DNA of 43,579 bases from a virus (Duplodnaviria > Caudoviricetes), in the IMG/VR virus record IMGVR_UViG_3300028588_000039, positions 1 through 43,579 of that record. One strand, given 5' to 3'. Below the pieces are notes generated by a model. It ran no database searches, was not told the origin of the DNA, and worked only from the letters and a program-made list of their open reading frames with translations. The stretch's first letter is position 1; the number at the start of each line of letters is the position of its first letter. The translations under genes were made by a program, and so were the position numbers. Shown here piece by piece: positions 1 through 43,579 of the stretch.

Positions 1-83
1 AGCGCCTGACCGCGCAGGTGGGCCGTTTCCGCACCTCGGGCAGCCGTGCGCGCAACGATATGCTGAGCCTGGCTGCGGCATAA
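1..83 (+). CDS. 3' end of host gene, possibly a methyl-accepting chemotaxis protein (partial)
   Basis: Frame from base 3 reads RLTAQVGRFRTSGSRARNDMLSLAAA* (TAA 81-83); the L..(Q)V.RF tail is typical of MCP C-termini. Only 26 codons visible. Confidence 0.4.
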   Translation, partial: RLTAQVGRFRTSGSRARNDMLSLAAA

Positions 84-141
84 GCGCGGCGGCATATTTC
101 CGTAGTTTAGACTCTGTAACAGCCTGTGATAGCTACGATGG

Positions 142-218
142 AAAATGGACCGCGTTTCCCGCTATGAGAGTCGGAACGCGGTCCATATTTTACTGAAATT
201 CGTAGAATATTTTACTGA
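142..218. repeat. Probable attL region: hairpin plus two 12-bp direct repeats (candidate Int arm sites)
   Basis: ATGGACCGCGTT(T)CC ... GGAACGCGGTCCAT inverted repeat flanked by A/T tracts (145-186); ATATTTTACTGA at 185-196 and 207-218, directly after the int stop. Confidence 0.5.
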
Positions 219-219
219 T

Positions 220-1320
220 TTACGCCACCTCGACCACCTTCCAATTGCCCCGCAAGTCGTCGTATCGCTCCGTGGTTTTGGCGCTCTTATGGCCCAGGAT
301 CGACTGCGCGAACTCGGCCCCAAATTCGTCCCTGTAGAGCCGCTCCGACAAGCTGCGGATCTCATGGAAGGTGAAGGGCGTCCGGTCCTTCTGCGCCACG
401 ATGCCCGCCTTATCACGCGCTTCGTTGAACGCCCTCTCGAAACCACCGCGCTCTACTCGGTGCCCTGGCTTCGCGCTTCCCTTGTGCTGCGTGTGATGCA
501 CCAGGTATGGGCTGGCGATCGAATCCCGGCACTGCTTCACCACGTCCGCCAGGGATAGCCCCACCTTGGTCAGGCGGACCGTCCCGGCGATCGCCAGCCT
601 GGTCTTGCCGCCACTTTTCCCCTGTGCCACGTGCAGCCGCTCGTCGCGCCAGTCGACAAACTTCATGCTCAAGATATCCTCCCGGCGCTGGCCTGTGACG
701 ATCGCCAGGTTCATCGCGTTGCGCAGCCAGACCGGCGCATGCTCGCGCACCGCCAGGAACTGCTCGAGGCTCATGCGCTCGCGCGCCACCACCACCTTGT
801 GCGCCCTGGTGGCCGTCACGGGGTTGCGGCCGGCCTCAATCAGGCCCTGGGTCTCGGCCCACCGGAAGACGTCGCCGAGCTTCGATCGCATCTGGCGGGC
901 CGACGGCGCGCCGCGCTCCACCTTGTAGGCTTCGAGGTACTGCGCGATCATCAGCGTCGACACCTCCGATAACCGGCGCTGGCCGATATCCGCTTCCGTC
1001 AGCCGGCGCAAGTACATGTCCGAGGCGACCACCGTCGACGGCGCCGGCCCCACCTTGTCCAACCACAGCTCGCGATACACCGGCAGCCATTCCGCCAGCG
1101 TGTACTCGGTCTTGCCAGCCACCCAGTCGGCCAGCGACGACGGTTTCATGGCTGCCAGCTTTTCATTGGCCGCGCGCGCCTCGGTAAAAGCGTGCGTCTT
1201 GTCCCGTCCCAGCCCCTTCTGCTTCTTCGTTACCGGGTTCTTGTAGTAGAAATACCCCGCCGGGTTTTGGTACAAATTTGCGGGGAATGCCCGATTCTTG
1301 GCTAAACGTTTTCGTCCCAT
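220..1320 (-). CDS. int: Tyrosine recombinase, lambda-Int type
   Basis: Lambda-like arm-binding N-terminus (MGRKR..FPANLY...YYKNP.T....GLGRD); catalytic R (TGQRRED), HxxR (HEIRSLS), LGH and Y (ERYDD). Confidence 0.97.
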   Translation of the reverse strand: MGRKRLAKNRAFPANLYQNPAGYFYYKNPVTKKQKGLGRDKTHAFTEARAANEKLAAMKPSSLADWVAGKTEYTLAEWLPVYRELWLDKVGPAPSTVVASDMYLRRLTEADIGQRRLSEVSTLMIAQYLEAYKVERGAPSARQMRSKLGDVFRWAETQGLIEAGRNPVTATRAHKVVVARERMSLEQFLAVREHAPVWLRNAMNLAIVTGQRREDILSMKFVDWRDERLHVAQGKSGGKTRLAIAGTVRLTKVGLSLADVVKQCRDSIASPYLVHHTQHKGSAKPGHRVERGGFERAFNEARDKAGIVAQKDRTPFTFHEIRSLSERLYRDEFGAEFAQSILGHKSAKTTERYDDLRGNWKVVEVA

Positions 1321-1321
1321 A

Positions 1322-1510
1322 TCAGCTTACGTAGCGCGCGTCCCGTTTCACCTGCCATTTGCGGCCGATCTTCTGCGGCGCTGGCTGGATGTGGCCGTTG
1401 TGGACCCAGTTCAGCAGCGTGTTCGTGTGCGGCACCTTCGAGAATTGCGACTCGGCCCATTCCTGCAGGGTGATGAATCGCGATTGAATTTTTTGTTGCG
1501 TGCTTGCCAT
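1322..1510 (-). CDS. xis: Excisionase
   Basis: ITLQEWA...TLLNWVHNGHIQPAPQKIGRKW matches the lambda Xis pattern; immediately upstream of int. Confidence 0.9.
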   Translation of the reverse strand: MASTQQKIQSRFITLQEWAESQFSKVPHTNTLLNWVHNGHIQPAPQKIGRKWQVKRDARYVS

Positions 1511-1516
1511 TTTCCT

Positions 1517-1687
1517 CTACCTCTCTCTCGGATATGCCCGGCGCTCGCCGAACACCTGCTGCTCACGGGTCAGCGGCGCTGCCGCCGGCACCGTGCCGCG
1601 GCGCTCGTACGCCAGCCTGCGCTGGTCGGCCGCCGGGCCGGTGAAGTGCGACGCGCCGCTACGGCGGTCTGGTCCTCGTTCGATCAT
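1517..1687 (-). CDS. Hypothetical protein (56 aa)
   Basis: MIERGPDRR...; ATG overlaps the upstream TGA (ATGA). Confidence 0.5.
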   Translation of the reverse strand: MIERGPDRRSGASHFTGPAADQRRLAYERRGTVPAAAPLTREQQVFGERRAYPRER

Positions 1688-2643
1688 GATGCCTCCGGGA
1701 AGCCGTCGTGCTGCACGCCGTCCAGCTTGCGGCCGGCGGCTTTCTTGCCCACGCGCGCAACCTGCTGTCGGTCTTCGAAGCCATGCCACTGCGGTTTATC
1801 CGTGAACGGTGCGGCACCTTCCAGGATGAGCGTCTTGCCCAGCACGCTTCTGCCTTCGATCGCCGGCAGCCACTCGCCCCACTGCTTGAACAGGAACGGC
1901 ACGCCGGCGCCCTTGCACTGGTCGCGCAGGCCGCGGGCCCAGTCCGGATGCATCGGCCGCGCGCCAGGTCCACTCTCGCCGCCGACGATGACCCAGTCGA
2001 TGCGTTGCAGGCCGGCCTGCTTCGGGTTTCGCCTTGCCATATCGAGGCAGCCGGCACACCGGCACAGCACGTCGCCGGTAGCGAGCAAGTCGACCGGGCC
2101 GAGCAGCGGCTCCATCGAAAGGAACCGGCGGCGCGCCGGCACCGCCAGCAGCTTCGGGATGTCGCGATCGGCCTCGGCCTGGTTGACGATGGTGGCGCCG
2201 AGCCAGACGTTGCGCTGGCCAGCCAGCCAATCGTGCGAGCGGGCATCAGCCACCATGCGGAACACGTTGCCGATCCGCTTCGTCAGCAGCAGCCAGTCCA
2301 AGTTCGGCATCAGCTCGATCAGGTCGAACAGGTCCCGGCGCCACGCCGGGTCGACTGCATTGTCGAACACGTCGGCCAGGCTGGCGCAGAACACTCGCTG
2401 CCGGCGGCCGTGCACGGCGAAGAACTCGGCGTGCGCCGCATTCCAGGCCAGCGGCTTGCGCCAGTTCGTTGGCGAGGTGCGGCGCCGTGGCGCGCCCGGG
2501 CCCCAGTTCACGGCCTGGCCGCCGGCGAAGCGCGCGTTGCGCGTCTCGGCGTAGCAGTGGTCGCAGCCGGGCCCAACCTTCTGGCAGCCTTCCCAGGGAT
2601 TGAAGGTGTGGTCGGTCCATTCGATTTTGCTGTTCTCGCTCAC
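1684..2643 (-). CDS. Phage Gp37/Gp68 (DUF5131) family three-Cys protein
   Basis: SKIEWTDHTFNPWEGCQKVGPGCDHCYAE, VFCASLADVFD, LLTKR, SMEPLLG, WVIVGGESG, PFLFKQWG; GTG start overlapping upstream stop. Confidence 0.9.
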   Translation of the reverse strand: MSENSKIEWTDHTFNPWEGCQKVGPGCDHCYAETRNARFAGGQAVNWGPGAPRRRTSPTNWRKPLAWNAAHAEFFAVHGRRQRVFCASLADVFDNAVDPAWRRDLFDLIELMPNLDWLLLTKRIGNVFRMVADARSHDWLAGQRNVWLGATIVNQAEADRDIPKLLAVPARRRFLSMEPLLGPVDLLATGDVLCRCAGCLDMARRNPKQAGLQRIDWVIVGGESGPGARPMHPDWARGLRDQCKGAGVPFLFKQWGEWLPAIEGRSVLGKTLILEGAAPFTDKPQWHGFEDRQQVARVGKKAAGRKLDGVQHDGFPEAS

Positions 2644-3131
2644 GCTGCACCGCCTTTCGGCTGGATGGCGGCCATGGCTGGCTGCTGGTGCTGCTCGCAC
2701 TTGGCGAATACGTATCGATCAAGGCTTGCCACGAAACGCAGGGACATTGCCGCCGTCTGGATAGCTTCGGTGCGCAACTCGTCGGCCTGTACCTTGTGCG
2801 GCTCATAAGTCGTTTGCAGCACAGCCTTCGTCAGTTCGCCAAATTCCTCGCCCAGCACGGCAATCGCGTGCAGCGGATCGGTCGGCCAAGTCGGGAACTT
2901 GCGTGTTGCCCGCGCGACCTCATCGAGTATCGCCGCAACATTGTCGGAATCCGCCGGCGCAATCTCCAGCAGCCGTGCCACCTCGGCCGGCGTGCCGATG
3001 GCGATGACCTGGTCGCCGCCCGGGATGAGCACCACGTTCGCCGCGGTGCTGGTGTAGTGCTGCAGCTCGAGTGCGGCGGCCAGCAAGCGCAAGCGCTTCG
3101 CTTCGAGTCGGATGTTTGTCGATTCATTCAT
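2640..3131 (-). CDS. Protein with MazG-like nucleotide pyrophosphohydrolase domain
   Basis: AVLGEEFGELTKAVL...ELRTEAIQTAAM helix motifs; AGGAGA RBS before ATG at 3131. Confidence 0.6.
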   Translation of the reverse strand: MNESTNIRLEAKRLRLLAAALELQHYTSTAANVVLIPGGDQVIAIGTPAEVARLLEIAPADSDNVAAILDEVARATRKFPTWPTDPLHAIAVLGEEFGELTKAVLQTTYEPHKVQADELRTEAIQTAAMSLRFVASLDRYVFAKCEQHQQPAMAAIQPKGGAA

Positions 3132-3175
3132 GCAATTCTCCTGTGCTACGATTAAATTTTTACAACGAGGCAAAT

Positions 3176-3823
3176 GTGAAAAAACTCCGCCAGCTATTGA
3201 AGGTTCTTCCCCTGATTCTTGTCGGCGTATCGGCATGCATCGGAATCTTGGTACTTGTGCAAGCTGCGGGGCCAAGCCTCTGGAGTGAAAAGGGCGCTGG
3301 CTGGGCGCAAGCCATCCTGACCACAGCCGGCATCGCTTTCGCCTTGTACACCGCACAAGGGGCGCAGCAACATGTCGAGAATCTCAAGCGCGAGGACCTC
3401 AAACAAAAACGTCAGGGCGTTCTCGCTATTGCTAATGCAGCATTCGATAACATTCGTGCCGTGGACCTTGATGCAACCCAAGGCCGCTTGCATTTCTTCT
3501 TCGAGGAAACTTATTACCCTGGCTACTTTGCACATGCGCTGGCCGCTCTTCGTGCGATTCCGCTGCATGAGCTGCTGTCGTACAACATGACCGTTGGTGT
3601 ACTGGACATAGTCAACGTCTTGACGCGAATCGAGCGATTTTGCGAAGCACACAGCGAAGGTGCTGACAACTGGCTTTCGCTGGAAGAGGCCTACTACCTG
3701 AAGAACAGCGAGAAGCTTTCTGACGCCATAAGAGCTTTCAACTTCATTCAGGGCGGCGCGCAAGGATTGTCGACGGAAGAGATCGAACGACAGAACGGCG
3801 CCAGCGATCCGGCCGATTTCTAA
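3176..3823 (+). CDS. Moron membrane protein (two N-terminal TM segments)
   Basis: GAGG RBS plus GTG; hydrophobic LPLILVGVSACIGILVLV and WAQAILTTAGIAFALY; lower GC, opposite strand to neighbours. Confidence 0.7.
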   Translation: MKKLRQLLKVLPLILVGVSACIGILVLVQAAGPSLWSEKGAGWAQAILTTAGIAFALYTAQGAQQHVENLKREDLKQKRQGVLAIANAAFDNIRAVDLDATQGRLHFFFEETYYPGYFAHALAALRAIPLHELLSYNMTVGVLDIVNVLTRIERFCEAHSEGADNWLSLEEAYYLKNSEKLSDAIRAFNFIQGGAQGLSTEEIERQNGASDPADF

Positions 3824-3864
3824 CCCGATTGGATTCACGCCACCGCACGAGCCCTTGAGCTGAT

Positions 3865-5673
3865 TCACGCAACTGCTCCCGGCATCGTCAACGCCATCGC
3901 CACGTTTCGCACCCAGATCGGTGTCGCGCTCAACACGAACGTCTCGCCAGACCACGCCAGTAGCAGCGTCGTGCCCATCACTTCCGCGATCGCGGTCGCA
4001 GCTGCCGGCGGCACCAGGTTGCCGATGTGCTCGCGCCACACGCTGTCGCTCATCCCGTCCAGCAGCAGGTGCTCCTCGGGCTCGATCAGGCTCTGCAGCG
4101 CGGCCAGCTCGAGCGTGGTGAGCGGGCGGTGCCAGGTGCCGTCGAGCGCGCGGATGATGGCGATGGTCTTCTGGTCCGGCGCCGGCAACGCATCGATGCG
4201 CGGATCAGCGACCGACCACCGGCCGTTATCCTGGCGTGCGGACGCGCTGACAGCACCGCTCGGCGAATCCCAGGGCACCACACCATAGTGGCCGCCGGTC
4301 AGGTAGGCATCGCCCTGCTTACGCGTATTCAAGCTGGTGCGAGGGTCAGCAACGGCAAAGGCGCCTTGGCCTGTTGTGCTGGCGGCGATCTCGGTACCTG
4401 CGGCCTGGTCGAACGGCGTGACCTGGTACTTGCCGGCGCCGTCGAAGCTGCTGGTCGACCGCGGGTCCTGCACGGCGAACATTCCCTGCCCTGGACTCTT
4501 CACGTTGATCACCGCGCCCATCGTCTCGTCCCAGCCGCACAGGCCATACTGGCCGCAGTCGTACTTGCCCGGGTCGAAGCGCGGGTCCGCGACGCACTGG
4601 CCGGTTCCGTGCGCACCAGAGACCACGCGTGCAGCCTCCTCCCAGCCGCCGACGCGCAGCTCGTTGCTGTGCTTGGCCGGCCCCATGTGACGTGGATCGG
4701 CTACTGAGAACGCACCATTGCTCGGGCCAGCGCGACCGGACACTACGCCCATGTGCTCGTCCCAGCGGTTCACGCCCAAGTAGTCGGAGCGGTATTCCGG
4801 AACGATCAGGTAATCGCGTAGGTGGCCATTCTCTACCGCCAGCTTGTTCAGCGAACGCCAGTCACTGCCAGCCTCGACGAAAGCCAGGCGCACCCACGTC
4901 TTCCACTGCAGGCGCGGGATGCGGTGCATCGGGCCGGCCGCCTCATCGCCCGGGAATGGCATGCGGCCGAGCACATCGCCCACGGGGCGCAGACGCTTCT
5001 TCTCTGGCTCGTACAGGAACGGCGGTACCTTCTCGGCGTGGCGCGCCACCAGGAGGAAGCGCTTGCGCGATTGCGCCAGGCCGCCCAGCTCGCCGCAGTC
5101 GTGCGTCGTCTCGGCGACGGCGTAGCCGTAGCGCTGCAACACCTGATTGATCTGGTCCAGCAAGTGCCGGCCGCGCGTGGCCAGCCGCGGCACGTTCTCG
5201 AACACGATCAGGTCGACCGGATCGTCGGCCCAGGCCTCGGCCATCAGCCAGATGCAGCGCAGGGTCAGCTCGTTCAGGGCCTGGTACTTCGGCGTCAGGC
5301 TCATCGTCTCGGACAGCAGACCGGAGGCGCCCTTGCACGGACTGCTGATGAACACGATGTTCGGCCGCTCGTTGCCGGCGGCGCGCCGGATGTCGGCCGG
5401 GCCCATCTCGCGCCAGTCCGCCGGCGGCTCCTTACCGTGGAAGGCGACGTACTGGCCGCGGCTGAACAGGTCCATCACGGTACCTGGCACGCCGACGATC
5501 CGGTTGAAGTCACGGATGGCCGAGGGCGAGACATCGACGCCGCCCAGGCAGCGGAAGCGCGCGGACATGGTTCCGACACGCGGATTCGCCTTGTTGAAGC
5601 CCTTGGCGCCGCCGCCGATGCCGCAGCAGAAGTGAAAGTGCTTGATCTCTTGGGTGTGGGTATCGCGGGGCAT
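3865..5673 (-). CDS. DNA (cytosine-5)-methyltransferase with repeated variable region
   Basis: Motif I HFCCGIGG, motif IV SSPCKG, motif VI FENVP, motif VIII QSRKR, motif X IGNLVPP. Confidence 0.92.
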   Translation of the reverse strand: MPRDTHTQEIKHFHFCCGIGGGAKGFNKANPRVGTMSARFRCLGGVDVSPSAIRDFNRIVGVPGTVMDLFSRGQYVAFHGKEPPADWREMGPADIRRAAGNERPNIVFISSPCKGASGLLSETMSLTPKYQALNELTLRCIWLMAEAWADDPVDLIVFENVPRLATRGRHLLDQINQVLQRYGYAVAETTHDCGELGGLAQSRKRFLLVARHAEKVPPFLYEPEKKRLRPVGDVLGRMPFPGDEAAGPMHRIPRLQWKTWVRLAFVEAGSDWRSLNKLAVENGHLRDYLIVPEYRSDYLGVNRWDEHMGVVSGRAGPSNGAFSVADPRHMGPAKHSNELRVGGWEEAARVVSGAHGTGQCVADPRFDPGKYDCGQYGLCGWDETMGAVINVKSPGQGMFAVQDPRSTSSFDGAGKYQVTPFDQAAGTEIAASTTGQGAFAVADPRTSLNTRKQGDAYLTGGHYGVVPWDSPSGAVSASARQDNGRWSVADPRIDALPAPDQKTIAIIRALDGTWHRPLTTLELAALQSLIEPEEHLLLDGMSDSVWREHIGNLVPPAAATAIAEVMGTTLLLAWSGETFVLSATPIWVRNVAMALTMPGAVA

Positions 5674-5675
5674 TC

Positions 5676-6101
5676 TTATTTTCCTAATGGTTTTGCATAG
5701 CCGGCGCACGGCGCCGACGTGGTGATGAGGTCGACCCGCGCCGGCCCGAAAAACGCCACGTCCTGCGGGTGCCGCTGCATCCCGATCTGGCGCGCCGGCA
5801 CTACCTTGGCGCCGCTAAACGCATTGCCGCGCTCTTTCTTGTCCGGCGGCGCACCATCGCTACCCAGGCGCCAAATCTGCCGGTTGAACGGCCCACGCTC
5901 TTCCGAGCGGCAGACTTCGCCCATTTCGGCCAGGTAGTTCAGGTAGCGGCACACGGTGCTGTCGGTCAGGCTAAGCTCGGCCATGAGCTCGGCCACGGTG
6001 CGCGGCTTCTCGGCCAGCAGCGCGAGGATGCTGTCGCAGGCGCGCTCGCGCGCCGCGATTCTGTCGGTGGTGGACTGGCCACTGGTAGGTTTCTTCGTCA
6101 T
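5676..6101 (-). CDS. Winged-HTH DNA-binding protein
   Basis: ILALLAEKPRTVAELMAELSLTDSTVCRYLNYLAEMGEV; ATGA-coupled start at 6101. Confidence 0.75.
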   Translation of the reverse strand: MTKKPTSGQSTTDRIAARERACDSILALLAEKPRTVAELMAELSLTDSTVCRYLNYLAEMGEVCRSEERGPFNRQIWRLGSDGAPPDKKERGNAFSGAKVVPARQIGMQRHPQDVAFFGPARVDLITTSAPCAGYAKPLGK

Positions 6102-6349
6102 GCCATATCTCCTATCAAATCCATCTGCCTCGGGTCCACATCCGTCGCCACGTAAATCACGACCTCGCCGAACTGGTCGACCGCATCGCAATCCCGCAGG
6201 CCGCGCTGGACTGCTTCGGCAGCCGCCTGGATGCACACGCGGGCGGGCTGGCGGTTGAACAGGCAGCCGTGGCAGTTCAGGCCGCGATTGTCGTCGTCTT
6301 CGATCAGCGGGCGCTCCTGCTGGCGGAACTGCATGCGGGCCGGATCCAT
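6098..6349 (-). CDS. Hypothetical Cys-rich protein
   Basis: MDPARMQF...CHGCLF...VC...DC; packed between ninB and the HTH gene. Confidence 0.6.
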   Translation of the reverse strand: MDPARMQFRQQERPLIEDDDNRGLNCHGCLFNRQPARVCIQAAAEAVQRGLRDCDAVDQFGEVVIYVATDVDPRQMDLIGDMA

Positions 6350-6350
6350 G

Positions 6351-6740
6351 TCAGCCGTCCAGACGCACGCCGTTCTCGGCAGCCCACGCATGCACGTACT
6401 CGATCAGGCTGGTCATGCGTGCCACCGTCATCTGCGCCGACGACTCGCGCAGGTTGATGAACTCGCCCTCGACGCCCGGCACGATCTCCGGTGTCAGGCC
6501 GACCGCGATGCTGTGGCCGCTGATCAGCAGGTTCTTCCACTGGTACGCGGTCAGCTGGCGGCCCAGGTACTTTGCCTTCGCGGCCAGCTCGCCGAACATC
6601 GCGTGCAGCATGGCGTTCTGCTCCAGGCTCCGCGTCGGCGGGCCGGCCTTGATCACGTAACCCTCGGGCAGGTTGCCGACCTGCTCGGCCACGTGCCGGC
6701 GGTTGGTCGGCGTGATGCGGAAGACGCGCTTTTCGGTCAC
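6351..6740 (-). CDS. ninB: NinB/Orf family recombination mediator
   Basis: TRSLEQNAMLHAMFGELA, QWKNL, RESSAQM...LIEYVHAWAAENGV. Confidence 0.88.
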   Translation of the reverse strand: MTEKRVFRITPTNRRHVAEQVGNLPEGYVIKAGPPTRSLEQNAMLHAMFGELAAKAKYLGRQLTAYQWKNLLISGHSIAVGLTPEIVPGVEGEFINLRESSAQMTVARMTSLIEYVHAWAAENGVRLDG

Positions 6741-8644
6741 GCTGCCCTCGCCTGCTCAGCAACGCCGCCGAGGTGCCGCTGCAGCGCCGCGACGATGCGC
6801 AAGAGGTCCGATTGCCGGTACAGCTTGGCCGACTTATCGGTCATGGCGTGTGCGAAGCCCAGGCGCGCCAAGCCGGCGGCGTCCAGCATGATCGGCGCCA
6901 GGCGCTCGTTGATCTGGCCGAGTCGCAGCATGGCTTCGTCGTCCAGCACCGGGCGCGCGGCGTCGATCGGCGTCACTTGAGCGGCCGGCAGCGTGCCGTG
7001 GTCCTCGTCGATATCGCAGAAGATGCTGCGCGAGCCGTTCGGGTTGCACATGATCGGCGCGCCGTCCTCGCGCTTCGCGGAGTCACTGAAATAGTGTCCG
7101 GCCGCGTTGATCGCCAGTGCCTCTGCATGGTCGGCTTCAAGCTTGTTCGCCGCCGCGATCCTGGCTGCTTGCTCTTCCAGCTGCCGCTTCGTGTCCGCCG
7201 CAACGCGTGCGCGCTCCACTGCCGCGGCCTCCTCGGCCACGCGCGCCGCTTCGGCTTGCGCCTGGCGCGCGGCTTCAGTGGCTGCCCGCTCCGCCTTGAC
7301 GCGCTCCTCTTCGGCGATCTTGGCGCGCAGCGCTTCGGCTTTCGCTGCCTCGGCCTGCTCATGGTCGGCGATGCGCAGCTTGATCAGCGCGGTCAGGTCG
7401 TCGGCGGCCTTCAACACGATCGATGGCGTGTCGGCGAACAGGAAGGCGTGGTTGCTGGCCAGCTCGCGCATCAGGCCCAGGTTGATCTGGATCCGGTCGG
7501 CCACGGCGTTGGCCTCGATCTTGAAGCGCGCCAGCTCGGTGTCGACCGCATCGCGCAGACTGGTGACGGTCTTCTTGCCCTTCATGGCGCCGGCGAAGTC
7601 CACGGCCACGGTCGGCATGTACGGGCGGCCCAGGCGCTTATTCAGGTCTGCGATGTGCGCTGCCGCCTTGTCCTTCGCCACCTGGTGGATCTCTACGCGG
7701 ATCGTCTCCTTGCGGGCCTTGACTACCTTTTCCAGCATCAGGCGGGTCTTGCGCGCCAGTTCCTTGTAGCTGGCGACCGTGCGCACCATGTCGTCGACGG
7801 CCTGCACCTGGCCCAGCGCCGAGGCTTCGGCGGCGCCCAGCGCCGTCTCGGCACGCTCCATCACCTTGATGGCCTGCTCGGCGTCGGCGAAGGCCTGGTC
7901 GTCGCTCGGGTTCGTGTCGATGTCGGCGATGAAGGATTGCAGGCGCTCGCCGAACACCACCAGGTTGTGGTTGAGGGTCAGCTGGCCGTCGACGCGGATC
8001 GACAGCGCCGGCAGGTCCTGCACTGCGCCCGGCGCCGCCGGTGGCAGCACTTCGACGTGTTGATAATTGTCGACGTCGACCTCGAACTGATCCCAGCCGG
8101 CGACGATATCGACGCGCAGCGCCGGATTCGCCTCGTACCAGCAGTGCCGAGCCTCGACCAGTTCGTCGCCTTCCCACTTCGACGCAGTGAACAGCACCTT
8201 GCCGGCGCCCGATACCATGCACTGCTGCTCCATCTGCACCTGGTACATCATTGGGAGATCGGCGCCCGTGCAGCCGTCGACCATCACGGCGCGCAGGTCG
8301 TCGTTCAGGCTCTTGTGCTCCCAGTTGATGTCCTCGGCCATCGTCAGGCCGTCGAAGCTGGCGGAATATTTGCCGTCCGAGCCGACGACCGGATACAGGT
8401 CCTGGCCGATGATCTGCTCCGCCAGCGGGCGCGCCAGCGCTTCGTAGCGGTGACCATCGTCGAAGCGTGCCTGCGTGAACGCGTCGACTTCCTGCGCGGC
8501 GCCGGTTGCGTACTCATGAACCAGTTGGCTGCGGGTCTTGTATGTAGAGACGCCCATCATGGCCGGAGCGTCGCTGGCGTTGAAGTGGGTGGCGCGGTAG
8601 GCATGCCATTCCGGCGAGCCTTGGATGAGATCATGGGTTTGCAT
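6737..8644 (-). CDS. YqaJ-like (lambda Exo family) exonuclease with long coiled-coil extension
   Basis: QGSPEWHAYR, ASDAPAMMG, GHRYE, SASFDGL, WEHKS, YQVQMEQQ. Confidence 0.9.
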   Translation of the reverse strand: MQTHDLIQGSPEWHAYRATHFNASDAPAMMGVSTYKTRSQLVHEYATGAAQEVDAFTQARFDDGHRYEALARPLAEQIIGQDLYPVVGSDGKYSASFDGLTMAEDINWEHKSLNDDLRAVMVDGCTGADLPMMYQVQMEQQCMVSGAGKVLFTASKWEGDELVEARHCWYEANPALRVDIVAGWDQFEVDVDNYQHVEVLPPAAPGAVQDLPALSIRVDGQLTLNHNLVVFGERLQSFIADIDTNPSDDQAFADAEQAIKVMERAETALGAAEASALGQVQAVDDMVRTVASYKELARKTRLMLEKVVKARKETIRVEIHQVAKDKAAAHIADLNKRLGRPYMPTVAVDFAGAMKGKKTVTSLRDAVDTELARFKIEANAVADRIQINLGLMRELASNHAFLFADTPSIVLKAADDLTALIKLRIADHEQAEAAKAEALRAKIAEEERVKAERAATEAARQAQAEAARVAEEAAAVERARVAADTKRQLEEQAARIAAANKLEADHAEALAINAAGHYFSDSAKREDGAPIMCNPNGSRSIFCDIDEDHGTLPAAQVTPIDAARPVLDDEAMLRLGQINERLAPIMLDAAGLARLGFAHAMTDKSAKLYRQSDLLRIVAALQRHLGGVAEQARAA

Positions 8645-8669
8645 GTCGGTTCCTATGGAGGCAGTTCTG

Positions 8670-9746
8670 TTATTCGGCTTCGTGAGCCCAGCTGTCGATC
8701 GTGAGCTTTTGCTCTTCGGTCAGCAGCACCTTGGTCTGGATGGTCGCGATCAGCGCGCCCGGGGTCTTCTTCTTGTCGATGATGACCTTGCGCCACTCGG
8801 CTTTCTTCGCCTCGAATTCATCGGCCGTGCACGTCGACAGTTCCTTTTTGGCTGACGGCGCCGCGCTGTCGGACCTCTTGCCGCCGGCGCCATCCTGCTC
8901 GGCCTTGTTTTCCATTACCGACTTCCAAGTGGCCTCGCCGTCCTTGATGGCGCCATACACGCCGCGCAGGTCGACCAGCTCGTTCGGTGAGCAGGCGTCC
9001 AGGGAGTGGCCGAGGTAGTCGACCAGGTCGGCCACCTTGACGCCAATGCCGGCGAAGGCATCCGCCAGCTTCTTGCGCTCGGCGTCCGGGTCGCGCGCCG
9101 CCTCATCGAGACGCACGCGCTTGATGATTTCCTCGGCCTCGTCCTGCATGTCACCGGGGATGATGCGCAAGCCGAGCGTCCGGATTGCTTTCGAGATCTG
9201 TGCTGCGCGCTTATTCAACAAATCGTCGTCGTTGGCCGTGACCGTGAAGACGGGCTTGTTGTAGCTGTTGGTGCGCACCGAGATATACGACCCGTCGTCC
9301 ATCGGCTTCGAGCGCTCGACGGTCTTCGATACACGGACGTCGAGCGGGTATGTGACGTTCGACTCCAGGTCGGTCACGGACACGCGGTGGATTTCCTTGC
9401 TCGCGTCCTCGAATACCATGCTGGTTTCGATAAGCACGTTGGTCATGCAGCGCATGGCCACCTCGACGAAGCGGATGCCCAGGCCTTCCACGCCCTGCCC
9501 GATCGGCTTGCGGTAGTAGGCACTCTTGTTGTGCGCGAAGCTCGGGCGTTTGCACTCTTTCATCAGGTCCTGGCGTACCTGATCCCAGTTGCGCGGCCGC
9601 TGCAGGGCCATCACGTAGCGCGCCTCGACCATCGCCTTCGCCTGCGCCGCCACCGCGGTGGATGACGTTTCCTGCAAGGCCAGCGAAGTGCTGGTGCCGC
9701 CGAATTCCTGACGAACGGTCAGGGCATTTTGTGCTGGTGCGTTCAA
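8670..9746 (-). CDS. Putative single-strand annealing/recombination partner of YqaJ
   Basis: Position directly upstream of the exonuclease, AGGAGA RBS with TTG start; function inferred from synteny only. Confidence 0.55.
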   Translation of the reverse strand: MNAPAQNALTVRQEFGGTSTSLALQETSSTAVAAQAKAMVEARYVMALQRPRNWDQVRQDLMKECKRPSFAHNKSAYYRKPIGQGVEGLGIRFVEVAMRCMTNVLIETSMVFEDASKEIHRVSVTDLESNVTYPLDVRVSKTVERSKPMDDGSYISVRTNSYNKPVFTVTANDDDLLNKRAAQISKAIRTLGLRIIPGDMQDEAEEIIKRVRLDEAARDPDAERKKLADAFAGIGVKVADLVDYLGHSLDACSPNELVDLRGVYGAIKDGEATWKSVMENKAEQDGAGGKRSDSAAPSAKKELSTCTADEFEAKKAEWRKVIIDKKKTPGALIATIQTKVLLTEEQKLTIDSWAHEAE

Positions 9747-9771
9747 GTTGCTCTCCTGGTTAAAAATCGGT

Positions 9772-9876
9772 TTAATCGGCGCGCACTGCCGGCGCGCTCT
9801 GCGTTTCGGCCACTTCCGCGGCCACGATGCCCAGGGCCAGCAGCAGCACCAGGGCGCGGGCGATGTCGCGGATCAC
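9772..9876 (-). CDS. Small hydrophobic protein (34 aa)
   Basis: (M)IRDIARALVLLLALGIVAAEVAE...; GTGA coupling to upstream ORF. Confidence 0.45.
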   Translation of the reverse strand: MIRDIARALVLLLALGIVAAEVAETQSAPAVRAD

Positions 9877-10049
9877 GGCATCACCTGTTGCAGGATCACG
9901 CCCAGCATGTAGACCAGGGCCATGGCGACGCCGCCAATCCAGGGGCGCGCATCGGTGTGCTCGATGCCGGTCAGCAGCAGGCGGCCGACCAGGTCGCGGC
10001 GCTCGGGCTGGGCCGGCGCCTGGAGGCGGGCGATGCGGACGACGGTCAT
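9873..10049 (-). CDS. Small membrane protein (58 aa)
   Basis: MTVVRIARL...PWIGGVAMALVYMLGVILQQVMP*; overlaps both neighbours by 4 nt. Confidence 0.55.
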   Translation of the reverse strand: MTVVRIARLQAPAQPERRDLVGRLLLTGIEHTDARPWIGGVAMALVYMLGVILQQVMP

Positions 10050-10345
10050 TGGGCGCTCCCGGCGGCCTTGGCGATAGCGGCACGGGCCGCATCGATGCGT
10101 GCTTGCGTGTCAGGGCCGCCGATGTGGTTGCTGATCGCGTCAGGCAGGATTGCCTGCAGCGCCTCGAGCAAATCGGGTGCCGCCGCGATCAGGCGAGCAT
10201 CCGCGATGTCCATGTGGCCACTCGCCCGCATGTAGCGGTTACCGACCCATCCGTAACCGCCACTCGCCACCGGAGAAATCCAGAAATAATCCCCGTCGTC
10301 GTGTGGATCGATCTGCCACGGCCCCGGCGTATGCTTCGTTTCCAT
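10046..10345 (-). CDS. Conserved phage early protein
   Basis: KHTPGPW ... ADARLIAAAPDLLEAL signature common in phage early regions; GAGGAG RBS. Confidence 0.8.
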   Translation of the reverse strand: METKHTPGPWQIDPHDDGDYFWISPVASGGYGWVGNRYMRASGHMDIADARLIAAAPDLLEALQAILPDAISNHIGGPDTQARIDAARAAIAKAAGSAQ

Positions 10346-10359
10346 CCTGCTGCTCCTCG

Positions 10360-10770
10360 TTCTAGCCGGCGCCGCCGGCGGTTGTTGTTCGGTCCGGCTT
10401 TCACGATGTCCGGCATCGACCTGTGCGCCTCAGGGTGGCGTCCTACTGCATGGCTTTGCCTTTACGCGGAACTGTGCTGCTCCATGCTTCCCCGCGGTGG
10501 TGGCCGGCGTACGGCTTGCTCGGTTCGCGGGCATATCCCCGAGCGCTTGTTGTATTGCGCGGCACCCTTTCCACCGCACGAATTTCCCGCCTCAACATCA
10601 CAACCGCCTTCACCACACGACTGACGACTGACGGTTAGCCGGCCAGTCCAACTTATCGGGCATCCCCTGCCGCTTTCGCTCCCGCCGCTACAAAGCCCTG
10701 ATGCGGGCTACGCCTTGGGCAGCGCAATCAATCGTCAGTTGTGTGGTCACCCCTTACGAGGGTGAGGCGC
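10360..10770 (-). ncRNA. Structured non-coding segment in early-left transcript
   Basis: ~410 bp without a convincing ORF; 18/20-bp stem 10612-10631/10728-10747; stem GCGGTGG/CCACCGC; GAAA loops read on the minus strand. Confidence 0.45.
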
Positions 10771-10775
10771 CCTGC

Positions 10776-10985
10776 TCACGCGCCGCTGCGCGCCACTTCG
10801 ACCGCGCCGGCGGCCTTGCCATGCTGGTGCAGCAGCCATGCATCGACCGAGTCGCAGTAAGGCGTGTTTTCCCGCGCCCAGCGCTCGACCGTTGCCCGCT
10901 CATACGCCACGCCGCAATGGCCGCAGTCCAGGTGACCGTGCAGGTCTTTCGACAGGCTGCCGGTGTCGTCGCAGTGCTCGCACAT
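10776..10985 (-). CDS. Small zinc-finger-like protein
   Basis: CEHC and CGHC pairs. Confidence 0.65.
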   Translation of the reverse strand: MCEHCDDTGSLSKDLHGHLDCGHCGVAYERATVERWARENTPYCDSVDAWLLHQHGKAAGAVEVARSGA

Positions 10986-11323
10986 CAGGCTGCCTCAGGG
11001 TGCTTCATCACATCGATCCGCTGATCGACCAGGTTGTCGCGCAGCCGCTGCTCGCGGGCGTCAAGCGCGGCCTCGGCCAGCTCGCCGGCTTCGATCCAGA
11101 TCAGGTCGGTCAGCACCGCCTGCAGCGCATTGGCGTTGTCCAGGGTGGCGCGCACCAGCTCGGCGCAGGCGTTGTCGTCGGCCAGGTGCTCACCCAAGGC
11201 GATGACGATGCGCTTCGTGGCTTTCGGCTCGCCGGCCAGCACGGCGCGGGTCAGCGCCGAGAACTGCACGCGGGTTTCGGTGACGATCGCGCTTTCGCGC
11301 TCGGCGGTTGGTTGGCGGGTCAT
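10985..11323 (-). CDS. Hypothetical protein
   Basis: 112-aa ORF translationally coupled on both sides. Confidence 0.65.
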   Translation of the reverse strand: MTRQPTAERESAIVTETRVQFSALTRAVLAGEPKATKRIVIALGEHLADDNACAELVRATLDNANALQAVLTDLIWIEAGELAEAALDAREQRLRDNLVDQRIDVMKHPEAA

Positions 11324-11604
11324 GGCTGGGCTCCGGCAGCGGCCGGGGCGGCGTCACCCGTGGCGCTCTTACCGCAGAACGGGCAGAACGTGCAGAACAC
11401 GGGAATTTCCTTGCCCTTCGAGCTGCGGTAGCCAACGTTCGGACCGGCCACGTTGAAGGGGATATACAGACGCGATTCCAGCTTTTCGCCGAACGTAATA
11501 GCGGAGGCGCCACACTCGACCTTGGCGCCCGGCCCTGCGCGGTCGGCGCACTCCATACGCTCCGTCACGTTTTTCAGCACTTGCTGCAGGCAGTCACAGT
11601 TCAC
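11320..11604 (-). CDS. Zinc-binding protein, first gene after pL
   Basis: N-terminal CDC and C-terminal FCPFCGK; GGAGA RBS before GTG. Confidence 0.7.
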   Translation of the reverse strand: MNCDCLQQVLKNVTERMECADRAGPGAKVECGASAITFGEKLESRLYIPFNVAGPNVGYRSSKGKEIPVFCTFCPFCGKSATGDAAPAAAGAQP

Positions 11605-11651
11605 GATCTTCTCCAGGTTCGCGGCTCAGGGGTTGAGCTCGCTGCGATGAA

Positions 11652-11721
11652 ATGCATAGTACGCATTTAGCTTAGATGCGTCAAGCGCATTTTTGTGAAA
11701 AAAAAGGTGTGCGATGCGCAT
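11652..11721 (-). promoter_or_regulatory. pL promoter with OL operators
   Basis: TTGACG (11684-11679)-17-TACTAT (11661-11656); ATGCG-N5-CGCAT-type palindromes at 11652-11666, 11676-11690 (perfect) and 11707-11721. Confidence 0.8.
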
Positions 11722-11751
11722 GTTGGGCATTACGCTCTGGTGTACGGACGT

Positions 11752-11775
11752 AAAAAAGCCCGCTCGTGGCGGGCT
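11752..11775 (-). terminator. Intrinsic terminator closing the cI/moron transcript
   Basis: AGCCCGC-N5-GCGGGCT hairpin followed by a U tract on the minus strand. Confidence 0.75.
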
Positions 11776-11797
11776 AAGATGGGCAAGGTGGGGAGCG

Positions 11798-12175
11798 CTA
11801 CCGCTTGGCGGGCGCGGCAACTGAAGGCGGTGCAGCTTGGGCAGGCGCCGTCCCAGCAGCAGAGGCAGGCTCAACAGAGGGTCTTACGTAATCTTTCAGC
11901 ATTGGGAGCAGCTGAGCAAGGAAGATCGCCGCAACGACCCACATGACAATGCTGGTTTTTGCATCGGAAACTTCCTTGCCGGTAGCATAATTCGAACGCA
12001 TAACAGCCACATCGCGCTCGATGTTGACGACGCGCTCGACGGTCTTCTCGACCAGGCCTTCCAGTTTTTTGACTCTTTCTTCCATACTCGGATCATCCGG
12101 TGGTCCGCCAGAGTTGTCAACCGGCGTTCTCGGCCCCCTCCTCCAGTGACCATGATCGTCAACAACCCGACTCAT
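11798..12175 (-). CDS. Coiled-coil protein with C-terminal TM helix (moron)
   Basis: GGPPDDPSMEERVKKLE...NYAT...IVMWVVAAIFLAQLL. Confidence 0.7.
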   Translation of the reverse strand: MSRVVDDHGHWRRGPRTPVDNSGGPPDDPSMEERVKKLEGLVEKTVERVVNIERDVAVMRSNYATGKEVSDAKTSIVMWVVAAIFLAQLLPMLKDYVRPSVEPASAAGTAPAQAAPPSVAAPAKR

Positions 12176-12486
12176 GCTTTCTCCTTGTTCAAAAAATAAG
12201 TTAGCATCCTGCTAACATTATAGTGTCTTTGATAACCGCAATTAATACAGGAAAGTATTACGGTAACAAGGGCGCCACCCCGGTCGTAATTTACTCCAAC
12301 ACCCTCAACTACAGTTGCGGCGCGTTGAGCAAAATAGCCGACATCATGATTTCCCGTACCTCGCTCAATATAGTGCTGCTGCTCACCACACGACGGGCAT
12401 ACGGGAGTAATCTTTTTTGCGGTTAGGTACTCAACAACTTCCTCATACTCCAATTGCCGTAGCGGCGGCAAATCTGAAACAGCCAT
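12172..12486 (-). CDS. Zinc-ribbon protein (moron)
   Basis: CPSCG ... CINCG; AT-richer; ATGA-coupled to next gene. Confidence 0.75.
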   Translation of the reverse strand: MAVSDLPPLRQLEYEEVVEYLTAKKITPVCPSCGEQQHYIERGTGNHDVGYFAQRAATVVEGVGVNYDRGGALVTVILSCINCGYQRHYNVSRMLTYFLNKEKA

Positions 12487-12544
12487 ATATTCTCACTCAC
12501 TTCAGGGTAACTTTAATTAATCCGCGCCGCGAGCGGGGATTATT

Positions 12545-12898
12545 TTAGAATGCGTGCGGCGTCGTGGTAATTGTAGACTGCGGTGCTGGCTGCGGCTTCA
12601 ATCCGAATTGAGGAGCCTGCAGCGGCTGAATTTGCTGAGTTGGCTGAGCTGGTCGAATTGGCTGAACGGGCTGCAGTCCATATCCCTGCGGCTCTGGATT
12701 CTTTGTGCCAGTTTCCCCTGTGTAAGGATTGATATTTCCCTTCGTACTGTAGTTGTCTGCCGTCGTGCTATTGGGTGAACTGCGCATGTGGGGCGCTACG
12801 TAGGTGCCGTTGCTTTTCGTGTAGCCATTTACGTAAACCTGGGCGTATGCGCCGGAGGCGACCGCAGCAAGCAATGCGGCAGCAAAGATCTTTTTCAT
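12545..12898 (-). CDS. Secreted protein (moron)
   Basis: Signal peptide MKKIFAAALLAAVASGAYA; YVNGYTKSNGTYVAPHMRS...NYSTKGNINPYTG domain; P/Q-rich tail. Confidence 0.8.
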   Translation of the reverse strand: MKKIFAAALLAAVASGAYAQVYVNGYTKSNGTYVAPHMRSSPNSTTADNYSTKGNINPYTGETGTKNPEPQGYGLQPVQPIRPAQPTQQIQPLQAPQFGLKPQPAPQSTITTTPHAF

Positions 12899-12961
12899 TT
12901 TTCTCTCTCATAGCCGGCATGACGGCGTGCCGTGGCGCCTCCGCTCACGGCAAGCGGATTC

Positions 12962-12990
12962 TTGTAAACCGTTGAAATGCCATGTAAAGT
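12962..12990 (+). promoter_or_regulatory. Candidate sigma70 promoter for an antisense RNA
   Basis: TTGTAA-17-TAAAGT; predicted +1 lies at the start of an 11-bp hairpin. Confidence 0.5.
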
Positions 12991-12996
12991 TCAGCA

Positions 12997-13477
12997 CTGA
13001 CGGGTCGGCGTATACCGACCCGTCAAGCTCAGGTCACAAGCGACCGATTTGATGCAGCACAAAGAGCAGTCCGGATACCGCGTGGATGCACTTCGCTACA
13101 TCGATCGACCACTTCACCTGTGTTGCTTTCGTCAGTTTCAACATGGCAATGAGCCCTATTTACGCTGGCGTGCACGCCGGCTGATTAGGTCGGCATTTGT
13201 ATCGCGCCTTGCCAGGCGCTAGCCGGTGCAGCTGCAGCTGCGTTGGCACCACACTTGGGCTCGGGCATCCGACCTTGCCTGGGTGTGATTGAGCTTGAAG
13301 CAATTCCGATGGCCGAGTCTATGGGCTAGCATTTGCGGGGCATCCACCCCGCCCGGCTCGACGGTCGCATAGACCGGCTTTCGTTATCACTTCGCACCAC
13401 ATGCGGGTTAGCGGCCCGCAGTCCGGGAGCTACCCCGGATTCTTTGCTCCCGTGCCGTCATGGGCGGGAGCGCTTTC
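12997..13477 (+). ncRNA. Candidate ~480-nt structured RNA
   Basis: Upstream promoter, many hairpins with G-U pairs favouring the plus strand, terminal GCTCCCG/CGGGAGC hairpin followed by GCTTTCTT. Confidence 0.4.
13034..13144 (-). CDS. 36-aa hydrophobic peptide (candidate type I toxin)
   Basis: MLKLTKATQVKWSIDVAKCIHAVSGLLFVLHQIGRL*; below the ORF-track size cutoff. Confidence 0.45.
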   Translation of the reverse strand: MLKLTKATQVKWSIDVAKCIHAVSGLLFVLHQIGRL

Positions 13478-14314
13478 TTAAATATCGGTTTTTTTGTAAA
13501 TCGCTCCAGTCTGCCTATTAAATATCCAGACTTGAACAAGTTTCATAATAAGAAGATCACCACTAAACGCCATTTCATTCGGGCGGTCAATTGTCGGTTT
13601 CGAATAATCGTGAAATTCCGATAAGTAGGGTTCGTTCAGATTTCCAACAAATATCAGCGCCAAATTACCTTTGGCGGATCGAGCATCATCAGCCGACATT
13701 TCGATAGACTCATCGATATTTTTTATTCCTGACCTTAGTAAGGAGGAATACGTTAGATTCGAAAACGCCACAGCGCAGACATTCCATTGAGAACTGTCAA
13801 CATCAACTTTTTTTCCGTATGCATTGGATGCGACATATGATCGGTTCGATTTTATTTTTTCATTAAGCCTTACAAACCTTAATAGTTCGTTGTTGACCAT
13901 TTTTGTTTGCCCGTCCCAGTGAGCGCGCACGTTTAACACGCCGCGATCCGCATCATAAGTTTCACTCACTCCGGCATACACATCGGAAGCCTGCACAAAC
14001 CCCACCACATCATTAAGCGTCGTAGTACCCACTATTGGCGCGTTGCCAGCCGCGTCCACACGAGCTCTGTATGCAGACGTGGTTTCGAATTCTGATTTCT
14101 GAGGTTTGATTTTGGAGACGGCTTTTGCAAAGCTACGACAGCTATGGCCAATATATTGGGGAGGCAGGGCATCTACCCCCGGATCCAGCGGTGCCAGTGT
14201 ATAAAGTAATTCCTTCTGAGATGCCTTAGGCTGGGAAGCTTTTTTGACGGGAGCAGCAAAGACGGAAGAGGTCCCGGCAATCGCAAGGGTACAAAGGACT
14301 AAAGTAAATTTCAT
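13478..14314 (-). CDS. Exported protein (low-GC moron downstream of cI)
   Basis: Signal peptide MKFTLVLCTLAIAGTSSVFA; KSEFETT motif; start could be 14347. Confidence 0.75.
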   Translation of the reverse strand: MKFTLVLCTLAIAGTSSVFAAPVKKASQPKASQKELLYTLAPLDPGVDALPPQYIGHSCRSFAKAVSKIKPQKSEFETTSAYRARVDAAGNAPIVGTTTLNDVVGFVQASDVYAGVSETYDADRGVLNVRAHWDGQTKMVNNELLRFVRLNEKIKSNRSYVASNAYGKKVDVDSSQWNVCAVAFSNLTYSSLLRSGIKNIDESIEMSADDARSAKGNLALIFVGNLNEPYLSEFHDYSKPTIDRPNEMAFSGDLLIMKLVQVWIFNRQTGAIYKKTDI

Positions 14315-14422
14315 TAGATTTTTCCCATCGACGTCTAAGCGCGCCATATCACCATTCAAAATCTCACAAAAACTCACGCGTCAATCATGTGACACCAGCT
14401 GTTGTCGGACACTGGCGAAAAA

Positions 14423-14442
14423 TACTGTATGGGTGTACAGTA
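14423..14442. promoter_or_regulatory. LexA (SOS) box
   Basis: TACTGTATGGGTGTACAGTA = CTGT-N8-ACAG with palindromic TA flanks, overlapping a TACAGT -10 candidate. Confidence 0.88.
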
Positions 14443-14469
14443 GTTTACATCACGACACTACCAACGATC

Positions 14470-14700
14470 ATGACCGACATCGACGACCTGCTCAGCATTT
14501 ACGCCACTATGAACCCGGACGGTCGCGATCGATTGCGCTCGTTTGCACGACATCTGCAGAAGCGCTTCCCCTCGGGGCGCAGACCGTCACTGTCGCTTGT
14601 TCAAAATTCCAACAATGTCGAGGCGCTCGATCACATCGTCGACGGCTGCGTCGATTACCGTACGGTCGTCAGCGCTGGCGAGTCGGTACACAGTCAGTAG
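14470..14700 (+). CDS. Putative SOS-inducible antirepressor (76 aa)
   Basis: Starts 27 bp after the SOS box; LLSIYATMNPDGR resembles the CI C-terminal motif; last 114 nt antisense to cI. Confidence 0.65.
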   Translation: MTDIDDLLSIYATMNPDGRDRLRSFARHLQKRFPSGRRPSLSLVQNSNNVEALDHIVDGCVDYRTVVSAGESVHSQ

Positions 14701-14982
14701 CCGCACCTCATCCCCAGCCTGCTTCAGCAGCGCTTCCATTCGCTGCGCCACCGGGTGACTTTGGTCGACCACGCTGGCCGGCGCTTCAGCGTCATCAAAA
14801 AAGTCGGCAACACGCACCAGTAGTGCCTGGGCGATGTTGCGCAAAACATCCTCGCTTACCCACTGCTTCCCTCGCTCGATCCGCGACAAATTCCCATCGG
14901 TTAGCCCAGCCCTGCCCTCGACCTCGGCCAGCGTCATCTTTTTGGCAATCCGAATTGCCCTGATTTTTTCACCTGCGCTCAT
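14587..14982 (-). CDS. cI: Prophage repressor (XRE HTH, no S24 peptidase domain)
   Basis: KIRAIRIAKKMTLAEVEGRAGLTDGNLSRIERG; divergent from cro; 131 aa only. Confidence 0.88.
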   Translation of the reverse strand: MSAGEKIRAIRIAKKMTLAEVEGRAGLTDGNLSRIERGKQWVSEDVLRNIAQALLVRVADFFDDAEAPASVVDQSHPVAQRMEALLKQAGDEVRLLTVYRLASADDRTVIDAAVDDVIERLDIVGILNKRQ

Positions 14983-14989
14983 GCGTGCG

Positions 14990-15066
14990 ATTGTCGAATT
15001 TTGATGCGCCTCTCGCAAGGCGCATTGCGCATTTCTTATTTCTGATATAAAGTGCGTATTACGCAT
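14990..15066. promoter_or_regulatory. OR region with pRM and pR
   Basis: pRM (minus) TTGCGA 15018-15013, 17 bp, GACAAT 14995-14990; pR (plus) TTGCGC 15025-15030, 17 bp, TAAAGT 15048-15053; operator-like palindromes 15004-15018, 15018-15032, 15052-15066. Confidence 0.75.
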
Positions 15067-15085
15067 CTTAGGAGCCCTTAAAACC

Positions 15086-15325
15086 ATGAAATCGCCTCTC
15101 CGACAAGCTCGCGAAAAGCGCGGCATCACGCTGAATGTTCTTGCTAAAAAAGTTGGCAGCGACGTTGGCAACCTCAGTCGCATCGAGCGCGGGGTCCAGA
15201 CCCCCAATGCCCAGCTGGCCGAGCGAATCTGCCGCGAGTTTGACGGTGAAGTCAGCGAACTGCAGCTCATCTACCCGGCCCGCTACGCCGAGTCTGCTGC
15301 TCAACCCGAATCCCAGCCGCAGTAA
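15086..15325 (+). CDS. cro: Cro-like repressor
   Basis: HTH with GNLSRIERG identical to CI; C-terminal LIYP; AGGAG RBS. Confidence 0.88.
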   Translation: MKSPLRQAREKRGITLNVLAKKVGSDVGNLSRIERGVQTPNAQLAERICREFDGEVSELQLIYPARYAESAAQPESQPQ

Positions 15326-15341
15326 CCGCTGCGGTTTTTTT
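15317..15341 (+). terminator. tR1-like terminator
   Basis: CCGCAG/CTGCGG hairpin followed by T7 at the cro stop. Confidence 0.7.
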
Positions 15342-15433
15342 GTTGCCGAAAAGTTGCAACAGGGCTCTTGCCCAGTACCACCCCGTCGGCTTGCCGACCC
15401 ATCCACGTAACCCGCATCACCCTGGAGAAACAC

Positions 15434-15688
15434 ATGAGCTTGAACCCGAACGTCCGCACCGAAGTGCTGGAAACCCTGCTGAACCCCGCGGAGCTGAGCG
15501 GCTTCACGAACCTTTGCCAGCTGCTCGGCCTGTCGAAGTCCGCAATGAACCGCAGCCTCATCAACAGTGCCGTGCAAACGCATGGTATGGCCAAGCCGGC
15601 CGGCAAGGAATCCCGAGGTTGTCCGGGTCCTGGTCGTCAGGCTTGCCGCGCGCGCGGCGCAAAGGGCGGCGCCCGGAGGCTTCTTTAA
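15434..15688 (+). CDS. Small DNA-binding-like protein at the cII position
   Basis: GGAGA RBS; ribbon-helix-helix-like LCQLLGLSKSAMNRSLI; position after cro. Confidence 0.5.
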   Translation: MSLNPNVRTEVLETLLNPAELSGFTNLCQLLGLSKSAMNRSLINSAVQTHGMAKPAGKESRGCPGPGRQACRARGAKGGARRLL

Positions 15689-15756
15689 TGGCTTCCGACT
15701 GCGACACGAAGCAAAAAAATAGCCCGGTGGAGAGCCGGGCCGAAAGGAATTTGAAC

Positions 15757-15954
15757 GTGAGCACCTTATCACCAAAGCCGGACGCTTCGAAGCTGCTTTC
15801 GATGGCGGACAACGTCGCGGTGCACAACCAGGCCTACAAGCGCGTGCGCTACCTGGGCGCCAAGGCAAGTGAGCGCGCGTACGGCCGCCTCAACAAGAGC
15901 ATCCGGGACCTGACCGAGACGGCCGAGCACCTGCGCAAGGCGGGCGAGCCATGA
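15757..15954 (+). CDS. Hypothetical protein
   Basis: AAAGGA RBS plus GTG; coupled to next gene. Confidence 0.6.
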   Translation: MSTLSPKPDASKLLSMADNVAVHNQAYKRVRYLGAKASERAYGRLNKSIRDLTETAEHLRKAGEP

Positions 15955-16139
15955 CGGAGCCCATCATTTACCGCGCCATGATCCAGTCCAAGGCCCGCGA
16001 GGCATTCGTGCGCGGCGCCGGCCGCGATGACCACGGCTTCAACTGGCACAGCGTCGATGCAATCGCTACCTGGCAGGACGCCTGGGATGCGTGCGCGGCT
16101 GAGGCTGGCCAGCAGCTGGTGGGGAGCAGCCCGCCATGA
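15951..16139 (+). CDS. Hypothetical protein
   Basis: 62 aa, ATGA overlaps on both sides. Confidence 0.65.
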   Translation: MTEPIIYRAMIQSKAREAFVRGAGRDDHGFNWHSVDAIATWQDAWDACAAEAGQQLVGSSPP

Positions 16140-16885
16140 TCCACTACCACGGCTTGCCGATCACCCCGGCCACGGCCGCCGTGCGCGCAATCGGCGGCGG
16201 TCACGCCTTCGTTTCGTTTCCGAACTCCGACCAGTTGACGGTCGCGCTGGAGGTGGCACAGTCGATTGCAGTCGACAACGGCGCCTTCGGCGCTTGGCGT
16301 AGCGGGAAACCAGTGACGAACTGGTGCAGCTACTACGCCTGGGTACAGGAGCTGCACCGCTATCCGCAATTCGACTTTGCAGTCATCCCCGACGTCATCG
16401 ATGGCGACGAGGCCGCCAACGACGCTTTGCTCGCGGAGTGGCCTTGGCACGACCGTGCCGCGCACGTCGGCGCCCCTGTCTGGCACCTGCACGAATCCCT
16501 CGCTCGCCTGGATCGGCTTGTATCCGCGTGGCCGCGTATCTGCCTCGGCAGCTCGGGCGAGTTCGCCAAGATTGGCACTCAAGCTTGGTGGACGCGCATG
16601 GCCCAGGCGATGGATGTCATCTGCGACAAGGATGGCCGCCCAGCTGCAAAGATTCATGGCCTCCGCATGCTAGACCCGGCCATTTATACCCGCTTCCCTT
16701 TCGCAAGTGCCGATAGCACGAACATCGGCCGCAACGTCGGGATCGACAGTGCCTGGCGCGGCACGTACACACCACCGACGAAAGAAGCGCGCGCCGCAAT
16801 CATGCGCGAACGCATCGAATCGCAACAGTCGATGACGTTCTGGATCCGCGAGCTGGCGCCGATCCAACTGGGGATGTTTCCATGA
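16136..16885 (+). CDS. TGT/DpdA-like (guanine transglycosylase fold) protein
   Basis: VDNGAF, IPDVI, PVWH, LGSSG, IHGLRM, SADST in the order of TGT-family motifs. Confidence 0.7.
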   Translation: MIHYHGLPITPATAAVRAIGGGHAFVSFPNSDQLTVALEVAQSIAVDNGAFGAWRSGKPVTNWCSYYAWVQELHRYPQFDFAVIPDVIDGDEAANDALLAEWPWHDRAAHVGAPVWHLHESLARLDRLVSAWPRICLGSSGEFAKIGTQAWWTRMAQAMDVICDKDGRPAAKIHGLRMLDPAIYTRFPFASADSTNIGRNVGIDSAWRGTYTPPTKEARAAIMRERIESQQSMTFWIRELAPIQLGMFP

Positions 16886-17922
16886 AGCCCGCCAACATCA
16901 CCCTGCCGGCGCCGCTGACCCCGATCGACTGCGACCTGCGCGACTTCGCCTTCATGCCGCTCGACGTCGTGCGCCTGCGCGACAGCGACCTGGCCGTCAC
17001 CGCGGAAGCCGACGAGTTCCGCTGCGCCGTGTTGCTGTGGTGCGCATCCTGGCACCAGGTGCCGGCCGCAAGCCTTCCTGACGACGACAAGATCCTGGCC
17101 CAGTACGCCGGCTACGGCCGTGTCGTGAAGGAATGGATCAAGGTCCGCACCGGCGCCCTGCGCGGCTGGGTGAAGTGCGCCGACGGCCGCCTGTATCACC
17201 CTGTCGTCGCCGAAAAGGCGAACGAGGCGTGGCTCGCGAAACTGCGACAGCGCCTGAAAACCGAGTGCGCGCGGATCAAAAAACACAATGAGCGGCACGG
17301 GACAAAGCTGCCTTTCCCTGAGTTCGATGCGTGGCTGGAGGCAGGCTGTCCTGTGGGACAACCGCTATTTGTCCCTAGCGACAAACCGCAGATGTCACCG
17401 GGACAGGATGCAGATGTCACTGGTGAAAAGCAATCCAAGGGACAGGGAGAGGGACAGGGACAGGGACAGTTAACTACTAAATCTAAATCGTCGTCTCAAG
17501 CCTCAACCGAAGTTGGCGTCGGCCAGCAACACGACGACGACGACCAAACCGGAGGGTCGAAACGAGCCACAGCCATTGCTGGCCTGCTGCGCGAAAACAC
17601 CATCGAAGCGCAGCCGAGCGACGGAGTCGTCCAAGCTTGGACGGCCGATGCTCGCGTCACCAGGGAGGTTCTGCTGACGGCGATCGAGAAGGCGCGAAAG
17701 TTCAAGCCGGGCGAGGAAATCGGTCTCGCCTACCTCGACAAGACCGTGCAGACCGTTCTGCAACGGCAGGCTGCGCCGGCGCCAGCAAGCCCAGTTGCCG
17801 CGCCACCAGCACCGCCACGCAAGCCCCAAGGCAACGAGCCGAAGGGCACGGACGAGAGCTACGACGAGTGGCAAGCCCGGGTCGACGCGTTCGAGCGCGC
17901 GCAGCGAGGCCGGGCCGCATGA
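16882..17922 (+). CDS. Replication initiator, DUF1376/YdaU-like
   Basis: DCDLRDFAFMPLDVVRLRDS, LWCASWHQVPAASLPDDD, DGRLYHPVVAEKA; internal iteron-like repeats. Confidence 0.8.
   Translation: MKPANITLPAPLTPIDCDLRDFAFMPLDVVRLRDSDLAVTAEADEFRCAVLLWCASWHQVPAASLPDDDKILAQYAGYGRVVKEWIKVRTGALRGWVKCADGRLYHPVVAEKANEAWLAKLRQRLKTECARIKKHNERHGTKLPFPEFDAWLEAGCPVGQPLFVPSDKPQMSPGQDADVTGEKQSKGQGEGQGQGQLTTKSKSSSQASTEVGVGQQHDDDDQTGGSKRATAIAGLLRENTIEAQPSDGVVQAWTADARVTREVLLTAIEKARKFKPGEEIGLAYLDKTVQTVLQRQAAPAPASPVAAPPAPPRKPQGNEPKGTDESYDEWQARVDAFERAQRGRAA
17299..17490. repeat. Candidate replication origin (iterons) within initiator gene
   Basis: GGGACA at 17299, 17355, 17400, 17439, 17451, 17457, 17463, inverted copy at 17370; GCAGATGTCAC twice; short AT-rich run after. 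Confidence 0.55.
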
Positions 17923-18176
17923 ACCGCGAACACGATCCCTGCCGCTGCTGCGCACGGTTCCTGCCCACCGGCGGCCAGAAGTTGCACGAAGACGGGCCGG
18001 GCCACTGCGAAGGCAACGAGCGCGACGCGCATTCGACCGACCATCCGTGTCCGCTGTACCTCGAGCGGGGATCGAGGCGAGCCAGAGAGCTGGCGAAGAG
18101 CAGCCGGGAAACGCTGGCTGAGCTGCAGCGCCGGCACCCCGAGACCATTTCGCGCGCGAGCGCACTGACGAAGTAA
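17919..18176 (+). CDS. Cys-rich hypothetical protein
   Basis: CRCC...GHC...C; ATGA coupling. Confidence 0.6.
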   Translation: MNREHDPCRCCARFLPTGGQKLHEDGPGHCEGNERDAHSTDHPCPLYLERGSRRARELAKSSRETLAELQRRHPETISRASALTK

Positions 18177-18200
18177 CGCAGCGACAACAAGGAGAAGACG

Positions 18201-18629
18201 ATGAATGCAAAGGAACTGGCCATGCTGCTGACTGGCCGCGAGTACACGAATGAGGTTGACCGCACGGAGGAGCATCAGGCCAAGGCCGCCGGCCTGGTCG
18301 TAGCCTTCGGCGCCAGCGACGACCTGCTCGAGCTGCGCGGCGCGATCCACGACGAGACCTACCCGGATGGCGGCATCGGCGCGCGCGTCGACGCCAAAGG
18401 CGTGGTGCCCAGCTTCGAAAGCGTGCTCGACGACGGCGACAAGGACGCGCTGCGCGACTACTTCCAGCGCGAAAACGGCGGTGCCGTCATCCGTGCGATC
18501 TGGGAAGGCGAACCCGGCTACAGCTGGATCATCAGCACCGACGTGCCGCACGAAACCTTCGAGATCGTCGAGGACGGCGAGCCGTACTGCCGCGGCATCG
18601 TGTTCGCCCTGGCCGATATCCCGGCCTGA
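18201..18629 (+). CDS. Conserved phage hypothetical protein
   Basis: GLVVAFGASDDLLELRGAI...PHETFEIVEDGEPYCRGIVF; AGGAGA RBS. Confidence 0.8.
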   Translation: MNAKELAMLLTGREYTNEVDRTEEHQAKAAGLVVAFGASDDLLELRGAIHDETYPDGGIGARVDAKGVVPSFESVLDDGDKDALRDYFQRENGGAVIRAIWEGEPGYSWIISTDVPHETFEIVEDGEPYCRGIVFALADIPA

Positions 18630-18685
18630 TCACCACCCCGCCCGGCCAGCCCGGGCGCACAACAACGATAGGGAGAACCTGAACG

Positions 18686-18892
18686 ATGAAACGAATGCTG
18701 ATCCTGGCCGTGCTGCTGGCCGGCTGCGCGAGAACCGGTAGCGACAATCGCTCCTACGACCCCACGGTGTATGCGGACCGCACCACTGGCTGCCAGTACC
18801 TTGCACCCGGCTTCGATTCCCGCGCATCGCTTACTGCGCGCATCGCCGCCGACGGCAAGACGCACATGGGCTGCAAGGCGGTGCAGCCGTGA
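18686..18892 (+). CDS. Small lipoprotein
   Basis: Lipobox LLAGC; DRTTGCQYL. Confidence 0.75.
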   Translation: MKRMLILAVLLAGCARTGSDNRSYDPTVYADRTTGCQYLAPGFDSRASLTARIAADGKTHMGCKAVQP

Positions 18893-19497
18893 CGCTCGCC
18901 CGCTCCACTGCCCTGCGCACCCAGCTGCGCGAGCGCAAGTGCACCGTATGCAAGGACAAGTTCAAGCAGGCGCGCCCGATGCAGGCTGTGTGCGGCCCGG
19001 CCTGCGCCGGTGCGCATGCCCGCCGCGTCAGCGAGAAGCAGGCGGCGACGGCAGCGCGCGCCGATCGCGTCGCCACCAAGGCCGCGCTGGAGAATTTCAA
19101 GACGAAGGCTCAGTGGACTGCCGACGTGCAGCGCGTGTTCAACGCCTTCATTCGCGAGCGCGACCGCGATCGGCCGTGCATCTGCTGCGGCAAGCTTTTC
19201 GACGAGACCGACCTGCTCACCGGAGGCCAGTGGGACGCCGGCCACTACATCAGCCGCGGCGCCGCCGCACACCTGCGCTTCGAAGAGAACAATGTGCACA
19301 AGCAGCTCAAGGGCCATAACCGCCCTGGCGGCACCACGCGCACCCATTTCCGCGCCGGGATGATCGCCCGCATCGGCCTCGCCGCCGTGGAAGCCCTGGA
19401 GGCCGACCAGACGCCCCGCCACTACACCATCGACGACCTGCGCACCATGAAGGCGGAATACGCCGCCAAGCTGCGCGCACTGAAAGGAAAAGCATGA
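18889..19497 (+). CDS. ninG: NinG/Rap family junction endonuclease
   Basis: RKCTVC, FNAFIRERD..PCICCG, WDAGHYISRGA..LRFEENNVHKQ. Confidence 0.92.
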   Translation: MTLARSTALRTQLRERKCTVCKDKFKQARPMQAVCGPACAGAHARRVSEKQAATAARADRVATKAALENFKTKAQWTADVQRVFNAFIRERDRDRPCICCGKLFDETDLLTGGQWDAGHYISRGAAAHLRFEENNVHKQLKGHNRPGGTTRTHFRAGMIARIGLAAVEALEADQTPRHYTIDDLRTMKAEYAAKLRALKGKA

Positions 19498-19655
19498 CCG
19501 CCCTCGCCCTCATCCCCGCCATGCTCGGCGCCGTCGCCCTCATCGCCTGGGTGGCGGGCCGTCTGGTGCGCCTGCCGGCGCCGACCTGCAGCGAGGACTG
19601 CAACCAGAGCCGGGGCTGCATCTGCGGCGCGGCCACCGGGGAGGTAAAGCCTTGA
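19494..19655 (+). CDS. Small membrane protein with Cys-rich tail (53 aa)
   Basis: TM segment then CSEDCNQSRGCIC; 4-nt overlaps both sides. Confidence 0.55.
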   Translation: MTALALIPAMLGAVALIAWVAGRLVRLPAPTCSEDCNQSRGCICGAATGEVKP

Positions 19656-19978
19656 CCAATCGTCGCAGTATCGCCTCGCGCCTCGAGAACTGGGCCAGGA
19701 GCTACCACCGGATGCGCGGCGCCGAGCAGCTGCACGACCGGCGTGCATTCGACCCGGACGATGCCCTGCTGCTGGAGCAGGCAATGCCTGGGCTGTCGAG
19801 CCTGCAGCGTTCGCTCCTGTGGTGGTGCTACGTCCGCCGCGAGACGCCTGAAGGGGCATGCCAGATGCTCGGGCTCGAAGACCGGCCGGCCCTGCAGTTC
19901 GTCGATGCGTTCGTGCACGCGCGGCTCGCGGTCGAGGCCCTGGTCGGCCACATCTACCAGAAGGAGCTGCAGTCTTGA
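19652..19978 (+). CDS. Antiterminator Q-like protein, copy 1
   Basis: RLENWAR...DALLLEQAM..L...QRSLLWWCYV...ACQMLG; position after ninG. Confidence 0.6.
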   Translation: MTNRRSIASRLENWARSYHRMRGAEQLHDRRAFDPDDALLLEQAMPGLSSLQRSLLWWCYVRRETPEGACQMLGLEDRPALQFVDAFVHARLAVEALVGHIYQKELQS

Positions 19979-20481
19979 CCGAACGCCGCATCACAATCAG
20001 CCTGAACTGGCGCCCAGCCGGCGCACCAGCGCGGCGCCACGACGACTTCGCTGAGGTTCCTTATACTCGGCCGCAGCCGCAGCGCCGGGCTGCGCCAGAG
20101 CACCCTGACACTGGCGACATCGACCAGCGCCTGCAGAATTGGGGCCGCTGGGCCAACTCCGACTACCGGCGCATCAACCGCACTGCCACGGCAGTATTCT
20201 GCGACCGCCTGCGCCGTGAGGCCGGCCTACAGGAATCGCACAGCGACGAGCGCCGCCGGCTGGACGACGACGACGCCTACCGCATCGAACTGGGCCTGCA
20301 CCCGCTGCGCGGCACGCAAAAGCGCATTCTGCGCCTGCACTACGTCGACGGCCGCGCCTGGCAGGCGATCATGCGCGTGCTGCAATTCCCGATCCGGCGG
20401 GATCTGTTCGACAGCCTGCTGCTCAACGCCCAGGTCGCGATAGAATCTGTGGTCGACAACCACATGGAGATACAAAGGTGA
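19975..20481 (+). CDS. Antiterminator Q-like protein, copy 2
   Basis: RLQNWGRWA...DAYRIELGL..L...QKRILRLHYV...IMRVL; TTG start coupled to copy 1. Confidence 0.65.
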   Translation: MTERRITISLNWRPAGAPARRHDDFAEVPYTRPQPQRRAAPEHPDTGDIDQRLQNWGRWANSDYRRINRTATAVFCDRLRREAGLQESHSDERRRLDDDDAYRIELGLHPLRGTQKRILRLHYVDGRAWQAIMRVLQFPIRRDLFDSLLLNAQVAIESVVDNHMEIQR

Positions 20482-20807
20482 CTGCCTCAAATATTCCAAT
20501 GCCTAACAGCACTCAGCATCGCCTCATCCTTGCAGCCTCCAAGGCCGCTGGACTGACCCCAAGCTACGATGTGCAACGCGGATTTATGCTTGATTCCATG
20601 ACGCCGTGGAACCCATTGGAAAGCTCGGGAGACGCGCTTCTAATCGCTGAAAAGCTCATCATGTCGTTCCAGGTCGACCGACGTGGCGCAAAGGCATGGC
20701 TCGGTGAAGATGTTGTTGAAGAAAACAACCCCGGGCGTACGTTCTACGCCGATCTCCGCCTGGCTATCGTCCGTCTTGCAGCGAAATGGTATGAGGCAGA
20801 TGAATGA
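20478..20807 (+). CDS. Phage nin-region protein (WNPL..GDA motif), copy 1
   Basis: PWNPLESSGDALLIAEKL ... RLAIVRLAA. Confidence 0.7.
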   Translation: MTASNIPMPNSTQHRLILAASKAAGLTPSYDVQRGFMLDSMTPWNPLESSGDALLIAEKLIMSFQVDRRGAKAWLGEDVVEENNPGRTFYADLRLAIVRLAAKWYEADE

Positions 20808-21226
20808 ATGATACCGTTCCGAGCGCTTGCCTTGGTGGCATTGACCAGGAGGAGGACGACCTGGACGAGCTGCCGGCGCGCCAGCCCCAGGTGATCCCGG
20901 CCGCCGATCGCGAGCTGCTCGAGCTGGCCGGGCGCGCACTCGGCGCTGTGCGGGTCGAAGACGTTGAAGGTGAGCACTGGGTGAACCTGCGCTTCGCCAA
21001 CGGCACGGTCGCGCACGGCTGGAACCCACTGTTGTTCTACGGCGATACGTTCGAGTTGGCTGCGGCGCTGGAACTGGACATCATGCACCGGGTCGTTGGT
21101 GGTCGCCGCGTCGAGGTCCTGGGTGCCGGAGGTCGGTTGACCGTGGAACGCTACGAGCACGACCGTCTGCCCGCAGCTGCCCGCGCCGTCACGCGCGCAG
21201 CTGCCGAGATTGGCAATCAAAAATGA
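20804..21226 (+). CDS. Phage nin-region protein (WNPL..GD motif), copy 2
   Basis: DRELLELAGRALG, GWNPLLFYGDTFELAAAL, RAVTRAAAEIG. Confidence 0.75.
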   Translation: MNDTVPSACLGGIDQEEDDLDELPARQPQVIPAADRELLELAGRALGAVRVEDVEGEHWVNLRFANGTVAHGWNPLLFYGDTFELAAALELDIMHRVVGGRRVEVLGAGGRLTVERYEHDRLPAAARAVTRAAAEIGNQK

Positions 21227-21242
21227 GATTTCCCGGCATGCC

Positions 21243-21836
21243 TCACTCATCCTCATTCATTTTCGTTAGCCTTTCCAGGACTGCAGGAGGAATGAGCGGC
21301 GTAGCAGGAACTGGTGGTCGCGGCGCTGTTACGTCGGCTCTCCAGTGCACGTCTACAATCCATCGGAAGACACCAAGTATAGCGTCGCGACGTTGATCCA
21401 GCCGCGGCGCATCTAATACGCGCCACTGGTAATGCATATAGGCGACTTCAGGATTTTTTGAGAGGAGCGCATAGTACGCGTCTGCCTCTTTACTAAGCAT
21501 GTCGTCACCCTTAGGAAGAGGCACACCATGGTATGCCACATACCAGCCTTCTCGATTCAAAAGTTCTGCGTAATCCCGCGCAGCCTGCAAGACTGCCCAG
21601 GGTTGAACGTTGCATACATAACATACCGTCAACAATTGATCCAAGTTGAGATCTGCTTCACCAGCTTCTACCTTGCTCCAGGAAGCTGTTGTTCGGCCAA
21701 GTAGTTGATTAACCTCTGCCTGATGCCTGCCCTCTTCGCGCCGTAGCTCTCGCAGTAGCAGACGAATGATGGTGTGAATTGATGTACTTTTTTCGCTAAC
21801 TTTTTGCATAAAATTAATACTCTCAGATATTGACAT
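21243..21836 (-). CDS. XRE-family HTH protein with unknown C-terminal domain (moron)
   Basis: LRELRREEGRHQAEVNQLLGRTTASWSKVEAGEADLNLDQL; lower GC; start may be 21809. Confidence 0.78.
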   Translation of the reverse strand: MSISESINFMQKVSEKSTSIHTIIRLLLRELRREEGRHQAEVNQLLGRTTASWSKVEAGEADLNLDQLLTVCYVCNVQPWAVLQAARDYAELLNREGWYVAYHGVPLPKGDDMLSKEADAYYALLSKNPEVAYMHYQWRVLDAPRLDQRRDAILGVFRWIVDVHWRADVTAPRPPVPATPLIPPAVLERLTKMNEDE

Positions 21837-21858
21837 TTGGAAAGTAATACGATAAATT
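21830..21858 (+). promoter_or_regulatory. Late promoter pR'
   Basis: TTGACA-17-TAAATT downstream of the Q-like genes, with a terminator ~70-100 nt later. Confidence 0.75.
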
Positions 21859-21933
21859 CCAAATTACAACTTATTTCCGTCCTTCAAGACGTGCGCGGGT
21901 GCCTGATGGCAGCCCGCGGCGACTCCGGACCAG

Positions 21934-21966
21934 AAGCCCCGATCAGCGATGATGCGGGGCTTTTGC
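21934..21966 (+). terminator. tR'-like terminator
   Basis: AAGCCCCG...CGGGGCTTTTT. Confidence 0.75.
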
Positions 21967-21978
21967 TTTACTAGCCGA

Positions 21979-22179
21979 TCACTTTTTAAACATCTTACCG
22001 ATCGCGTCAGCATATTGCTGAGTGATTTGTTTCTTTGCTTGCTCCATCATGTCCCCGTACTTTCCGGTGGCTCCGCACTTTACGCACGTCATAACGGTAT
22101 CAGCCTCACGCTCCCCGTTGCTGCTGAACTGCTCGCTGCCACACGAACAGGCAATCTTGACGGTGTAAGAATTACTCAT
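21979..22179 (-). CDS. Small zinc-ribbon protein (ECs_2282-like moron)
   Basis: CSCGS...CVKCG then helix ending KMFKK; AAAGGA RBS. Confidence 0.7.
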   Translation of the reverse strand: MSNSYTVKIACSCGSEQFSSNGEREADTVMTCVKCGATGKYGDMMEQAKKQITQQYADAIGKMFKK

Positions 22180-22547
22180 AAATTTCCTTTCAGGATAGTT
22201 GTTTTAGGAGGATCAATAGTACCGCCTTTGGATATACGGGAAACAACTTTGTTGCATTAATGTTACCGAAACATGTAGGTATATGGACCACTCTTTCTGT
22301 TGAAGCGCAGCGCGTCGGCATCGCTGCACCACTTACCCTCGTCAGGTATGCGTATGGGAAAACCCTGCCTCATGGGACCTTCTGCCAGGCCGGAAAGACG
22401 GCCACCACACGAATGTGATCTGCCAAGTCCACATCCGTGTGGTCAAGCGCTGACGTGCGAGGCTGCCAGTCAGCCGCCACAACATGTCTCCAGCTCCAGG
22501 TTCCGCAGAGCCTGGGGCCTTGCCCGCCGCTTGCGGGCTTTTTTACA

Positions 22548-22964
22548 TCAGCGCAAGATCAGATCCAGCTCGCGGCCGAGCGCCTGAAACGCCGACGCGA
22601 GCGTGTCGATCTTGGTCGCGTGCTTCAAGTCCGTCAGACGGTTGGCCTCTTGCTTGGTCGTGCCCATGCGGCGCGCCAGCTCGGACGGCCCGACGTCCTG
22701 GGTCAGCATCTCATTGAGAAGCAAGACCTTCGACGACGCGCTCAACGGCAACGGGATCATGCGCTCGTCACCCTGCGGCGCCGATGGCATCGGAACCACA
22801 CGGCGGTCATCGAAGTAGATCGTCATGCAGGTCAGAAGCGCGTCGGCCGCCATCGCCAGCGCCTCGGCCTCGTCGTCGCCTTGCGTGATCGCCTCTGGAA
22901 TGTCGCGGAACTCGATAACGAATCCGCCCTCTTCGGCAGGTGTAAAAGTAGCTGGATATTTCAT
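22548..22964 (-). CDS. hicB: HicB antitoxin
   Basis: YPATFTPAEEGGFVIEFRDIPEAITQGDDEAEALAMAADAL plus C-terminal HTH. Confidence 0.95.
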   Translation of the reverse strand: MKYPATFTPAEEGGFVIEFRDIPEAITQGDDEAEALAMAADALLTCMTIYFDDRRVVPMPSAPQGDERMIPLPLSASSKVLLLNEMLTQDVGPSELARRMGTTKQEANRLTDLKHATKIDTLASAFQALGRELDLILR

Positions 22965-23036
22965 GTAATGCCCTTTCGCGGTTATTGCGGGAGGTGTACC
23001 TCAGCAGCGTAGGGAACCCCTTTCGGGGCTCCCTCC

Positions 23037-23210
23037 TTATTTAAGACCTAGTCGTTTCAGAATCCCTTGCAGTGTTCCCGTTTTGATCTCCTTCGAACCA
23101 CGGGGCACTGGGGCCTTTTTACCGTTGAGATGAGCTATCAAGTGCTCCTTCCCTTCGGTGAAGGTGGCGCCCTGTTCGGCTAACCACCTGACCAGCTCCT
23201 TCTGCTTCAC
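23037..23210 (-). CDS. hicA: HicA toxin
   Basis: GTG start with GGGAGG RBS; ELVRWL..QG...EGKEH...VPR..KEIKTGTL.GILKRLGL. Confidence 0.9.
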   Translation of the reverse strand: MKQKELVRWLAEQGATFTEGKEHLIAHLNGKKAPVPRGSKEIKTGTLQGILKRLGLK

Positions 23211-23241
23211 TACACCTCCCTTTCTCGTTGACAGTGATGCT

Positions 23242-23295
23242 ATGGTAAACAAATTTGATTACCAAGTCAACAGTAAAGTAAGCATATTTGAATAC
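23242..23295 (-). promoter_or_regulatory. hicAB promoter and operator palindromes
   Basis: TTGACT (23270-23265)-17-TACCAT (23247-23242); palindrome GGTAAACAAATTTGATTACC 23244-23263 and related site 23278-23295. Confidence 0.75.
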
Positions 23296-23309
23296 TTTTT
23301 AGGAACGCG

Positions 23310-23501
23310 ATGCGTGTCCCGCCTATGATGAGCGCCGAGTTGGATGGTCAGATCGTGCGGCGCCCTGGCGTGCTGGACGTGTTGCAGTACAACGCAGCCG
23401 GCGTGCCGGTGATTTCACGCATGCGGCCGGAGCTGCTGGCCGGCGAGGTGCTCCGAGAGCGCCTCGGTCGCATACCCGCCATCGTCAGGACCGTCCCATG
23501 A
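23310..23501 (+). CDS. Hypothetical protein
   Basis: AGGA RBS, coupled to next ORF. Confidence 0.5.
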   Translation: MRVPPMMSAELDGQIVRRPGVLDVLQYNAAGVPVISRMRPELLAGEVLRERLGRIPAIVRTVP

Positions 23502-23728
23502 GCATCGACCTTCTCACCGTCTACCGCGACCAGATGGTGCGCGCCGTTCTCGGTGAACGCCCGGCCATGCTGGCCAAAGAGGCGGACACCACGATGCTGG
23601 AGCGCCTGGCTCAGCGCTTGGCCGAAGCCGAGGCGGGCATGGAGCTGCTGCGCAACAAGGGATACGGCAAGCGCGGCATGAGCATCCTCGACATGGTCAA
23701 GGCGCTGCCTGACGCGGGCAAGCCATGA
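23498..23728 (+). CDS. Hypothetical protein
   Basis: 76 aa, ATGA overlaps. Confidence 0.6.
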   Translation: MSIDLLTVYRDQMVRAVLGERPAMLAKEADTTMLERLAQRLAEAEAGMELLRNKGYGKRGMSILDMVKALPDAGKP

Positions 23729-23874
23729 CGTGCGCCGCGTGCATCGCCATCGTTGGCGCGCTCGGTCTGGCCGGCTGGTTGTTCATCACCGGACTGGCGT
23801 TCGCGCTGTCCCGCCTGGACCGGCGCCGCTACGTCCGGCAGCTGCACCAGATGCGCCGGGCGACCACCCAATAA
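23725..23874 (+). CDS. Small single-TM protein (49 aa)
   Basis: MTCAACIAIVGALGLAGWLFITGLAFAL followed by a basic tail. Confidence 0.5.
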   Translation: MTCAACIAIVGALGLAGWLFITGLAFALSRLDRRRYVRQLHQMRRATTQ

Positions 23875-24020
23875 CACGTGCAGGCCGCCATCGCGCTCCA
23901 GAGGCGGTATGAATATCGAGCGCAGATCGCCGACGAAACAAGACCAAGAGGCTCCTCCGCAGATGCTTGCGGCCCTGCTTGGAGCGGGCGGCGACAACTA
24001 AATTTTGAAGGATCCGGCGC

Positions 24021-24656
24021 ATGGCCAGAGCGAAGACTCCACCTGCGATCGCGCGCCCTCTTCCGCCGGCAAGCATGGTCGACCCGCTGAGCGCCCGGTA
24101 CCACCCGGCGCCTGACGTGCTGAAGTGGGTTCGCGCCGAGATACTGTCGGACGACGGCCGCCTCCACAATCCCGACCACGCGCACCTCGATCACTGCGAC
24201 GTCAAGTTCCTGTGGGCGCCGGGCAGCTTCCAGAAGCAAGGGCGCACGGTGCTGGGCCTGTGCGAGGAAATGCTGTTTCGCTGCGGGCCATGGCAAAAAG
24301 GCCGCCAGCAACAGCAGATGGCCGACTGGTTCGGCATGGTGCCGGACTTCCTGATCACGCTGGACGCCGATTACTGCCTCCGATGCAGCGACGCCGAGTT
24401 CTGCGCCCTGGTCGAGCACGAGCTTTACCACATCGCGCAGGAGAAGGATGAGTTCGGCGCCCCAGTATTCACCAAGGATGGCCTGCCGAAGTTCTGCATG
24501 CGCGCACACGATGTCGAGGAGTTCATTGGTGTGGTTCGCCGATACGGACCGAGTGCCGATGTGCAGCGCCTGATCGACGCCGCGAAGACTGCGCCCGAGG
24601 TGGCGAAACTCAACATTGCGAGGGCTTGCGGAACCTGTCTGCTGAAGGTGGCATAG
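24021..24656 (+). CDS. Phage putative metallopeptidase
   Basis: LVEHELYH zinc motif, HDVEEF; lies before the small terminase. Confidence 0.85.
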   Translation: MARAKTPPAIARPLPPASMVDPLSARYHPAPDVLKWVRAEILSDDGRLHNPDHAHLDHCDVKFLWAPGSFQKQGRTVLGLCEEMLFRCGPWQKGRQQQQMADWFGMVPDFLITLDADYCLRCSDAEFCALVEHELYHIAQEKDEFGAPVFTKDGLPKFCMRAHDVEEFIGVVRRYGPSADVQRLIDAAKTAPEVAKLNIARACGTCLLKVA

Positions 24657-24685
24657 GCTGACCAGCCCTTTACCGGAAGGCAACC

Positions 24686-25201
24686 ATGGCCGCACTCAAA
24701 GACGAGGTGAAGCTGTTTATCGTCCAAGCGCTGGCCTGTTTCGACACGCCGACGCAGGTCTCTATTTCCGTAAAGGAAGAATTCGGGCTCGACGTTCCGC
24801 GTCAGCAGATCGCAACCTACGACCCCGAAAAGTACGTCGGACGACAGCTCAGCGCGAAGTGGAAGACGATCTTCCGCGACACGCGCGCCAAGTTCCGCGA
24901 GGACACCGCGGCCATTCCGATCGCCAGCCGGGCCTTCCGCCTGCGCGCGCTGGCCAGGATGGCGCAACAGGCCGAGGGTATGCGCAACATCGCGCTCGCC
25001 GTGGCCGTGATCGAGCAGGCTGCCAAGGAAGTAGGCGACGTTTATGTGAATCGCAAGGTCGACCCGGACAAGTCGCTCGACGAGGAAATCAAGCGCCTGG
25101 AAATTGACCGCCGCAAGGCCGAGCTGAAACAGCTTGAGACTGCCGGCGGCGACAAGACGGCTCAACTGCTGTCCGAATTAATCGCGAAGCTGCCTTCATG
25201 A
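24686..25201 (+). CDS. terS: Terminase small subunit (DUF2280-like)
   Basis: MAALKDEVKLFIVQALACFDTPTQV...YDP...IEQAAKE; coupled to terL. Confidence 0.8.
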   Translation: MAALKDEVKLFIVQALACFDTPTQVSISVKEEFGLDVPRQQIATYDPEKYVGRQLSAKWKTIFRDTRAKFREDTAAIPIASRAFRLRALARMAQQAEGMRNIALAVAVIEQAAKEVGDVYVNRKVDPDKSLDEEIKRLEIDRRKAELKQLETAGGDKTAQLLSELIAKLPS

Positions 25202-26517
25202 ACACCGGTAACCTGATGCTGGATCGCCAGCTTGCGCGCTGGTACCCACTGAAAGACCACCCTGTACAGCTGGCCCTGGTCGCAGCGGTGATGCTGGGCA
25301 TCCGCTTCCCGCTAGTGCCTGCCGGCCGCCGCAGCGGCAAGACCGAGCGCTTCAAGCGCTTCCTGGTGAAGATGGCGAATGCCGTGGTCGGGCAATACTT
25401 TGCTGCGGCGCCGACGCACGCGCAGGCGAAAAAAATCTTCTGGGATGACCTGAAGGCGTTCACGCTGTCGTCCCTACACCCGCGCCGGCCGAGCGAGTCT
25501 GACCTCATCATCTACATGCCGAACGGTAGCGAGATACACGTCATCGGCCTGGATAAGCCGCAGCGGATCGAGGGCATTCCGTGGAAAGGCGGCGGGATTG
25601 ATGAGTTCGCCGACGTGAAGTCCGACGCCTGGGAAGCGAACATCCTCCCGGCGCTGAACACCGTGAACCCGCTGGATCCCGATTACCGCGCCTGGTGTTG
25701 GCTGCTGGGCGTGCCTGATGGCCTGAATCACTACTACGACCTTTGCAGCAAAGCGGAGGCCGGCACCGATTCGAATTTCAAGGTGTACCACTGGAAGTCG
25801 GCCGAGATTCTGCCACCCGATGTCATCGCCGCGATGAAGAGCGCGATGTCGGAGAAGCAGTTCAAGCAGGAATTCGAGGCTTCGTTCGAGACCGCATCCG
25901 GCCGCATCTACGAGGACTACAGCAAGGCGAACCACACGGACGCGCGCATCGAGCCACACGAGCAGCTGATGTGGATGCACGACCAGAACTTCACGCCGCT
26001 GTCGTCGGCCATTGGCGTACGGCGCGACGGCGCGCTGTACCTACTCGACGAGATCGTGCTCACCAGCGCCGTATCGAAGCAGTCCGCCATGGAGTTCGTC
26101 GACAAGTTCAAGGAACACAAAAATCGGCACGTGCTGATCTACGGCGATCCTGCCGGCCAGGCTGGCGAGAAGCATGGCCACGCGTCCGACTACACGGACA
26201 TCGAGGCGGTGCTCAAGGCGAACAACTGGACTTACTCGCGCAGGGTCAAGCCGGCGCACCCGGCCATCAAGGATAGGCAGAACGCGGTGCGCACGAAGAT
26301 CAAGACCGCCGACGGAGTGCGCACGCTGTTCGTGAACCCAGCGACGGCAAAGTGGTGCGACAAGGGTCTTGCGACGGTGCAGCTGCAAGAAGGCTCGACG
26401 TTCCAGGAAGACCAGAAAAACAAGTACCAGCACATCACAACTGCTATCGGATACTGCGTGGATTACGAGTGGCCCTCGATTAAGCGCGCCGCTGTCGTCC
26501 GCACCCTCCAAATGTAA
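25198..26517 (+). CDS. terL: Terminase large subunit
   Basis: Walker A AGRRSGKT, Walker B GIDEFA, FKQEFEASF, nuclease-domain DQN and YGDPAG. Confidence 0.93.
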   Translation: MNTGNLMLDRQLARWYPLKDHPVQLALVAAVMLGIRFPLVPAGRRSGKTERFKRFLVKMANAVVGQYFAAAPTHAQAKKIFWDDLKAFTLSSLHPRRPSESDLIIYMPNGSEIHVIGLDKPQRIEGIPWKGGGIDEFADVKSDAWEANILPALNTVNPLDPDYRAWCWLLGVPDGLNHYYDLCSKAEAGTDSNFKVYHWKSAEILPPDVIAAMKSAMSEKQFKQEFEASFETASGRIYEDYSKANHTDARIEPHEQLMWMHDQNFTPLSSAIGVRRDGALYLLDEIVLTSAVSKQSAMEFVDKFKEHKNRHVLIYGDPAGQAGEKHGHASDYTDIEAVLKANNWTYSRRVKPAHPAIKDRQNAVRTKIKTADGVRTLFVNPATAKWCDKGLATVQLQEGSTFQEDQKNKYQHITTAIGYCVDYEWPSIKRAAVVRTLQM

Positions 26518-26527
26518 CAAGGATCAC

Positions 26528-27937
26528 ATGGCAACCAAGGTCAACGAGACGTCGCCCGCAGTCGATGCGATGGCCGGCGGGTGGCATAAAATCGACACGC
26601 TCTGCGGCGGCACCGATGCCATGCGCGCGGCGCGCGAGAAGTTCCTGCCGAGCTTCCCGCGCGAAGACGCCGACAGCTACGAGTACCGCCTCAACACCTC
26701 GACGCTGTTCAACGGCCTGGGCCGCACCGTCGAGAACATGGCCGCCAAGCCTTTTGCCGAGCTGGCCACCTTCACGGACATCGATCCCGAGCCGGCCGGG
26801 TGGCTGCAAAACGTCGACCTGTGCGGCAACAACCTGACCGTCTTCGCATTCAACTTGATGGCGGCAGGCCTGAAATACGGCCTGACGCACATCCTGGTGG
26901 AGTTCCCGTCGACGCAAGACGAGGACGGCAAGGCGCTCTACCCCACCCGCGCAGCCGAGCTCGCCGCCGGCGTGCGGCCATATCTCGTGCACATCAAGCC
27001 GCAGCAGGTCTTGGGCTGGAAGAGTCAGAAAACGGCCAGCGGCGCCGAGGAATTGTCGATGCTGCGTATCCTCGAATCGGTCGAGGTGGATGATGGCGAG
27101 TTCGGCACGGCCTGCGTGTCGCAGGTGCGCGTGCTGACGCCGGGCGCCTGGCAGACCTACCGCAAGACCGGGCAAAACAATTGGACGCAGCACGCCGCCG
27201 GCAAGGTGTCGCTCGACTTCATCCCACTGGTGACGTTCTACACCCGGCGCACCGGCTTCATGACTGCTACGCCGCCGCTCAAGGACCTGGCCGACCTGAA
27301 CCTCAAGCACTGGCAAAGCTCGAGCGATCAGGATTCGATCCTGCACACCGCTCGCGTGCCGATCTTGGCAATCACGGGTGTGACCGAAGAGACCAGCGTC
27401 GAGATCGGCGCCAAGTCGGCGCTGATGCTGCCGCAGGGCGCCGACGCCAAGTATGTCGAGCACACCGGTGCTGCGATCGAGGCCGGCCGCCTGTCGTTGC
27501 AGGACCTGGAAAACCAGATGCGCGCGATGGGCGCCGAGCTGCTGGCCGAGACGCAGGTTTCCACCACGGCGACGCAGAACAACATCGAGGACAGCGAGGC
27601 CAAGTGCCAGCTGTCGATGATGACCGAGGGGCTGGAGGATGCGCTCGACCTCGCGATCGACTTCATGCACAGGATGGTCAGGATCGAGTACAGGGGCGCG
27701 GTCAACCTGTACAAGGACTTCTCGTCCAGCACCGTGATGCAGACCGCTGGCCCGTTCGTCACCGCCCTGGTGCAGCTGGTCGACCGCGGCCTGCTGTCGA
27801 AGGAAGACGCGTTCAGCGAAATGCAGCGCTACGGCATCGTCAACCCTGACCTGGTCTGGCAGGACGTGCAGTCGCGCATCGAGCAGGAGCCGCCGCAGTT
27901 CAGCGTGCCAATGCCAGGCGCCGGCGTTCCAGCATGA
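26528..27937 (+). CDS. Portal protein (DUF4055-like)
   Basis: GGTDAMRAA...FLP...Y..RL; IPLV.F; PPL.DLA.LN..HWQSSSD; position after terL. Confidence 0.88.
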   Translation: MATKVNETSPAVDAMAGGWHKIDTLCGGTDAMRAAREKFLPSFPREDADSYEYRLNTSTLFNGLGRTVENMAAKPFAELATFTDIDPEPAGWLQNVDLCGNNLTVFAFNLMAAGLKYGLTHILVEFPSTQDEDGKALYPTRAAELAAGVRPYLVHIKPQQVLGWKSQKTASGAEELSMLRILESVEVDDGEFGTACVSQVRVLTPGAWQTYRKTGQNNWTQHAAGKVSLDFIPLVTFYTRRTGFMTATPPLKDLADLNLKHWQSSSDQDSILHTARVPILAITGVTEETSVEIGAKSALMLPQGADAKYVEHTGAAIEAGRLSLQDLENQMRAMGAELLAETQVSTTATQNNIEDSEAKCQLSMMTEGLEDALDLAIDFMHRMVRIEYRGAVNLYKDFSSSTVMQTAGPFVTALVQLVDRGLLSKEDAFSEMQRYGIVNPDLVWQDVQSRIEQEPPQFSVPMPGAGVPA

Positions 27938-29118
27938 GCGCGCTCGAACAGTTCCTGATGGAGCTGCTGCTGGCCCAGCACGTCGACATGCTCCGCGCCG
28001 AGGCCGAGGTCCGGGCGCGCGTGCTGGCGGTGCTGGTGCTGATGCAGCGAGACATCGTGTCGCTGCTGGCCAACGCGCCGGAGCTGTCTGCGCTGGGCAA
28101 GGCCGGCAAGAACGCCCTGCTCCGCGAATCGAACGAGATGATCGCCGCCTACTTCGGCAAGGCGCAGCTCGAGCTGGACCTGGTCGCCGTGGCCGAGGTC
28201 GAGGCGCGCGCCGTGCAGGCGGCGCTGGCCAAGGTGATCGACCTGTCGCCAGGTGCGGAACTGCCTGCCGGCGCCGAGCTGCGCGCGGCCCTGACGGAAG
28301 CACGTGCAGCAGCGAGTGCCGAAGCGGTTGCGGCCTCGATCGAGATTCGCCTGGGCGTCGCGCTGCCGACCGAGAACTACCTGCGCACGCTGGCCAGCGA
28401 CGCGCTGATCCGGGGTTCGCCGGCGAAGAACTGGTGGCTGCGCCAGGCGCAGGACGTACAGTTCAAGCTGGCCAACGAGATCCGGATCGGCGCGGCCCAG
28501 GGCGAAACGAACGCGCAGATCATCAAGCGGATCGTCGGACAGGAGGTCACCGCCAAGGCGCCGGCTGAAGGCGGCCCGCCGGGCGTCATGCCGCTGGCCA
28601 GGCGCAACGCGGCGGCGATCGTGCAGACCAGCATGCAGACCGTGGCGGCGCAGGCGCGGCGCAAGACGATGGAGGTCAACGGCGACATCGCAAACGGCAT
28701 CATGCAGGTGTCGACGCTCGACGGGCACACCAGCCTGACCTGCATCGCCTACAGCGGCGCGACCTGGGATCTGGACTACGAGCCGGTCGGCGACAACGAC
28801 CTGCCCTACAACGGCGGCGTGCCGCGCCACTGGGGTTGCCGGTCGGCCGAGACGCTGATCCTGAAGACGCTGCGCGAGATGGGCATCGACATGGACGAGC
28901 CAGACCCGGGCACACGCGCGTCGTCGAGCGGGCAGATTTCGGCCAAGACCACGTTTGCCGACTACCTGAAGATGAAGGGCGAGGCCTACCAGAACGAAGT
29001 GCTGGGACCAGGCCGAGCGGAATTGTTCCGCGCCGGCAAGCTGAGCCCGCGCGATCTGGTCGACATGTCGGGCCGGCCGCTGAAGCTGAGCGAACTGCGG
29101 GCGCGCCTCGACCAGTAG
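27934..29118 (+). CDS. Minor head morphogenesis protein (SPP1 gp7/MuF-like)
   Basis: STLDGHTS..C, PRHWGCRS, QNEVLG..RAELFRAG. Confidence 0.85.
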   Translation: MSALEQFLMELLLAQHVDMLRAEAEVRARVLAVLVLMQRDIVSLLANAPELSALGKAGKNALLRESNEMIAAYFGKAQLELDLVAVAEVEARAVQAALAKVIDLSPGAELPAGAELRAALTEARAAASAEAVAASIEIRLGVALPTENYLRTLASDALIRGSPAKNWWLRQAQDVQFKLANEIRIGAAQGETNAQIIKRIVGQEVTAKAPAEGGPPGVMPLARRNAAAIVQTSMQTVAAQARRKTMEVNGDIANGIMQVSTLDGHTSLTCIAYSGATWDLDYEPVGDNDLPYNGGVPRHWGCRSAETLILKTLREMGIDMDEPDPGTRASSSGQISAKTTFADYLKMKGEAYQNEVLGPGRAELFRAGKLSPRDLVDMSGRPLKLSELRARLDQ

Positions 29119-29132
29119 CGTAGAATCGACGC

Positions 29133-29327
29133 ATGACCTTCGATCCCAAATCACTGCTGACACCGCCTGGGCTGACCGTTGACGCCCTGGCCGCCGAGCT
29201 CAATCGGCTGTCCGCCATCGGCATGGGCGGCACCCTGGTTAAGCTCCCGGATGGAAGGGAAATCGAGGCGCTGCGCCTGCAGGCCTCTGGCGAGGTGCCA
29301 GCGCACTTCGTGATCAAACCGAAATAG
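29133..29327 (+). CDS. Hypothetical protein
   Basis: 64-aa ORF between MuF-like and scaffold genes, followed by a terminator. Confidence 0.5.
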   Translation: MTFDPKSLLTPPGLTVDALAAELNRLSAIGMGGTLVKLPDGREIEALRLQASGEVPAHFVIKPK

Positions 29328-29345
29328 CAGTACACAATTTCAACG

Positions 29346-29377
29346 AAAGCCGCCCGGGCGACCTGGCGGCTTTTTTT
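29346..29377 (+). terminator. Intrinsic terminator-like hairpin
   Basis: AAAGCCGCC...GGCGGCTTTTTTT. Confidence 0.7.
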
Positions 29378-29455
29378 ATTGCCGATAGCGGATGCGATTC
29401 GGTGTCCGGCCCGGAAAGGCCACTCACATTGGGCGGATGCCCGGAAAGCCACCAG

Positions 29456-30214
29456 ATGAAACTCAAACTCGACGAAAACGGCCATGTTGTTGTGCAGGAC
29501 GGCAAACCTGTCTATGTCCACGACGACGGCAAGGAAGTGGCATTCGATGCCGCTGGCACTGTCCAGACCATCGGCCGGTTGAACGCCGAAGCCAAATCCC
29601 ACCGCGAGCGCGCCGAGGCAGCTGAGGGCAAGTACAAACCATTCGAGGGCATCGACGACGCGGCCGCCGCCCGCAAGGCGCTGGAGACCGTCAAGAACCT
29701 GGACGCCAAGAAGCTGATCGACGCCGGCGAAGTGGAAACCGTCAAGGCCGAGATCACCAAGGCATTCCAGGCGCAGCTCGACCAGGCCACCACCAAGGCG
29801 CAGACGCTGGAGCAGTCCCTGTACGCAGAGAAGATCGGCGGCTCGTTTGCGCGCTCGCCCCTGATCGTGGGCGACAAGGCCAAGCTCGCGATTCCTGCCG
29901 ACCTGGTGCAGGCGCGCTTCGGCAGCGCCTTCAAGATCGAAGACGGCAAGGTCGTCGCCTACGACACCCAGGGCCAGAAGATCTACAGCCGCAGCAAGCC
30001 GGGCGAACTGGCCGACTTCGACGAGGCGCTCGACGTTCTCGTGGACCAGTACCCGCATAAGGATTCCATCCTGAAAAGCTCGGGCGCTTCTGGTGGCGGT
30101 GCCAGCAACAGCGGCCCCGGTGGCAACCAAGGGCCGAAAGGAAATTTCGGCGGCAACAAGACGGAGCGTGCAGCGGCTATCGCGGCCCGCTTCCCGAATC
30201 TGCCGCAGAACTGA
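29456..30214 (+). CDS. Capsid scaffolding protein
   Basis: MKLKLDENGHVVVQDGKPVYV, coiled coil, SGGGA tail; precedes capsid. Confidence 0.85.
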   Translation: MKLKLDENGHVVVQDGKPVYVHDDGKEVAFDAAGTVQTIGRLNAEAKSHRERAEAAEGKYKPFEGIDDAAAARKALETVKNLDAKKLIDAGEVETVKAEITKAFQAQLDQATTKAQTLEQSLYAEKIGGSFARSPLIVGDKAKLAIPADLVQARFGSAFKIEDGKVVAYDTQGQKIYSRSKPGELADFDEALDVLVDQYPHKDSILKSSGASGGGASNSGPGGNQGPKGNFGGNKTERAAAIAARFPNLPQN

Positions 30215-30236
30215 CGCAGTACCGAAAGACATTCGA

Positions 30237-30262
30237 AAGCCTCCCGCGTGGAGGCTTTTTTC
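30237..30262 (+). terminator. Intrinsic terminator-like hairpin
   Basis: AAAGCCTCC...GGAGGCTTTTTT. Confidence 0.7.
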
Positions 30263-30348
30263 TTGCCAGCTATCTCGGATGAGGGCGGCGCGCTGAGGTG
30301 GATGCCTCAATCAACCATATAGACAACACTTTGCGATAAGGAAACACC

Positions 30349-31317
30349 ATGTCCCTCACCCAGATGCAAGTTTTCAACCAGTACATCATGCCCGCGACGA
30401 TCGAGACGCTGGCGCAAATGGTGGACAAGTTCAACGGCGCCTCGAACGGCGCGATCCGCCTGACCACCGAAGGCTTCGACGGCGACTTCCTGCAGGAATC
30501 GTTCTTCGCCGCCATCCACTCGGCCCAGCGCCGCGTGGACCGTTATGGCACGAACGGCGCCGCCACTGCCACCGATCTGACGCAACTGAAGCACTCGTCG
30601 GTGAAGATCGCCGGCGGCTTCGGTCCGATCCGCTTCGAGCCGTCGCAACTGACCTGGCTCAACAAGCCGACCGCCGAAGGTATCGAAGTCGCCTCGCGCA
30701 ACTTCGCCGAAGCCCTGATGGCCGACCAGCTGAACACTGCCGTTGCCGCCCTGGTGGCCGCGATCGCCAACCAGTCGTCCGCGACCAACGACGTGTCGGC
30801 TACCGCCGGCGTGGATTACATCGCCATGAATGCCGCCCACGCACTGTTCGGCGACGCCTCCGGCCAACTGGTCGCCCAGGTGATGACCGGCCAGGTCTTC
30901 CACCGCATGATCGGCCAGAACCTGGCCAACGGCGCCAAGCTGTTCGACTCGAAGTCGGTCAACGTGATCGACATCCTGGGCCGCGCCATCATCGTGACCG
31001 ATGCCCCGGCGCTGTACGCCGCTGGCACGCCGAGCAAGCAGAAGGTGCTGTCGCTGGTGGACGGTGCTGCGACCGTGTTCGACGGCTCGGACCTGATCAG
31101 CAACATCCAGACCACCAACGGCAAGGTGCGCATCGAAACCACGATGCAGGTCGACTACACCTTCGGCCTGTCCCTGAAGGGTTACACCTGGGACGAAGCG
31201 AACGGTGGCAAGTCGCCGACCGATGCCGCGCTGGCGACCGGCTCGAACTGGGACAAGGTCGCATCCAGCATCAAGGCAACCGCCGGCGTGATCACCATCG
31301 GCGACGCGGCCAAGTAA
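30349..31317 (+). CDS. Major capsid protein
   Basis: 322 aa after scaffold; FNGASNGAI, ILGR.IIVTDAP, KGYTWD...GGKSPTDAALATGSNWDK. Confidence 0.92.
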   Translation: MSLTQMQVFNQYIMPATIETLAQMVDKFNGASNGAIRLTTEGFDGDFLQESFFAAIHSAQRRVDRYGTNGAATATDLTQLKHSSVKIAGGFGPIRFEPSQLTWLNKPTAEGIEVASRNFAEALMADQLNTAVAALVAAIANQSSATNDVSATAGVDYIAMNAAHALFGDASGQLVAQVMTGQVFHRMIGQNLANGAKLFDSKSVNVIDILGRAIIVTDAPALYAAGTPSKQKVLSLVDGAATVFDGSDLISNIQTTNGKVRIETTMQVDYTFGLSLKGYTWDEANGGKSPTDAALATGSNWDKVASSIKATAGVITIGDAAK

Positions 31318-31367
31318 GCCAGTGGCCGGGCCTCGCGGGGTCCGGCCGCTTCACATAAGGAGCCGCC

Positions 31368-31682
31368 ATGGCCAACGAACAAAAGCCGATCTGGTATCTG
31401 CCGGGTCCAAATTTCCAGTACGTCGAGGATGTCAAGGCGCTGGCCCGCGAGGCCGGCCTGCGCATTATCGACGCGAACGTGACGAGCGACCGCTCGCACG
31501 AAGCAGAAGACCCGCCGAAGGTCACCCTGAAGTCGGCGGCGCTCGAAGCTGACGCCGCCGAACCGCAGGAAGGCAAGCTGACCGTCGCACAGCTGCGCGA
31601 AGAACTGACCGCGCGCGGCATTGCCTTCGAAGCCAACGCCAAGAAGGCCGACCTGCAGGCGCTGCTCGACGCAGCGAAGTAA
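31368..31682 (+). CDS. Head-associated protein with C-terminal HeH/LEM-like motif
   Basis: LTVAQLREELTARGIAFEANAKKADLQALL. Confidence 0.8.
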   Translation: MANEQKPIWYLPGPNFQYVEDVKALAREAGLRIIDANVTSDRSHEAEDPPKVTLKSAALEADAAEPQEGKLTVAQLREELTARGIAFEANAKKADLQALLDAAK

Positions 31683-31685
31683 CCC

Positions 31686-31874
31686 ATGCGCCCCGCGACC
31701 GCCGCCTGGCTCGCCCGTGCGCGCGCCAACGCGGCGGCGCCGGGCACCACCTTCGTCATCGTTCGCGGCCCGGCCGGCTCGGTGGCGATCCTTCCTGAAG
31801 AAATAGTCGGCAAGTCCGACGACGAACTGCTGGCGTTTATTTGCCGGCGACTCGCTGAATCACGACCAATTTGA
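31686..31874 (+). CDS. Hypothetical protein
   Basis: 62-aa ORF filling the operon gap. Confidence 0.55.
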   Translation: MRPATAAWLARARANAAAPGTTFVIVRGPAGSVAILPEEIVGKSDDELLAFICRRLAESRPI

Positions 31875-31883
31875 AAGGCCGCC

Positions 31884-32378
31884 ATGGCGATTTCCTCGAC
31901 CGACATCCAATACCGCCTGTCGGGCGGTGCTTCGAATGCATCCCCGGCCGCATCCTTGGGCGGCGCCAAGTCGTCGACCACAGCTGGCGCCGCGATCTTC
32001 GATGACGTCTCGTCGGCCGAAGCCACCGCTGGCGATGTCGAATACCGCTGCGTCTACGTGCACAACGCCCATGCCAGCCTGTCGCTGATCGGCGCTGTGC
32101 TGTTCATCCTGACCAACACCCCGAGCACCTCGACCACCGTCGACGTCGGCCTGGGAACTTCGGCTGTGAACGGTACCGAGCAGACGGTCGCCGACGAATC
32201 GACTGCACCGAGTGGCGTCACGTACTCCGCGGCAGCGAACCAGGCCGCCGGCATCGCCCTGGGCGACATCCCGGCCGGGCAGTCCCGCGCCGTGTGGGTG
32301 CGCCGCACGATCAGCGCCGGCGCCGCAGCTGTCAACGATACCTTCACCTTCCGCGCGGCAGGGGATACCGCAGCATGA
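31884..32378 (+). CDS. Putative virion structural protein
   Basis: SLGG..S, IFDDVS..EA.AGDVEYRC.YV.N, AVWVRRTI; beta-rich, in the head operon. Confidence 0.7.
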   Translation: MAISSTDIQYRLSGGASNASPAASLGGAKSSTTAGAAIFDDVSSAEATAGDVEYRCVYVHNAHASLSLIGAVLFILTNTPSTSTTVDVGLGTSAVNGTEQTVADESTAPSGVTYSAAANQAAGIALGDIPAGQSRAVWVRRTISAGAAAVNDTFTFRAAGDTAA

Positions 32379-34672
32379 AGCATTTCGACCGGGTAAAGAC
32401 CACCACCACGACCGCCGGCGCCGGCGCGATCACGTGCGCCGCGACCGCGACATCGGCTGAACTGCGCACGCTGCCTGCGGCCGGCGCCGTGGTGGGCGAT
32501 GTGTTCGGGTATTCGATTGGCATTGCTGGTTCAGCCGAGTGGGAAAACGGCATTGGCGCAATCACGGCCATCAGCGGCGGTGTGGCGACGTTCTTGCGCA
32601 CGCCGACGGCCAGCTCGAACGGCAATGCACTGGTCAACTTTAGTGCCGGCACCAAGGAAGTGGTGTGCACGCCGCTGGCGGCGACGCTGACGAAATGGGA
32701 CGGCGGGACATCCACCCGCGTGGTCTACCTGTCGAATTTCTGCGTCTCCGATACCGACCTGAGCATGTATTCGCCGGTCGCCGGCGTGGATCAGCGCGCG
32801 AAGATTCAAGCGGTGCTTGATCTGCCTGGGCCACTTCGCGTTGTGTGGGACGTGAAGGTGACCCTGGCGAACCATCCAGACGGTTCGGGCGACACCCTGC
32901 GCGTACACGGAAACACGGAGATTATCCCGCTCCATGGCTGCGGCGCGCTGCAGGCTGCCGGTTCGACCGGCCGCATGCTCATCAATGCCAACCCGACTGT
33001 TACCGCCAAAAACAGCCACCAGTACATCATCGACGAAAACATCACGATTGACGGCGGCATCTGGCACGGCAACGTCGGCGGGCAGGCCGGAAAGAATGAC
33101 GTCTTCAATTTCTTCGGCGTTCGCAATCTGGTGACTAAAAACTACAAGATCATTCGTGCGTCCGGCATGGCCCATCGCTGCATCAACGTGGACCAGATGA
33201 AAAACCGTCATTACACGATTGATTTCGGGGCGGGCAACACCACGCCAAACACCGATGGCATGCACTTCCACGGCCCGCTTTCGGGCCTGCGCGACCATAA
33301 CGGCAGAATCGATAATTGCGGTGATGATGCATTCGCACTGAATGCCGATGATGCATGGGGCGAGGCCAACTTCACCGGCCCCTACGACAACGTTTACGGG
33401 GCGATCCAGGACGTGAAGGTGACCAACCTCACGTTCAATTCCGCCTTGTTCGGTGTGCGGCTGCTGTCGGGCGCGTCGCGTCTCACCGATGTCAGTTTTG
33501 CCAACACAAACGGCACGACCACCGGCTATGGCTTCCTCATCGACAACTACCTGACGCCGTCGCGCTGCGTTCTGCCTGGGCCCGGTAACTTCGGCGACAT
33601 CACGGTCGATGGCTGGCACGTAAAAACGGCGTTCCATACGCCCGGCGAAGCACCAGAGTTCCAGATGGCGATGCACATCACCGCCAAGGTCGAGCAACTG
33701 ACCCTGGATAACATCGTCAAGCGCGACTTCAACAACGTCATTTACCCCGCAATCCGGATTGGTCCGAAGGCGGATATCGATCAGTTGAATATCCGGTATC
33801 GAAGCCGGAATTACAACGGCGGAACCTACTTGACGGATCAGATCGAATTCGCAGGCGGCGCTAAAGTCAATCAGGCGGTGATTAACGCGGTGGCATATGC
33901 TGCGTCGGTCCTCTCTGGTTCGGTTGTGCGAATCAGGTCCGGCGCGAGCGTGGGGCAATTACTCCTGTCCGGCCTTGCTACGAATTTCTCGTCCATGTTG
34001 CTTAACGAAGGCTATGTAGGTGGCTTGCACGACACAAGCTTTGTTGATAGCCAGGGCGTGAGCTGGGTGACCACTTCCGGCGCGCCGTGGGTGCAGAGCA
34101 GCGGCTCGGATGACGTCAGCTATAACGGGCCTTATCCTGGCGTGGTTGCTTACGCACGAAAATCAACTCCTGACACTTTCGGCGGGAACGTGAAGTTTTC
34201 CAGTCAGATATCGTTCGGCGGATCGTCGAAGCAGTCAGGCTTGCATGCTGCTCTTATCGTACGAGGAACCAATACCGTCACGAGTAGCTCGACCGCACGG
34301 AACTGCTATGGCCTGGATATCCAGTTGGATCAGGGTGGCAGTTTTAGTTTCTTCAAGTTCGTCAACGGGACGCAGAGTAGTTTGGGAACGGGCATTTCAA
34401 ACTTGTTTGATTTGAATGCAGCCTATCGTTTCAGTTTGACGGCAAAGACCAGTAGCGGCGTTACCACCCTGATGGCAACAGCCCAGCGTGTTTCGGACAG
34501 CTATTGGTTGCAGCCAAACGGGACATGGGCGGCGACGGCGGCAACTGCGCTAACGGCTACCGATTCTTCATTGCCGGCGGCAGCAGGCGAATACGGCTAC
34601 TACGCCTACAACGAAGCCAACAGCGGCGTGAACATCGGGTTCACGCAAGCAGCCATTGTCGCGGCACCATAA
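32375..34672 (+). CDS. Fibre/spike protein with pectin-lyase-like beta-helix (putative depolymerase)
   Basis: N-terminal DRVKTTTTT...EWENGIG...SSN..ALVNFSAGTKEV anchor; NITIDGGIWHGN, NTDGMH, GDDAFALN; beta-sandwich C-terminus. Confidence 0.75.
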   Translation: MKHFDRVKTTTTTAGAGAITCAATATSAELRTLPAAGAVVGDVFGYSIGIAGSAEWENGIGAITAISGGVATFLRTPTASSNGNALVNFSAGTKEVVCTPLAATLTKWDGGTSTRVVYLSNFCVSDTDLSMYSPVAGVDQRAKIQAVLDLPGPLRVVWDVKVTLANHPDGSGDTLRVHGNTEIIPLHGCGALQAAGSTGRMLINANPTVTAKNSHQYIIDENITIDGGIWHGNVGGQAGKNDVFNFFGVRNLVTKNYKIIRASGMAHRCINVDQMKNRHYTIDFGAGNTTPNTDGMHFHGPLSGLRDHNGRIDNCGDDAFALNADDAWGEANFTGPYDNVYGAIQDVKVTNLTFNSALFGVRLLSGASRLTDVSFANTNGTTTGYGFLIDNYLTPSRCVLPGPGNFGDITVDGWHVKTAFHTPGEAPEFQMAMHITAKVEQLTLDNIVKRDFNNVIYPAIRIGPKADIDQLNIRYRSRNYNGGTYLTDQIEFAGGAKVNQAVINAVAYAASVLSGSVVRIRSGASVGQLLLSGLATNFSSMLLNEGYVGGLHDTSFVDSQGVSWVTTSGAPWVQSSGSDDVSYNGPYPGVVAYARKSTPDTFGGNVKFSSQISFGGSSKQSGLHAALIVRGTNTVTSSSTARNCYGLDIQLDQGGSFSFFKFVNGTQSSLGTGISNLFDLNAAYRFSLTAKTSSGVTTLMATAQRVSDSYWLQPNGTWAATAATALTATDSSLPAAAGEYGYYAYNEANSGVNIGFTQAAIVAAP

Positions 34673-34675
34673 ACC

Positions 34676-35719
34676 ATGATCGGATACTCGCCAATTGGAG
34701 TAACGCCGATCGGGACGACGGGCGCTGCCTCCGGTCAGGCTGGCGCAGGGTCGGTAACGTCCGACCTGGCATGCAGCTATGCAGTGCGCACCGCCGTGTC
34801 GTCCGATCTCGCTGCGGCGTACGCAGTTCGGGCCAAGGTGCAAGCCGACCTGGCGCAGGCCTTCGCGGTGCGCGCGCAAGTCACGCGAGACCAGCTGTTT
34901 TCGTATGCCGTGCTGGATGGCGGCGGCGCGCCGGTGCTGACGCCAGTGCTTGCGGACTTGGCGTGCGCGTACAGCGTGCGGGCGGCAGTGACGCGGGACC
35001 AGTTGTTCTCCTACGGCGTGCGCGGGCCGGTCCTGCGCGACCTATTGTGTTCGTATGCGGTGCTGGCGGATGGCTCGATTCCACGCCCAGTAACTGTATC
35101 GGCGTCAAGGACAGCGAGGTTTGCCGCGAATCCGCGGGTCGCCGTGTTCAATGCGGCGCGGCCGGTAGCGCTGAGCAAGGGCGCGCTGGACGAGCTGTGG
35201 TTCGTCGGGGACTTCACCAAAGAACTGGCGGATGCCGCAACGACTGCGACATCGGTTGTCCCGGTGTCGGCCGGCGTGGTTGTTCTGGAAGGCCCGGCCC
35301 TGCAGGGCGTGCTCGGCGTCGTCAAGCTGGGCGCGCTGGATGCGAGCGGCGCGAACTACTTCACGTTCCGCGTCACCTGCGCGAACGGCGAGCAGTTCGA
35401 CCGGACCATCAACCTGACCGCGGTGGACGATCGCTCCTGGACGTTCGGGAAGGATCCGGACGATCAGCGCTTCTATGCGCTCGACTTCGCAGCCGACCTT
35501 GCGCTGAGCGCGAATACCACGCTTGCCGCGGTGGGTGCGCCTGTCGCGGCCGGCGTGAGCGCACTGTCGACGCCGGCTATCCAGGGCACGCAGGTCGTCA
35601 TCAAGTTCGGCGGCCTGGCGACGGGCGCCGGCGCGGCCAATTCGTGCGGCCTTGCGGTGACCTTCGCCAACGGCGAAAAAATCTACCGATCTATCTACTT
35701 CACCAGGGAGGACCACTGA
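34676..35719 (+). CDS. Fibre adaptor protein with 14-aa repeats
   Basis: Seven xDLxxxYAVRxxV repeats; two tandem domains starting KGALDELWF and KDPDDQRFYALDF. Confidence 0.7.
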   Translation: MIGYSPIGVTPIGTTGAASGQAGAGSVTSDLACSYAVRTAVSSDLAAAYAVRAKVQADLAQAFAVRAQVTRDQLFSYAVLDGGGAPVLTPVLADLACAYSVRAAVTRDQLFSYGVRGPVLRDLLCSYAVLADGSIPRPVTVSASRTARFAANPRVAVFNAARPVALSKGALDELWFVGDFTKELADAATTATSVVPVSAGVVVLEGPALQGVLGVVKLGALDASGANYFTFRVTCANGEQFDRTINLTAVDDRSWTFGKDPDDQRFYALDFAADLALSANTTLAAVGAPVAAGVSALSTPAIQGTQVVIKFGGLATGAGAANSCGLAVTFANGEKIYRSIYFTREDH

Positions 35720-35886
35720 TGATTAATGCCGCAGAACTTCTGGCTGCGCATGCCGGGGCCGAGGGCGCTGCGGCCGATGTTGGCACGCAGCCCATCCTGG
35801 CGCCGGCGCCGCGCCAGTTCCCGCTGGCCGGCCAAGCTGAAGTCCGGCCGCTGGCCGATCCAACGCGCGCAGGCGGTCAGGCATGA
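35719..35886 (+). CDS. Hypothetical protein (55 aa)
   Basis: TGATG coupling, GGGAGG RBS. Confidence 0.5.
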   Translation: MINAAELLAAHAGAEGAAADVGTQPILAPAPRQFPLAGQAEVRPLADPTRAGGQA

Positions 35887-36383
35887 CGCTGATCGTCGAA
35901 GATGGCACTGGCCGCGCAGACGCCGAGTCACTGGCCTCGGTCGAACAGGCAGATGGCCACCATGCTGCGCGGGGCAATGCGCGCTGGGCGCTACTGCAGG
36001 TGATCGAGAAGGAGCAGGCGCTGCGCCGCGCAACCGACTACATGGGCCAGATGTACTCGGCCAAGTGGAAAGGCGTGCGCGCGCATGCGGGCCAGGCGCT
36101 CGACTGGCCGCGCGCCGATGTGCGCCTGCCGGGCGCCGGCTGCGTGCCGAGCGATGCGATCCCGCGGCAGATTACGCAGGCAACGGCGGAACTCGCGCTG
36201 CGGGCGGCTGCCGGCGAACTGGCAGCGGACCTGGCTCGCACCGTGGCCGAGAAGACCATCGGCCCCATCAAGACCGTGTACGCGGCTGGCGCGCCGGCGT
36301 ACGTGCAATACCGCAGCGTTGACTTGCTGCTTCAGCCCCTGCTGGGCGGGGGCGGCCTGGGAATCAAATTGGAGCGCGCATGA
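35883..36383 (+). CDS. Head-tail adaptor (DnaT-like annotated family)
   Basis: LIVEDGTG..DAES.AS, ALRRATDY, WKG.R....QALDWPR. Confidence 0.85.
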   Translation: MTLIVEDGTGRADAESLASVEQADGHHAARGNARWALLQVIEKEQALRRATDYMGQMYSAKWKGVRAHAGQALDWPRADVRLPGAGCVPSDAIPRQITQATAELALRAAAGELAADLARTVAEKTIGPIKTVYAAGAPAYVQYRSVDLLLQPLLGGGGLGIKLERA

Positions 36384-36757
36384 GCTACGACCAAGACGCG
36401 CGCGACGCCGATGCAGCATTCCGCACAGACGGTCAGTTGATCCGGCTGACCAGCAAGTCCAAGGGCGGGTACGCCAACGGCGCCGTGCAGACGGTCACCA
36501 CGCAGGCCAATGCCTGGGGCATCGATACCGCCGTCTCGACGAACGCGATCGGCACGACGACGCAGGCCGGCACGCTGGTGGCAGCCGGCGATCGAAAGCT
36601 GATCGTGTCCGCGCTGGCCGAGACCGGCGCCCTCCTCCCGGAGCCGAAGCACGGCGACCTGGCGCAGGTGGGCGCGAAGCTCTACACGGTGCGCAACGTC
36701 GACCCGCTATCGCCGGGCGGCGTGGTCGTGCTGTACAACCTGATCGTCGGAACCTGA
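36380..36757 (+). CDS. Head closure/joining protein
   Basis: GTLV..GDRKL, PLSPGGVVVLY; position. Confidence 0.75.
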   Translation: MSYDQDARDADAAFRTDGQLIRLTSKSKGGYANGAVQTVTTQANAWGIDTAVSTNAIGTTTQAGTLVAAGDRKLIVSALAETGALLPEPKHGDLAQVGAKLYTVRNVDPLSPGGVVVLYNLIVGT

Positions 36758-37248
36758 TGGCCACCTTCTCCGCGCAAATCAACGCCTGGATCCAGAAGAC
36801 CAAGGACGACGCAGACAAGATCGTGCGGTATGCACTGCAGACGCTCGACAGTCGACTGGTCCAGCGCTCGCCGGTCGGTGATGGGACCTACTGGAAGCAC
36901 CCGCCGCCGAAAGGCTACACGGGTGGGCGCTTCCGAGGAAACTGGCAGATGTCGATCGGCTCGGCCGCAACTGGTTCGAAGAACGTCATCGACAAGGACG
37001 GATCGGCGACGCTCGCCGCGCATGCCAGCGTCGTATCGGTAGCCCGAGCCGGCGAGGTCTACTACCTGGTCAACAACCTGCCCTACGCCAAACGCATCGA
37101 GGAAGGCTGGTCCCGGCAGGCGCCGGTCGGCCTGGTCGCGATCACGGTCGTCGAGTGGAACAACATCGTGGAGAACGCGGTCAACGGCGTCAAGGCCGGG
37201 ACCAGTGCGGCCGACTTCGCACAAGGATGGGAGACCTACAAGCTATGA
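36757..37248 (+). CDS. HK97 gp10-like neck protein
   Basis: RSPV...GRFRGNWQ...NNLPYA.RIE.GWSRQAP.G; TGATG start. Confidence 0.85.
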   Translation: MATFSAQINAWIQKTKDDADKIVRYALQTLDSRLVQRSPVGDGTYWKHPPPKGYTGGRFRGNWQMSIGSAATGSKNVIDKDGSATLAAHASVVSVARAGEVYYLVNNLPYAKRIEEGWSRQAPVGLVAITVVEWNNIVENAVNGVKAGTSAADFAQGWETYKL

Positions 37249-37652
37249 GCCAGAACGCAATCCGCGACGCGATCGAGGCGGCGCTGGACGCGATCGCGCC
37301 CGCGCTCGACACGGTGCACGGCAACGAGGAATACACGCCTGTCACCGGCCGGCCGTACCAGGAAGTCCACGTGATGTTCGCCATGCCCGGCAACCCGACG
37401 ATGGGCGACGGGTTCTACCAGGAGCTCGGCGTCCTGCAGGTGAACCTGCTGTACCCGCCCGGCGAGGGTGGCGCCGCTGCCGCCGCGCGCGCCGGCCTGA
37501 TCCGGCAGGCTTACAAACGCGGCTCGACCTTCGCTGCCGGCGGCATCACGGTCCAGATCGACAAAACGCCCGAGGCATCCGGCGGCAGCGTCGACGGCGA
37601 CCGGTGGCGCGTCGTCGTTCGCGCACCGTTCCACGCCGACATAAATACCTGA
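37245..37652 (+). CDS. Tail terminator-like protein
   Basis: N..YTP..G.PY, G.LQV.L.YP.G.G, YKRGS; position before tail tube. Confidence 0.8.
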   Translation: MSQNAIRDAIEAALDAIAPALDTVHGNEEYTPVTGRPYQEVHVMFAMPGNPTMGDGFYQELGVLQVNLLYPPGEGGAAAAARAGLIRQAYKRGSTFAAGGITVQIDKTPEASGGSVDGDRWRVVVRAPFHADINT

Positions 37653-37732
37653 TTCAACCCCTGGCCGCCCTTCGCGGCTGTTCTTCTGGGCTCGCCGCGT
37701 GCGAGCCTTTTTCATTCTGAAAGGCTTACACC

Positions 37733-38947
37733 ATGTCGGCACAAGGCATCAACAAGATTACCGTACTGAAACAGCAGACCGGCCTCGGCGTTCCGGCAAC
37801 CGGCGCCGGCGGCCAGGTCCTGCGCCGCAAGACCTCGGTGGCGAAGAAGTCGCGCGCCACCTACACCAACGACGAGATCGTCCAGCATCAGCAGTCGACC
37901 GGCGTCAACCTGGGTACCGCGTCGACCTCCTGGGACTTCGACGGCCTGCTGTCGCCGGGCACCTACGCCGTGCCGCTGCAAAGCCTGCTGCGCAAGGTGT
38001 TCACCGCGGGCGCCGCTACTGCCGCTGCCGCGATCACGATCGCCGGCGCGGGCCCGACCTACACTGTGACGCGCGGCGCCGGCTCCTACCTGACCGACGG
38101 CGTCAAGGTGGGCGACGTCGTGACGCTGGGCAGCGGCCCATTCAATGCGGCGAACGCCGGCAACAACCTGCTCGTCGCAGGCCTGACCGCCACGGTCGCC
38201 ACCGTCGTGACCATCAACGGCTCGGCGCTGGTCGCTGAAGGCCCGATCGCCGGCGGCGTGATGACCGTCGCAGGCAAGAAGTCGCTGGTCCCGATGACCG
38301 GTCACACCGACACGCTGTTCACAGTCGAGGAATGGTACGGCGACCTGAGTAAGAGCGAACTGTTCCCCGACCTGCGGATCGGCCAGGCCGACATCGGCCT
38401 GCCGGCCAGCGGCAATGCCACCATCAAGCTCGCCTCGCAGGGCCTGGGCGTGCGCACGCGCGGCAACGCGCAGGTGCTCACCAGCCCGGCGGCCGCCACC
38501 ACCACGCCGGTGCTGACCGCAGTGCGCGGTGTGGTCCTTGCGAACGGCGTACCGCAGCCGGGCATCACCAGCATCTCGCTGACGATCAAGGCGAACTTGA
38601 CCGAAGTCGGCCCGGTCGTCGGCTCGAACTTCAACCCGGACATGTCGCGCGGCCGCGTCGAGGTGACTGGCACCTTCTCGGCGCTGTTCGACAACACCAC
38701 CCTGAGCGCGCTGTACGACAACGAGACCGTGACGTCGCTGGTGGCCGTGATGGCCGCCGACACCACGAACGGCGCCGATTTCGTCGCCATCAACCTGTCG
38801 GCCATCAAGCTGACGGACGACGCGCCGGACGATGGCGAGAAAGCGATCGTCCGCACCTACCCGTTCACCGCGCAGCTCAACGCTGCCGGCGGCGCCGCGC
38901 TGGCGTCCGACATGACCATCCTGTCGATCCAGGACAGCAAGGCATAA
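37733..38947 (+). CDS. Major tail tube protein
   Basis: 404 aa T/A/G-rich, GRVEVTGTFSALF; precedes chaperone and tape measure. Confidence 0.85.
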   Translation: MSAQGINKITVLKQQTGLGVPATGAGGQVLRRKTSVAKKSRATYTNDEIVQHQQSTGVNLGTASTSWDFDGLLSPGTYAVPLQSLLRKVFTAGAATAAAAITIAGAGPTYTVTRGAGSYLTDGVKVGDVVTLGSGPFNAANAGNNLLVAGLTATVATVVTINGSALVAEGPIAGGVMTVAGKKSLVPMTGHTDTLFTVEEWYGDLSKSELFPDLRIGQADIGLPASGNATIKLASQGLGVRTRGNAQVLTSPAAATTTPVLTAVRGVVLANGVPQPGITSISLTIKANLTEVGPVVGSNFNPDMSRGRVEVTGTFSALFDNTTLSALYDNETVTSLVAVMAADTTNGADFVAINLSAIKLTDDAPDDGEKAIVRTYPFTAQLNAAGGAALASDMTILSIQDSKA

Positions 38948-39057
38948 CGCTTCATCCATTTGGCGTGAGCCACACAGAGCACCGACTGGTCGCCGTCTCC
39001 TTCGCGGGAGCGGCGGCCGGCACGGGCACTTAACTACCCGCGAAGAAAGGCAAGACC

Positions 39058-39546
39058 ATGAACCTCATCACCACCGCAGCAAGCCACGACCTCGACGACA
39101 TCCTGGGCGACAAGCCGATCACCTTCGACGTCGGCGTCATCTTCGACGACGACGGCAACGCCGTCTCCGGCTTCCGCATCGTCAGCCGCAACAGCGACCA
39201 GGCGCGCGCCGCCGAGCGCGCCGTGCGCATCGAAAACCAGAAGGCGGCCGCGAAGCGCAACAAGGCGCTGGACCTGTCGACCGACGATGGCGCCTCGAAG
39301 GTGGTCGACATTGTCGACGGCCAGAACCGCGCGCGCGCCGCCGCCGTCGTCGTCGACTGGTTCGGCTGGACCAAGAAGGACGCCGACGGTAAGCCGATGC
39401 CGCGCCAGTTCGACGCCGCCCTGATCCCGGCCATCCTTAAACAGAAGCCGACCTGGGTCGAGCGCATCCTGCACGCCATGGCCGAGGACAACAATTTTTT
39501 GCCGAAATCGCAGGTCACCTCCGCGACTACGCAAGGCAGCAACTAG
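39058..39546 (+). CDS. Tail assembly chaperone (gpG-like)
   Basis: Position, W+NF C-terminal pattern, slippery T TTT TTG at 39495-39501. Confidence 0.85.
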   Translation: MNLITTAASHDLDDILGDKPITFDVGVIFDDDGNAVSGFRIVSRNSDQARAAERAVRIENQKAAAKRNKALDLSTDDGASKVVDIVDGQNRARAAAVVVDWFGWTKKDADGKPMPRQFDAALIPAILKQKPTWVERILHAMAEDNNFLPKSQVTSATTQGSN

Positions 39547-39869
39547 AGCTGTCCGAGCCGCAGGGTGACGGCTGCACGCTGCGGCAGCACCTGGAGGTGA
39601 TCGAGCGAACGAGCGGCCAGACGCCCGAGCAGCTGATCGCCCTGCCCTTCCCCTACGAGCTCAGCCACGTGTGGGTGTGGTTCGGCCGCATGTGCCAGAT
39701 GCGGCAGAACACAGGGTTCGGTATCAGCCGGCTGGGTCGCGAGATCGTCGATTGGCAGCAACTGGAAGGCGTCCGGCTCAACCCGTACGAGCTCGAGGTG
39801 ATCCAGATGCTCGACGCGGACCTGGTTGCGCATCACAGCAAGACGAAAGAAACACTGCCGGCGGATTGA
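39498..39869 (+). CDS. -1 frameshift extension of tail chaperone (gpGT-like)
   Basis: The -1 frame is open from 39498 (FAEIAGHLRDYARQQLEL...) through the 39597 ORF to 39869. Confidence 0.8.
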   Translation, partial: FAEIAGHLRDYARQQLELSEPQGDGCTLRQHLEVIERTSGQTPEQLIALPFPYELSHVWVWFGRMCQMRQNTGFGISRLGREIVDWQQLEGVRLNPYELEVIQMLDADLVAHHSKTKETLPAD

Positions 39870-39921
39870 CCGGCCGAACATCACATCGCCCGCCATCGCG
39901 GGCATTTTTCATGGGCGGACG

Positions 39922-42900
39922 ATGACGGATTTTGCAAGTATTGGCATCGAGCTCGATAGCCGCCCGGTGGTCGAGGGCACCCGGGCGCTCGACGCGCTAG
40001 CCGAGACCAGTGCTAAGGTCGAGCAAAAGGTTACCGCCATGAACGGCGGTATGAACGACACCGCGAAGATCATGCGCGTCAACGCCGAGGCCACAAAGAC
40101 GGCCGACGACGCCAGCATCAAGTTCCTCGCCGGGCTGCAGCGCGAAGTTGACCTGTTCGGTGCAAACCGTGCGGAGATGGAGCGCTACAACGCTGCCGCA
40201 GCTGGCCTGTCCGCCGAAACGCAGCGCGCAGCCGCAGCACTCGGCGCAAAAATCGACGCTATGCGGCGCGACGAGAAGGCCGCGCGCGATGCAGCCGCAG
40301 CTGAAGATCAGGCCACCAAAGCGGCTGATCGTTTCATCAAGACCCTGCAGGACCAAGTCGCAACGCTGGATATGAACAGGACGCAGCTGCTGGCATATCG
40401 AGCCGCTCAACTCGGCGTCTCCGATGCGGCTGCCCCGCTAATCAAAAGTCTGGAGCAGACCGGTGTCGGGGCTAAGGGCGCATCTGGCCACATGAACGGC
40501 TTCAGCATGTCTTCCGTGGGCGCGCGCCGCGAACTACTGGTCCTGGCTCACGAACTGAGCCAAGGAAATTTTCAGAAGTTCGGCGGATCGATGATGGTCC
40601 TCGGCGAGCAGACCGGCGCCGCCGGCCTGTTGTTCAGCTCTACTGGCCTGGCCATTCTGGGTGTCGTCGGCACGCTTGGCCTGCTGGCCGCAGGTGCAAT
40701 CAAGGGCACGCTCGAGCAGAAACACATGAACGACGCCCTGGTCATGACCGGCAATTACGCCGGCGAGACCAGTGATTCGCTGAATGCACTGGCGCATTCG
40801 GCTGTCGAGGCTGGTGGGAGCCTGGGCGAGGCCAAGAAAGTGGCGACCGAGTTGGCCGGTAGCGGCAAATTCACAGGTGAGCAGATCGGCTACATCACCG
40901 AAGCAACCGTGGCGTGGGAACACGCCACCGGACAATCGATCAAGTCGATCATCGCGAGCTTTGAATCGCTCGCGGTCCAAAGCCAAGGCAATACAGCGCG
41001 CGCGACGGAAGCTGTATCGCGCGCGACCTTAAAGCTGGACGACACCTACCACTTCCTGACCGAAAGCGTCTACGAGCAGATCCGGGCGCTGGAAAAAGAA
41101 GGTGATGCCAAGGGAGCGTCTGTACTGGCAACCGAGACCTTCGCGCGCGTGACCAAGGAGCGTGCGGAGGAAATCGTTCACAACCTGGGCGGCATCGCGC
41201 GCGGCTGGAACGCAGTCAAAGAAGCCGTGGGCACTGCCGTCGATGCCGTTGGGGAGTGGGGCAAGAAAGCTACGCCCGCGGCGGGAGTGAAGAACGCCAG
41301 CTTCAAGCTTGACCAATTCGACCAGGGTCTCGCAGCGATCGGACTCAGCCCTGACACCGTGAAGGGAAATCTGGCTGCCGGGCGCATGAAGATCGTCATG
41401 GAGCTGACGGCCGCCGTCGAAAAACTGAACCAGGCAGACGCTGCCGCGATCGCACAAGGCAAAGCCACGGTTGCGCAGTCGGAGGCAAATCATGCCGCTT
41501 CCCGCATTGCGCAGGACGACGTACGTCTGCAGAAAAAGGGGATGAGCGAACTGCAAATCGCCCTCGCCGAGTACGCTGCCGACGTCGCCAAAATTAAGGC
41601 GGTCAATCCGAATAGCGCGTTGGTCACCGATGAGGCCGTAGCTGCCGGCATTGCGGCTCGCACGAAGGCACACACGACACAATCGAAGCCGAAGGTCGAC
41701 CAGGCCGACGACACTGCCCTGCAAAATCACCTGGCTCGCATCCAGGAGGCCTCGGCCGCGGACAAGGAGTATGCCGAATACCAGATGCACCTGGACGACA
41801 TGCGTCACAAGGCGGGTGAGCTCGGCGACAGCCAGTATTTCCTGAATCGCAAGGAAAACCTCAAGGATATCTACCTGAGCGAACAGGAGATGTACACCCA
41901 GGAGCTGGCCGCTCTGCGCGCGCACCACAACTCGACCGAGGCGGAACGGGCGAAGAACCAGAAGGCCATCGACGACATCCTCGGCAAGCAAAATGCGGCG
42001 CAAACGAAATATTCGCATGACGGCGCGGTGATGGATGAGGAGGAGCGCCTGCGCCAGAAGGCGGTTGAATTGGCCAGCGAAGACGCGGCCAACAGGTACA
42101 CCTCGGACCTGCAGCGTCAGCTTGAGGCCATCGAGGCTGCGACCGGCAAGCGTCAGCAATCCAAATCGGCAATCGAGGAAGAGACGGTCGCCCTCTACGA
42201 GCAAGCGGTCGCCAACATGAAGCTGCAGGTGTCGGCGCCGGTCGAAGGCCTGCACACGCAAGCCGACCACGACGCGGCCGTGCAGATGCTGGCCGATCTG
42301 GAAAAGCAGCTCGACCTGCACCGCCAGATTGCCGGGGCATTGAAGGACCAGGGCGACGCTGCGGCCTCCCGCAGGCTCGCCGATATGGCCATCCAAGACT
42401 GGCAACGTGCGGGTGCGAGCATCGCGGACAGCCTGAGCAACGCGTTCGGCACCGGCGGCAAGGCAATCGGCGAGATGTACAAGGCGTTCGCGGAGGGCCA
42501 GTCGGCACAACTGCGTGCACAAAAGGAGTTGGCTGTCGCGAAAGAGCTGTCGGATGACAATCCCGAAAAGCTCCAGGCCATCCAGCGGGCCCAGCTCGCT
42601 GGCACACAGGCGCAGCTGAAATCGTACGGCGACATGGCCGATGCGGCGCAGGGGTTCTTCGACCAAGGCTCCAAGGGCTACGCGGCTATGCACGCGGCGT
42701 CGCAGGTCCTGCACGGCGCCGAGGTCGCGCTGAGCCTGGTCAAGGGCGTCAATGCAGTCTTGACCCAGGGCGAAGGCGACCCGTACTCGGCGTTTGCCCG
42801 CATGGCTACCATGGCGGCGCTGGTGACCGGCCTCGGTGTTGCACTGAGCGGCGGGATGGGCGGCAGCGATACCACGGCCGCAGATCGCCAGGCCGCCCAG

Positions 42901-43579
42901 GGCGCGGGCACTGTGCTGGGCAGCAGCACGGCCAAGTCCGAATCGATCTCTCGCGCCATCCAGCTGGCGGCCGCGAACTCGAGCACGCAGATCGACTACC
43001 TGTCGGGAATGCTGACGTCGCTGCGCGCGATCGAAAGCGGGATCGGCAGCTTCGCCAGCCATCTCCTGCAGTCGACGGACGTCACCAATCCGCAGGTCAA
43101 CCTGAACACCAACAACGGCCTGGCCAGCACGGCGGGCACGGTGGGATTGAGCGCCGGCGGCGCGCTGCTGGGCATGACTGGTGCGGCATGGACGGCGGCG
43201 GCCGGCAGCGGCATCGCGGCGTCGGCGTTAGCATCGCTGGGCTCCGCCGCGGGCCCGGTGGGCGCCATCGCCGGCGCATTAGTGGGCGCGATCGCCAGCA
43301 AGATCCCGTTCATCAGCAACGCCTTGACCAGCGTCTTCGGCGGCAAACAAAGCCTGCAGGATTCCGGCTTCATGATGGACAAGGAATCCCTGGCGTCGCT
43401 GCTGGCCACTGGCGCAAACGCTAAGACCTATGCCGACATCAAAACTGATGGCGGCTGGTTCCATGGCGATAAGACGAAGACGCAAAGCACGAACCTGGAC
43501 GCCGAGGCGAACCGCCAGTTCACTGGGATCATCAGCAGCATGGCTGACGGCATCAAGGCGGCCGGTCAGCTGCTGGGCG
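39922..43579 (+). CDS. Tail tape measure protein (partial, runs off window)
   Basis: MTDFASIGIELDSR..., ARRELLVLAHELSQGNF; long Ala-rich helical frame, absent from the ORF track because no stop lies in the window. Confidence 0.92.
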   Translation, partial: MTDFASIGIELDSRPVVEGTRALDALAETSAKVEQKVTAMNGGMNDTAKIMRVNAEATKTADDASIKFLAGLQREVDLFGANRAEMERYNAAAAGLSAETQRAAAALGAKIDAMRRDEKAARDAAAAEDQATKAADRFIKTLQDQVATLDMNRTQLLAYRAAQLGVSDAAAPLIKSLEQTGVGAKGASGHMNGFSMSSVGARRELLVLAHELSQGNFQKFGGSMMVLGEQTGAAGLLFSSTGLAILGVVGTLGLLAAGAIKGTLEQKHMNDALVMTGNYAGETSDSLNALAHSAVEAGGSLGEAKKVATELAGSGKFTGEQIGYITEATVAWEHATGQSIKSIIASFESLAVQSQGNTARATEAVSRATLKLDDTYHFLTESVYEQIRALEKEGDAKGASVLATETFARVTKERAEEIVHNLGGIARGWNAVKEAVGTAVDAVGEWGKKATPAAGVKNASFKLDQFDQGLAAIGLSPDTVKGNLAAGRMKIVMELTAAVEKLNQADAAAIAQGKATVAQSEANHAASRIAQDDVRLQKKGMSELQIALAEYAADVAKIKAVNPNSALVTDEAVAAGIAARTKAHTTQSKPKVDQADDTALQNHLARIQEASAADKEYAEYQMHLDDMRHKAGELGDSQYFLNRKENLKDIYLSEQEMYTQELAALRAHHNSTEAERAKNQKAIDDILGKQNAAQTKYSHDGAVMDEEERLRQKAVELASEDAANRYTSDLQRQLEAIEAATGKRQQSKSAIEEETVALYEQAVANMKLQVSAPVEGLHTQADHDAAVQMLADLEKQLDLHRQIAGALKDQGDAAASRRLADMAIQDWQRAGASIADSLSNAFGTGGKAIGEMYKAFAEGQSAQLRAQKELAVAKELSDDNPEKLQAIQRAQLAGTQAQLKSYGDMADAAQGFFDQGSKGYAAMHAASQVLHGAEVALSLVKGVNAVLTQGEGDPYSAFARMATMAALVTGLGVALSGGMGGSDTTAADRQAAQGAGTVLGSSTAKSESISRAIQLAAANSSTQIDYLSGMLTSLRAIESGIGSFASHLLQSTDVTNPQVNLNTNNGLASTAGTVGLSAGGALLGMTGAAWTAAAGSGIAASALASLGSAAGPVGAIAGALVGAIASKIPFISNALTSVFGGKQSLQDSGFMMDKESLASLLATGANAKTYADIKTDGGWFHGDKTKTQSTNLDAEANRQFTGIISSMADGIKAAGQLLG

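Follow-up and report, generated by a model that had tools for sequence, protein, structure and literature searches.

A small gene behind an SOS box, convergent with a protease-less cI repressor gene, as a candidate antirepressor of Massilia-like phages

The window (the whole stretch of DNA analysed, 43,579 nucleotides) comprises an entire 43.6-kb virus record that is about 69% complete and carries integrase, recombination, replication, terminase, portal and head genes. The nearest named relative of its cI protein (P0016, 75%) comes from Massilia sp. 9096, and on the strength of this one named relative the host is probably a member of the Oxalobacteraceae; scans of genome collections found no match. 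Elsewhere in the window lie a DNA methyltransferase gene (3865-5709, minus strand), a phrog_887 gene labelled queuine tRNA-ribosyltransferase (16136-16885, plus strand) and a gene for a HicB-like antitoxin (22548-22964, minus strand). Downstream of cI, four genes of lower GC content (phrog_3556, 4293, 29674 and 13753; 11798-14314, minus strand) occupy a slot that varies among relatives.

The cI repressor gene (14587-14982, minus strand) encodes 131 residues, arranged as a helix-turn-helix (HTH) domain (residues 1-61), a linker and a helical hairpin whose helices AlphaFold2 places at residues 77-101 and 104-130. The earlier note had described this protein as lacking an S24 autocleavage domain, and so it proved: family scans of the window's cI recovered HTH families alone, without Peptidase_S24 (PF00717), and no such domain appears in the predicted model either. 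Divergent from cI is a cro-like HTH gene (15086-15325, plus strand), the first early rightward gene, and between the two lie two operator-like palindromes of the form TGCG-N5-CGCA (15005-15017 and 15053-15065, within 15005-15065). Both palindromes are present in 5/6 relatives, the remaining one having a single copy. The cI message is probably leaderless, as suggested by a GACAAT element 7 nt before its ATG, and database cI entries annotated with 159-167 aa probably begin at a start codon too far upstream. An xACAAT is kept 7 nt ahead of the cI ATG in 7/7 loci, adjoining the first operator (14983-14995 in the window, minus strand). A putative terminator, consisting of a hairpin and T run found by a consensus scan (14378-14395, minus strand), would probably let the cI transcript run through the whole of the small gene described next, and the box ahead of it, before termination.

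That small gene (14470-14700, plus strand) is convergent with cI and encodes 76 residues. The earlier note had placed a perfect CTGT-N8-ACAG box ahead of it; the coordinates hold, and CTGTATGGGTGTACAG (14425-14440) is the sole perfect box in the window. By itself such a box is weak, with 0.32 expected and at least one found in 28/100 shuffles. We take CTGT-N8-ACAG to be the LexA motif in Massilia. It is the E. coli LexA motif according to the accessible text of PMC8565304, whose reference list also names a non-canonical motif for some Betaproteobacteria. The small gene would be LexA-repressed, with the reservation that the box is of the E. coli type, which may not be that of the host. In 6/6 relatives retrieved through the cI protein alone, the box lies 45-49 nt ahead of the ATG; most other modules were retrieved through the box, so that box conservation among those is circular. 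The box spans the spacer and -10 element of a putative sigma-70 promoter of the small gene (14413-14441, plus strand), which has a -35-like TGGCGA (14413-14418), a 17-nt spacer and a -10-like TACAGT (14436-14441). The positions 13-10 nt ahead of the box, outside the DNA pattern used for the 106-locus scan described below, read xT[AG]G at 21/21 module loci versus 5/85 other boxes of the same scan. This element would supply -35/17/-10 spacing directed at the small gene, and the box would cover the -10. A consensus promoter scan did not list the 14413-14441 promoter. In one RNA run, available as strandless contigs only, a related contig covers 14431-14643; it begins upstream of the putative start site, predicted near 14448, and may have originated from DNA.

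Three DNA-pattern scans of viral contigs and a search with the cI protein supplied the loci for comparison. A blind box scan gave 106 loci, 21 of which carry the small gene, all with a convergent cI tail (20 recognised by profile and one by translation). The small gene was present in 28 of the 40 loci of a further scan, which repeated many earlier contigs and included one contig cut before cI, and the cI-protein search found both box and small gene in 6/6 relatives. Deduplication leaves 30 modules, the window among them, in six subtypes; two loci identical to the window (L007, L008) and one on the same contig as another (L001, with L003) are left out of the counts, and L002, which has neither box nor cI, was rejected as a chance match. 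The co-conservation of box, reading frame and protease-less cI that the earlier note had proposed to look for in related prophages is thereby borne out as one cassette in 30 loci. The module cIs are 129-176 aa long, Peptidase_S24 occurs in 0/30, and six have no Pfam match of any kind. By N-terminal domain they make up nine groups at <40% identity; subtypes A and B have a common tail with different heads, and subtype C has four heads. At the level of sequence, then, the small gene and the cI tail remain paired across exchanges of the DNA-binding head, and linkage through the overlap of the two genes could produce part of this co-occurrence. One locus offers a natural control (n=1): L006 combines the window's HTH type with S24, and no CTGT-N8-ACAG lies within 8.4 kb. 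Searches of GenBank phages returned HTH-only matches, the best with a 229-codon CI, and for a subtype C gene they returned none.

Several observations made during these scans deserve mention in their own right. The leader between box and start is long (about 100-225 nt) at L154, L166, L179, L185, L243, L246, L252 and L265, and at L185, L246 and L252 leader sequence is common to different subtypes. A different gene family, encoding about 110 aa with an LRC.PGD start, stands ~50 nt from an SOS box in 34/120 box-bearing sequences examined (L015, L048, L053, L063 and 30 more). At the four loci named, which were examined in full, this gene is convergent on a short cI-like gene with no overlap, and the family is a candidate for a second antirepressor family in the same slot. 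A 38-40-aa acidic helical reading frame (MESLLSELEEF...) follows an SOS box at about 60 nt, frequently at a contig end, at L153, L162, L180, L186-L189, L198, L203, L204 and L221.

The small gene is real, and its non-overlapping part is under purifying selection. In that part pN/pS is 0.28 for subtype A (8 rows), as against 1.27 and 1.41 in the shifted frames, and 0.37 for subtype C (10 rows), with shifted frames at about 1.2-1.4, the pairs compared not being independent. The database relatives of the protein number seven, each of exactly 76 aa. The window's copy has no clear Shine-Dalgarno sequence; GGAG or GAGG is present in 20/24 modules on a count by eye. A codon-usage score separated neither the small gene nor cI from background, and searches of Pfam, PHROGs, PDB sequences, Atlas (best 0.80) and Foldseek assigned the small protein to no family. 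Some family members have variant architectures (P0037, P0043, P0061, P0076; P0051, P0066, P0073, P0078, P0079, P0083, P0090; P0054), with tandem hairpin-plus-motif units, an unknown N-terminal domain, or fusion to a DUF6440-like part that resembles window positions 18686-18892; it is possible that these are free-standing, cross-inducing copies. The C-terminal GGAA endings of some relatives were rejected as degrons, because ribosome sites at gene junctions can produce such endings.

AlphaFold2 predicts that the small protein forms a helical hairpin (residues 3-13 and 16-32; 14476-14565, plus strand; pLDDT 85-91) followed by a loose tail. The earlier note had aligned 13 residues of the small protein, LLSIYATMNPDGR (14488-14526), with LLTVYRLASADDR (14662-14700) in the CI C-terminus, and had pointed out that the former lies outside the overlap. 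The positions are correct and LLSIYATMNPDGR is indeed outside the overlap, but as a pairwise comparison the match is not beyond chance (p = 0.07-0.16 against shuffles), and BLASTP of the small protein versus CI gave no alignment. It is at the family level that the resemblance stands. Across 24 modules the mean ungapped family score is +15.6 in the LLSIYATMNPDGR/LLTVYRLASADDR register versus -12 to -35 in ten others, and 0/20,000 column permutations reached +15.6. With both blocks trimmed to 32 columns, hhalign (57 and 30 rows) gave a score of 21.1 and a probability of 84%, whereas none of 300 column shuffles exceeded 12.7 and the reversed profile scored 9.9; untrimmed or shallower profile comparisons gave probabilities of 1-24%. 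Both structural models turn two residues past the Tyr of the aligned match, and this Tyr is conserved. No HTH-bearing protein was present among the 58 matches of the small-gene profile (18 longer matches scanned), and CI tails did not rise above six-frame noise in its profile-to-sequence search. The likeness between small gene and CI could be that of a shared hairpin pattern. A wide fold search returned NblA, the dimerisation domain of TP901-1 CI and the C-terminal domain of CapH, all at Z 3.3-4.1; matches at Z <5 were rejected as family assignments and denote a common arrangement only.

The resemblance differs between subtypes. Subtype C genes show none to the CI they are paired with (mean score -0.9 to 1.7), and subtype A genes are closer to subtype C repressors than to their own (38 vs 19). 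The reason is that the two partners of a pair are oppositely charged: basic A genes go with acidic CIs, and acidic C genes with basic CIs (rho -0.71). After kinship correction the charge signal has r -0.41 (p 0.05), or r -0.33 (p 0.11) for helix 2 alone. Opposite charge fits a heterodimer favoured over the homodimer, marginally so once kinship is corrected for.

These features invite a simple account of induction. LexA would keep the small gene off until DNA damage, through LexA cleavage, released its promoter. The predicted hairpin of the small protein would then stand in for a CI subunit by binding the C-terminal pairing domain, CI oligomers would fall apart, and the cro promoter would be freed and cro transcribed. 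We consider it very likely that the small gene encodes an SOS-induced antirepressor, whatever the route by which it acts; that it is LexA-repressed and works by capping the C-terminal domain of CI is the more specific statement and seems to us probable, and here we infer LexA binding, CI binding and induction. This reading draws on the linkage of the cassette, the S24-less cIs, selection on the small gene, the family-level register, the predicted hairpins, the opposite charges and the precedent of AimX-AimC discussed below. The SOS-gated antirepressor acting by mimicry of the CI C-terminal domain that the earlier note had proposed thus finds support in conservation, selection, the family register and the predicted hairpins; its antisense component is doubtful, as considered below.

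Neither the AimX-AimC precedent nor a motif in the small protein's tail figured in the earlier note. The motif, RPSLSLV (14581-14601, plus strand), resembles the tail of SspB and lies in a predicted unstructured stretch after the hairpin. R-P-x-L-[RT]-L-[VI] follows the hairpin in 50/57 profile matches (one repetitive 1,201-aa match left out) versus 17/165 background windows, a frequency inflated by the presence of the motif in the search profile; when only matches whose hairpin by itself reaches 25 bits are counted, it is found in 31/36. On the family matrix the SspB heptamer itself attains 17.5 bits, beside a family median of 16.7, and 0/6,677 phage 7-mers score as high. In subtype C, L41 and L43 are Leu in 10/10 while the opposite cI residue varies among K, Q and E, and the motif persists in short-tailed members, 11/50 members ending at most 12 residues past it; the motif therefore belongs to the small protein. 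It is absent from subtype B (7 modules) and so is not essential to every cassette. The cI linkers at L246 and L252 contain KARLRVVE, which is SspB-tail-like too. According to the accessible text of two papers, the E. coli SspB tail RGGRPALRVVK binds the N-domain of ClpX (PMC3983244, PMC8808172), and in the first of these the free tail peptide inhibits ClpXP on several substrates.

By this resemblance, the tail motif may serve as the link between CI and ClpXP; alternatively, it may promote removal of the antirepressor or have some other binding partner. An involvement of ClpX is possible, if on balance doubtful. We entertain, tentatively, a swappable induction cassette in place of the S24 autoprotease, in which an SOS-induced mimic would capture CI and its RPxLxLV tail would tether the captured repressor to the ClpX N-domain, removal by ClpXP replacing autocleavage. 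A stronger version, which we regard as rather unlikely, holds that sequestration is insufficient and that degradation is the main step, the small protein being a phage-made ClpXP adaptor with its hairpin on CI and its motif on ClpX. The frequency of the motif in the family, its fixed leucines, the score of the SspB heptamer, its place near the end of some members and the known binding of the SspB tail all speak for an adaptor; against it, the motif comprises seven residues, its frequency is inflated as noted and subtype B does without it. Moreover, it is terminal in SspB, whereas 32 residues follow it in the window protein, and it might instead be a CI-binding strand or serve destruction of the antirepressor itself.

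The small gene's last 114 nt are antisense to cI (14587-14700), as the earlier note had said, in codon-to-codon phase. An overlap of 63-129 nt in this phase is found in all 30 modules. The stop of the small gene coincides with a Leu codon of cI; within a subtype it is held at one cI codon, exchanging TAG for TAA and once becoming TGA with a change of Leu to Ser, and an early stop occurs in 1/24 modules only. Outside the overlap, just 27/146 cI Leu codons are CTA or TTA. Leu and Ile codons of cI vary at 0.31 and 0.21 within the overlap, lower than the 0.72 and 0.45 of the HTH. Inside the overlap pN/pS in the small gene's frame is near 1 (0.94, 0.75), and most of the tail therefore follows cI; the tail appears to be translated and mildly constrained. 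One could read this arrangement at the level of RNA, with SOS-induced convergent transcription silencing cI and the protein either incidental or an RNA shield only. Such a reading gains from an overlap in every module, from a stop held at one cI codon and from a cI transcript that probably crosses the whole gene, yet it is improbable: the hairpin is under selection as protein, some relatives have a short tail or hairpins in tandem, and pre-existing CI protein would need to decay as well. In AimX-AimC, moreover, recoding of the overlap was without effect and a start-to-stop change abolished function, in the accessible text of the preprint (bioRxiv 10.1101/2025.11.23.689978). By analogy with that system, where the protein acted and the antisense RNA did not, the antisense interference with cI proposed in the earlier note is doubtful here.

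A host target is a shade less probable still: the protein might, for example, occupy the ClpX N-domain during the SOS response and shift the turnover of host or phage proteins, its linkage to cI being hitch-hiking. Inhibition of ClpXP by the free SspB tail peptide would suit this, overlapping genes co-segregate mechanically, and some family members carry additional fused domains and may be located elsewhere; it would leave the CI-like hairpin, the restriction to S24-less cIs and the absence of the box at L006 unexplained. That the protein binds CI yet stabilises repression, damping SOS induction, is very improbable: a hairpin mimic could in principle lengthen oligomers, but comparison of 46 window proteins with PHROGs brought up no other inducing function (contig ~69% complete), and the tested precedents, as far as their accessible text goes, are pro-lytic.

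An SOS-induced antirepressor in this position would bear on a more general matter, in that many prophage repressors are short and unable to self-cut, and their damage sensing is mostly unknown. The analysis yields a defined, unnamed family and a conserved promoter signature for finding it, and the natural cognate and non-cognate pairs open specificity and cross-induction to study in Gram-negative phages. The ClpX-tether-like motif sharpens the prediction to antirepression via targeted proteolysis; if true, a phage would encode a proteolytic adaptor for its own repressor, and LexA cleavage together with host proteolysis would replace lambda-style autocleavage.

It is informative to set the cassette beside known systems. 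A literature search, thin in its coverage of subscription journals, found no description of the small-gene family and no printed account of antirepression by targeted proteolysis via a phage adaptor. Tethering of UmuD/UmuD' is reportedly comparable to that by SspB in the SspB-ClpXP system. As far as the accessible sources describe SspB, it shares with the small protein the order of a binding module, a flexible stretch and then R-P-x-L-R-[LV]-V; unlike SspB, the family has no detectable substrate-binding domain (PF04386), and its tail motif is usually internal. In S. aureus, ClpX reportedly removes cleaved CI, which is a different route (PMC10584840).

Tum of phage 186 and AntC of N15 are LexA-controlled antirepressors. 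The accessible text of PMC3121763 names Tum and describes the Gifsy proteins GfoA, GftA and GfhA, where, as proposed here, a short non-cleavable repressor is inactivated by a LexA-repressed small protein; the Gifsy antirepressor locus is far from the immunity region, whereas the small gene here lies beside cI.

The repressor here is built like SinR, with an HTH and a helical tail, and 1b0n is among its HTH-driven fold matches. SinI-SinR is a chromosomal biofilm switch of Bacillus subtilis and is neither SOS-controlled nor antisense. SinI is a small helical protein that mimics the oligomerisation helices of its repressor (accessible text of bioRxiv 10.1101/2025.11.23.689978), as the small protein here may do. 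The SinI/SinR dimerisation Pfam gave no match at E <= 1 in 25 members, and there was no PDB sequence match; judged by sequence, the small protein would not be a member of the SinI family.

The closest precedent is AimX-AimC of the extended arbitrium phages in the Bacillus phi106 family, described in the same preprint, on whose accessible text the following comparison is based. There too a small gene is convergent with and overlaps a short HTH repressor gene, with a LexA site just upstream and a divergent cro-like gene, and AimX, which binds the C-terminal helices through which the repressor oligomerises, keeps it from binding DNA. In AimX-AimC, aimR-aimP lies directly upstream; here that place is held by an opposite-strand gene (phrog_13753), and no AimR-like family was found among 12 neighbour genes. 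The overlap is 30 nt in phi106 as against 63-129 nt here, and the present cassette has an E. coli-type box and belongs to Gram-negative (Massilia-like) phages, unlike the Bacillus system. Further differences are the family-level likeness to the repressor tail and the SspB-tail-like motif, the latter unmentioned for AimX in that text. Since AimX-AimC has already demonstrated the logic, the layout alone is moderately new; the small gene likely works alike, outside an arbitrium module.

Follow-up and report, generated by a model that had tools for sequence, protein, structure and literature searches.

Background

DpdA proteins, guanine transglycosylases of the TGT superfamily, are encoded by bacteria as well as by phages. 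In the bacterial enzyme Asp95 has been described as the acid/base and Asp256 as the nucleophile, and a structural zinc site is mentioned (PMC10164549); the modification level reached by bacterial DpdA lies below 0.1% (Cui 2023, 10.1101/2023.04.13.536721). For phage DpdA1 a conserved histidine at 'position 196' has been pointed out, and in phage CAjan about 32% of G is replaced by dPreQ0 (PMC6884629).

The largest group of the 2019 survey, group 3 of Hutinet et al., comprises 76 phages with DpdA alone (PMC6884629); the family treated here was thus catalogued with the DpdA-only phages in 2019 and is not new. Virion DNA of Salmonella phage 7-11 contains 50 dADG per 10^6 nt (PMC6884629) and that of Pantoea phage MED16 354 dADG together with 3 dPreQ0 per 10^6 nt (PMC8306585), which places dADG at 0.02-0.13% of G, near the level of bacterial DpdA. 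Of the restriction enzymes tried on MED16 DNA all but two, which Dam methylation blocked, cut it; dADG had no effect, and the same paper leaves the benefit and the mechanism of dADG open and describes the host as unsequenced (PMC8306585). As far as these two reports go, no knockout or expression test ties dADG to the gene in MED16 or 7-11 (PMC6884629, PMC8306585). Since the levels are close to that of bacterial DpdA and the MED16 host is unsequenced, the dADG of both phages may also stem from a Dpd system of the host.

In this work we have analysed a dpdA gene of a temperate phage, found in the virus record IMGVR_UViG_3300028588_000039; the stretch of 43,579 bases analysed is referred to below as the window. 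A sequence-only reading of the window had taken the gene product for an orphan TGT/DpdA-like enzyme coupled to the replication initiator. For comparison 160 related loci (given here by L numbers) were fetched, 156 of them with an intact frame, and these together with the window fall into 108 groups at 90% identity.

Results

The window is one virus record, 69% complete, whose end lies inside the tape-measure gene. Pfam and PHROG profile scans revealed the gene set of a lambdoid prophage (integrase, C5 methyltransferase, RecE-like nuclease, repressor, cro, replication protein, NinG, Q, terminase, and head and tail genes). The segment 14587..15336 holds the repressor on the minus strand, a cro-like gene on the plus strand (HTH_3 matches) and, 3' of cro, a terminator-like site at 15315-15336 that is a consensus match only. 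The dpdA gene sits after this region in the rightward early operon, where ATGA, GTGA or TTGA overlaps were found at all nine junctions checked; no sigma-70-like promoter was found at 14900-17000. The upstream ORF of 62 aa (15951..16139, plus strand) has no Pfam or PHROG family match, and it is ruled out as the mini QueF-like partner of the family (see below), whose profile it does not match.

Elsewhere in the window, a C5 cytosine methyltransferase without a clamp-like tail is encoded in the leftward operon (3865-5709, minus strand). Accessory ORFs left of the repressor (11798-14377, minus strand) include one for a 299-aa PHROG 13753 protein that begins like a signal peptide and one for a secreted-looking protein of 117 aa, and two tandem paralogous PHROG 5086 ORFs follow the Q-like gene (20478-21226, plus strand). 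The ORF at 24021-24656 (plus strand) is a 'transposase' according to PHROG 513 and a putative phage metallopeptidase according to Pfam PF18894.

The dpdA gene (16136..16885, plus strand) is an intact frame of 249 aa, with the motifs DNGAF, PDVI, PVWH, GSSG, HGL and SADST in the reported order, at residues 47, 85, 114, 138, 174 and 191; a second HGL lies at residue 5. Its product, a compact member of the DpdA family of guanine transglycosylases, matches PHROG 887 (E 3e-69), a profile labelled 'queuine tRNA-ribosyltransferase'. Pfam has no family for the protein, TGT and DpdA models match 0/108 relatives at E 0.1, and sequence searches of the PDB with the protein returned chance matches or nothing. 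The CAjan DpdA query matches the window gene by tblastn at E 5e-9, and hhalign of the family profile against CAjan DpdA gave a probability of 96.9 (E 1.9e-10, 150 columns), pairing D47, H117, G138, H174 and D193 with identical residues.

The family is large: it takes in 6722 of the 8000 clusters scored, and 106 of 50,697 phage records match at E 1e-5, including BTP1, SfI and SEN1. Its members occur in the known temperate phages BTP1, SfI and HK106, the protein of coliphage HK106 being 33% identical to that of the window. Pairwise, MED16 gp38 is 40% identical over 247 aa (E 2e-55) and 7-11 gp32 36% over 227 aa (E 2e-39); both are distant, long-branch members without the C-terminal tail discussed below. 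Residues D86, H117, G138, S139, H174-R177, S191, D193 and T195 are invariant in all 108 aligned relatives, and D47 is kept in 107, so that both putative catalytic aspartates are intact.

A structure model built on few aligned sequences (pLDDT 80) gave tied barrel matches at Z 6.7 and no Foldseek match at E 0.001. The model from the wider, 108-sequence alignment reached pLDDT 94 and pTM 0.91, and when it was compared with 48,161 chains by VIA-align the top four were all of the TGT superfamily, with Z 13.9-15.4. Archaeal TGT (arcTGT; Z 15.4, rmsd 4.5, 231 aligned) and Cap10 (Z 15.4, rmsd 4.0, 233 aligned) tie for first place, followed by bacterial TGT (Z 13.9, rmsd 3.3, 214 aligned) and bacterial DpdA (Z 13.9, rmsd 3.2, 213 aligned). 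The best unrelated barrel scores Z 13.1, which is a modest margin, but the ranking agrees with the CAjan profile match, and the protein is predicted to have a TGT-type TIM barrel. The TGT/DpdA identity proposed earlier is upheld by both comparisons.

Two aspartates form the putative active site. Asp47 of DNGAF (16274..16276, plus strand) aligns with CAjan DSGAF and would be the general acid/base; Asp193 of SADST (16712..16714, plus strand) aligns with CAjan SCDSS and would be the nucleophile. Their roles are equated here, by analogy, with those of Asp95 and Asp256 in bacterial DpdA. The zinc site of tRNA TGTs and bacterial DpdA has the pattern CxCxxC, and this structural motif is present in 0/108 family members. 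The invariant H117 pairs with a CAjan histidine, which may be the 'position 196' residue of PMC6884629.

The claim that the window has no folE, queC, queD or queE held up as well. CAjan QueC, QueD, FolE and YhhQ queries found no tblastn match in the 43.6-kb window, no QueE was found among 43 window ORFs scanned against Pfam and PHROG, and profiles of the family's own partner genes had no match in the window. Because the record is 69% complete, this absence applies to the part covered, which includes the whole early region. In all three hosts of close relatives QueC scored over the cut-off, one of the matches being partial.

Among the relatives, a mini QueF-like, YhhQ-like or QueD-like neighbour is present in 74 of the 160 loci; these counts come from profiles built from the same loci, so that their members match by construction. 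The commonest neighbour is an 80-aa protein (PHROG 37496) found in 49/160 loci and 33 groups, mostly adjacent to dpdA; its gene (e.g. L004:4759-5004) usually overlaps dpdA, either upstream or downstream. Cys-Pro and two Glu residues are invariant in it; QueF-L is the best match in the PDB (E 0.2) and QueF the nearest named Atlas cluster (0.87). The Asp that follows the Cys in QueF is mostly missing, and the likeness of this protein to QueF and QueF-L, as judged by its sequence, is a lead only. A Vut_1/YhhQ-like transporter is encoded in 17/160 loci. It is about 160 aa long and its gene is coupled to dpdA (L076:3144-3629; L166, Acinetobacter phage AB3P2), sometimes together with the small QueF-like gene. 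QueD-like proteins, found in 11/160 loci (e.g. L118:1076-1465, L027:4603-5004), keep HGH, but all 10 examined are without the Cys of CxxxHGH; a DpdL-like role or a different one is possible for them. L098 is the sole one of the 160 loci with FolE- and QueD-like matches to the CAjan queries. Neighbours that handle 7-deazaguanine point to a 7-deazaguanine substrate. All three types are absent from the window, MED16 and 7-11, and the mini QueF-like protein is therefore an unlikely maker of dADG in the latter two.

The stop codon of dpdA overlaps, in the ATGA noted earlier, the start at 16882 of a DUF1376 replication (initiator-type) gene (16882..17922, plus strand; PF07120, E 2e-8; PHROG 22470, E 2e-52). 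Such an overlap is ordinary, because the nine operon junctions checked overlap likewise, and the coupling to the initiator that had been deduced from it did not survive comparison in either direction. Downstream ORFs were available, by crude ORF calling, for 103 of the 107 other groups, and a gene of initiator type by PHROGs follows dpdA in two representatives (L010, L126); of three further loci picked by hand, two (L084, L137) likewise have one next. Conversely, among the top 80 relatives of the initiator in the window, dpdA is never the gene immediately upstream; in one (L241) it lies within 3 kb upstream, four of the 80 loci having under 800 bp of upstream sequence. The DUF1376 initiator is a neighbour and not a conserved partner. 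In L241 dpdA is followed by a PAPS-reductase-like gene and this in turn by the initiator. In BTP1 the dpdA family gene lies in the leftward ea region.

In the closest phage, L167, whose initiator is 97% identical, a D12 Dam-like methyltransferase begins at the same ATGA, has the same flanks and ends with the same QLGMFP codons as the window DpdA. The left border of the swapped segment, where the upstream ORF ends and the gene begins with ATGA (16102..16139, plus strand), matches L167 by blastn at 89% over 38 nt. Forty-five ORFs from the corresponding position at the 80 initiator loci were scanned, near-duplicates and short or doubtful calls having been left out; 14/45 are DNA methyltransferases and 4/45 PAPS-reductase-like, so at least 14 of the 80 initiators have a methyltransferase in this place. 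The occupants in L167-L246 are Dam-like, N6/N4 and C5 methyltransferases or PAPS-reductase-like genes. By these alignments, the position before the initiator is a slot of the early operon in which DNA-modifying genes replace one another. The exchange with methyltransferases speaks against a partnership with the initiator and, if indirectly, in favour of DNA as the enzyme's substrate, and a place in the early operon implies expression at the time of replication without such a partnership.

The window protein ends in IQLGMFP, in which QLGMF (residues 244-248; 16865..16879, plus strand) is a predicted beta-clamp (DnaN) binding motif. The bacterial clamp-binding consensus has been given as QL(S/D)LF, a motif that tolerates change and often stands at the C-terminus (PMC9690074; Mu C protein, 10.1101/2025.01.04.631326). 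The prediction draws on enrichment, synonymous variation, the junction common to L167 and a complex model. A strict Q-x-x-[LM]-F occurs within the last 12 aa in 24/108 groups against a shuffle mean of 1.1 (maximum 5, n=1000), and in 0/258 neighbouring genes and 0/108 interior windows. A broad form of the motif occurs in 70/108 groups, against 12.6 in shuffles (maximum 23) and 2/258 neighbouring genes, and 75 of the 120 closest database proteins have the motif in their last 15 residues. These counts are not independent, because the strict motif clusters in the subclade to which the window belongs, where it is found in 14 of 18 rows, with 11 further cases scattered over the tree (FastTree, tail left out). 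The methyltransferases of the slot often end alike, in QLGMF, in QQRMF or with x-L-F near the end.

The 25 strict cases, counted in the last 15 residues, comprise 18 different peptides whose codons vary synonymously, and five of them have no tightly coupled next gene. A Shine-Dalgarno-like core occurs in nine of the 25 motif stretches and is absent from 16. A mere ribosome-binding site for the next gene is insufficient to explain the tail, given the absence of the motif from 258 neighbours, the synonymous codons and the 16 stretches without such a core. The CAjan DpdA (L164:3827-4747) ends in MELF, and its gene lies two genes upstream of that phage's annotated polymerase processivity factor.

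In the structure model the tail is the lower-confidence part. Residues 212-249 modelled with the DnaN of a relative's host gave a complex score of 0.59, with 0.00 for the best control; at least 86% of contacts recur between runs, and the partner pLDDT is at least 53. The pass mark is reached by 116/157 solved pairs and 2/215 mismatched pairs, and passes at 0.60 or under comprise 18 of the 157 solved complexes plus both passing mismatches. The pass may also reflect the predictor's memory of solved structures, among which clamp-peptide complexes are well represented, and the modelled complex lends weak support to clamp binding. No clamp gene was found in the window, so the host clamp would be meant. 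Taking these lines together, we lean slightly towards the QLGMF tail binding the host beta clamp as a tether. Our literature searches found no report of a clamp motif in a DpdA. A comparable claim, for T4 glucosyltransferase and gp45, was not reproduced (10.64898/2025.12.06.692756), and replication-associated plasmid methyltransferases are described as partners of Pol I (PMC7736820). The modification of replicating DNA put forward in the sequence-only reading thus loses the initiator as its route, and the predicted clamp-binding tail keeps the idea alive.

Discussion

We consider it probable that this DpdA-family enzyme exchanges guanine in DNA for a 7-deazaguanine base made by the host; DNA as the substrate and the host as the supplier of the base are what we infer from the evidence above. 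Of the earlier proposal of host preQ0, preQ1 or another base, the host-made 7-deazaguanine is supported, and the two named bases are not what the two analysed relatives carry, which is dADG.

On induction, the early operon would yield the enzyme alongside the replication proteins, and the enzyme would dock through its QLGMF tail on host clamps at new DNA. Asp193 would attack the sugar and break the glycosidic bond of guanine, Asp47 serving as acid/base, and the enzyme would then take up the host 7-deazaguanine base. By analogy with MED16 and 7-11, dADG would be the likeliest product. The amide could arise without DpdC if free ADG were inserted, or if inserted preQ0 were hydrated afterwards. 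ADG is an intermediate of the QueC reaction, and its direct insertion would explain dADG in phages without DpdC.

The alternative that survives best is that an enzyme with the TGT fold has a target other than phage DNA: tRNA, or a deazaguanine, free or on protein as for Cap10, which it would bind or consume to blunt defence, while the dADG of MED16 and 7-11 would be the work of host Dpd systems. Cap10 and arcTGT do head the fold search, dADG is the product of DpdC and occurs in the relatives at a level resembling that of bacterial DpdA, and MED16 DNA has no restriction benefit. We nevertheless regard this as unlikely, since the two catalytic aspartates are conserved, phage DNA enzymes are the closest characterised relatives by sequence, DNA methyltransferases take the place of the gene in its slot, and the protein ends in a clamp-like tail. 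The precursor importer beside 17/160 loci also fits use of a base better than its removal.

A dependence of the enzyme on the transporter or on the small QueF-like partner, which would make copies lacking them (the window's included) weak or idle remnants, is distinctly improbable. It would account for the mini QueF-like gene in 49/160 loci, mostly adjacent and absent from the window, and for the trace modification in MED16 and 7-11, which have no partner. Yet 17 of the 18 rows of the window's subclade are without a partner in the sequence covered and keep all catalytic residues and mostly the tail; the window frame is intact, and related clusters are counted in thousands (6722 of 8000 scored).

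We give very little credence to a glycosylase-like activity that would take out a base, such as a modification placed by the host, and insert none. Base excision is the first half of the TGT mechanism (PMC10164549) and the window is without biosynthesis genes, but neighbours that import or process 7-deazaguanine, and dADG in relatives, point to insertion. Joint action with the phage initiator, e.g. in marking the origin, is very improbable and as a family trait already largely refuted, since the ATGA overlap in the window and the initiator-type genes next in L010, L084, L126 and L137 are set against 2/103 group representatives, 0/80 initiators directly downstream of the gene (1/80 within 3 kb), the same overlap type at 9/9 junctions and the leftward ea position in BTP1.

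Exchange of DNA guanine for a host-made base, the reading that we prefer, would probably benefit the phage as counter-defence. The sole test in the group, restriction of MED16 DNA, showed no benefit and gives the anti-restriction role, cited by the sequence-only reading for phage DpdA paralogues, no support in this group. It is possible, if on balance doubtful, that a widespread clade of clamp-riding DpdAs of temperate phages writes host-derived 7-amido-7-deazaguanine into fresh DNA as a one-gene system, swappable with clamp-tailed methyltransferases. Modification might then be far denser than the traces in MED16 and 7-11, whose enzymes have no tail, and might proceed by direct insertion of ADG.

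Two points are new here, both for a temperate phage that has no clamp of its own: a DNA methyltransferase gene replaces dpdA exactly, and the clamp-like tail of the protein is conserved. If the clamp tether is true, a lone enzyme would have a route to replicating DNA that dispenses with the DpdB ATPase; should the tail fail to bind, the protein is an ordinary member of the catalogued DpdA-only group.

Comparison with known systems

The closest described proteins are those of DpdA-only phages (MED16 gp38, 7-11 gp32, SEN1 gp38, SW9 gp39; cluster DpdA/TGT_1, PMC8306585), which share 36-42% identity over nearly the full length and the same motifs. Like them, the window gene has no preQ0 genes nearby; preQ0/G+ biosynthesis genes were not found in the 43.6 kb covered of a record that is 69% complete. 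The window gene differs in its temperate lambdoid setting, in the Q-x-x-L/M-F tail of its product, which the MED16 and 7-11 proteins are without, and in belonging to a separate subclade. With the phage DpdA1 of CAjan and 9g the protein has the predicted TGT barrel in common and 25-27% identity in the matched part, but it is about 57 aa shorter and comes without a FolE/QueD/QueE/QueC cluster.

The bacterial DpdA of S. Montevideo (PDB 7ui4), which acts with DpdB and DpdC, shares the fold (Z 13.9) and presumably the two-aspartate mechanism, and dADG is the end product in the relatives MED16 and 7-11 as in the bacterial Dpd system. Unlike the bacterial enzyme, with its 413 residues and zinc site, the window protein has 249 residues, and its family is without the Zn motif in 108/108 members; no DpdB- or DpdC-like genes stood out among the recurrent family neighbours scanned. 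Cap10 of type IV CBASS (PDB 9ntn) has a TGT-family fold in common with the protein (Z 15.4) at 8% identity, and it binds a deazaguanylated protein according to the title of that entry; no CBASS-type genes were found among the same recurrent neighbours. Finally, the window DpdA, predicted here to be a clamp binder, has a terminal peptide of the Q-x-x-[LM]-F type in common with beta-clamp clients (PMC9690074), among them the C protein of phage Mu.
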